Positions 1-64,000 of a stretch of DNA of 64,000 nt are shown piece after piece. Both the position numbers and the translations under genes were made by a program. The stretch's first letter is position 1, and every line of letters starts with the position of its first letter. Below the pieces are notes generated by a model. It did not search any database. It was not told where the DNA came from and saw nothing but the letters and a program-made list of their open reading frames with translations. Source of the stretch: Catajapyx aquilonaris (Eukaryota); the NCBI GenBank assembly GCA_000934665.2, contig JYFJ02000011.1, positions 124,001-188,000 on the forward strand, read 5' to 3'.

Positions 1-43
1 AGGAGTGTGATGCACCAGTTAACATTTTGTTTTATTTGGACAG

Positions 44-886
44 GTCGGAGGCAAACGTTTTGGACGCTGCAGCACAGGGAGCAAGCACTGCCATTATGCT
101 CATACTTAACATCATTGCCAATATCATTGCTTTCCTGGCATTTATTGCCTTTATGAATTCTTTGGTTTCATGGCTTGGAGGCTTGGTGGGCGCCAGCTAC
201 CTTTCATTTGAGGTACGGTCCTAATTTTATGCGCATTTTATTGCAGGATATGCTCAAAAAATTATGATAACTTATGATTCCAAATAATATTTTGCAGTGG
301 ATTCTTGCCAAGATATTCATTCCATTTGCATGGCTGCTGGGAGTACCTAACGATGAATGTGACCAAGTGGCACTGCTTCTGGGCCTCAAAAGTGTCGCCA
401 ATGAATTTATCGCATATCAGCAGCTGGCCCAATGGCAGAAAAGCAACATTCTATCGGTAAGAATTTGTAACAACATGAAAGAGACTGGCAAATGCAGGCC
501 TGTGTATATTATATCTAGATTTATTCAAAGACTAAGTTATCTAATCAAACTCTGCGGTTTGCAGGAACGAGCTGAGGCAATTGCTACGTATGCTCTGTGT
601 GGATTTGCTAATCCTGGATCGGTTGGAATTCAGTTGGGAGGCATGAGTGCCATGTGTCCTGAAAGGAAGTCAGATTTTGCTAGCATTGTTCTGCGAGCAT
701 TTGTGGCTGGAACATTTGCTTGCTTTCTCAACGCATGCATTGCAGGTGTGTATATGATGGTGAAAATTCAGAAAATCAGTTTGCGATGATTTAATTTTAA
801 TTTTACAAGTTCTGTGCAAAGAGTAGAGCTTAGAACACTTTGTGACACGATTGTTTACTTTTCTTTCAGGTACTTTGATACCATAA
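44..886 (+). CDS. SLC28A: SLC28/CNT concentrative Na+/nucleoside cotransporter, copy 1 (3' exons only; 5' part lies upstream of the window)
   Basis: Exons ~44-212, 298-456, 565-745 and 870-886 with GT-AG ends. CNT motifs NIIANIIAFLAFIAF, GLKSVANEFIAY and ATYALCGFANPGSVGIQLGG. Ends ...GTLIP*. Confidence 0.93.
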
Positions 887-1868
887 TTACTAAAGACAAG
901 TTCCTAGAGGGAACACCAGCCATTCCCGCTGCATTTAAATTGCGACACAGAAGAGGCATGTTGCCTAATGCCTATGCACAGAAAGTGTACAAAAATCACA
1001 CTCATTATTATTCATGCTCATTTCATACTTTTGTGCAGGGTACTTTCAGATCAGCGGTGACACGTAAGGTTTTGCCATATTGCCTTAAATTCATTATTGA
1101 ATAGTGTGCTGAGTACCTTAAATGCCAACTTCACGTTGGAGCAAAGTACAAGACTGTGATTTCCATCCATTTTATGTGTCAGCCAGGAAAGCGTACTTCC
1201 ACATGGAAAGGTGGTGTAATTTTTTGTAGAAGTAATTTATTGCATAATAGTATTAAATTTTAGTGATTCACAGCACAACTCAGATGAAATGGAACAGACT
1301 CACTCACATTGTAAGAGTACGAATAAAAATGGAAGATGAAATATTACTAGTTATTTGTGTACATTCAGACAAATCTATTTTCCCTAGGTAACCACAATCA
1401 TTCGTCAGATGTCCTTGGATGTTTACGTGATATAATGTTGGCACCTTTGCAATCTCGGCACATGACAGTGTAGTCATCCCACTTCACTGATATCAATATT
1501 GTTTGATGTTGAGAATGCCCATCATATTTTCAAGCAACTCCTTGCCAAAAAGGTAACATTGCATACCAGTACAGCATATATCATAAAATATGTGCCAAGG
1601 AAACAGCTACAGATTGTGCTGTTGTTCCTGCTCAAGTTATGCCTATAAAGAGTAGTAGACACTACTGTGCCTATAACGCACGAGCAAATTATTGACACTT
1701 AACAAGTGAGTCTGAATCAATAAACTGGTCAGAAGCAAGGTGAGTCAAAGATATACAAAGTGTACATGCAATTATTTGCTACAATTCTGAATAGAATTTT
1801 TGCAGTAATTATTGTAGATCTCATAAATCAGCCATACGTTAAAACCATTCACAGCCAGACCATGATGC

Positions 1869-1966
1869 AAGGGGTTATTCACTTACACTTTTTGCGTACA
1901 TGGACTACCTACGAAGATGTAGCCTACACGTACACGGACTACCTGTAGTGTAGTGAATAACCCCTT
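1869..1966. mobile_element. Short MITE (Harbinger/Tourist-like)
   Basis: Terminal inverted repeats AAGGGGTTATTCACT ... AGTGAATAACCCCTT around a non-coding interior of ~70 bp. Confidence 0.6.
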
Positions 1967-2484
1967 AATTGTCATGATCCAATGGAAGTTGACATTATTG
2001 TGGGTACATTCATTTTGGCAAAAGTTTCAGGGGGGGAAACAAAGACACATTCAAAAACTTAAGTCAGTCACGTTTTATGATAATTCGCATATTCACTAGC
2101 TACTGCTAATAATGTAAGGTCAGAATAAGAATTATTCCCATGTGTAGGATATATGCATGAGAAAATTCTGCAGATATTTTTTATTGCACATCACGTGAAG
2201 TAGCCACCACCCATTCTACCCCCCCCCCCCTTTTTTTTGCAGGAAATGTTGCGAGTGGTTGCTATGCTCAGTTGCCAAATTTCCCCCCGTACGTAAGACC
2301 GGCACTACGGGCATAAATAAATTACAATCCAGCTCGAACTTTGACCCAACTTCAGACATACTAAGCGTCATCAACTGAACCATACGGTGCATGCCGCTTT
2401 CTTGCCTCTTACAGTTGATCCGTACTTATATTTCGACCTAGCTGCATGAATTTGGCAACCGCGCAAAAATTGCACCACGTTTCG

Positions 2485-2536
2485 CCAATTGCGACGTCAC
2501 CACCCACCGGCCCTCTTCGAGCGGAGGGTATAAAAA
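2485..2536 (+). promoter_or_regulatory. Compact promoter: CCAAT box, CRE-like site, TATA box
   Basis: CCAAT 2485-2489, CGACGTCA 2492-2499 and TATAAAAA 2529-2536, immediately before an abrupt GC-rich structured segment. Confidence 0.6.
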
Positions 2537-2557
2537 GGCAGTCGAAGGTCATGCTCG

Positions 2558-2960
2558 GTACATTTCCAGGGCTGGTGCATCTGCCTTTTTCTCTTGTCGA
2601 AGGGGGAAAGGGAGCTCGATGTCTTGGTACATCGACTGGAAACATGTGCTGTCCCGAACGAAATAACGCTTACTTCTGAGGCTTACTTCGTTCGGGCGGG
2701 GCACCTTCGGGTGTACCAGCCTGGCCCTCTTCCCTTGAAGGGGCCGGCCACGTAAAGCGACCTCGCTACCACCTGGGGCGGCCCTCGGGTCGTCTCCGGT
2801 GCTCTGAGGTGTGGTCGGCCCCCGTGTCTTTACGGGGGTTGTGGGGTTCAAAGGCGAGGGGGCCTCTTGAGGAAGCTGTTTGGTGATGGGGTGTGCGGTA
2901 CCGCTTATGGTACCGCCTCTGTGCCGCCTCACACCGCAGCTTCTGCAGGAGGACACATTT
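2558..2960 (+). ncRNA. Candidate structured non-coding RNA of unassigned family (~400 nt)
   Basis: GC-rich island in AT-rich DNA with at least 9 stems. Many pairs are G-U on the + strand. C(UUCG)G tetraloop at 2705-2710. 3' hairpin followed by ACA-ttt. Starts ~30 nt after the TATA box. No credible ORF. Confidence 0.55.
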
Positions 2961-3105
2961 CGGCAGCGTTGTCAGCGGTGCAGTGGTTTGCTTGTGTATT
3001 GTTGTGTTGTCATAATAACCAGCTAGGTGCCTTTTCCTTTTCAATGTGTCGTCAAGCTGAAATTGACCACTCACGAATAATAGCATCAATAATTAATCCC
3101 ACTAA

Positions 3106-3232
3106 GGGCCGGTTTCACCGAGCTTGGTATATGATAAAACCAGGTTTCTTTAGGAAAATCCCATACAAACAGATAGGGATTTTGAGAAAGAACCCTGGTT
3201 TTATCATATACTGAGCTCGGTGAAACCGGCCC
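3106..3232. mobile_element. PIF/Harbinger (Tourist-like) MITE
   Basis: Near-perfect palindrome with TIR GGGCCGGTTTCACCGAGC...GCTCGGTGAAACCGGCCC, flanked by TAA on both sides (3103-3105, 3233-3235). Confidence 0.85.
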
Positions 3233-3498
3233 TAAAGCATTCCAAATCAATGTATAATTCCAAGTAATCAATGTTTCTGCTGAATAAATGCAGTCGTCAA
3301 TAATTTCTGATGGTGACCATTGCTGTAAGTTTTCCCCACAATGACTGTATATCCATGGGAACTCAGAGAATTGTTACTGTTCTGGTGCGGTATCGTCATT
3401 TTGTAAGTAATTGACGTGCTTATCCTGCCATTTGTTGTTTCGCAAAGTTTGTGTTTCAGAATGGTTTTCAAAATTAGTTGATCCCGTATTCATGGTCG

Positions 3499-6400
3499 AT
3501 GCTTGGTCTGACTCGTTCTTCAAGAGTAAGACCCAGCAGTGCAATGTCGTCGGAACTAACACTAGAGAAGGTTTGTTAGTCGGTACATCTGTAATGTTGT
3601 CTTAATTACACAAACCATCTTTTGATGTCAGTTGGATGATGATGAAGAGACAAGTGGTTGTGTCAACTACTTGGGTGCTAAGATAGAAGTGGCACGTGAC
3701 TGGATTTCCAGTTGGACATCTGAGCATGACAGAGTCTTTAAAACTACAATAGTGGTCATTGTCTTCCTTTTGTTTAATGCCTACCTTGCAGCTGCCATTT
3801 GGTACTGTGTGTCTAATGACAACTCGGTGGATTGGGAAGATGGCCTGGGATTGTTAATTATTTTAACTAGCTTCCTGTACGTTGGATTCATCTACTATTT
3901 CCTGGTGAAGCCCTATTTGTCGGACTGGATATGCAATACATGCTGCGTACCATTTCGAAAGGTTTGGACCTGGAGGTAATGTATTAACGCAGCATTTATA
4001 CCCTACAAATTATATCTAGACATGAAATAATGCAAAATCATATTGCGACAATAGAGAAATTAAAAATGGTCTTGTTTTGTTACTTTTCCTTCCAAACATT
4101 GCGTAAAATGTGCTTCATGCCAGGCAAGTTCAAGTGATGATGATGTGTTACATTTCAGGTACGTTCCTTGGGTTGTAATATTAACGTCTTTGGTCGGTCT
4201 GTTGATCTATATATTTGTGGTTACGGATGATTATGACAATAGACTCAGATCTCTGCTAGGAATAATAGTGATGATACTTTTTGGCATATTTTACTCTCAA
4301 CACCCTGGAAAGGTAGGTCACTTGGGAGACACTTTTATGACTCTATGACGATGTGTGTGACATTTTTGCTTCTCCTGTTAGATACAATGGAGACCAGTTG
4401 TATGGGGACTGTCCCTGCAGTTCTCATTTGCATTACTAACCCTACGATGGCATGCTGGAAGACTGGTAATGGACGCCATTGGAAGGAAACTCAAAACCTT
4501 TTTAAAAAGTGCTGAACCGGGGGCCGAAATGATGTATGGCCACCTGGCAACTGACAGTCAATTCATCTTTGCTTTCCAGGTACGTTGACTGATTTGGACT
4601 TGAAGGCCTAACTTTTTCCTTTCCTGTTTAAAAGTAATTGAATCTTTATATTTCAGGCTCTGCCTATTATATTTTTCTTCTGTGGATTTATACAAGTTTT
4701 CTACTACTATGGGATAGTACAGTGGACGGTCAAGAAGCTCAGTTATCTACTTCAAGATACTATGGGCACCACTGCTTGTGAATCAATGAATGCCGCTGCT
4801 AATATAGTATTTGGAATGGTTGGTATACGGAGCAACTGTTGGAAACTCAATTGCTTTATTGTTATTATTAGTGACTCTGCATAATAATTATTTTTCTCCA
4901 GAGTGAAGCACCCATCATTATCAAGCCGTATTTAGCGAGCATGACAAAATCTGAATTGCATGCCGTGTTGACTGCAGGATTTGCTACAATTGCTGGTATA
5001 CTTGTTTTCAAAAATGATCGTAAAGAGCACTCTGGGCTGACAATCGTCTGTAACGAAATTTTATTCTGTCGGCATGGTACTCTTGTCAGTGATATTTTGT
5101 GCCCACTGTAAAGGTAACGGTAGGCCTACTTATTATTATACCCAGTTTACTCTCAGACATCCGGAATGCTTATTCTTGTCGTGTTTTGCAATTCACTGAG
5201 ACAACTTGTTTCAGGCACGGTGATGGCTACATACATTAAGTTTGGAATAGACGCAGGCCACCTTCTAACAGCTTCCATAATGGGTGCACCAGCCGCCTTA
5301 GCAATGTCCAAACTCTTCTATCCAGAAGTGGAAAAGTCAGTCACGAGATCTAGTGATGTTCAAATCACACGTGGGTAAGGTGGAACTGGATATAGCTGGC
5401 TTGCATAGCCACGGTTTTTGGAGAACACTGGAGAATTGTTAAGAAAGCATCTGGTAATGCCAAATTCTTGCAGGGTGGAAGTGAACGTCTTGGATGCAGT
5501 TGCTCAGGGTGCCACCAGTGCTGTAGGGTTGGTCCTGTGTATCACCGCCAATCTCATTGCATTTTTCTCTGGGATCGCGTTTCTCAACAAACTCCTGTCG
5601 TGGTTTGGCAGCTTACTCGGAGCTGATTATATCACTTTTGAAGTACGTAGACTGCAAGTGTGAAACGCCTCTGTACTGTGACAACAGTCATGTTGTTAAA
5701 GGGCCATTGTCTCATAATTCAAAAAGTTTGATTAAAAATCAGTGGAATGTGAAAATTGATGCCTGTCATCAGTCACCATCAGTTTTTGAAGGTCATGAGA
5801 GGTGTTAAAAGCACAATTTCAAGTTGTAATTATTGTGACCACAGGAGCTGGCCACTAATATTTACACCGTTAGTCGAATAATGCTAGCAAGGTTTCACTT
5901 TTTCAGTGGCTACTTGGAAAAGTGTTCTATCCATTCGCTTGCTTGCTTGGTGTACCATATGAAGACTGTGGCAATGTTGGCAAACTTCTTGGTTTGAAAA
6001 CTGCCGTCAATGAATTTGTAGCATATCAGGAACTGTCCAAGTACAAAAATTGCTCAAGTATATCCGTAAGTATTTCTCTCCTGGTCACTGACTTGTGCAA
6101 CTTCTCTGTTTTTGGTGATGACTCATATGCTTCATGTATGCAGTGTGAGTGATTAGTAGGCATTATTTTCCAATTTGCTTTTACAGACGCGGGCTGAAAT
6201 CATAACCACATATGCCCTATGCGGATTTTCAAATCCTGCATCCATCGGAATCCAACTTGGAGCCTTAACCGCAATGTGTCCTTCCAGACAGTCAGACTTG
6301 GCTGAGATTGTCATGAGTGCAATGGTTGCTGGAATCTTCGCTTGCTGCACCAACGCATGCATAGCAGGTAAAGTGTCAGTATAATTCCCTCCCTCCTGTC

Positions 6401-6513
6401 ACAAATAAATGTGACCCCAGACTCATGTGCTTGGACAATTATGGGGAAAAGAATGTAAATAAGTTTAGTTTTTTTTTTTTTTTTTTTTTTTTGCAGGTCT
6501 CCTGATAGACTGA
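3499..6513 (+). CDS. SLC28A: SLC28/CNT concentrative Na+/nucleoside cotransporter, copy 2 (complete, ~11 coding exons)
   Basis: Exons ~3499(or 3544)-3570, 3632-3975, 4159-4312, 4382-4579, 4657-4818, 4902-4995, 5215-5374, 5474-5643, 5907-6066, 6187-6367 and 6497-6513. Motifs IQWRPVVWGLSLQF, FIFAFQALPIIFFF, GMSEAP, GFATIAGTV, GLKTAVNEFVAY and YALCGFSN. The 3' intron positions match copy 1. Confidence 0.93.
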
Positions 6514-6816
6514 ATCACGATTCACGGACTAAATCATCTTCAGGCTACGCAACAATTTAATTTCTTTTTGGCATGTCAAGTGTTAGATCTGTTTAAAGAT
6601 TGTGGCTCTCTGAGTTGGTAAAGAGATGAATTCAGAAAGTTTCATTTGGTTAGTTATGCATGGACTTTATGGATGGATGTTCTCCAATGTGAAATACTTG
6701 CAGAAATAAAGGACATGATTTTTAAAAATCTACGCTCTTTGGAAATGGGGTCGCTTACAAAAGAAATATTGAAATTCTGACAATGGATTAATCAATTACT
6801 AGGCATGCACACGGTT

Positions 6817-6970
6817 AAGGTGCATTTACATGTGAGCGATTTGACGAGCAAAGTAACCAATATTGTTTGAGGTGAAAGTGACAATCGATTTTCACCTCCA
6901 ACAAGTTCAGCATTGTTATCGCTCGGTGATGACATCATGCAATCAAATCACTCACATGTAAACGCCGCTT
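6817..6970. mobile_element. MITE, family shared with 22982-23149
   Basis: TIR AAGGTGCATTTACATGTGAGCGATTTGA...TCAAATCACTCACATGTAAACGCCGCTT. A second diverged copy occurs in the window. Confidence 0.8.
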
Positions 6971-7872
6971 TGTGGCTCTTCCTGTGAAGATTTTTCCCCC
7001 CGTCCCTTCTAGTAAAATATGGTGGAAAAAAGCATAAAACATTACTTGGAGTCTGCTTGGAGTACCTTAAAATGGGGTGACTTCGGACACCTGGCGTGAA
7101 ATGGACGCTTGCACTTTTCTTTCCTTGGGTCAGTGCTGTGCACACTTATTGGGAGTTCAAAAAAGCTGTTTGTCAAGGGTGTTGGACAGAGTAGGTCCAA
7201 GAGCTGCAGAATACAACATGAGCAAGCCAGATGCACATTGAGAGTACTTCTTACGCACTTTATTTCCCTGACTCAAAAATGACGTACGTTAGGATGCCCA
7301 CACCGCCCACACTCCCTTGCTGCATGGCTAGGTAAACCAGAACACAGCCAATTTGTAAAGTCAAGATTCCTCACCTTTGTCCCAGGGTATTGGTTGATAA
7401 TAAAATTCAGGGTTGTAAATTCAATAAGTTTTGTATCTTTCTGTAATTTTGTTGGGTGACTTCAGGCATGGGAAGGATGTACATCTGAGTTGTAGGGGGG
7501 GAGGTCTTACCAACACTACAGGGCTGAGGACCTTGAATGGACTGTGCCCCAATGAGAAATGCAACATTCTTTACATCAGGGCAGCAAAATATCAACAGAA
7601 AAGGAACAAGTCCCTTGCAGCACCATTTTGCCCATGGTTCGAAACAAACATGCAAAGAAACACAGAGGGCAACTTGTATTAACTTTTGAGGAGTTCGAAT
7701 TCATGCGCAAAATAATAATATTGGTGAAAGAAACAGCTAAAATTAGTTTTTTTCATCAACATTCATCTACATATGGACACCTAGGTGTCCAGATGTTGAT
7801 GCTGAATGCATGCAGGTCCAATTATGCAATGGCTGACACTTCATATAAAGGTTTGTATTTTAAGAATTCTGA

Positions 7873-10765
7873 TCACTGATTCATTGATGAAGTATTTGAG
7901 GAAGACATTAAATTTTCTGATGAAGTCATACTGTATGATGATTCCTTCACTTCTCTGATTAATTCCCTGCAATGAATATGCAAAAATAAATAATATTAGT
8001 GTAACAATGGCTATAGAACATCATAATCAAATTTTGCACTAATTTATGCATTGAAATATTTTTCCCTCCTTAATTTATGATGTATCAACTGTACCTGAGG
8101 CATTTGAGTCGCCTATTTGCACGATTGCATATGACAACTTTTCTGGCTGCTTGTATGAAACGATGGAGAGCACAGAACCTTAATTCCCACATATCGGTTT
8201 CAGCCATGTCAAATCTGGGTATCACACCTGGAAACTAACATGAACACACACGTATTAGCCACTATTATTTGGATTATCAAAGGTAATGTGAGTTTTATGA
8301 TATGTTACTTTGTCACAGGGTCGTAGAATTCGCTTATTGACCAAGTTACATCCATCTTTTTTCCTTCCCTTGATGGAAACTGCGTAATGTATCCTCTCCT
8401 TTAAAAGCACACAACATATATAATAATGAACACTGCATATTTTAAATCTACAATAACAGAATGGCTTACTTTGAACTCAGTTTCATATTTCAAGCGATGT
8501 GACACCAAGGTAGACATCCTGTCAGGATCTTGATTTATGTCTTCCTCTCCGACATATTTTATCCTTTGAACCTTGGCTGTTTGCTCATTAACTGCTATTT
8601 TTTCTAAGAGAAGTAAGAATTCCTTTTCCTTGGCATGATACAACAGGGCATCATCTTCCAGAGGCGTACCAAAAGGGCCTTGTGTAATGAAAAACACGAA
8701 GAAATTATTTATCCATCTTTTATAGGTGTTAATGTGTACTGTAGGTTAACACTACTGAATGTGAGGATAAGTAAACTGCCCAATCAGTCGTACAAATTGA
8801 TACTGACACCAGTGCAAACGATACTTTGTTCTTTAATCTAGCAGTCCTGCCAAGCAGTCAGAATTAAAACTTCAAGCAAATTTTACCTAGCAATTCATTG
8901 GGATCTCGTAGAGCCCGAAGTTTTTCCATCATAAATGAAGATACAGCATGATGATTGTCCAGATTGCGAAGCGTCACTTCATACCCTTCCATGTGTAGTA
9001 CCTCTTGCTGACGTTGTGTCTTAGGTTTCACATATATTTTTGGCTTGGGCAATTGTTGGACTTTTGGCCTTGCTTGTGGACATGTTTCTAATTTCTTTTC
9101 CTCCATGGCACGTCTGCAAAAGTTTCATTACAGAGCTTCACAATCCATAACCGACAAGAAATCAGTAGCAGAAAAGTAAAATAAACTGGACTTTGTACAT
9201 ACTGTAAACCTGGCATGCAATTCCCACTGATCCGTACAATCTGTGGCCAGGTGTATATAGCGGGTATTGACACAATCAAGTCAATGGATGCAGTTGCAAA
9301 TTCAGTTGGAGTGTATGTAACCATAATTTTGGCTGCCTCACTACTCCCTGCTGGTATGATACCTTCCCAAATAGGTGAAAGCAAAGTATTTATATGTAAT
9401 TTGTATTAAGCATGTATGATTAGTTTACATTTACATAAGCTATCACTATACTCATGTTGATCAATTAGCCATATATGAAATTAACATTATAATTATAATA
9501 ATTTCCCCACTGTCATTTGCAGAGGCAACAGATTGATGAATGTTAGAAGATTCAAGATTTGTCAATAATTTTTTTAAATCCAACGAGAATCTAGATGCTA
9601 GCTATAATCTATTACCACTAGATGCATACCCGCTCTGGGAATAATCTTGAAGTCACCATGTTCTTCCATGGGGACAACTGAGAAGATCAAGCTTAGATGG
9701 CGATCTGGGTATATGTTGAAGTGGCATGTGGCACTATTGCAGGTTAACATGGAACAAGGCAGAATATCAGACCATTTGAAATAATTGCACATCTTTTATT
9801 GCAAATTTGTGCCTGGGCCCATTCAGGCAACAGAATTCATTAAACTTGTATAAGCTCATCAGGCCTATTATTCAGTTGAAATAGTTACAGATTGTAGTAT
9901 ATTTGACGTCTGTGGAAGACTTGCATTGTCTGTGTGTAATATGGGATAAAAATATGTTCAGTACAAAAGATGCTAGCAAAACAGGGAAACTCATCCAGAA
10001 CTGACATGTAGTATATGAACAATACTGCGCAAGTACTTATTAACAAACACTACTCAGAATTCAGGCTTACAGTACATTGCTTCATACCTTTTTCCTAGTG
10101 GAGTCACAGGCAAGTCGATAAACTGAGGTAACTCGTGGAAAGCGGAAATAGGTAGTACCTCCACAGGAATAGTCAGCTGGTGCCCTCCGTCACACTTGAT
10201 CCGCACATAGTCTTTTGTACCAAGATCCTTCCTCTTTAGACATTCAATCTCAATAGAAAGCCAACCATGTGGATGTACTCGCTCCTGCAAAGCAAGACAT
10301 ATATAGGGTACCACAATGCTCCAAAATATTCAGAAACTTCCCTACCTGAAAAGGGAAGGTGATAGAAAAGGCATTGCTCAGAGGATCGAATATCCGAAAA
10401 CCCTGGTACACCCTTGTCTTGTTGAACAACATCAGCTTCTGTATGTCCGGATCACACGGCCTGAATTGAAGTTTGGCAGGTTTCACCACCAACACATCAT
10501 TTTCATTGCGCACTTCCAGAGGTCCTGCAATTAATCATAAACATAACTGGCATGTTCGTTGCAATAGAATGCTGAAATGTACAGCACGTATGCATTCCAA
10601 TGTCGGTTATAAGAACAAAAACATTCCTTTAAGTAAGAAAAAGGGTAGTAAAGACCTCCGTGGCGGAATGAAAGTATTGAAACAAGCCAGGCGCATGTAA
10701 GACCTTCAACGATTGATTACGTACAATAGATATTACTCAAGCAATTCCAAAATTAATCATCCCGA

Positions 10766-10801
<36 letters not shown>

Positions 10802-11088
10802 GTCTATTAATAATATTATTATTAATTATTTATTAATCATTAATATCGAACCATACCCTGGCAGTGCACGTCGTGGAGTTTCACCAAATCGTATTTAATT
10901 TCCTCCTGGTCCTCCCCGTCGTCAAGCTCTTCTTCGTCATATTCGTCGTCCCCAATGTCATCCTCGTCCTCCCCTCCCGCCTCCGCGTCTCGTCCCATCC
11001 CCACCCCATCGTCCTCCCCTGGTTCCTCCTCCTCCGGTATGGCTTTCTGACTCCTCCATCCGACGAGACCCCGCGCCGCCTTCTCCAT
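7873..11088 (-). CDS. CFAP221: Cilia- and flagella-associated protein 221 (PCDP1)-like, with acidic N-terminal exon
   Basis: The spliced peptide has Ig-like/ASH segments (KPAKLQF...DYVRIKCDGGHQLTIPVEVLP...PQFIDL; GIIPAG...VTYTPTEFATASIDL...ISGNCMPG), LDNHHAVSSFM and WELRFCALHRFIQAARKVVI. These match my recollection of CFAP221 blocks. First exon 11088-10857; stop at 7873-7875. Confidence 0.75.
10766..10800. repeat. (ATT)n microsatellite
   Basis: ~11 ATT units in intron 1 of the CFAP221-like gene. Confidence 0.9.
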
Positions 11089-11623
11089 TTCCGTCTCGAA
11101 GGCAGGACAAATTCCAACCAATTTTCAAACCGCATGTTCCATTATTCCCGCCAGTCAATTGTTCGCAACATTAGCTGCGTTACTATTGACGATAGAAGCA
11201 GTCAACTAAAGTAGTTATGCCAACCTTATGATGCAAAATTTACATATGCAAAGTGACATTCACGGTAATTACTGCAATTACTGCAAATGGCCAGTCATCT
11301 ATTGTGTCTATTCACGATTGACGCTCTTTATAGCCCATAGATTTATAATACTATTACTAGACGGATCATATAGCTACATGCAAGTAGCGGCTACTTGTCT
11401 CCGTCTGTTGTCTCCAGGTGGCAGACACGACCTGCAGGCCACGTTAAACGGCATTAAAATTTTAGCGCTTCGCAAATTTAGCGGGGCGTTAACCTAAATT
11501 GCTGGTCACTTTATTTGGCAGCATGGATTTGACATGGCAGCTTCTGAGCTAGTGGCAGCAGCCTTTTAAGAGCAAGGACACTTGCACCGCAGCTTGTTGT
11601 ATTGCATGTTGAAGTGAGCAGTA

Positions 11624-12997
11624 ATGATCCTGTACGCGATGATAATAAGGTCGAGGGATGGGATGGCCCTGTCCGCATCCACTGACTTCACCGGGGAGGT
11701 CAACCGGAGCCTGAAGGACAGCAAGATGTACATCAAGATGATGTCCAAGAGGACCAAGAACCTGCCGGACAGATGCGTCTTCAAGCTTACTTCGTATGTC
11801 ATCTAGTAAGTGTTGATGCGGCAATTGCACTTGCATTGCACTTAAACTGTTTTTCTCATTGGGCAGTTTGGTGACATCGCTTGGAGTGTCGTACGTGGCA
11901 TTGTGTGAGCATGCGTACCCCTCCGTCCTGGCAATCAGCTTCCTTGATGAGGTCATGAAGGAATTCACTGTTGTGTACGATGTGAGGCGAGTAAGCGAAG
12001 CTAGGAGGCCGTACGCTTTCATTGAGTTTGGTAAGCATAGGAATGACTGTTACATTGCGCACAGTTGCTGAGTAAAGGATAAATACGGGAAGTCAACAGA
12101 GTATGACTAAGTAGGATGAGCATCAGTCTGGGCCTGTTCTACAAAATGTCATTGACCAAATGCTACAAGACTTATTTAGGACATGCCTATTTTTTTGAGA
12201 AGTTAGGGTAGTATAGGAAGGTTCATAAAGATAATAATTCTTTCTATAATGCAGACAATTTCATCCACAAAACACGGCAGAGGTACAACAACCCACGGAG
12301 CCTAACAACTCGTGTCAACCTGAGTGACATTAGTAATGATCTGAAGATCCGCCCTCCGTATGAGCTGCGTCTTCAAGATCTGGAGCCACCCAATGGCCTC
12401 TCTGCTCGAGTGTCCACCTCATCCTCCATATCTGTGGGACCCATGCCCCACCTTGAACCAGTCTCCTGGATAGGAATAGCTGCAATGGCGCTCACCAGCT
12501 TCTGTGCGCTAATTAACTTCTACAGAGGAATCTCAGCCCTTGGGATGCCCATCATCGAAGTATGTTGCCTGATTTCACACATCCAGAAGTATTAGTAGTA
12601 AAAAATGATTTGTGTACTGCAATTATTCTTCCGATGCAAACTGTATAAAAGGAGTGCTAAACCTGCCTTAATGGAACATGGTTTCAGCTTACGGCGTGCA
12701 GAGAACATGTCTCTTTCTCTATTGCAGGATTATGAAGGCCCAAATCCGCATTATGCTGTCTGTTTCCTGATCGAGGGTACCCTTCAGTGCAGCCAGATCT
12801 TCATGTTGCTGGTGCACATAAACTATCGGAACATAAAGGCTTGTGCTGCCCTCCTGGCACTGTGCCTGTGTAATTTGTACGTCTGGGAAGTAAGGGAGCT
12901 CTGGATGGTTCTGCTCCATGTGGCCATCTCCTCAGCCATAACTTTTGCAACTGTGATACGCAACTTTCAGACAAAGCCTCCAAACTACAATGTTTAA
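11624..12997 (+). CDS. SEC22A: Vesicle-trafficking longin protein SEC22A/SEC22C-like (multi-pass C-terminus)
   Basis: Exons ~11624-11805, 11867-12030, 12255-12559 and 12728-12997. Longin N-terminus MILYAMIIRSRDGMALSASTD, YPSVLAISFLDEV and [25 protein letters not shown]. Several C-terminal TM helices, ending KPPNYNV, fit the A/C type rather than SEC22B. Confidence 0.85.
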
Positions 12998-15401
12998 AAC
13001 TCACAGTATTTTTTGAATGTTGACGAATCTCACCCAATGGTGTAATAAATGTATTTATCAAACAACGCATATTTTTTTTTATATCGAAAGCTTTTATTGA
13101 TTTTTTTGTTATAATTTTTCTTATCTCGTGACAGCAATTAGACCTAGTGTTCATTTCCTTCCATTGAGAAATGGAAATGGGGAAACTCATTTATGTATTA
13201 TTATTATTATTATTTTTAGGTACGATTGACATCGCAAAGAGGGACTCAAAACATGATGAGTGCCACCTTGGATCAAAGGTTGTTTTTTTCCACAATTTTT
13301 AATACATATACAAAGATGCAGGACAAAAATACATAGAGAGTTGCAAGGCCAAACTACCACGTGGTACATTTCGTAGAAAAAGCAGACACTTTTGTTTTTG
13401 AGGTGGGGGATTATTTTGCAAAAAACCTGCATGACAATATATTGCAATGATGAAAACAGATGAGCACAACTCGGTTTTCTTTCTCTTTTTTTTTCCAGGT
13501 TATTTGAGCCAAAAATCGTCTCCATTTCCATTTCGGAATTGTAAATTTTTAAAAAACAAGGGTTTTAACACTTTTTTTTTTCTCCATAACCTTTGATGCA
13601 AACTGGGAATGTCAAAGGGAAGTGGGATGAGGTAAAAGGGGAGGGGCTGGGAAGGGGATTGTAAAAAGACGCAAGTCACATACACATTTTGTACATAAAA
13701 TCATAAATAACAATATTTTTAAAAAAATTGAGAAGAGGGCCCCACTGGGAGGCATGCGAAATTGATGAGTATTTAAGACTCCACAGTTATTACTATTAGT
13801 ATAATCATACTTCTGGGGGAAGTCTCCACAACTGCATTTGGCCACAGAAAAAGAAATCACCTTAAAAAGTACATAGAAAAATGCATGATCATCTTTGAGA
13901 AACATAAAAAAAGGTACAAAATAAAACATATAGCTGCAAGTTTGATACAGGACATGATGAGATCTTTCTACAACATGAGTGAACTTGCACATAACTTTCT
14001 CTGCGCTGCTCTATAAACGCAACGCTACAAACTACAAACATGGCTCACTTTCCACTGTGATGTATTATTTTTTTTAAATCCCTTATTTATGTATAGGACA
14101 GGGCAAAGAAAATGTTTCACCCCCAAGATGGCATCAACGACTATTTCCATCACCATTATTTCACAAAGATTGCGATAACAGCGAGTTAAATCAGTACACT
14201 TTGAAAAAAAAAGAAAATGCAGGAGGGGAAAACAAAAATGCACCTAATGCTGCACTCTCTGAATCTCCATTCGCAATACTGACAATAAGTCTGCAACAAG
14301 CAAAAGGGGCTTTAAAAAAAACCAGTCTTGGTGACCAAAAAAGTGTCACAACAATGGAACTTAGTCACAGTCTCCTGCGGAAAACTTATTTCCATGTTTA
14401 AATGCAAGTCTAAAAAAAATGCTTAAAACTAAACGCAACTGACAACTACATGCGCATTAGTTTTAAAATCTCATATTTCACTTAAATATCATGATGGTTT
14501 TTGGCCATGGAAGAAAAGCAATGGTCACTTCTCTCCTCACACAGAATGGGATTTTTTATTCCTTACCTACTAAAGTCTATCACGCGCTAAAACGGCTCAG
14601 AATCACTGCTTAAACGCTCATAATACAAGCTGCACTGGAACTCACAACAATTTATGATTACCTTATACTCTTATATTATTTTTTTTGCTTAAATGTCGAC
14701 AGGATTTTCAAAGGCCATCAAATATGTCACGCTATGGATTTACTAAACATCATTTTTGTCCTCATCGTCATTGTCGTTGCTAATGACTTTTTATGTCACA
14801 TGGCTCAAAATTTTTGCCTCACCGACCAAAAAATGGGGGGGGGGATGGACAAATGAAAACCTCTCGCCCAAAGAGATTGCTATTGATACCGTTAATACTC
14901 GTAATGAGGTTCACTGTGTCACAACTACCTAAAAAGGACACGAATAACTTTTTTTTTTGTTGCTTTTCTTTAACTGCTACATTTTAGGCTCCCCGCTCCA
15001 CAACTCCAGATACTTTGGGAGTACACAAACAAAAATTTGTCTCCCTACCTTCCATTTTGGAGCAGGGAGTGTGGGAGGCTACAGCAAAGCTCAATTTACA
15101 CTCATACATACACACACACACTCACATGCACACTTTTAAAACGGCATCAACTGAAAAAGTTGTCTATGTATCTCGTAGGCCACGCAAGGAAAGAGTTGAA
15201 AAAGACGGGGGGAGTCCAGGGAAGGGAAGGGTGAAAACAGGACAATTAAAAAATCGGAGTGGAACTCGGTATAAGCTATACACTTACATTATGAGGGTCC
15301 AAACTCCAGCAAGCGAAACCAGCGATACTGTACCGGATATGTCTACCCCTTAATGTTTTTTACTCTTCATCTCTAACTTTCTCCTCAGTTGCTGTACTGA
15401 T

Positions 15402-18400
15402 TTACAACTTTTCCAGCTTGATTCGTGGCATCTGCCTTGTAATATCTCCAGCGTCAGGTTGAGGGTAGCTGTACCCTTGCCAACTGTAGCTAGCAGGCTG
15501 AAAAATAAATCAGGGTAATATTAATAATATGACTTTGCTATTTTAAACAGTACACTGGATTCTAATGCAGCAGGCAATCTGCATAAACTTTGCAACTATG
15601 AGTCAGATGCATGTGCACTAACCTGTGCATGAAGCTCAGCCGTTGAGACTCCAATAGGGTCGGGAAAGGGGCTGGGCTGCAGCACAGATGGCTCTCCTCC
15701 TGGGTACGGGTATGGAAAATGATAAGGAGGGTTGTGCTGGTAAGTTGGGTAAGGATATGAGGGAGGAGTTGGCTCGTATGGATATGGAGAATATTGACTG
15801 GGGGGTGGTGGTGGTGGATGTGGAGGATGCGGCGCATTTGGGTATATTGGTGGGTAAACTGATGGTGGTAGTGAGGACGGGGTTGGTACTGGAGGCGCAG
15901 AGGAGAGCATGGCTGCTGATGTGAATATCGGGGTAGAGGTAGGCTGAGGGGCTGAGGTAGGAGGAGGAGGGGCGGTTGCTGCTGATGATGAGGTAGTGGG
16001 TTGCGGTTGAGGTGGTGGCGGCTGAGGCGGAGTTGGTTGCTGAGCAGGTGGTGCAGGTGCTGGGGGGGCAGGCGGGGCAGGCGGGGCGGGTGCAGGGGCT
16101 GTGGCAGGACTTGCGGGAGGGGCTTGTGGCACCTGGGCAGGTGGGGTAGGAGGAACTGATGTTTGCGGAAGTGATGGAGGGGCTGGTGACTGCAGGGCAG
16201 GTCCATTGATTGGTGGTGCTTGTAATGTGGGTGGTTGCAATGCAGGTGGCTGCAATGCAGATGATTGTAATGGCGGTGGCTGCAGTGTTGATGGCTGCAA
16301 TGTGGGTGGTTGTAGAGCAGGCGACTGCAAAGATGGTGGCTGCAATACTGGTGACTGCAACGGGGGTGGTGGTTGCAATGACGGAGGTTGCAACGATGGT
16401 GGCTGTAATGGTGGCTGCAATGTGGGCGCCTGCTGCTGATGCTGCTGTGTGGGTTGCAGATGGTTTGGTTGGTGTTGTGTTGTGGTGCCACCACTAATGG
16501 GGGGCTGATGCTGGTTGTTCTGGTGTGACGTTTGCTCCACAGGTGCTGACTTGGGCCTGCTGTCTCCTCCTTTCTTGAGTTTCTTCAACTGCTTAGCATC
16601 CTTCAAGTTGTTAACATATGACAGGAAGTTGGACACAACCTTTGACATCTCATCAGGACTGTCCTTCATGCGATACTCAATAAGGGCCTTGAACAGGGTC
16701 GTCGAAACATAGTAGGCCATTTTGGCGTCCTCTTCATTCTTCACAACACACTTGGCCTGAAATTGGGCATTTTAAAACTACCACTTCCAAATTGGATTCT
16801 AGGTGAAGAGAATGCATCAGAACTTACCAAGCTGGCTAAAAGAGCACCCAGTGGTCCAGTTGCAAGTGGCTCGTCCTCCTGTTTGAATCCCTTCAGCTCA
16901 TCATTCTGAGCTTGAGCTTGAGCCTGGGCCTGAGCTTGGGCCTGGGCTTGAGCTTGTGCCTGAGCTTGGGCAGCAGCAGCCGCAGCAGCGCTACAAAACA
17001 TTATTCACATTACGCATAACTCAACAGCACATTGAACCTTAGATAAATGCACAAAAGCAAATTTAACAAGCAGTCAATGGATTTTCAGTGTGGTATGGTT
17101 AGTTTATAAAAATGCATAGGAAGAAGAGTGGCCACCTCTCCTTTTTGTTCCTCGCTGCACTCTGCTTGCTGTTGGAAGCCCCTCTCCCTCCTCCTCCGTG
17201 TCCTCCTCTGCCTCGAGCAGGACCAGGCATGGGACCAGAAGGTGCAGGAGGAGGAGCAGGACCAGTGGAGTAACCATCTTGCGGGAAGGATGAACCAGGA
17301 AAACCACCAAAGTGTCCTGGTCCTCCAGGGTAGTTTGACTTGAATGCATTGCTGTGATGGTTTTGAGATGGCTGTTGGGAATTTGGGGGAGGGGGAGGCG
17401 GACCGGGAGCAGGGGGTGGTGGTCCAGGGTGGGACATGGGACCTCCAAACGTGGATGGAGGACCAGATGACACGGATGATGGAGAGTCTGTAGGACCAGA
17501 TGAGGAAATTGCTGTGTAGTTGGGACCAGAGCCGTAGTTGGGGGTGGGGCAGAGAGGGCCAAAGTGGGAGCTGGGACCAGGCATGGCAGGGTTGTCATGG
17601 TTCACAGAGGGTCCCACAAGTGGACCAGATCCTGGGCCTGATGATCCAAAGTTTGGTCCTGAGCTTGGAACAGATCCAACATTTGGGATCATACTGCCTC
17701 CCGAGCCTGTTCTAGGTGGCGGAGGGCCTGGAGGTGGTCCACCCATCGGACCAAAGTTGGTGCTTGAGTTATGAACAAAGGTGGAGTTAGGCACCGGTGC
17801 CATGTGAGGCGGACATGTTGGGTCTGGGCTTGGACCCATTGGACTTGAATCACGGCCAGGGCCAGGTGGTTCAGGGGCAGATCCAGAGTTGGGACCAATC
17901 GTAGGTGGCACTGAGTTAGTTCCAGATGTAGGTGGGACCGGAACATGGTTTGATCCAGACTCATGACTGTTATTTGTGACATTGTGGCCATGGCTGCGAG
18001 ATGATGTGTTTCCTGGACCCGACAGCCCACTAGACGGCCCACCAGATGGTCCACTAGATGGGACACTTGATGGACCGCCAGTTGGTGCAGAGCTGGGTGC
18101 AGGACTTGGACCATGACTAGCTGATTTAGGAGCTGCATTAGTAGTATTCGACTGTGGAGGGGGTGGTGGCTGAGGTGCACTGGAAGCAGCTGGGGGTGGA
18201 CCAGACCCAGTGTTGGGACTAGGACCGCGCCCTGGTCCAGGACTAGGGCCATGGTTCGGTCCAGGACTAGGAACAGAGTTGTGGCTGCTGCCACCTGGCG
18301 CTAACGGACCAGGTGGCCCCATCACCGGTGCGTATGAATTTGGCCCCACTGACACACACCCCGGGTTAGGACCCGAAGGCCCCATTGATGGCCCAGAGTA

Positions 18401-20986
18401 CATACCTGGACCCATGCTCATAAGTGATGGACCAGACATGGGGCCACACCCAACACTGGAAGTAGGTGGGACTCGAGGCCCATTCTGATAGTACGGCCGC
18501 ATAGGACCAGGACTGGAGTAGCCATAACTAGGTCCATGTGACACCATTGGTCCATGAACCATGGGCCCAGGCTGGCAGTACCCATACGAACCATGGTGGC
18601 TCATGGGTCCCATACCAGAAGAAGCATGCCCCATAGGACCTTGCATCATAGGCCCAGTGGATGGCACGTGGTGCATAGGACCACCATGAGGGCCCATGGG
18701 TCCTGACCCCAAGGAACTTGGGGAAGAAATGTGAGGTCCCATTGGCCCCATGGAAGGTCCATGGGGTCCAATCATAGCAGAGGAACAGTGCGTGGCCATG
18801 GGGTATGCAGAGGGTCCATGTGGTCCAAGGTGTGGGGCATACGGCCTGGCGGGACCAGTCACTCGCGACATGTTGTAGACAGGTCGGTATGACGAGGGTG
18901 GGTAGGAAGGCTGTGGTGGACCACAAGGGGAGGGAGAGCCGGCATGGTTTCCGCTCATCTTAGGTGATGACTGCTGGTCCATCTTGGCCTTTTTGGACCT
19001 GGGCTGGTCGTTTTCTGATTCTTCCTTCACCTTCTCAGCACCCAGAATTTCAGTGTCAGGTATGCGGATGTCTTTTGCATTAGGTGGTGGTATCCCACTG
19101 CCACCTCGCTCTTTGGACCATGGAGCTTGACCTTTGGGCCATGGGTATGCGGCATCATCTGCGAAGTAATGTGTGTAAGAAATTGATGTGACTGTAGCAT
19201 AATATTGCACACTACAAATTATTATTAGGATTTGAATGAAAGACAAAAAGGCCCCTCTAGTTTAACTGGACCTGTTGACTAGATTAGACCATGCTCTAGA
19301 GATGTGACAAATACTTCAGAAATAGTAATTTTAGGCTTGTGGTATTGTTGATTAAAAACACTAGTCTTAAGAATGTCCAGTTGCAGATATCATCACTAAT
19401 TTACATAAGCAAAAGATTACTGCACAACTTATCACCATCTGCAATGTAAACTAATTAAAAAATCTGAAGGGGTGTCGTCCCGTGGTGTAGGTGCTTGCAT
19501 GTTTGATCCTATTTCCTGCAATATGCTGCATTTTCTTCCATGCTATTTTCTTTTTGTAGCTATATACACAGATTTTTGGGAAGTAACTTGGTTGACATCA
19601 GCAAACTATTTAGCTCAGGACATCGGGTGCAAAAATATTATTTATCTATTGCAATGACTACTATAACTCTGACTCATTATGCACTCGGAGTACATATCTT
19701 TCCCAACCCAATGAACTCACTTTTTTTCCAGTTATTGAAACTTACCTCGGACAGTCTTTATTAAGGAAATATTTTTGCCTTCACTCTTTTCTATTTCGAC
19801 ACACTTCTCCAACAACTCTACCCTATTGTGTATCTTTGAACCGCTTGAGGTCTCCTGAAAGCAAAGAAGAGCAAACGCTGACAATGGTTTACACACATCC
19901 CCAAAATATTCTCATATTCTTTTATGCCACGAAACCAGTGAACTTACAATGTAATTTGACCGGTGTTTACATCCCATTAGGTGATTAAACATGGACACTG
20001 CTCCTCCGTGTACCGAGCAGAATCTACAGACGTAAACCGGATCCCTTTCTTCGCTTTCAGGAACATATTCCTCAACATAATGCAAACCTACAAGAAATGT
20101 TTTGTGGAAATGCTAATAATCATTATTCTTCGTGGCAACTCACCTATTGCTGGGTCTTTGCTGCTTTCTAGGATTTCGTGCAAAGCGCCTGGCCTTTTCT
20201 TTTTAGGACTACTACCATACATCCCCTTTTCCGAGTTGCCTGCAAGTTTATCGTCTCCTTGTTCTCCATCCTTTCCTGGCAATTCCATCAGTCTTTTGTA
20301 CATTCCTTCTTTCTGCAAGGAGACATTTAAAAGTGATCCACATGCAAAATCACAAACGGCAATTCTGTCGACAACTAATGCTCTACCTTTTTATGCTTTG
20401 CACCATTGAGATGAGTTTGCAGCATTGCTTCACTGTTGAGTTCGAGATTGCATATCTGAAGTAAGACACATGCATGTTAATTATTATCAGTATGTGGGGA
20501 TCATAATTGGTTCTACATTGCACATAAAATTTTCATAGCATTTGTATTTTAACATCTGATGCGGTACAAAGTGACCATTACTCCTTTTGTGCCAAAAAAA
20601 TCATAAATAAATGCATTTAATAATTTAAAAATAACTTTGCATTAATGATTGACAACATCCTTCTACATGAGGCAAATATGAAACTCACAATCGCTATTGA
20701 AAATTTTACTTAAGGACGAATGAAAATTAAATGAAATAATTATAACACAGCCATACATTAAACTTACTTCACAAAAATACACTGGTTTCTCTTTTGGCGA
20801 GTTGAAAACTCCTGTCCCGAAGTCATAGTCTGAAATGTCATAGAGCAAATCGTCAGTACCACAAGTCATGTGAATTCACGTATTTTCTGGACCTTGTTCG
20901 TTGCCTTCTTGCAGAAGACTGGATAACAAAGCGGCCACGCCACTGGTCCTCTTGAACGCCTTCTCATAGTCCACCTCGTCGTCCAT
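15402..20986 (-). CDS. Matrin/U1-type C2H2 zinc-finger protein with long Pro/Gly/Ser-rich low-complexity region (CG7065-like arthropod family, tentative)
   Basis: ATG at 20986. Zinc fingers YFCEICNLELNSEAMLQTHLNGAKHKK and YVCRFCSVHGGAVSMFNHLMGCKHR. Conserved-looking blocks IGLHYVEEY, YPWPKGQAPWSKERGGSG and VKNEEDAKMAYYVSTTLFKALIEY. Large exons 17136-19159 and ~15623-16756. Last exon ends RIKLEKL* at 15402. Confidence 0.75.
16210..16430 (-). repeat. Coding 15-bp tandem repeat (LQ[P/S]P[x] pentapeptide, ~14 copies)
   Basis: LQPPLQPPSLQPPSLQPPPPLQSPVLQPPSLQSPALQPPTLQPST... in ORF 15596..16744. Confidence 0.85.
16906..16990 (-). repeat. Coding poly-Ala plus (AQ)n repeat
   Basis: AAAAAAAQAQAQAQAQ... 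in the exon spanning 16827-16991. Confidence 0.85.
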
Positions 20987-21260
20987 GTGGCCTCTGTCCA
21001 GGGAAGACCCCGGCAGTCTTCTCTGGATAGGTTTGCTTATCCACCTCCACTAGCTGTTTCCCACTGAACCTGATAGAAGAAAATAAAGTTAAAAATCAGC
21101 AACTTGAAACAATGCACTGCAACTTTCTAGCACAATGTAGGCTATCAAATATCAAACGTAGCATAATTCCTCTAATCATAACATCACAAGATCCTAACGA
21201 AATATTGTAGTTCAAGGTAAATGTAATACAGTTGGAATGCGACTAATATAAAATATGAAT

Positions 21261-21860
21261 ACAGGGTGTATAGATGACTGCAACTCAAAATTATATATTT
21301 ATTTCTCAAAATAGGTTTAGCACACACATACCTTACATGCATAATTGCAAAAAAAATTAGTCTTGAGTTTTTAAATCAACATTTTTCCAATAAACTTTAA
21401 TATGGGCATCCTAGAGACCCACCTAAACAAAGATGCAAAATATTTGATCACAGCCCTCATGTTCATAGCATATTGGATACAGCCATGGCTACAGCATCCT
21501 TTAGGGCAGGTGTCAATGGCCAAATGTCACTTCTGACCTTGACCTCGTATAGAAGCTGTGTTGCACACAAACCCAGAGGATAATCCTGTAAGTTCAACTC
21601 TTATCAACCTAGGAGACCCCCAAAAAACACAAAAATTGTTCCTGTTCATGCAGGATCATGTGAACAATATTGCCTTCTAGGTTGCGTCTAGGCTGTAAAT
21701 GACCTTCATCAGTTGGCAGCCCCATACAGGTCACTAAGGCTACAGCTTCAACCATCATGCTACAAAATCTATGAATGTTTTTCTTTGCAATGACATATCC
21801 TGGAAATGCCAAACTGATTTTGAGAAATGAAGGTTTGGTTCGAGTCATCCTGTACAATAC
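21261..21860 (-). mobile_element. Highly decayed Tc1/mariner-type transposon relic
   Basis: TA-CAGGGTG end at ~21260. On the - strand near 21560-21615 a frameshifted P-R-..-ELNLQDY-.-LW-..-V resembles the WPPRSPDLNPLDYFLWG motif. Confidence 0.35.
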
Positions 21861-22981
21861 TTAATCCTTATGAAGTATAGGCAAAACTTCGAATGTTCTC
21901 TGCTTAATTTTAACAGTACTAGCTGAGTCAGAAGGAATTTCCCATTTGCAACCTGTTTGCTACTTGAACAAAGAAAATGTTGCACATTGTCAGGACCAAA
22001 AAAATGATAAAAATCAATGACAAGAAATGAAAAAATAATTGGTCAAATGCATTTTTAGCAAACTCATATCCTACTGTCTTATTATAAAACTTGCCATACA
22101 TGCAATTTAATAACATCAGATATGTAGAACATGCCAAAATGGTATTGACACATTAAAATTAACAGTCACCTTCAATGAACACATCGTCACAAGTACTTTC
22201 CTGATATTTTGATAAGAACTGTGAATGACATTGTGGTCTATTTATGGATTATTTTTTTCCCCATATTGCCTGGTCAGCTTCACATATCAAAATCAAGCAT
22301 GTACTACAATTCCCAAAAATCCTTGCTAAGCTCTAACTGACAAATCATTACGGATGCTCCTAAAAGTTAGTATGCTCAAAGGAAGACATGCAAAATGTAA
22401 ACCTTTTTTGCCTGCTGACAATAATTATATTGATGGTTGCAATATTAATTCTCAGATCTGTGATTCAATAACTCTATAACACATTTTAAAACAAGTACTC
22501 CAATGTTAATCCACGTGCATTACAGCAGTACATAAAAATTGCAGAAATATTGACTCCATTTGTAATGCCAACTACTCCTACTAGTGATCCAAGCAAATCC
22601 TCACTATCTACTAATAAAGTAAATGTTCTGGTAGTACAGAAAAAGTTTAATAACTACTTATTACACATACCAGTAAGCTTAACTATCCACAGCAAACACA
22701 TACTGTCTAACACTTGCAACTGTGGCATGAACACACTAACTGTCACGCTGATCATAAAGCATGCTCCCATAAGGTCTATGCCCTCGGAATGGGCCATAAA
22801 TAAATAAAAATAATATATTCAGCAGAAAAATTATTACCCACAGTCTCACATAAAAATAATTCCCAAGCGTACTGGCAATACGCTTCTTAGTTTTCTCAGT
22901 CAATAACCCCCTTCACTGATATGTGTCGCCTGCACGACCTGTCAACCAACGTAAAACTTTAGCACTATTAATACACCATTC

Positions 22982-23149
22982 AAGGTGCGTTTACATGTGA
23001 GCGATTTGACAAGCGAAGTCTCCACCGAGCAAAGTAACCGGAGGTGAAAGTAACAATCAATTTTTGCCTCAAACAATACTGGTTACTCAGCAATGTTACC
23101 GCTTGGCGATGACTTTGCTCGTGAAATCGTTCACATGTAAACTCCCCTT
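22982..23149. mobile_element. MITE, family shared with 6817-6970
   Basis: TIR AAGGTGCGTTTACATGTGAGCGATTT...AAATCGTTCACATGTAAACTCCCCTT and the shared internal GAGGTGAAAGT.ACAATC.ATTTT. Confidence 0.8.
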
Positions 23150-23441
23150 TAATGTGTCAACAAGTCAACACACCACTTTTCAATAACATATAAATTACTG
23201 CAATCAAACTGATATGTGACGCTCATACAAATTGTCAACTGACTTGTGCCCTATTAATACACCCAACATGTCAATATGTTGACACACCACTTTTCAACAG
23301 CATATAAATAACTAATATCATATGATAGCACGTCATCGCAGACACCGACAGGGTAAGTCACTTCCAAGTAAATTCATGGACCGTTCCATTGACAGTTACC
23401 TTTTCATGGCAGTTCTGTCAGGCATTTCTGAAGCAACTTAC

Positions 23442-24514
23442 CCTTCGGCGGTCGTGCTCTGTGCTTAAACCGATTGACAGTGCGACACTCCCCACTGGTC
23501 ATGACCCCGCCAGCGTTCCAACCCCGCACGACACTCCCAACGGTGCATCCAGAGACTCCTTCCGCTCTGTTGCACTTCCACCTCACCCTTGTTCCAGGGT
23601 CCACCCCTAGAGCCCATCCCCCATGGTGCCAACCCTTCCTCCGGCCCTTCCTCCGCCCTCCCTTGGCCCCCAGACCATTCCAAACCCCTTCGCACACCTC
23701 CAGCCTAGCCCCTGTTCCATTCCCACACTTTACATCCCCCCCCACACCCCGCTTTTCCCCTTTTGCCACAAAAGGCCGCGTCCGTTCTTCTTCTTACTTC
23801 TTCCTGCCATGGCCAGATGCGGGCTTGCCCTTCCCGAGGTGATGGCCCCGGTCCCCACTCTCCAAGCGGTCAGGCCAGATCCTTCCAAAAGCGCGTTGTC
23901 AACCCTTCTTCCTTTTTAGCCCTTTTTTTTTTCCTCCCCGTCTCTCTCTCTCTCTCTCTCCCCCGTTCCTTTTTTTTTTTTATATATAGTTCTCTAGCTC
24001 TCGGTCACTCTCACATGTGAACTATTCCAACCGATAGTATCTCACTACATGGCCATCCACATGCGTAGTTTGTGTTCTGGTTCACAGATGGCGTCGTATG
24101 TTGTACATTCAAGTGCAGCATGTACACAGCGCCATCTGTCAACCGGACGATGAACTAACAACAAGCCGATCCTCCCTACCTTTCCCAGCTTCAATGCGGC
24201 TTAATTGTCCTGTAATAAACGCATGTATACACACACACAATTTATGTACAGTACATAGTCGTACCCCAGCAACATTACAGAGGTGTTTGTCCCCATAAAA
24301 GCGGGTAATAGCTCATTTTTTTGTTGTTGTTGTTGGTCCTTCGACCCCTCCTCCCTCTTCCTCCCTCTTTTTTTTATGTTTTCGTGTGGTTGGTTCCTTT
24401 TTTGGGGACAAGTGAGGATCGGGGTGCGTGTGCTGGCCAAAGTGTGTTGTTGTTGTTTTTTTTGCGCGGTTTGTTGTTTTTGGCAATTATTTTCATTGTG
24501 TGACAGTGTGTGGC
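23442..24514. promoter_or_regulatory. Bidirectional promoter / 5' UTR region of the zinc-finger gene (-) and MSH3 (+)
   Basis: CpG-rich. - strand splice donor G|GTAAG at ~23441 ends a non-coding first exon. Strand asymmetry flips near 24000-24300. Two inverted CAGATGGCG motifs at 24085 and 24127-24138. Confidence 0.55.
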
Positions 24515-27500
24515 ATGTCGAAGAAGCCACGTTTGTTCAGGTTGAAGGGGAGGAAGAGCCTGGACGAGACGGAGGATGGGAGGAGCGGGGGAGGACCCAG
24601 GCAGACCACAATATCCAAGTTTTTTGTCAGACAGGTGAGAGGAGCACGCCGGCGCATTGTCTGGAGATACATTACTTATTAATTAATATATGGGGTAATT
24701 ACCTAACATTACTAATATAATGGCCATTTTAATCAATGTATGGGTAATACCTTAGCTCACTAACATAATTACCATTTACATGTAATATAAAGAACATGAC
24801 TAATGCAATTGTACCATATTTTAATTTAATTAATATTAGAGTAATTACCTAACATTGTTATAACAATTACCGTGTAATTATATTCACGAAGATTCGTAGA
24901 TCCTCTCCGACGTGTGATCGTCTTACAATATGCATTATTTGTTATTTTTTTGCAGAAATCTCCTGAAGCGTCAACTAGCAACACACCGGCAGCAAAGAAA
25001 CCAAAGCTTGAAGAAGAATCAGGGGCGTTTACCACTAGAGAGCCGGTTGTTAAGAAAGCAAGGGTTGAAGAGGAACCTGGGGCGTTTGCCACTAGAGAGC
25101 CGGTTGTTAAGAAAGCAAGGGTTGAAGAGGAACCGGGGGCGTCTACCAGTAGTGGGCCAGTTGTTAAAAAGGCGAGGGTTGAAGAGGAATCGGAGGGCAT
25201 CGCAGGGGTGTCGAAGCAGACTTTGGACAAGCTGAGCATGTTTTCTTTAAGTGGAGGGAGCAGCCGCAAAACGGTTGTGGATAATGGCAAATATGCGCCA
25301 GTAGATAATGGCAAGGATGCACCAATAGATTATGGCCAAGATGTTACAGAAGGTTGGACAGTTACGGCAGAAGTGGCACTGCAACATAAGGCTTATGAGA
25401 AAAAAGGTGCTTCTGAATCGAATGAAGATTTCCTCAAGTTTGTTCGGAAGCCTAAGGTCAAATACACGCCTTTGGAGCTGCAAGTGCTGGACTTGAAGAG
25501 AAAGTATACAGATGCTCTATTATTTGTGGAGTGTGGATACAAGTACAGATTTTTTGGAGAAGATGCTGAGGTGAATAGATCAGAACCTACGTATATATGT
25601 AATAGATCCTGAATTCAGTGGACACGTTTGTCCAGTATAGTATGTTAGTGTGGTTCTACTTTTTGATATTATTGGTATTATTAATATGCACATTAGGTTG
25701 TTTTGTGCGTATATGCTGACTCATTTTAACTGTCAGTATTGCCGCCTAGGCATTGTCGACTGGTCGTGCAGAAATTGCATGTACACATAGAATGGCATAA
25801 GCATGAGTTTTCAGAGGCTATATACTGGCACACTGCCACTGATTGAAACTGAATTAGGACAGATGTCCACTTCCACAGTATTAATGATGCATGCCCACAT
25901 TTTAAATTCAGATTCGCATATTTTGTGATGATCAGGAAGTGATTGTACAAGTACTTTACCAAGAAATAGTGATGGCACAGAGCCCATTTTCGGCCTTCTA
26001 GAGGAAATGTGCTACATCCACAATTTTGATTACAAAAATAATATCTTTTATTTCCAGATTGCAGCACGTGAACTGAACATATATGCTCATGTGGACCACC
26101 AGTTTATGACTGCCAGTATCCCAGTGCACAGGCTGCAGGTTCACGTGAGGCGGCTGGTGTCCAAGGGATACAAGGTTGGAGTGGTTAACCAGACTGAAAC
26201 TGCAGCTCTGAAGGCTGCTGGTGTAAACAAGAGTGCACCCTTTGAGAGGAAACTGACTGCCTTGTACACCAGAGCCACACTGATTGGAGATGATATGGAA
26301 TTAAATGAGACAGTATTAGACTCATCTGATACCAGCAACTCAACAGAGGGGCTAACAGCATATATTTTGTGTGCCATGGAAGTCATGGTTAATAAGAAGG
26401 TTACCATTGGGATGGTGGTAAGTAATAATGGGTTATTTTCATTTGAGTTGCACATCTTGATTAAATGTACCATCACATGCAGGCAGTTCAACCCTCAACA
26501 GGAGACTTTATATATGACCAATTTGAGGACTTGCTTGGCTTCCCTGTCTTCTCCTCACGCCTGGCCCACATTCAACCTGCCGAGATACTTCTACCAAATG
26601 AACAAGTGTCAGATGGCTTTATCAGGGCAGCTTCTGACTCACTGTGGCAGGAGGAGAGGGTTCGGATTGAGAGACTACCTATAGATTGGTTCCAGTACTC
26701 GGATGCTCTCCGAAATTTGACCCGGCTGGAGGAGAACGGAAACAACTCTTTTCAAGAGCTGGCTGTGCAGCCACCAGCTGTGGTTTCCTGCGCAAGTGCA
26801 CTGGTGACCCATTTGAAGGAGTTTGGCCTGGAGAGAGTGCTTCATTTTGGAAGGTATATTGTGTGGAAGATTTTCTGAGGGGCTCATATATCTAAGCTCT
26901 CTCTCTCTCTGAACAATTTATGCAATTTATAAATTTAATGTTTTTCAGGTTAAATAAATTCACAACTGTAGACTCATATTTACAACTGGATGAAATGGCA
27001 GTGCACAATTTGGAGCTCTTTTCCAACTCTGCCACAGGCAGTCTCAAGGGCAGTTTGCTATGGATATTGAACCACACTAACACCAAGTTTGGTGCCAGGT
27101 AAGAAATTTACAGTACTCAGTCCTAACATAGCTGAACAGACTTATATGGCCATCCTAAGGCAGAATTAAAGCAGTGTACTTGGACCCAGACGTTGTAGCA
27201 AAGTGTTTTTTATTTTTTATTTTTTTAAATGTTTAAAGGCGATTTAGAAAAGGTCATTAATGTGAAACTTCTTAAAACTTGGCCTGCCTGCATGGAAACC
27301 GTAATATTTATTTTTAGATTGCTACAGCAGTGGATATCACATCCCTTGAGGGACATTACTCAGATAAGAGAGAGACAAGATGCTATTGCTGAGATTCTTG
27401 AGTCTTCAACTTCTCCTCTGTTTACACAACTGAAAAATGCATTGAAAAAATTGCCTGATTTAGAAAGAGGACTGACAGCTGTGGCGCATGGAAAAGTAAG

Positions 27501-30500
27501 TAAAATGTGCAAAATTTTTGCAGAACCTTTTTTATTGTCTGCACACATGCTCAGATGCTCCACAATTCTCCTGACCCTCTTTTCAGAAATGCTATCAAAC
27601 CTAGAGAAAGTCAGTTGTAACTCAATTTCACACTCTGCCAGAAGTGCAGCATCATCTGCTTAACCCAGATATGCTAGGAATTTTTTTTGTTGAATTTTTG
27701 AACTTTTTTTTTTTTTTATTAGTTCCCAAAACACAAATATGAGGTTAGCCTATTTGGAATCCTTAACAAATTGGCTGGTCCAAACCTAATTTCTGTATGA
27801 GTATCGGTTCTGAAGGTATGCGCTGTTGATGATATGTCAATTGTTGGGTGCATATAAAAAGAAATGCCGCAAATTTTAAAAAATCCAGTTCGACTGATGA
27901 TTTTTGTACATTTTTGTGGTAATTTTTTTTTGTGTTTGGCGTTTACTTATTGCCATAAATAAGAATAATTAAGCATGAATTCATGATGATTATCTTTATT
28001 TGATTTTGTATTTCTAGTGCAGTCCTTGGGGTTTCTACAGCATCATCGCAGCCCTGAAGAAGCTGTATCAACTGCTGAGCAGCATGGAAGATCATGTCTC
28101 AGACATTGAGAGCATTTTTCTGAAGAAGTTGTTGACTGGAATAAGTGAAGCATTTAGCAGTGTACATGAGTACATAAGCAACATCGATGAGAAGGCAGCT
28201 AAGTGAGAATATTCTCATAATGCTCTGAAAGCTGCATGTAGTGGACCTTATACGTAGCAGAAACATATCTACCATGGGAGGGGGGCCCATTTCATAAGCA
28301 CAAGGTGAACAAGGCTTAAAGGGCGGAGAGCAAGCCCACCGCAGGCGCAAATTTTTTGGGGGGGTTCCAGGTCACACGAGCTTAGGTGAATGTGGGACAT
28401 TTGAATGGTTGTGTATTTAATGAAATTGGTAGCACTTTTTCCAAAAAATCATGAATTAGTAATTTCTAATGCTATTTCAAACTGTCCTGTATATCGTCGT
28501 GGTCCGGACAAAATTGCGTCACGGTCCGGATTTGGACTGCTGTCCACCAGTTGAATAGCCCTGGGCTAGGTTGTGATTGACTATAGTCACCGTAGGAAAT
28601 GGGGATAGTCTTCTGTTGTTACGTGTCGCTGGACATACCCCGACCCAGTACAGGCTTCCGTAGCCAGTAAGGGGGAAGCACTTTTGTATTGATAAGGTCT
28701 GATAGTCTGGGTATCGCAGCAACTGCTGGCCCAGATATCTTTCCCCCCTATTGGTGTATAATCAGGTGGTGCACCTGCTGGCCCAACTATGACACCAATA
28801 AGGTATCAATGCCAAAAGTAGACTTGCCTATAAGATTTGTTTATGGATCGGTTAGGATATGAAAGTCCGGGCTGCACAGATACTCCTGGCAAAGATATTT
28901 CTTCCTCTCACTGGAAGTATACTCAGGCGACGCGCCTGCTGGCCCAAGTATGACCCCGTTCGGGCCCTATCCCCAAACTATCCCTGCCTGAAATGAAACA
29001 CAATGTATTTCTATTCAACCAGAGCTGGTCCATGAGGAGAGGTCCTTCCTTTTCGACCTCTGCTGACTGACTGACTAACTCGGCTTGAGGCACCTTTATT
29101 TATTAACTCAGTTCATGCACAGTATCGTGGGCAACGCGTGTTCACAAACGACCAGCAAACGACCATTACTAAGGTGTCATACCTGGTTACTAACAACAGG
29201 AACATGGGTACCGGAAGATGCCATACAAACGATCAGAACAATGACAGTGAACACAAATCCGGAATGCCAACAAACAACAACGTTAACAATATGGAATGTG
29301 CAATTTGCATTTTAACAACAACAATAATAATGGGTCATTACATAGCAGAACCTGTCTAGTGCTGAAGCAGATAGCATTTTTATGTCCCTTGATAAGCAAA
29401 ATCCTGTCCATAGTGGAATTAATACTGCAGGTAAGACCATTTCTCAACTTCAGAGAACTGGAATATGAGTGAAAAATGCATCAGCTGCACGTGGGTGACA
29501 AACGTTGCCCTTGCATGCCAAACGTTGGTGGCAGGTCCAACAAATTATGTGTTTGAAAACCATATGGACCTGGCACACCAAACAAAGTGTTCATGCACCT
29601 TTTTTTTCCCCTAATGCAGTGTTAACTGACAATAATTATTCCACTATACTGGTGTTACTGTAGCAGCCCCCTGTCACTTCTATCCCAGGCTAATAGAAAA
29701 AGCTGTGCTGTTATCCCTTCCTGCATTGGCGCTAGTACATCTGCAATGGAATCATGCTGTGGAACTCGCTGCGCCATAGCTACAGCGACCCTGATGGCTC
29801 AACTATGCATTAACACCTAGAGTTAGGTGTTATAAATTAGTCGCAATGGGGGAAGGGATAACAGCACGCAAAATGGCGGCAAGTGACACGACCTCTTCTT
29901 CTTAGACCATGTACTGTAGCATAATTATGTGTAATAAAATCTGCGTTGTTTTCAGAGAAGGGAACAAGACACACCTTTTCAAAGATGTCTCAGTTTACCC
30001 AGCAGTACACGATTGCACCTGCAGTATGGAGGGTGTTATGCAGGATTTAGACAACTTAAGGGAAAGGATCCGAACTACCCTGAGGATATCATCCTTCGAC
30101 TATAAGTGTGTTAACGGTCAAGAGTACCTCATTGAAGTGAAAAACACTCAACTCAAGGCTGTACCATCATCTTGGATGAAGATCAACTCGTAAGTGTTTA
30201 ATAGTAGCTGCACCAAAATACCAACAGAGAGAGAGAGGGAGAGAGGGAGAGAGAGAGAGAGAGAGACAGAGAGAGAGACAGAGAGAGACAGACCCTAAAT
30301 AAGTCAATGTTATAATGCCAAATGGTGGGAAATGCAGTGAATAATATAGTCAGCAAGTTTTCCTGAAAGATTAACCCAGCAAATGACCAACAGGATTGTC
30401 AAAAGTGTGTGATTGTGGATTCAAATCCAAGCATCTTTTATGGCGGGAAAGTTTATCACTAGAAGTCAGGAAGTTACACTATAAAAGGCAGAAATGTGCA

Positions 30501-33500
30501 CACAAATATTCTCCAATAATCCTGAAAGCTGCAAGTCATGCTCTCAAATATTGAAGTGATTTGTGCAGAAGTGAATTTTGGCAGTAATATATAGTGTGAC
30601 AACAGCAACATGTTTTCAAAGAGAGAATAATAATAATATGATATAATAATTGTGGGTAATGCTTTCACCCCCATACGGGGGTATATCGCATGAACCTTTA
30701 TTTATTTATTTATTTCAATTTTCTCAACTTCGGTGCAAGGAATCAAGGAAATTGGGTAAGGATAGGGATTTTCGAGGAGGGGACACGAGTGCAAGTGCAA
30801 TGTCGTTAAACGGGCCAGGAGGCTAGGTTGCCAGACACCTCCTTGGTGCAGGTCAGAGACCCTCCTGACGCAGGTGAAAGGAAAGTTCCCCAGGCAGGGA
30901 TCGAACCTGGGGCCTTTCACTCAGCAAGCCGAGACGTTACCATCTCGGCCACCACACCTCCCCTCAAAGAGAGAATAAAGTACGGAAACCATACATTTCC
31001 TTGACATAAAAAATAGCTGAATTTAACATTTCATCAACATGTGATTAAAAGTAATCTTCCTGTATTGGTTCAGTGCAAAGTAGGCCTACTGTAGAATTCA
31101 TAGATAGACAAAAGTTGTCGTAGGTTTTTGGACAAATGAAAAACGTCAATAGTGCAGGCTGCAGTGACCCCTGCGATGGGTTGTAAACCTAACTCTAGCG
31201 TATGGAAGTGTACTATTACCGTTTATAAGTAATATTTTCTCATTGTTGGCAGAACGAAACAGCTGTGTCGCTACCGTTCTCCAGAAGTAGAAAGACTTCA
31301 CACCAAGCTGTGTCAATTAAGAGAGAAGTTGAGTCAGCATTGCAAGGATGCCTGGTTAGAGTTTCTGGACTCTTTCTCAAAGGACTACCAGCGAATGTGG
31401 AGAGGAGTTAAGCAGCTGGCAGAACTGGATGCTATTTTCTCATTGGCTGATGTTGCCAAGCAGGATGGATATTGCAAGTGAGGATTTGACTTGAGGAATT
31501 ATGTGGTAGAAAATGCTTGTATAAAGCTGGTTTTGCTTCTTTAACTTAGAAGCAGGGCCTGAGCAGGACACACAAAATTACAGTAAAACCCTGATAAGAC
31601 GAACCTCAGTGGTCCAAAATGCAAGCTTTTCATCGTGAATGGATTTTTACAATATGGAATTGCTATGTCACTTCCCCACGACTGCTGTTCCCCTGGATAA
31701 AAGTTACATGTACCTCTCAGATTGGGGAAAGTTTCACATGTACAGCTTTCCAGGCCTACTACTCGTAAAATTTTGATTTGCAAGACACATGCAACATATC
31801 AATGGATTAAAAACCACACTGTGGAAAAATCATCCTAATTGCAATTTTAATGGCACCAAGACATAGTCTCAAGTGGGCGAACACATTACTTTCCAGTTGC
31901 CATGCAAGTCATATTTTTTCTTACCTGATGACTTTTAAAGAGGGGGTAGACTAATTTTGTGTTTCCATCACTTTTGGAATTCTCATGTCTCTAAAACCTA
32001 TACTCATAAATAAAATTATTTTTTCTGAAATACTGCTTCCTAGTTCCTAGAGCTGAAGCTGTGTGCTCTGGTCACAATTCCTGGCTGTCATGATCATCTC
32101 CATGACTAATTTACTTGGTGACAGCTAATGCCACTGGAGAGTATTATAGAATTTCCCCTCCTGCATACTAATCTCAATGAGTTAGGAATTACAGTTGAAC
32201 CCCGATTATCCGTCACCATCGTCGGCTAACCGAAAAGGTCTGATAATCCGAGGAGTAAAAATCTTTGATAAAACAACAAAAAACATAAAACATGAAATAA
32301 CTTACAATATTATGGTTTTCTAAGAAATAGTGAAGTATTTTTCTTTTCACACACACACTCAACTGTACTGTATTTACAGTTTAACTAAGGCAAAACAAAC
32401 AAATGAGTAGAACATTACAGTATTTCATGAAAAAACACAGATTTATTGCTGGAGCGAGACGGTCGGATAATCGGGGTTGTACTGTACTTGACAATTTGTC
32501 AAGTCCACTAAGCATGTACAACTGAGAATCTGAACTACATCAATTCCTATTTCAGACCAACCTTAGTTGAGAGGCCAGCTTGCATCAATGTAGAATCTGC
32601 CTGGCATCCTGTGGTGGCCCAGCTGATGGGATCAGAGGGTCAGTTTGTTCCAAATGACATTTGCCTTCGAGACGGTGTCAAGTGCATGGTCATCACTGGC
32701 CCAAACATGGGTGGGAAATCTTGCTACTTGAGACAGGTAGCCATCCTGGTGGTCATGGCACAGATCGGTGCCTACGTCCCTGCTAAAAGTGCCGAACTTT
32801 CTGTCTTTGATGCAGTATATACCAGGTAACCCAATATTTTGCACTTAAAATATGAAATTTTTTACATAATGTAATACAAATGCAAGTGTTCCTAATGCCC
32901 ATAGTAGCTAGGAATTTTTTGGCATTAAGCTGCTTATTTGAAGCAATTACTTTGTAACAGTTACTGTTGTAGGTTATCAAAGCTATTAGATTACATTAAG
33001 TTCAGTGGAAAACATGACGCTCAGTTTCACAGCCTTGGAAAACTTTTTTTTATTGTCCAGAACAAGGAGATACAAAAAGAAAAATTGTTTTGAATATTTG
33101 TATCTTCTTTTTAGCTCAGCTTGGAACACTGGTGCATAGACTCGTTAAGAAAAAAAAATAGTTGTAAGTTTTTTGTCACGGAGCGAGTCTACAATAATTA
33201 TTATTATGTACTTGATTATTGTTCTCCGTACAAAAGATGCCTCCTTTTCCGAATGAATCATTGGAATAATTAATTTTCACAAATGAGACACACAGATTTC
33301 AGACAGTGGCAACCCATACATTGTGTCATTGCAGAATGGGAGGGAGGGATGACATGAACAGGGGTCGCAGCAGCTTAATGGTAGAGGTTCAGGAGGCATC
33401 CGAGAGTCTCAAGAAAGCCACTCCATACTCCTTAGTCATCATGGATGAGCTTGGCAGGGGGACAGCCACACATGATGGGACTGCTATTGCACAAGCTACC

Positions 33501-33950
33501 TTGCGTCATCTGGTTGGAACAATAGGGTGTGCCACTCTTTTTGTTACTCACTACCCAGAGGTTGTTCAAGTGGAGCATCATATACCCGAAACTAAGAATT
33601 ATCACATGGGATTCATGTTACAAAACCCAGGTGAGTGTGACTTATGAAACCAATATATATTCATTTTTCACTGTGAGAATTCCTTCTTTCCTGTAGGTGA
33701 TGGTGAGGATCACACTCTAACCTTCTTGTACCAGTTGAAGGAAGGAGCGTCTGATCGCAGTTTTGGACTAAATGTGGCCAGGATGGCAGACCTGCCACGG
33801 TCCCTTTTGTGTATTGCAGAAAAAAAATCTAGAGAACTGGAGGATGAAGTACTACAAAAAAGGAGGGAGAAACAGACTCTCATAAATACCTTATCTGCCC
33901 AAGGAAATCAACTGGCAAACCAGCTCAGTGAAGTGCATATGAGTGACTAA
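24515..33950 (+). CDS. MSH3: DNA mismatch repair protein MSH3 (MutS-beta subunit), ~12 coding exons
   Basis: N-terminal PIP box [11 protein letters not shown]3-diagnostic YTPLELQ...[18 protein letters not shown] and [16 protein letters not shown]. Walker [31 protein letters not shown] and SFGLNVA. Exons ~24515-24634, 24956-25570, 26058-26417, 26485-26852, 26949-27098, 27318-27495, 28018-28202, 29955-30189, 31253-31477, 32556-32825, 33335-33630 and 33698-33950. Confidence 0.96.
24993..25195 (+). repeat. Coding 57-bp (19-aa) tandem repeat in MSH3 N-terminal region
   Basis: About 3 copies of [19 protein letters not shown], nearly identical at DNA level between copies 1 and 2. Confidence 0.9.
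28572..29342 (-). mobile_element. Probable solo LTR in an MSH3 intron
   Basis: The - strand begins TGTAATGACCC and ends GTCAATCACA (TG..CA with an imperfect terminal IR). AATAAA on - near 29100. Internal diverged duplication at ~28720-28800 and 28880-28960. The TSD is not clean (taggt/tagca). Confidence 0.5.
29672..29888. mobile_element. Foldback/MITE-like element
   Basis: Inverted arms TGTCACTT/AAGTGACA and GTGCTGTTATCCCTTCC/GGAAGGGATAACAGCAC. The direct repeat TACTGTAGCA occurs at 29656 and 29912. Confidence 0.5.
30226..30292. repeat. (GA)n compound microsatellite
   Basis: GAGA/GACA/GGGA run. Confidence 0.9.
30631..30963 (-). mobile_element. tRNA-derived SINE (A) with 15-bp TSD
   Basis: A box TGGCCGAGATGG and B box GGTTCGATCCC on the - strand, with an (ATT)n tail. 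TSD TCAAAGAGAGAATAA at 30616-30630 and 30964-30978. Confidence 0.88.
32192..32484. mobile_element. Tc1/mariner-pogo (Tigger-like) MITE
   Basis: TA|CAGTTGAACCCCGATTATCCG ... CGGATAATCGGGGTTGTACTG|TA. Confidence 0.85.
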
Positions 33951-34021
33951 TACGGAAATACATCAGGTTACTTCTTGAGGTAAATGCTTCAATGAGAAGT
34001 GCATCAGAGACAGTAATTATG

Positions 34022-34033
34022 AATAAATTTATT
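34022..34033. terminator. Palindromic bidirectional polyadenylation signal AATAAATTTATT
   Basis: Reads AATAAA on both strands. Lies between the MSH3 stop (33950, +) and the small secreted gene stop (34064, -). Confidence 0.7.
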
Positions 34034-34063
34034 ATGAGAATGTCAGTCCTTTTCTATTCACAG

Positions 34064-35505
34064 TCATTCTCCATTGCAAAATTGTCCATCATTCTTGCAA
34101 CAAACTTCTCGTATGAATACCTCAATTAGGTTCTCGCCCTTTTCATCCTCAGAATATGCAAGCATGACCTGAAAATTTTAAATGTTATTAATTTCGTTGT
34201 TGCTGCAGCCAGGAAGTGTGCATGATATAACTGTTGTTCAATTGTCAATTACAGTGCTTTTTGTTCAAAGTTTATGTTGTGATTATGATGTTTACACAGT
34301 TCCCTTTGCAAATGCAGCATCAAAATTATTGGCGGCATACCTTTCCTACCACGTCCTCTGTGGGTTTAATGCCCAGTTGATGATACATGTACTTGCAGTC
34401 CTGACCAGCTGCCGCTAAGCGTTCATGAGTCACCTTTAGCTAGAGAAAATATAGCGGTTCAATGTTGTCCTTACTCAGCAATGATGGTACATTTGCATGC
34501 ATTATGCAGTGTGTTCCAGGTCGCAAAATTCAAGCAAAGTTATATATATGGTAGCTTTTGCCTTCGAATGAGAGGTGTCCAATTATACAGCAGCTGCTAT
34601 GTTCTTCCACACCTGGGAATAATAGGGCACCTCTATTACTGTGAAAAAGATAGTCAAAAAATAACAAATTCAGGCCAAATTAAACCCGGAAACCTGGGAC
34701 ACACTGTCTGCAGTGATCCATATTGTCATTACACGTCAACTAATCATACTGAACACGTCTGCATGAGTCAAGGTATCTTTTATCACACAAGCCTGAAGTC
34801 CGAATACTGTATCTCAATATCATTTGATAATATTGTTAATCTTTGAAAATGTGGGATTGACATGCAATATAAGTGTATTTGATGTTTTTGTATGTCGCAA
34901 GAATATCTTACGCAATCATCCCGACATGGTTCTTCTGATTCAGGTGGATGGAAAGTGTGGACATCTTCCTCACCTTCTGACTGTACAACCAGCACGCATG
35001 TGCAGTAGTCAATGTCCTGTGCCAGTGCAGCAAATATTACACTGGAGAGAAAGATAAAAGCATGCACCAAACTGCATTGTGAATGAACTGACATTAGTTG
35101 TATACTGAATTGTGCACTTGATTTTTTTAAATAAAATTAAAGACAAAAATGACAAAGTAATTGTATGGTTATGTCCCTCTTACTTTCAGTGACTTTTATT
35201 GCAGAGTTTGTGGTAACAAACCAAATTTTTGAATTATTATTGTTGGTTCTCAAAGATTCCTGTAACCTCTGTGGTATATTAATTGTTCTCTTGGGAATAG
35301 AGCCTTGTTCTGTGTTGCCAATGAAAAAACTTTAAAAAATTTGAATATAGGCCTAAGTCTTTGCTAAATCCATAATAATTATGCAATATCAGGTCTAAAT
35401 AATTACCTTACATTCACAAGAACAAATCAATGCAACTTAAAATGCAGCAGTGATGGGTATTAATATAACATACCTGCCCAATATTAGGATGAAGAAGGAT
35501 GCCAT
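34064..35505 (-). CDS. Small secreted cysteine-rich protein, 121 aa (follicle cell protein 3C-like pattern, tentative)
   Basis: Exons 35505-35474, 35041-34912, 34439-34341 and 34168-34064 are all GT-AG and phase-consistent. Translation: MASFFILILGSVIFAALAQDIDYCTCVLVVQSEGEEDVHTFHPPESEEPCRDDCLKVTHERLAAAGQDCKYMYHQLGIKPTEDVVGKVMLAYSEDEKGENLIEVFIREVCCKNDGQFCNGE*. Signal peptide and 8 Cys. Confidence 0.8.
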
Positions 35506-38500
35506 CTTGCTGTTGTTGTAGTTTACCCCCAAAATATCTACTCTTGGCACAATATTACATGCGATTCGCGCAAATGCAATATTCTTGTGAGAGAGCAGCA
35601 AGCAGCACTGTCCCACAGTTCAAATTCAGCACAAGCTGGACTATCGGATGTCTGAAGGTCTCATCAAGTCCTCCAGCCCCAGTTCCCTTGTGATAGGTAC
35701 ACAAGAGGAATGCGATTTTGTCGTGGTTTCCTGGTTTTGTGACAAGTGCTTATCATAAATCATAATACACACTTGTGTTTAATCGCATGTGAGCATGCAC
35801 TCCAAAAAAGTGAGGATGTGACTCAAAAATTATTCCTCTACTAGGTGTGCCTCATCCTGGAAAGCTCATTGTTGATGCCACTAAAGGAAAATAATAATAA
35901 TACCTTGAACATGATTAAAACTGGGTGGGTAGGGTTATTTTTAATGGGGGTGACTTAGTATGTATACTCATTAGAACAGGTAAGAGGTAGCATAATATGG
36001 TGTGGGTAAAACGGGAGAAGGTGATGTGTACATTTTATAAACATTACATAAAACACTTTGTCAGGGTGCGAAAATGTGATGTGTGCAAAGTACACGAAGA
36101 ATTATATATTCAAGGCTTGTGTGGACATTGCTTGTGAAGGTGATGAGCAGATAATAATCTTAGGATGGAATATGAGGGTGGGGGGTCATACAGGTTCTCT
36201 TTGTGCAATGTCACGTACAGTGTGTTGTTGGTCTCGTCAAGCACATCATTTCATATGAGTCAAGGACGATGCCTGATAAATTCCTTTGACTGGCAAATGA
36301 ATCACACGATACCCACCTTTGCCTCCATATATGTCCTGCATTACGTCGTCACCACATCAAAGGCGGCCAGGATTTCCCCTGGAGTGGAAAATCCTCTACA
36401 GTTTACATGAATGCCAAACAATTTTTGCACACGCTAAAATATCGTTCGCATATTCTCATGTAATCCGTAAAAAGAGTTACGAAAATGAATACCGTGTACC
36501 GCTCTTGCGTATGTTGAAAAATAGCAGACTTAATGGAAAGGTTTCGGGCCAATGCGCGATGGAAAGGACAGAAAACACATCAAGTAGTCATATATTACGC
36601 TAAAAGCATTCAGAGAGGTCACTTACATTGGCAGTAAAATATCGGCGAATAATCATCCAATGCATACAAAAGGATGAGTTTTTAGTGACGTCCCTTTCCC
36701 GTACGTGCGACAGTGCTGCTGACAGACCTCAAAAGATTCTCAGGTGGCCGTGACTATATATAGCAGCCCAGCATATCCCAGTACAAACATAATTATGGAC
36801 TGAGATCATCTTTATTTTGTCGGAATACCTTGGGCAGTTGGGAACCCCCATTAAAATCTATTACAGAATATGACGACGAGGAAAAAGGGTTGAAACTTAT
36901 TTCCCTTTACACCGATGCTATATTTCAGCCTCTCAGGTGTGTGCAGGATAACCTAATTTCGCGATATGCATTTTGAATCATATCATGAACAACCAGACAC
37001 TCTGCATAATTATATGTTGTACAATATTAATGTTGTAGTAAAACACCTGACTACATAATAAGAGCAAGTGGCAGTGAGTTTAATTATTTAAGAATCTTGT
37101 GATACCATCACTGTTACAATAAAGTCGAACCTGGCGGAATGCTATTACATAATTAACTTAATTAGGCCTACAATCAATTGCACATACACGCAATTACATA
37201 AACCGTATGATTAATTAGCACAATGATTGGACAAGTGCACGTAATTAACTACATATGATCAAATTAATAATTAACTACATACGCATTACACAATTATTTA
37301 CAATATTATTTGTTGTTGAGCATCTTGAATAGCCCGCCGTTACGCCTCAATGCCTGTCCGACACCTAGCGACATCTATCCAGCCAAAAACTACGAATAAA
37401 CTACCTTACACATTTAACCGAAAGTAAAATCACAAATCATGTAAAAAAAAAACCATTACAAAACTATAAACCGCCAAAACCGTAAAACTAATCACGTGAT
37501 CATCCCATCCTAGTCAACTCAGTCACTACAACTATAACACGAAACAAATCTTGTCAATTCCCCCCAGTTAAAACGGATCTGCATTTAATCCCAATATTTC
37601 CACGCTTAAAACCGGTCCTTGTAAGTACAACCGGTATTCCAACCAGTCCTTGATTTGGTCTGGCGTGCGCGAGTGGTCCCCCCCTCCCCCCCTTCCTATC
37701 CAAAAAAGAAAAAAGAAAAAAGAAAAAAAAAAACAGAGTCGGCCATTTACACATCGGGCTTTGTTTGCACCTCGTTCTCTTTTTTTCCCTCCCCTTCTCT
37801 TCCCCCCCATCCCATCCCTCCTCTGCCCTCCCCTCTCTCCCTGTTCGAACGTTGCCAGCCAGTGATCCTCAGCAACAGTGGGGGCAAGACCAGGGGCGGC
37901 CCCCGGGAACCGCATAGGAAAAAAAAAAAGAGTCGCAGATTTCCCCCCCGTTTCCCCGTCCCTCCTCCCTCTCAGCCTCCTTCCCCTCCCCAGTGTGTGT
38001 GCCGTGTTTTGGCGCCCGGTTGGCTCTTTTGGAAGCTACGACATCACACAGCATCAGGTCTGTATTGGTCTCACGTGTGTTCGTGGCAGCTTCAAGGGTC
38101 GGTTCGGCCCTGGGGTTCGGCCCCTTGGATTTTTTTTTATGTCGTGGAAGAGGATGGGGGAATAGCTGGGGGAGGGGCGATGGTATCGGCAGGTCAGTCC
38201 TCCCTGGGATGTTGTGGCTCAAGGATAAATGGGGAAGAAGCGTGGTTAGGAGGGAGAAGAGGGGGACAGCATACAGGGCCTTCCAGCCAAAGGAGACCCA
38301 ACCAACTCAACTGTAAGGTTAACTGGAACCAACTGGTAGGATGAACCGTTAGCATGTCGGGAACGTGCTCTGTGCAAATGCGGAGACTGGAGAATTATCA
38401 GGCGCAGTAAATCAGCTAGACGTCTAGGCACAAGCTAGTCTTCGTTGGCTACCACATTTCTGGGATTATTCCGTGATGGAATGAATGAATGAAAAATAAG

Positions 38501-38538
38501 CAGCTGCACTTCCAACTAGGTGTGAGATGGCAGGATTA

Positions 38539-38632
38539 CAGTAAAACCTTGATATAACGCTCTTCAGGGTACGGACTGAAAGGGTGTTACAAGCGGGAGT
38601 TATATGCAGAGTGTTATATCAAGATTTTACTG
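38539..38632. mobile_element. Tigger/pogo-like MITE
   Basis: TA|CAGTAAAACCTTGATATAAC...GTTATATCAAGATTTTACTG|TA. Confidence 0.8.
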
Positions 38633-38677
38633 TAATTGACAAACACGTTATGTAAAGGTTAAGAACCCTGCACATTA

Positions 38678-38832
38678 CAGTTGATTCCAGCTATAACAGA
38701 CTCGACTACAACAGAATCTTAGTCATATCAGAAACAAAAGCTGTGGCCTGTTCATTTGGGCCTATTTGGGCTGTAACAGACCTCGGTTATAGTTTCAGTC
38801 TGATTTTCGTCTGTTATATCCAGAGTCAACTG
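38678..38832. mobile_element. Tigger/pogo-like MITE
   Basis: CAGTTGATTCCAGCTATAACAGAC...GTCTGTTATATCCAGAGTCAACTG. Confidence 0.7.
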
Positions 38833-40329
38833 TGTATGCTATATTATACGGCCTATACCTTCGACATTACACTGGCTCTAATAATGCGGCTGTGGCGGGA
38901 AGTAAGCCAGGAGAGGTTCATCCCATCATATTGCATGATAATTATATGGTCGATAGATAAATGTTTGTGGCAGCTTGCATACCAGCTTAGAAAATCAATG
39001 TTTTACTAGGATAACTCGGGTGTTACGTATGGTTACATAGTTGTAAGTCTGAAATGTGTCGGAAAGGCAATGGTGCAGTCTTGTTGAAGTTTATGATGAC
39101 TTCCATGTCCAAGTGTTTTCAATGTGCGTCCATATGTCCGTCACGTTGCGATTTGCCTTGAGTTGCTATGGCGCTATGATAGTAACTGTGATAAACTGTT
39201 GGCTTAGGAGAAGGAAGAACCCATTGATGTAGAATGGCATGGCCTGGGCAGTAGCTGCTGTAGGGTAGAGAGTAGGCTACCAAACTCTGGATACAAATGC
39301 ATTCAGACTGTTGGCATCAAAACAAAAACTGGTAGTCAGTTCACATAGCCATTGAGTATACAAACAGAGAGGGACCTGATAAGGAAAATGTCACTTGAAC
39401 GCTGAGAAAGGTTGAGAAAGGCCCCTGCCTGCCAAAGGATTGCTCTCAGGACCTCAGAGGTGGAAAAAAACGACCTAGCATCAACCTCTGCGATGGTACC
39501 CATGGGTGAAAAAATAGCCTTAAACAGAGGTTAGAGTGGAGCACTCCTTTGAGAAATATTATTTAAAAAAAAACTATATTAAGAGCCATCACCAGTTGTT
39601 GATGTTTCTGAAAAGGGTTAGGAACACAGGCAATATGTGTCCTATGTAAGCAACAATCTACATACATGAGAAACAAACATGTGATCGTGTACCTTAGAGA
39701 GACTGAGATAGCAAATGTAGCATTAATGTTGTCATTATCACCGTATCACTGCATATAAAGCAGCATTATGGTAAATGAGGGATAGCCAGATTTGAGAAAT
39801 TATGCAGCTGGTTGTTGCATTAGTATGAGCCAGTATAAGGCAGGGTATGTTGGTAAAAGTAGGTTTAGTTTAATCCGTTGCACTCCTGCAAGAAGTGGGT
39901 AATGTAGCTAGCAAATTTTGAAATTCTCAAGACTCCTTATTTATCAGACGAAGGATTTAGAATACCTTACCTGCCAATTTATTTTCACCATGCACCAGAT
40001 TAAGTGAGATACATGTACAAACGAAATGGAAAAAGTCATAACTAGAGGTAATGATGTTTTCTTTAAAGTATAAGGGACATTTGGATAGGATATTTGGTAT
40101 TGTGACTAGAAAGAATAATAGTGCAATACTGGTTGACACATTCTGTACATTTCTGTCTTTACTGTTTGCAAATGCCTGACAGTTGTTACAATAGGGTCAC
40201 TAACATAGAGCATCACATCCATGTTAGCTGGTTCACTAATCAAGAGTTTTCCTGCCAGCATTCCACCCTAGGGAATTGATACTGGATCTGATTGATAGAT
40301 TTTGCTGCAGTATGGGAATAGTTCCATCC

Positions 40330-40331
<2 letters not shown>

Positions 40332-40408
<77 letters not shown>
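40332..40408. repeat. (AAT)n microsatellite
   Basis: ~25 perfect units. Further (ATT)/(AAT)/(ATC) tracts at ~40757-40820 and 40915-40978. Confidence 0.95.
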
Positions 40409-40409
<1 letters not shown>

Positions 40410-40780
40410 GGAGGCATGGTGGTCTAGTGGTTACGCCGCTGGCCAGCCAAGCGGGAGGCCGGGGTTCAAATCCCGTCCCCGTCACCTCTGCTTGGCCGGG
40501 TCTTTTTCTGCTTTTCACCCGACATGCCGGAGCAGAATTGCACTCCCTTCTCTGCTTGGGGCCAGGAGAAAAGGTCTGGTGTTTAAGAGGGTCTGCAATG
40601 ACTAGAAACTACATGAGAGCGCCCTCCCTTGGGAAGCTACCCTTCCCCATACGCCCGTGGACCAGGGCGTTGCGACGAAAAAAAAAAACTGTATGTAAAA
40701 AATTGCAAAATAAATAAAGGTCCGTGCAATACCTCGAATGAGGTACGCACTACCCAATTATTATTATTATTATTATTATT
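40409..40780 (+). mobile_element. tRNA-derived SINE (B)
   Basis: A box TGGTCTAGTGG, B box GGTTCAAATCC, and tail AATAAAGGTCCGTGC...GCACTACCCA(ATT)n. Confidence 0.8.
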
Positions 40781-40806
40781 AATAATAATAATAATAATAA
40801 TAATAA

Positions 40807-40912
40807 TCATCATCATCATCATTTACTTCACGGCAAAATAATCCCATAGAGGGGTAGCCAGCGGAGTACAGGTTGCCCCTGTCCCCCTCGTATGACCTAC
40901 AAAATGACACTC
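40807..40912 (-). mobile_element. Short 3'-end fragment of an RTE-related retroposon
   Basis: The - strand reads GCTACCCCTCTATGGGA...(ATG)n, similar to the RTE 3' end CTACCCCTCATAGGGA...(GAT)n at ~46305-46378. Confidence 0.45.
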
Positions 40913-40914
40913 TA

Positions 40915-40978
<64 letters not shown>

Positions 40979-41320
40979 GGGTTAGTGCACCTCCTCATTA
41001 TTTAATGGGCATCTGGCACGGTACCTTTATTGCTTTTTAAAGTACAAGCTTATGGTTGGTCCTTTTCCGTAACGCCCGGGTACCGCGAGCGAGGGAACGC
41101 TGACTGGGAGGGAATGTGCAATGTGCAGTGCAATTTCTCTAACATGGTACATAGTTCGTGAACTTCCCCGGGTGGATTAGTGTGTCGGAGATTCCACCCG
41201 AGACGAAGCCAGAGACGACCCAACTCTGAACGAAATGAAGGGGGGAATCCCGGGCGGGGATCGAACCCGGGACCTTAGCATCCATGGGCGCATATGTTAC
41301 CGCAGCCACTCTGTCGCCCC
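40915..41320 (-). mobile_element. tRNA-derived SINE (C)
   Basis: B box GGTTCGATCCC and degenerate A box TGGCTGCGG on the - strand. Tail AATAAAGGTACCGTGC...GCACTAACCCT(ATT)n. Confidence 0.75.
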
Positions 41321-42867
41321 TTAGGTCCATCCTAATAGTTCAAGGCGATCATTCTGGACAAGCAACGATGAATTTTGGGGCAGTTATGATTAAGTTAAAC
41401 TGATGAGAAAATACATTGATATCTTTTCTAGGTTTTTACAGTATGTGCGGGAGCTCTCGAACTGTGTGTGGAATATTTTTGGAACAATTGGAAAGATTTT
41501 GCATTGGAAAAATTTGCAAACATTGTCTTTATTTTTCACATAGTATCATATTGTATAAATGAAAATGCAGCCCAGTAATAATTTTACATCACTGTAATGT
41601 GAGAGGAGTCTGTAATATACATGCATGACAATTATCTCTGAATCACTTCTTTGATATTCACTAAAACTTGACTTGACACTCCCATTTGTGATTCAGTTCA
41701 CAACTTTTAATTTTCTTTTATACCCTTAGGGCTTAGTGCACTGGAAATGCCATATTGGGGACAATGCTAAGTGAAGATTCACAAATGTGCCGCAGTTAGA
41801 GTAACAGGTTTAGAAGAATAGGGAAAAGGAACTACCCTCTCCAGATAGCATTGAAATGCCAGCCAACTGGCACTTGTTCCTAGTAATGTACATTGTGATG
41901 CCCCTGCCAGAATGCAAGTTAGCATTGCAGCTGTATACTCAGAACATCAGCTGAATCCAATTACTTGGCAGAAAATTTAATTCTTTTGTTACTGAGTTTA
42001 TTACTATCTGTTGCAATTTTGGAATTACTAAACTGTCATTTAAAATGTATTAGTTCCGATACTGAAAATAAATTTGTGAGACAATGCACATGTATTGTGC
42101 AATTATGTAGCATAACTTGAGCATATTACAAGAGGATTTTAAACCAGTGCTTGCAGCAGACAAATTAATTAAACTGGAAAGATACATTTCTAAGATTTGC
42201 AGAGCTCAGGAAAACCCAATCTTTATATTTTTCTAAATAATACATATCTTCGTAAGCCCGTGTCTTGTACTGAACATAGCAGGGCTACATTTTACTTGGT
42301 ATCTGCTTTTTATCTGGAATGTCCTGATGGACCCTTTCACATTGTTCATCATGAAGTGCACCATAGTTAGCCAGGGAAAAGTGCAAATTCAAATGTAGAA
42401 AGTGAAGCATTAGTGACCATGTTGCAGCCTGACTATTGGTAGACTGACCTGAGAGGAAGCACAATTTTTTTTTGTAGTTCTGATGTTTCCTAAAAGGTGA
42501 TTGTAGTTATATCGTTAAGTGCATCCCAAGCTTCTTTATTATTGTGCTGAAGGGTTTACTGAAATAGGAAGAGGGGTGGTTCCCAAGGGCAGGATTTGAA
42601 CCCGAGAGACCAAGTAACATTTGGCTGGCCAGGGGCATAATCACCATCCCCCCACATCCATGTGCGATGATGGTCAATAACATACTAGTGATATTATTAT
42701 TAACTTATAATACATCAACCATTTATTAGCTAGGTGTATTTATTTGTATGGTATGCAAATGCTTGACAATTACCTTTTTGCTGTTTCTGAGAGGCAATGC
42801 AAAAATCTGCAGAAATTGTCATTGTTAAGTGGTTGAGATTATTTACTGAAGGACCTTCAGCCTAACG

Positions 42868-43180
42868 CAGTGGTTCTCAACCTATGCCACATTGGGGCTC
42901 CCTGGAAAGTAATTTCAGATTCTCCCTCCCCTGTCCCCCACCCACTAGGCCAGTGGTTTCCAACCTTCTACCAACTGCAACCCCCTAAACATGTTTCCAT
43001 TAATGTGCGACCCCCCCCCCCTTCTCCCCTCCCACAACTGCCCCCTTTCCAGAAAACATACTCTCTGTAAGGNATCAGTGCGACTTTTGCGCCTGTTTCG
43101 AGTCACAAAATTTTTTGATTCGCCCTGTGCCCCCTTCCCCCCTGCCACCCCCTTCGCGGCCCACCAGTTGAGAACCGCTG
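42868..43180. mobile_element. hAT (Charlie-like) MITE with an internal second hAT end; spans an N at 43073
   Basis: CAGTGGTTCTCAAC...GTTGAGAACCGCTG with a 7/8 TSD GCCTAACG/GCCTAACA. An inner CAGTGGTTTCCAACC lies at ~42951. Confidence 0.7.
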
Positions 43181-43626
43181 GCCTAACATAATCCATTATG
43201 TACTGTAAATAGTAGAGCATCAGCAGTGCAATTTTAAGGATACTTGGTCACATTTTAATTAGCTGAAATAAAGGCAGAATTTTAAAAAAGTTGCCATCTT
43301 GTGCTAGCACATTGGCATGATTATGTGCAGTATTAAATTTGGATTGGAGGCTAATGTGTTTTTCGAACAATTTATTTTTTTAATTCGAAATTATTTTAAA
43401 GTAAGTATTAAAAAATTAAACGGACTATTGTTTCTGCATGATATGGTCAGACATTGATGACTAGATTTTTTAAGTCAGGAGGAAGGTGTGGCGGAAAGCT
43501 GGGACGATTCAAAACTGCAAGATGCAATGAATTGATAGAGTTGCGGAGTAGCTTAAAGTTAGTGCTTTACAGCAATGCTTTCAGTGTGTCCCCGTCTCTC
43601 TGAGGTGTTTAAGTGCACCAATACAT

Positions 43627-43740
43627 ATGGGGTGGAATTTTCATGCCTCTACTAGTTACTGCTAACTTAGCAGTACCATTGTACTGCACTGGTACTGATA
43701 AGTTAGCAGTAACTAGCAGTGAGGCGAAAATTCCACCCAT
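43627..43740. mobile_element. Palindromic MITE
   Basis: ATGGGGTGGAATTTTC..CTAGTTACTGCTAACTTA..CAGTACC / GGTACTG..TAAGTTAGCAGTAACTAG..GAAAATTCCACCCAT. Confidence 0.75.
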
Positions 43741-44146
43741 GGTATTTAGAATTAATAAAGTTTGAATATTGAGTGTTGCAATGGGATTACTGAATTTTTT
43801 CAGGTCTTATGTTTTGTAACCGAATTGTTTTTTATGCCATGCATTTAAAAAATAATGTGCCTAAGCTGACTTTACTGCATTGTTAAAGAAACCCTGTCAA
43901 TGAGCAGTAGGTTGTTAAAAAATACAAATCCTTGGGCAAGATGGAATGTCTGCCCCCTAATTGCTTGTACACTCATTTCCTGTTACGGTGAATCCTTTCA
44001 CAGGGATGCACTATCTTGTGACACAAGTTATTTAGCTTCTATTTTTATACTCCAGGAAAACATGTGGTACTAGCTAGTGGGTAGAATTTTCATTCCTAAT
44101 GGTGTTGCTCAAGAGGGAGATAAAAACTAAGCAGCACTACATAGGC

Positions 44147-46327
44147 CAGGGGTGGGAAACTTTTTTCTCCGTGGGCGCATCAAGATTTTTAAAAAATGGA
44201 CGGGCCACATCTAACAGAAGAAATTTCAACTTATGAAAAAGTTTACAATTGCGTATATATCTATCCTTTTAAACGAACTTCCATTAATTGCATAAATTAT
44301 CATTAAATTCTCTGAAAATTGATAAAATGAGCTAAATATATCAATGAAAATGGCCTGTATAAATAAAAAACGAGTTTTGTGAATTTAAAAGAATTAAAAA
44401 GAAAGCTTAATTGGGGATGCTGTACCTAGTAATGATGGTTGTGGGGATATTAATAAGAAGGAAGTTGCAGCTGCTGCTTTAGAACTTAACTAGGTAAATC
44501 CCCTGGGGTTGATGCTATTTGTTTGGAAATGGTGAGGTGTGGCGGTAATGATGTAGTTACCTTTTTGACTAATTTATGTAGGGTTTCTTTTGATAATGGT
44601 GTAGTTACTAGGGATTGGAGGGATACTATTATAGTACCTCTGTATAAGGGTAAGGGAGATGTGTGTGACTGCACGAATTATCGTGGCATTAGTTTGTTAA
44701 GTGTACCAGGGAAAGTGTATGCTAAGGTTTTGATAGAAAGAGTTACGAGGGTCACAAGTCAGAGAATACTGAATATTCAGAGTGGGTTTATGTCGGGTAA
44801 GAGTTGTGTAGATCAGATATTCTGTGTGAGACTCGTGATAGAAAAGTATTTAGCTGTAAACAAGAAGGTTTTTGTTGCCTTTGTAGACTTAGAGAAAGCA
44901 TATGACACAGTAAGTAGGGAAGGTTTGTGGGAAGTTATGAGTCTCTATGGAGGGAAGGGCTGCCTGCTGGAGGCTGTAAAGTCATTGTATGAAGAGAGTA
45001 TAGCTTGTGCTAGAACTAGTGGGGGTTTCTCTGACTGGTTAAACATTAGTGTTGGGGTTAAGCAGGGTTGTGTCATGTCTCCCTGGATATTTAATTGTAC
45101 TTAGATGCATGTGTAAGGGAAGCTATGGTTGAAGGTGTAGGAGTGCAGTTTGGCGATGAGTTAGTTAGTCACTTGCTGTATGCGGATGATTCTGCTCTTC
45201 TGGCGGAGAGTGAGGCTGATTTACAGTTGATCCTATGCAAGTTAGATAATGTTTGTGAAGAGAGGGGTATTGAGGATTAACGTAGATAAGACTAAGGTAT
45301 TGGTATTTGAAAGAGGACAGCAGGTTTCTCCTTGTATGTTGCAGGTACGAGGAAAACTGGTTGAGCAGGTCAGCCAGTTTGTGTACCTGGGTAGTGTCTT
45401 TGGGAGTAATGGTAGAATGGATGGGGAGATTGATAGGAAAGTTAGTTCTGGGTTGAATGTGATAGGTGCCACAAGTATTTAGTAAGTTTTCTAGGGATAA
45501 GGACTTGTCTTCTGCCTGTAGGTTGTCTGTCTATTCTCACGTTATTGTTCCTTCACTTATGTATGGTAGTGAAGCGTGGGTTTGGTCAGATAGGCATAAG
45601 AGTAGGGTGTTGGCTACAGAGACGCGTTCTCTCCGGGCTGTTTGTGGGGTTACCAAGTTGGATAGGATTAGGAATGAGGAGATTTTGCAGAGGTGTAATG
45701 TTAAGGAGACTGTTAAAGATAAGGTGTGTAGGTCTACTCTAAGGTGGGTTGGGCATGTGGAGAGGATGAAGGAGGAGGAGATTGTGAAGAAGGTTTATTT
45801 GGGTGGAGTAGTTGGTAAGAGGGGCAAGGGTAGGCCTAGGAAGACATGGTTGGAGCAGGTGGGTCAGTGTCTTAAGGGTGTTGCTAGTGTTAAGCCGAGA
45901 TGTTCATGTGTCAATAGGACCATGGACGTGGATGGGGCTAGGGTTGCTTGTTTGGATAGGTGTAAATGGCATAGGTTAATTAATGGGTAAATAGGTCTGA
46001 GGATAAGGCTTCCTTCGCTCCGGCGAATAGAGGGGACGTCCCTGGTGGAGTCGATGAGGTGCAAGGGTGGTGCCATACACGTCGGCGTGGCCAGGGCGTC
46101 CGGAGTAGTGGGTGGTGGTGGGGGGGAGGCTTGTTTTGCCGAAGTACCGCGTTGTATAGTGTAATATTTAAATTTAATAAAGAGTGTGTGTCTGAGGTGG
46201 GCAGGGGTGGGGTGTGGGACGGGTTGTTTTTAGGTTTATTTTTACTAGTTTTAATTATTATTAGTTCATATGTTGGGTTAGCTTGCGTCTCCCTTCATCT
46301 CTGACTACCCCTCATAGGGAAATGTCG

Positions 46328-46379
<52 letters not shown>

Positions 46380-46491
46380 AGGCACAGGCATAAAATTTTG
46401 CAATTTTAATTTTTCAACATTTTCAGGAATACCAACATTTTTGCGCGGGCCGCACAAATTGTCTTTGCGGGCTGCAGTTTGTCCACCCCTG
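44147..46491. mobile_element. hAT MITE split by an RTE insertion
   Basis: CAGGGGTGGGAAAC ... GTTTGTCCACCCCTG with 8-bp TSD ACATAGGC/ACACAGGC (44139-44146, 46492-46499). Confidence 0.8.
44406..46378 (+). mobile_element. 5'-truncated, frameshifted RTE-clade non-LTR retrotransposon (RT pseudogene)
   Basis: RT motifs KSPGVD, YKGKGD..DCTNYRGISLLSVPGKVY, FVDLEKAYD, GVKQGCVMSPWIFN, LYADD, FVYLGS, LRWVGHVERM and GRPRKTW, spread over four frames. Ends in a stem-loop and (GAT)n tail. Confidence 0.93.
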
Positions 46492-47321
46492 ACACAGGCT
46501 ATCATTATCATGCTGCAAACGTGCAGGGTGTTTCATAATTATTCCAGGAAACTTATAGGAAGAACTCGGGGGCACTAGCATTTCACTTAATGTAAAAGTG
46601 CCATTAATTTATTCTAAGTAAGGTGAAAATTAATTTGTTCAGAGGTGGACACAATTCATTTGTAAATGAAGAACTTGATCAAGTTCCATTTGCCATTCAT
46701 TTTCCAATTCATGTCCATTCTGCAATGAATTAAGCTGCCCACAATTGAGTTCAGACTTTCAGTTCACTGGATTAGTGGCACCATTTGCGAATCAATTTCG
46801 AATTGAGTTGAGCCCATCACTAAGTTAACGTTGAGGGAGATGTAGAACTTGGGAATTAACTTAAGTATATGCCATTCAAAGTGGGTATAGAAGTGAATGT
46901 GAAATTGTAGAGAATCCTAATATTGCGTCTGCAAAAATCAATTTGATTATTGAAGCAAGAAGCATTGCATCCAACAACTTCATGTTCATTTGGTAATTTA
47001 CTCCAGGAAATGTTCAAGTAAACACCAGGGACATGTCTGCTGATGAAATGTTTTTGCGAGTTTCAGGTGTGAGGTTGATTAACCTCTGATTTTTGTATAA
47101 CATTCTACCAGCAGTTCATTTTTGGATTGGAAATATTGAAGTTATCCATGCTGAGATCAATAGTATTAATGCAGTGTTAGATGTTGTGGATATTAATCAA
47201 CTTTAGTATCCACCATTGTCATGCTAAAATATAATTTTTATCTCTTTGCAGTGTGTGGACAGTGTGAATACACTTCTCCCTGATCCCACCTCCCCCTTCC
47301 CCTCCTCCGTCATCTGTCAAG

Positions 47322-52424
<5,103 letters not shown>

Positions 52425-54388
52425 ACCAACACACACAAAAAAAAGAGAAGAGATGCATTGTGTCCCCCTTTCCCTTCTTCTCCTACCTCTCCACACTCTT
52501 ACCATGTGCTCTTCCTCCCTATAACCCCTTGCCCCCATGTTGAAGGCAGGCAGCATTAGCTTTTACTCTCACTCTTTTAAGTGTTACTTTTTACACTTCA
52601 GTTTATTTTAGTTTGATCTAGGCTGGTTTATGGATTCTCACCTTTTACACAATTTTGTATGCAAGTTTATTTTAGAGGAGGCTTTTTTATGTAGGCCTAT
52701 ATGTGCCAGTAACTCTAGTGTTATGAGTATATAATGCGCCAAATTTCATCAGGAATTATTGGGAATATACCTGAGGGACTTGTACTTTTACATTACTTTG
52801 TGATATATTTTATCAGCTTGCTTTTGTTTGTCTTATACGGAAAAAGGTGTCTTCTCTTCCACCTGTAACCTTTTCATTCCACACTTGCAAGTTGTATTTA
52901 TGGGGAATATAGTAATGATGTGAGAAAAAAATAGTGTGTGAACTTGGCTTCCATTTCTGGTATGGATTTTTCTCAACTTTCTAACTTCGTCACTTCTTCC
53001 CTGCACGCTGCCCCACCCCCCCCTGAAACCTCACCAAAAATTTTTTCTGTTGTACCCTTACGGCTCTTTGATTTGCTCAGCTGCTTTTTAAATATACAAA
53101 TAAGTGTCTTTCATGTGAGGCAGGATTGATGTGACTTAAATAATAACAAGATTAGTTTTTATGCAGCCAATATATTTGCAAGTGGCAGGGTCTGCGAAAG
53201 TGTAGTTAATCAGGACACGTGGAATCATGCGGAGATAAGATCAGCTTTATAGTGCAGTAGGCTCATTTTATGCATCTTGTAATCATAGCGTACCTGTATC
53301 GGGTGTATGCGCCAATTTTTTTAGACGACCCCCTCAGAGTGGGCTAGTTGGAATTTTGGGTATTTCACAAACAAAAGAAAGTGTCCTCCTTGGGTTTTAA
53401 TCCCACCCTTCCCTGCCCCTCGTGATGTCACTGATGTGAAATTTTTATCATATGTAAGGTACAGTCTTGGAAAATAGATTGTGTTTACTGTACAAAACCT
53501 AGTGCAGTCATTATTTTAGCAGGTAACTTTGGCATTTTAAAACGTACATCCTTTTCATAATGAATGAGGTTCATCATCCTGGGATAGAGACTGATTTCAG
53601 TTATTCGAGGAGCTTTGAAAAAGCAGTTTTTGTGTCTTGAATGTCAGTGACATGGGATATTGGATTCTGCTGGTTGGAATCATGCACATCATCAATTGCA
53701 ATAAGTTATTGGTATTTGCAAAAGCCTTTAAAAAAAATAATCTTGGCATTCGTATTGATTGGCTGTCATGCATGGATTGTTACAATCCATTTGAAGGCTT
53801 CTCATGTGTAAGGCTACTCTATGCTCAATGTGGCAGTGATGTAGACAAGAGCTCCAAAGGTAATCTGCACCTCGTACGTACATATATTTATAAGTAGCAT
53901 TCAAAGCTGCATGGAGCTCTTGTACTCACTGTTGCATGAAGTTTAGTATAAATTGGCCTTGTCTGATGAAAATTCTCGAGTGACCTGATCCCTTCTCCTC
54001 GAATGAATGCTTAAGGGTTTTTGCAGGAGTGTATTTTATTAGTGTGGGTAGATGGCACATGCTAATATCAATCAGGCTGGCAAGTCAAATATCACCATGT
54101 GCGAAGTGCCATGCACTTCATGCAATTCTTTCTGTTAAATATCTGTGGAAAACTTTTCCAGAATGGCCATTGTTCTCTTGACATTATGAATATGCCCCAG
54201 CTATGCATTTGCCATGTACTAGTTTGCATTGTGCATTGTGAGAGCCAAGAATGCATTTTTCATAATCAGCTATTGACATAAGAGCCTGCTGATGCCTTTA
54301 TAGTTTGCAATTGCAAAGTTGCGATTTAGACCACCTGTGCCAAAATAGAAAGAACTGATAAATTGGACAGACAATAGAGATGTTGCAA

Positions 54389-54494
54389 GTACTATATCGC
54401 CCAAAAAGATAGAGACGATTTTGCATTTGACTCAAGTGCAACTTGCACTTGAATCAAATGCCAATCGTCTCTATCTTTTTGAGCGATATAGTAC
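54389..54494. repeat. Near-perfect 106-bp palindrome (MITE-like foldback)
   Basis: GTACTATATCGC..AAAAAGATAGAGACGATT..CAAGTGCAA c TTGCACTTG..AATCGTCTCTATCTTTTT..GCGATATAGTAC. Confidence 0.85.
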
Positions 54495-57400
54495 ATGCGA
54501 CAGGAGTATTTTTGTGCTTTTATTGTTAGTCACTCAGCAGGGGCCACTATGGTGGAACTAATTATTATTGTGAAAGATTTCAATGAATATTTTTCTGAGT
54601 ATGTTCCAAAGTTGCTCTCTTGGCTGTCAAAATGCAAAGTCAGTGATTTATCGACCTTACATGGATTCGCCTCTTACATGAAAATAATGCATCTTGACAG
54701 TTTTTTGGAAGTGCAGCAAAACTTGGATAACTAAGAGCTGTAAGTACTGAATCTATTTCCTAGTTGCAAGAATTATCTTTATTCACTACTGCTTTACTTG
54801 AGTAGTTAACCTCTCAACATCTATTGATGTGGACACGACCATGGTTTCTATTGAAATTGGTTTACAAATGTTTGGCATAGATTTTGTGAGGTCCTGTTTC
54901 CTATTTGGAGTCGTATGGCTTATGGCTGGTTGCCCCATTAATTGTTAATAATAATTAGTAAATAAATATTAGCTAACTATTACCTGCTGCATCTCTATTT
55001 GATAGTATGGAACAATGAGTTTTTCCGTGCGGCAGAAAATAATTTGAGATATTTAAATTCCCAAATCCAGTCCAGTGCAGCTGACCTATAGCCATAATAT
55101 TAAATGCATAGCTTAAATATGCCAGATTGTTTATCTGCAAGCATTCCCTGAAACCAATGATCATTTCTATGTTGTCATGCTTCAGGTGCGACATAGCAAG
55201 CAGGTGCACTGGTTGGGGCCGCAATGCACAAGCTGACCTCCCGGACGGCCTGTCGTGAGCACCTGGACACATGCAGGCCAGACATTTGGGACAGAGCCAG
55301 CCTACCTGGAGTGGGAAGGAAGTGAGACATTCTCCCACACCACATTTAGTTTTGTTTTTCGTGTATATTTGTTGATCTGGTTCTTGACAGGGTGAGTGGG
55401 CCACTGTACGAAACCTCCGTGGGCAAGGAGCTTATCACAAGTGTTTTTTAAATAAAGTAATTTTACCGGTGACAAATGTGACACCCATTTCTGGATAGGA
55501 AAGGATGCCCGTGGCTGAGGTTTTTGATTTTTCAAGACTGATTTACAGTTACAATAGCATGATATTATTATGGAGAATTTTTAAGTACTGCGTTGTTCAA
55601 TAAGTTAACGTGTGTTGTTACAGGAGACAAAATTATTCATCCATTAAGTGGCCAATGCATGGAGAACATTTTGTTTTTAAAACCTTGTAGGTTAATAGCA
55701 GTTTCAATGGTTGTGTGAAGTGTGGCCCACAGTGTGGCACTACCTCCAATTTAAAAAAATAACAAATATCACATTTTGTAGAGAAATCCATGTTTTAGCT
55801 GTTCCCACAAAATCGCTAGTGTTGACAAAAACACTAGCAACATTTCTCATATCTTCAGAAATATCTTGCTCCTTGAAAGTGATATTTTGTGAGAAGATTC
55901 CATTGATTTTAAGAGCCCATTAAACTTAGCAATAAGTTTTAAGTGGAAAATTGCTTCTCCCATCATACAAGGTTTTAAAATCCGACAAAAGTGCATGGTG
56001 TTGGCAGAGTACAGGTGTACTGCTCATTTACAATGTACAGTACTGAGAACATAATTATGGCCAAGAATGAACATGCTCACTTCGCAATCAATCTGTAAAC
56101 CTTTTGATAAGCTTAAAAAATATACATTATCATCAGGTGTATCCAGAGTATGACGGCTGTACATTAAATTAAGTCATGCTCTGAATCACATCATTTGGGT
56201 AAGTCAGGTGACACGCAAGTCCAACTTTGTTGATGCGGATGTGTTGATAACTTATACATGTGTCTATACATCATCAGTTCAATGGTTGCATGAAGAAGAA
56301 GAAAAAAAATCAGAAACCTTAACCTGGGGGGCATTATTGTGGCCGTAATGTATTTCTATTTGATACCTTTCAGCCCCAAGGGTAATAACAATGTGCAGAA
56401 TCCATTTTTAGGAAGGAAAACTCCATGCAGGCAATAATGTCGGCTTGGATTAGTGTCAGCTTGTGTTGTGTATTAGAGGGAAAGGAGTTCTAGGGCCACC
56501 TGCGCAGACCACCTTCTCGCCATTACTCGCTGTGATATTGAGCTTGGGGCGGAGTGGATGCAGACAGTTTGGGATAATAAACATCCAGGCTACGGAATAT
56601 ATGTGTGAAATTCATCTGTTCTGCCGATATTGTGCAACAGGGTCAATAGGAAGAGGGTTGGTGAGGGTGGTCTGTTCGTACTTGTGGAATGTTGGTCTAC
56701 CAGCAATTTTTTTTAATTGTGCAGTATACAGCTTTCTGCAGTTTCCCAGAGAACATAAAAAATGTTGCTCATCCAGTTATATAAATGTCCCTTTTCCAGT
56801 TTTCTTTTTATTTTTTATTGCTATTTTTAATCTAGGCGTCTGCTGTGAAGATAATTATGCTCTTTGGTCAATAAATTTTTTGTATTCACCTGTACTTTCT
56901 ATTATTGAAACGAGTACTAGTATAGCACATTTTCAGTTCCATTGCATCTGGCATGCAATTGGTTGTATGACACTGCAATTGTAACTTGTGCAAGAGTCAG
57001 GTAAATGCTGTTTGTAGGAAGAGAGAGAGGAAGGTATGATTAGTTGGTCGTCTGGAGAACTCGGGACAAAACGTTCCCCAAGTTGTAGCTTCTCTTGCTC
57101 CTGCAGGTTATGCCACATGTGATACGAGGGTGAGTTTCCATGACTGGTCAGGATGAAGGCATTCACTTGCTAGTTCCTTAAATTATTAAAATGGCATGTG
57201 TAATACACTCAATTTGGATCGAAGTAAAGCACGAATAATTTAAGTCGCATTCAGTACAAGAAGCAGGTTTTAGGTGTGTACATTCGAGTTTTCAAGCAAC
57301 ACAGATGATGCCATGTGCAGTACTTTCCATTCAACATGCAGTGATTGTTGAAGGAAAACACCATTGATTAGCACCTTGGAAACGACATGTGACCATTATT

Positions 57401-57533
57401 TACCTTACGTTTGGCAAATTACGACTAATTTTTTACTTTTGCAAAAACTTCATGGCATTGACGTCTTCTGCTCATCTGATATTCTCGCATAAAAATTTTA
57501 GTGAAGAAATATTACGTCCAACACCAGCAGGCC

Positions 57534-60500
57534 ATGGAGGTCAGTTGTACTGTGCGCTAATATTCAGTAATATGCAGCGTGTTCTGACATTGGTTTCATT
57601 TCGTTATTTTGCTCTGCTTGCTAACCAGTTAGTCGATTTGTTGCTCTTCCAAATATTTGCTTGCGGGCAGGGATACAATGTGCCAAAATATTGCTAAAGT
57701 CGCTATCTGAAACTTACACTTGAGCTACACATAATTCGCACATACTTTTTTTTGTATATACCAAGGAAAGCGTGTCTGGTTGCGTCAGTGGCACGGATGA
57801 AAACACTTCTTCGGAAGACGCAGCCGTTTGGGACCCGGTTGCCTCCACAAATAGCAACTACAATCAGGAGGAGGAGGAGAACTGTTTCACTGAAGTACAA
57901 TCATTCAACTCTCTTCTCGATGATGCTGATGTGGAGAAATTGTCCTCTTCGACTTTGGAATCAAGACATCGTGGAAAGGTGAATTCATTCGATGCATTCA
58001 TTGAACAGGCCTCAAAGGGGTGCTTATAACATCCATTGACATTTCAGGGTAAACATCGGGTGAAGAAAGAGAAGGATAAAGATGTGCTCTTACGAGAACA
58101 TGGCAAGACGCTCGTGAACAGCGTTCATATGCTTGAGAGACTAGTCGAGCAGCACTGCAAGGAAGAAGTAATGGCAATGAGAAATATGAGGTTTATACAT
58201 AGGCTTGTAGTTTTAAGTAAACTGCATACAGTCACTGGAATACACGTTAACGAATGGGTGAATAGTTAAGTTTGCTTTACGAATTGTCCCATATCAATAT
58301 TGATGACTGTTAGATTCATACTGATGCAATGTTCACAATATTCAATGCTTGTGACTGTAGCCTTGCAATATTATGGGAAGAAAATTGGAATGTTGTGTAG
58401 TTAACTGTTTTAAAATGATGCTTGCTCCAGTGATTGTGCTATATCATGCACGCAGGAAAATCTGAGGCAGAAGCACGAGGATGCGATAGCTAGACTTCAC
58501 ACGGATTACTGGAACAATATTGCTTACCTGCAAGGTGAACTTAGCAGATGCCATTGCAATCGAGGCCAAACAAAGCTCATGTCAGAGTCTTCACGTATGT
58601 TTTAATTTAAGAAACACTTTCATCCCCCAATTTAAGCTGATTGGGTGTAGTGAATTTGACCTGAGCATAATCCGATTCCCCAACAGATTCACTCGACGGC
58701 ATTGAATATGAACTTCAGCGACAGTTGGAGCTCGGAATTAAGATGGACTCCACAATGATCGAATACATCGATCAGAAAGAAATCAGCTCACTGCCATCTA
58801 ACGTCACAGTGGGCACTCTCACTCAGCCGGACTGTCTGGGTCTTCCAGTGGGTACTATGTTGAACTCTCAGAAACACTGGCCTTCAATGCTGCCCTACGA
58901 CGCACAGTCAGCAGACAATTTCCAGTCAAATGCGCAAGTCCTTCCGAAAGATTCCTCGACATCCCTGCACAATACCAGAGAACAAGCCGTACCAGCTAAT
59001 CTGACAGCTCCCCCGGACAACGTCAGCAGCGTCGAGAAACCGGTGAAGAAGAAGAAGAAATTGGACGTGACCGCCACGAGACAAAAGAAAACGAGCAAGA
59101 AGACCAAGGAGGCCAAGAGGAAGAGGAATGTGCCTCTGGAGATGTTGAAAGCCGCTTCCGAGAAGCCACTGAGCGAGCCCAAGTGTCCCATTGACAAGTA
59201 CGACACCAACATGAAGCTGTGTATCGCCTTGGGAGTTATCGAGTACTGTCATTGTCTTACAGCTCAGTTAATTAAATCAGGAAATCAAACTGCATCATTG
59301 CTACATGTATACCTTTTTTCAGGCAGTGCATGGCGGTTCTGAGGGAAGACCTTCATTCTGAACCGACAGGCGAAGGTAGTATTAATCTGGGCATGAACGA
59401 ATCGACGTTAAACATCGTGAAGGACCAGGTTTCCCAACTTTTAATGACACTGCACAAATTCGGGCAGAAGCTGGACCTGAGGGAGTACAAGAAGTACTCG
59501 GACGATTCGCTGAACCAACTGGTGGAAATACTGAGGCAGGTCAACAAGGACCTGGGCACGAATTATAGGTCTAGGGAGGTCACTATTGAGGAGGAGAACG
59601 AGGTACTGAAGGCGAGGAACGCCACCCTGTCCAACGTCGCCAAGCAAGAGACCGTTTCCATGGCGGAGATGTACGGGGCAGTGGGCAAAACGCGTCAGGA
59701 AAACGAGGATTTGAAGGCAAAGGTGATGGATGATGTGTTTTTAAATTTGAGCCCCAACAGTGTCGGACACTTCCTCATGTATTGTTGCAGGTGTCAATGG
59801 AGCAAGAAAAGTGCAAAACATTCGAGAGGGAGAATAAATACCTGAAGATAAAACTGCGTGCCCTTGAATACTCGAAAGGGGAAACAGGTCAACATAAGGT
59901 AAGTGAAATGCAAATCCTGGCACATACAACTGTCAGCACTCTATCAATTTTTAAATGGTTAAAAACAAAGAAATTGTGGGCTGGTTGTACAAGTACAAAG
60001 CCAACTTGGCCTGAACTTTATTTTTACACGTCGCAAATATGACTCATACCATATATTGTACCTGAAGGATTCCCCTAGGCCTTCGGAGAATTTTCCCTCA
60101 AAGGAGGTGGATCATTTCGTCAGTACTACGAACATTATGCCGATTCTGAGGAGAATACAGGTAAGCGTAGGGCCACTCTATCGAAGCAAGATTCAGAGCT
60201 AAAGAGACCTGCATCTTTGTTTTCAGTCCGTAAACGAAGTGCTGAAGCAGAACATCAGATCCAACAACTACACACTGAAAGTAATATTGGATCTGGTGGA
60301 GGACCGCACGAGACTTCGATCCAAATTAACCAGGCTGAACCAGTGCTTTGATAAACCCGTTTCGAACATTTCCCTGGATAGTCCTTCCAGCACGAGCGTG
60401 GTCTGGTCCGGGACAGGCGACGGCTTGTCCGTTCCCCAGTCGTCTTGTAATAGTTGCATGTCACTTCTCCAGGATAACACAACCGACACAAAAGGACTTT

Positions 60501-61486
60501 TAGTCAGCTCTAGTGCTGTAAGTATATCTTGGAGTGTATACGGTGCATGTGTATCTCTACTGTGGAATTGTCATGTTTGCAGATCCAGTTCCTGTACAAG
60601 AAATGCCACCAACGTGAGATGTTCCGTCGCAACCTGGTGCGGCAGAAGAAGTACCTGCTGTGCCTCCTGAATGATTTCCAGGATACGCAGCGCGACACCC
60701 TGAAGCACATGGCCCGATTGTTGGGTCGGAACTCCTGCCAGATCCTGAAGATACCGAAGAAAAGGGTGAGCTTCAGGTCGGTCGTGCTCGTGGTTATTGC
60801 AGTGGGCAGGTTCCAGCGACAGCACAAGAGATGGAGGCTTAGCCGCAGCATACGCAGCACTACTTTAGAACAATTGTGTACATCCTCGCAGGGCATACCC
60901 GCGCATGTTCCAGAGGCATTTCTTGCAGGTTGGTAATAGCTTTGGGAAATGCAATTTGATTCAAACCTAATCGAAATAAATTACAAAAAAATTATTAGTA
61001 TATTTACACAATCATAGCTCATAATTTTCCGTTAAAATCGAGGTGCATGGTTTGTTTGTTACAATAATTCTGACTTCTAATGTGTGCATTCTCTTATTGC
61101 TGCTGATGTACTGCAGGCATAGTGACGTCCATTTTGAGCACTCATACTGACTTACCGAATCTCTGGAAGGAGCTCAGGACGAACGACACTTCTGCGCAGC
61201 TTCCAGGACGCAATGAGAGTCCAAAAAGGTACTTAGATGCACTTTTAATATGGATATGATGTGCTTGTATAAAGGGTTCCTTGCAAGTTCCTTGCCTATC
61301 CAATCTGCCATAGTTATGGAGGGTAACTCAACAACACATTGATGCTGTGACCTATGAGTCGGGGGTTACTCAGAAGCTTTCATAAATCTTCATAATTTCA
61401 TAATTCTGGAATTTCGAACTCTTTATTGCAGAACAACAAATAATAAACGTAAGAAGGCAACTGGAAAACCCAGGTGGAGATGCTAA
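57534..61486 (+). CDS. Coiled-coil protein with C-terminal PACT (pericentrin/AKAP450) domain
   Basis: The exon at ~60583-60928 encodes LYKKCHQREMFRRNLVRQKKYLLCLLNDFQ...SFRSVVLVVIAVGRFQRQHKRW, matching the two PACT blocks. Upstream exons are coiled-coil. Probable start GCCATGGAG|gt at 57534; stop ~61484-61486. The ends of the model are less certain. Confidence 0.75.
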
Positions 61487-64000
61487 CGGTAAGAATGCAT
61501 TTGAAAAAAAAAGTAACGTCGTAAATGATAAAAAGGCAGCATGACAGAGTTCTTTTTGTTTCCACAGGTGATTTGCGTAATCGGATTGTAAAGAGGGCTA
61601 ACTCCGATTCAAACTGTACCGGTATCGTGTATTTTTAAGAATAATGAAGCAAGGTAGCGAAAATAGGTCTGCAGACACACGCTGCAGACAAAAATAAAAT
61701 CAATCATCTCTAAGGCTAGGAGAGGGGATGGAAGCAAGACGCCTCTCGTTTGGACCTCTCATTTGGACTAATAAAGTACAAATCAGGTGTATTTTATTTG
61801 TCGGTGTGTCTGTGTATAATTATGGCATGAGATGCCAGTCGAATGAGAGAAAAATTACTCTCTAAAATCTCGTCGATTTTTATTATATACATCTGAAAGG
61901 TTCAATTGTCAACGACAATGGATGGGTCACACACCGAAAGGTCACTCACATTGAGGGAAATATTCAGGGGCATAAAAGGTGAAATGTGTAAAAAATGTAC
62001 TTTTCAAGCAGGATAAAAATTAACTACTAGAGGTATTTACCTTATTGCATAGTTAAGATGTAATCCAGCATCAGGCACAGGAGTAGGCTGAAAGACAAGG
62101 AAGAATTCTGCGAGATACTTTTTTTCGTAGATTAGAACCATGAGATTATTGAGGAACGCTGTGAACTTGGCAGGCTTCCACTGAAATAACTATGGTAAAA
62201 AAAAAAAGTGCCTGACTTTCATGAAATGAGATTGGGCGTGATTTGAAACTTTTATTTTATTTCACAACCATTTATGTGATTTGCAACAATAAGGACGTAA
62301 CAATTAAAATACAGAAATAGCTGCTAAAATACTGACAAAAGGTTCATGTATTTCGAAGAGCAAGCTGACATGCAAACAAAAGGAGTAAAATATGTATCAC
62401 TTAATGTGTAACAAACATTGTCATGTCATTACAACTCCGGGTAACGATTAGTAGTAATAGGTCACAACGACCTTTTTTGTTACTTCAGCACGACATAATA
62501 TTTGCATCTATTTTTTTTTTTACAAATAATTAATATAACATACAATGTTCTTAATACGGCGAAGAACAAACACGTCTGAGGCATACGCAACAAGTACAAA
62601 TAATATGGCTTCTCTGCAGAAAAATACTCTCTCATCACATTCGTCATACATTAGTAATCACAACAATTTTTTTCCAGATGGTTTCACTGGTCAGCTTGAT
62701 GTGAGCTCATCAAATCGGGAGGCATTTACAAGAATATTTCCTATGGAAGAAACTCCAGTCTTGTGAGGATTTTAAGAAGTGATAGGCTCACTCTATAATA
62801 CTTTACGACACAGTCACTGTCATTCTCCAAGTAACTTTTCCTAATACGTGGCACAGTAGCAGCTTCTTGTGAATTGTATGATCGCGTTTCACTTTGCTTA
62901 AAACTGTAACTATACTGGTATAACAGATTTAATCAAAGAGTCTTCCGAAAAGGCATCAAATACACATAGGACATGCCAAATGCAGTGTTGCGAGGGTTAT
63001 TTCCTCATTTTACACATCGAAATACGCAAATAATTTCACCAGAAGTGCAGCACAGTCTAGTACTTTATAGTAAGTGAATTACTTAAAGTTAAATACTCAG
63101 TCTGCATAAATCCCTAAAGCTGATTGGACGGCATGTTATGGTACGAGCTTTGAGATCAGATTTTGTAACCAATTTTATAACTATTGGGTGAGGGAACATG
63201 CCGGAACATGCACAGTAATCCAATATATTAATATTCCCAGGTGTAAGGTAGGCCTATCCAAAGTTCAAGTACTAGTACTGTAATTATAATCGTTAAAAAT
63301 ATTGGTAACTGCTGATTAACCCCTGCAGTTACAAAGCACCGGGTTGCTGGTTTTAGTTAATTAGGAATATCAAAATACTGAGAGTTTTACTGTCAGCCCT
63401 TTGCCGTTGTACTAGCTGTCAATAAGAAGGTTTGGCCAGACATATACTGACTCTACACGACCATTAGCACTCTACTACTAAACAACTATGAGAAAAAAAT
63501 AACACTAGAGTGCTGATGGTTGCCTAGCCTCAGGATACATGCGCCAAAACTCATTTTGACACGTATAGTAACTTACATTTGGCAAGCATTAATGCGTTAT
63601 TCCGTAAACCTACTGTTGCTATTAGGATAACAAATAGAGCACATGTTACGCAGAATGATAGCAAATACGCCCATTATGTCATCTACCTTACATAGCTGGA
63701 CATGGTAAGCATCACAATATGCAGTACTGTACAAAACAGCTACTCACAGTCAGTGGATGGAGGCTACACCAATATTTATGAATCAAACAGTGAATAGCGT
63801 TTTTCTTCCACCTCTGTACTGTACATGTTGACTGGTACTAAAGGGGAATGTCATATTTTGACCACGGTTAATAAAGGTGGCGACGGGGAACGAAAATCTG
63901 GTGAATGATGACATCTAATGTCATGTTGACTAAATAAGGACTAATGTCAAAGAAAAAGGTTTTGCCAGACATAACTACTTGGTAGTTGGTGCTGTCAATC

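Follow-up and report, generated by a model that had tools for sequence, protein, structure and literature searches.

A strongly structured GC-rich island behind a predicted Pol II promoter between two SLC28 genes, and its possible role as a 5′ leader

The 64-kb window analysed here, by which is meant the whole stretch of 64,000 nt, contains two copies of a concentrative nucleoside transporter gene (SLC28/CNT), and in the spacer between them lies on the + strand a GC-rich island (positions 2562-2960) that follows a set of promoter-like motifs. The question raised by this locus is whether the island represents the gene of an independent structured RNA, which an earlier note had likened to telomerase RNA and to sca/snoRNAs, or whether it belongs to one of its neighbours. 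Our verdict is based on intrinsic sequence evidence together with the partial presence of the island in one RNA-derived assembly (X1). The observation of a structured island is confirmed and statistically strong, but the analysis does not support an independent gene resembling those of telomerase RNA or scaRNAs. The interpretation given in the earlier note is partly supported. The island would appear to be the promoter-proximal transcribed part of a + strand Pol II unit, and the likeliest, if still tentative, reading is that it forms the first exon of SLC28 copy 2, a non-coding and heavily folded 5′ leader.

Promoter motifs and fold of the island

The GC content of the island is 0.60-0.655, with a peak of 0.61-0.655 at 2601-2900 as compared to 0.305-0.49 inside positions 1-2400 (200-nt windows), and it is one of nine stretches in the 64-kb window with a GC content of at least 0.55 (300-nt windows; mean 0.416, standard deviation 0.067). 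Its base make-up on the + strand (A 0.15, C 0.27, G 0.33, T 0.25) is skewed towards G over C and towards T over A, and at 2400-2560 the observed/expected ratio of CpG is 1.26 as compared to 0.50 for the window as a whole. The following features delimit the island.

2485-2489, + strand: CCAAT box by sequence reading, at about -75 from the predicted start
2493-2499, + strand: CRE-like GACGTCA by sequence reading, matching 7 of the 8 positions of TGACGTCA, at about -65
2529-2536, + strand: TATA box TATAAAAA, 33 nt upstream of the Inr-like A2562
2559-2565, + strand: Inr-like TACATTT, with the predicted transcription start near A2562
2961-3012, + strand: G/T-rich stretch in which GC content and excess structure drop away, with a weak donor-like GCG/GTGCAG (GT at 2978)

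The CCAAT/CRE/TATA promoter described in the earlier note is borne out by the presence of all three motifs, and the GC-rich island that it had placed about 30 nt past the TATA motif begins with a rise in GC content approximately 33 nt after TATAAAAA. The CRE consensus is TGACGTCA and the arthropod Inr consensus is TCAKTY, from which the ACATTT at the start of the island is one mismatch away. On sequence grounds, the motif set at 2485-2565 is that of a predicted mRNA-type Pol II promoter.

The segment 2558-2960 folds on the + strand with a minimum free energy (MFE) of -209.1 kcal/mol, as compared to -162.5 +/- 6.5 kcal/mol for shuffled sequences (z -7.1; 0 of 100 shuffles as good), and on the - strand with an MFE of -159.8 kcal/mol (z -5.1; likewise 0 of 100). 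When it was run together with nine other GC-rich pieces of 350-401 nt, the island reached z-scores of -7.8 (+) and -6.0 (-), as compared to -2.8 to +1.9 (+) and -3.7 to +1.4 (-) for those pieces. Apart from the inverted repeat at 3105-3233, 150-nt sliding windows showed excess structure on the + strand (z < -2.5) only where they started at 2551-2851, which places the onset of the fold at the predicted start site and its end near 2960-3000. The structure is made up of three domains, for which z-scores were obtained from 200 shuffles per domain and strand.

2565-2722, + strand: domain 1 (D1), a four-way junction of -77.1 kcal/mol, z -8.1 (+) and -4.6 (-)
2569-2583/2708-2722, + strand: closing helix of D1, 15 bp, in the MFE structure
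2584-2595/2600-2611, 2616-2622/2629-2635 and 2653-2662/2687-2696, + strand: hairpins of D1 in the MFE structure
2723-2864, + strand: domain 2 (D2), a long irregular stem with inner GC hairpins, -78.1 kcal/mol, z -2.8 (+) and -2.0 (-)
2723-2731/2856-2864 and 2740-2751/2811-2822, + strand: stem helices of D2 in the MFE structure
2865-2953 (to 2950 in the MFE structure), + strand: domain 3 (D3), a 33-bp hairpin of -48.5 kcal/mol, z -4.8 (+) and -3.2 (-)
2953-2960, + strand: ACACA-UUU tail with ACA at 2953 and 2955, a putative 3′ end

On the + strand none of the 200 shuffles was as good as D1, D2 or D3, while on the - strand this was so for 0, 7 and 2 shuffles, respectively. D3 carries an apical loop of 6 nt and an 8-nt bulge (2917-2924) on its 3′ side only. 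The three-domain layout proposed previously is retained in the MFE structure (D1 2569-2722, D2 2723-2864, D3 2865-2950), and each of the eight helices listed with it is complementary by Watson-Crick or G-U pairs. For the C(UUCG)G hairpin proposed at 2701-2714 this agreement is partial: its strands are complementary, but it is rivalled by the longer 15-bp closing helix of D1, which is the choice of the MFE structure.

The + strand MFE structure contains 150 pairs (82 G-C, 42 A-U and 26 G-U) with a mean pair probability of 0.82, and only one symmetric A-C mismatch is found against its 26 G-U pairs, whereas the - strand fold has 7 G-U among 127 pairs. The bias of G-U pairs towards the + strand which the earlier note had pointed out is therefore real, and its proposal of a + strand structure at the RNA level agrees with the position of the fold directly behind a plausible Pol II core promoter. 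The G+T-rich composition of the + strand accounts for part of the G-U asymmetry. In shuffles that keep composition, the + strand z-score is still stronger than that of the - strand in each of the three domains.

RNA families, Pol III and coding potential

The covariance models of Rfam 15 gave no match at gathering threshold in the whole 64-kb window, snRNA genes included, in agreement with the previous failure to recognize a signature of RNase P/MRP, 7SK, SRP or a U snRNA. A permissive scan of 2300-3200 returned only five sub-threshold matches (E 0.93-7.3; 15-19 bits as compared to gathering thresholds of 42-140), one of which, to ctRNA_p42d at 2532-2597, overlaps the first 36 nt of the island, the other four being located outside it. 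Transcription by Pol III is unlikely because a run of five T residues (2586-2590), to which the earlier note had drawn attention, lies approximately 25 nt into the predicted transcript; it is the only run of at least four T residues in the island, and there is no terminal T4.

That the island might encode the telomerase RNA of the host species is suggested by its size of approximately 400 nt and its CCAAT/TATA promoter, both of which resemble those of vertebrate TERC, and by the claimed terminal ACA, which is indeed present and lies 3-5 nt ahead of the proposed end. According to PMC8480181, searches in arthropods had failed and by 2020 no telomerase RNA of this phylum had been identified, and a literature search by us yielded none from a crustacean. 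The telomere repeat of the host was assumed to be TTAGG, as for arthropods, whose repeat is given as (TTAGG)n in the available part of PMC8977481. As stated previously a TTAGG template, which in animal telomerase RNA spans about 1.5 telomere repeats, is missing: none of the five 5-mers or five 6-mers of (CCTAA)n occurs in 2540-3000, and templates of repeat length plus 2 (7-9-mers) for nine motifs gave no match on either strand of 2485-2999. A clear H box is equally missing, the sole ANANNA in 2562-2960 being found at 2661-2666 within the D1 hairpin 2653-2696. There is no hinge between D2 and D3, as the domains adjoin with 0-3 nt between them, and the MFE structure of D3 contains the one-sided 8-nt bulge in place of a two-sided pseudouridylation pocket about 14-16 nt from H/ACA. 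Animal telomerase RNAs have a template-adjacent pseudoknot with a triple helix; in the island, the MFE structure, computed by folding that does not predict pseudoknots, has the U5-containing segment 2584-2595 paired as a plain hairpin. Known insect telomerase RNAs are small and PSEA-driven in the account available from PMC11892584, the lepidopteran one being 135 nt in length with an snRNA-type PSEA promoter and devoid of an H/ACA domain, and the same source gives 239-599 nt as the animal size class. Membership among telomerase RNAs and among H/ACA RNAs and scaRNAs fails, owing to the absence of a template, a hinge H box and a pocket, and the likeness to both classes drawn in the earlier note is not supported. 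The island also has no H/ACA domain and matches no Rfam family, those of telomerase RNA included where the library has them. Within the limits of sequence evidence a telomerase RNA is excluded, and we regard this reading as close to refuted.

The island is not visibly coding, as judged from its reading frames. Its 140-codon - strand frame matched no Pfam family and its 152-codon + strand frame gave a single sub-threshold match (E 0.14). In a protein search the + strand ORF 2756-3100 had no matches; in a phmmer search against 1.84 billion representatives the - strand ORF 2552-2971 matched only P0121, a tandem-repeat pseudo-protein (E 7.8e-5), and this match was dismissed as compositional.

The island also lacks the marks of several repeat classes: neither a tRNA, and hence a tRNA-like or SINE head, nor tandem repeats were detected, and it is not flanked by a pair of terminal repeats. 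A second copy in the 64-kb window was not found, the best other blastn match being 27 nt in length (E 0.011). Three probes of 21-24 nt, searched by exact match and thus suited to near-identical DNA only, had no hits in metagenome contigs or in viral contigs. A densovirus or parvovirus ITR remnant was set aside in view of the asymmetric G-U and A-C counts and the lack of viral ORFs nearby.

Transcription and the flanking SLC28 genes

Contigs of X1 skip 12 short GT..AG introns of SLC28 and neighbouring genes, and intergenic bins are empty, from which it follows that X1 is RNA-derived. As 20 of the 44 sampled words (0.46) of 2500-3000 are contained in this assembly, at least part of the island is transcribed; no variant letters are listed within 2485-3000. 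Among the 15 of 17 joints and the 8 of 122 contig pieces listed, none shows a joint leaving the island. Depth in X1 is 1.97 for the bin 2137-2670 and 42.9 for the bin 2671-3204, the latter inflated by a multi-copy, MITE-like inverted repeat (3105-3233; depth 103-177) which is situated 145 nt downstream of the island and folds with a z-score of -16.7 on the + strand. An attempt to derive the extent of the exon from the share of words was discarded: an exon at 2562-2808 predicts 0.46, but with a wide sampling error, and contig depth cannot rank the parts of a gene.

The assignment of the flanking genes is based on matches to the Pfam family Nucleos_tra2_C, in copy 1 by ORF 271-789 (6.8e-44) and in copy 2 by exon 5409-5663 (3.5e-12). 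The last exons of copy 1 taken from X1 contigs are 65-210, 296-455, 564-742 and 867-1284, with joints that fit 1-3 bases further right, and the gene ends near 1284, approximately 25 nt past an ATTAAA at 1254-1259; the island is therefore not read-through from copy 1. Elsewhere in the window an MSH3 exon (26055-26375) is 81-83% identical, over the aligned 76% of the query, to two transcriptome proteins and to the MSH3 protein of Penaeus indicus; for crab proteins the identity is 68-69%, and for one protein from krill it is 69%. The host was accordingly taken to be a malacostracan crustacean, closest among the database sequences to penaeid shrimps. The start of copy 2 may be described by the following features.

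3632-3975, + strand: most upstream coding exon of SLC28 copy 2 that is verified by RNA, without Met; donor end from the joint 3973>4157 (+2)
3310-3324, + strand: candidate first coding mini-exon of copy 2, ATG GTG ACC ATT GCT before the donor GTAAGT, phase 0 and in frame with 3632
3355-3402, + strand: alternative candidate mini-exon of copy 2, with ATG and the donor GTAAGT, phase 0

Six GT..AG joints within copy 2, from 3973 onward, are seen in X1 among the 15 of 17 joints listed. Position 3632 was read from the acceptor ...gatgtcag and has no joint behind it. The contig that contains the 3973 joint extends only 93 letters further upstream, and the 5′ end of the mRNA is therefore not covered by a single contig. 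A protein search with the N-terminal exon 3632-3973 yielded no protein of greater length in the length classes covered, and relatives thus provide no N-terminus. As 3632-3975 contains no Met, copy 2 needs upstream exons, and its first plausible ATG is located 750 nt downstream of the island on the same strand. Neither AATAAA nor ATTAAA occurs on the + strand between 2562 and 3283, so that any polyadenylated RNA started at 2562 has to extend at least into the ATG region of SLC28 copy 2.

Verified donors have A at +3 and G at +5, each in 11 of 12 cases, whereas the two donor-like sites at the edge of the island, with GT at 2978 and 3027 after exon ends at 2977 and 3026, have G at +3 and lack G at +5. 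GTRNG sites are present only at 2809, 2841, 2891 and 2893, all of them within the island in D2 and D3. The island contains short uORFs of 15, 11 and 46 codons, and a leader left unspliced to 3310 would carry nine upstream ATGs. The 46-codon ORF (ATG at 2886) was considered as the N-terminus of SLC28 copy 2 and rejected, as splicing at GT 2978 would leave phase 2, while the other exon end, 3026, coincides with the stop codon of the ORF. A weak TATAAT is found at 3254.

Readings of the island and comparison with known systems

If the island is the leader of SLC28 copy 2, the CCAAT box, the CRE-like site and the TATA box would bring in Pol II, and transcription would start near 2562. In the computed structure, three stacked domains of about -209 kcal/mol in total begin to form in the nascent RNA approximately 7 nt after the cap, and a donor in or just past the island may then be joined to the ATG exon at 3310-3324 or 3355-3402 and onward to 3632. 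Strong cap-proximal structure is known to hold back ribosome scanning in cap-dependent initiation, and such a leader might serve as a translational brake or allow helicase-dependent control of copy 2. What favours a leader is a correctly spaced mRNA-type promoter (CCAAT at -75, CRE-like site at -65, TATA at -33, and the Inr-like element), the location on the same strand of a gene whose first verified exon is without Met, and the lack of a poly(A) signal between the predicted start and 3283. The lack of a discrete small-RNA 3′-end signal, with neither a hinge H box nor an Rfam family, and the share of sampled words present in the RNA-derived X1 point in the same direction, and transcription of the + strand fits the skew towards G and T and the G-U count of 26 as compared to 7. 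Against a leader stand the missing island-leaving joint among those listed, the edge donors without A at +3 and G at +5, and the GTRNG donors inside the island, use of which would cut the fold, as well as the upstream ATGs of an unspliced leader. In addition, for an mRNA that is to be translated, -209 kcal/mol of structure with its onset 7 nt past the cap is extreme, the z-score of -7 to -8, the closure of the domains and the boundary at the start site look like a selected RNA fold, and the TATAAT at 3254 could be a separate promoter of SLC28 copy 2.

These last points lead to the reading of the island as an independent, non-polyadenylated structured ncRNA of approximately 400 nt (2562 to ~2960), transcribed by Pol II from its own mRNA-type TATA/CCAAT/CRE promoter and representing an undescribed, non-Rfam family, for example an RNP scaffold, which we consider unlikely, if still a serious candidate. 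It would explain why excess structure extends from the predicted start to near 2960-3000, why neither shuffles nor other GC-rich pieces come near the z-scores of the whole island (-7.1 to -7.8) and of D1 (-8.1), and why all domains fold better on the + strand, with long-range closing helices whose G-U pairs are typical of RNA and not of DNA palindromes. It is also in keeping with the poor donors at the 3′ edge, the single copy in the 64-kb window, the presence of part of the island in X1, and the want of an ORF with a family match (Pfam, and one repeat-like match by phmmer). However, there is no known 3′-end device, as a hinge H box, an Sm-like site (sought by eye) and a poly(A) signal are all missing, no Rfam family is matched, and position and orientation suit a leader of SLC28 copy 2 equally well. 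Moreover, the promoter is of the mRNA type, whereas independent sn/TR genes of Lepidoptera use a PSEA-type promoter in the available text of PMC11892584.

The island might instead be non-functional GC-rich DNA, either a foldback or palindrome-rich remnant of a mobile element or a local palindrome expansion, that is incidentally transcribed behind promoter-like motifs. The - strand is also beyond chance (z -5.1 to -6.0), as DNA inverted repeats would be, the MITE-like element at 3105-3233 indicates that mobile DNA has landed in the spacer, and the G+T-rich composition of the + strand by itself favours G-U pairs. This reading appears improbable given the single copy in 64 kb, the absence of tandem repeats and of terminal inverted repeats around the island, and the coincidence of the start of the structure with TATA +33; three repeat places named in X1 (of four) are outside the island, which, unlike the MITE, has no variant letters listed, and a decaying palindrome should give A-C mismatches as well as G-U pairs and not one against 26. 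A Pol II primary transcript carrying small-RNA hairpin precursors, with D3 as a pri-miRNA-like hairpin, is very improbable: D3 is an imperfect 33-bp stem, near the length of Drosha substrates, and lies behind a Pol II promoter, but its 6-nt apical loop, its one-sided 8-nt bulge and its very high GC content argue otherwise, and no miRNA family is matched, the only miRNA hit, to MIR1515, being sub-threshold (E 3.7; 15.8 bits as compared to a gathering threshold of 140) and falling outside D3.

To our knowledge, crustaceans have almost no ncRNA annotation. If the island is an independent RNA, it would represent a new family of large structured ncRNAs in crustaceans, a single-copy, three-domain RNP-scaffold type whose protein partners would be worth seeking. 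If, as we tentatively favour, it is the leader of copy 2, an unusually strong cap-proximal fold would precede one of the two tandem copies of a nucleoside transporter gene, and the locus would provide a test case for the divergence of duplicates via translational control.

Among known systems, box H/ACA sno/scaRNAs resemble the island in their terminal hairpin with ACA behind it and another 3-5 bases to the end of the structure, but the island lacks their hinge and two-sided pocket, has its ANANNA in a D1 hairpin and, at 400 nt, is three times their usual size. Animal telomerase RNAs, namely vertebrate TERC and the invertebrate ones of PMC8480181, have in common with the island the size class, a 3′ hairpin followed by ACA, a high GC content and several domains, and for the island transcription by Pol II is plausible; however, the island shows no template, no H box or two-hairpin H/ACA domain, no CAB-type loop and no Rfam match, and its promoter is not demonstrably of the snRNA type. 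Arthropod Pol III type-3 RNAs such as 7SK, RNase MRP and U6, for which PSEA plus TATA is the promoter and, in Lepidoptera, the mark of Pol III genes according to the available part of PMC11892584, resemble the island in having a TATA box some 30 nt upstream of a GC-rich structured RNA of a few hundred nt, but the T5 at +25 would stop Pol III and no Rfam family is matched, those of 7SK and RNase MRP included where the library has them. From the highly structured, GC-rich 5′ leaders found on Pol II mRNAs the island departs in the strength of its fold, which far exceeds compositional expectation (z -7 to -8), in its three closed domains, in its weak end donors and in having no joint to the gene among those listed. 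As a general class such leaders limit cap-dependent scanning, and what the island has in common with them is its place directly after a TATA/CCAAT promoter, its orientation along the gene that follows, its non-coding nature, its short uORFs and its very stable cap-proximal helices.

Reading frames across the island

The minus frame of the GC-rich folded island (window 2552-2971) gave a sole match in protein space, P0121, a 435-aa pseudo-protein made from a tandem unit of approximately 57 aa, with an E value of 7.8e-5 and 48% identity over 44 aa. This match is most likely compositional, and the island may be distantly related to a GC-rich satellite elsewhere. On the plus strand a 46-codon ORF (window 2886-3026) was observed, which starts inside D3, the 3′ hairpin of the predicted fold, in a good start context (gtgATGg), and whose product would have MGC at its N-terminus and a hydrophobic tail rich in Cys at its C-terminus. 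A protein search with the frame overlapping this ORF returned no homologue, and the ORF probably represents a chance uORF.

Repeats near SLC28 copy 2

A MITE-like inverted repeat is located at window 3105-3233, with arms of 58 nt that are 90% complementary and spaced by 13 nt, and with a fold z of -16.7 relative to shuffled sequence. Its depth of 103-177 in X1, the sequencing run judged to be RNA-derived, together with indel variants and loose contig ends at 3235, indicates that the genome contains multiple copies of this element and that it is transcribed from some locus. SLC28 copy 2 carries a further high-depth repeat in its 3′ region (window 6409-6942; X1 bin depth 146), where approximately 38 letters at 6848-6852 were replaced in several X1 contigs and loose ends were many.

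Other genes and elements of the window

15596-19261, minus strand: two open frames rich in Pro, Gln and Ser, both very long (391 and 720 codons)
24878-27663, plus strand: MSH3 gene (MutS_I match, 8.9e-14)
44490-45990, plus strand: retroelement remnant (ORF 44490-45104 matching Pfam RVT_1, 7.5e-19)

The Pro/Gln/Ser-rich frames constitute two of the several GC-rich islands in the window, and neither had a match in Pfam; the same was true of the ORF that follows the RVT_1 ORF (45466-45990, plus strand). For the MSH3 gene, the best matches among named relatives were MSH3 of Penaeus, Ptychodera and crabs.

Motif in the predicted promoter region

Within the predicted promoter region (window 2485-2515, plus strand) ACCACC/CCACC is positioned 9-10 nt downstream of CCAAT, and this combined motif overlaps with the CRE-like GACGTCA. 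The ER-stress element is CCAAT-N9-CCACG, the layout of which the CCAAT and ACCACC/CCACC arrangement resembles.
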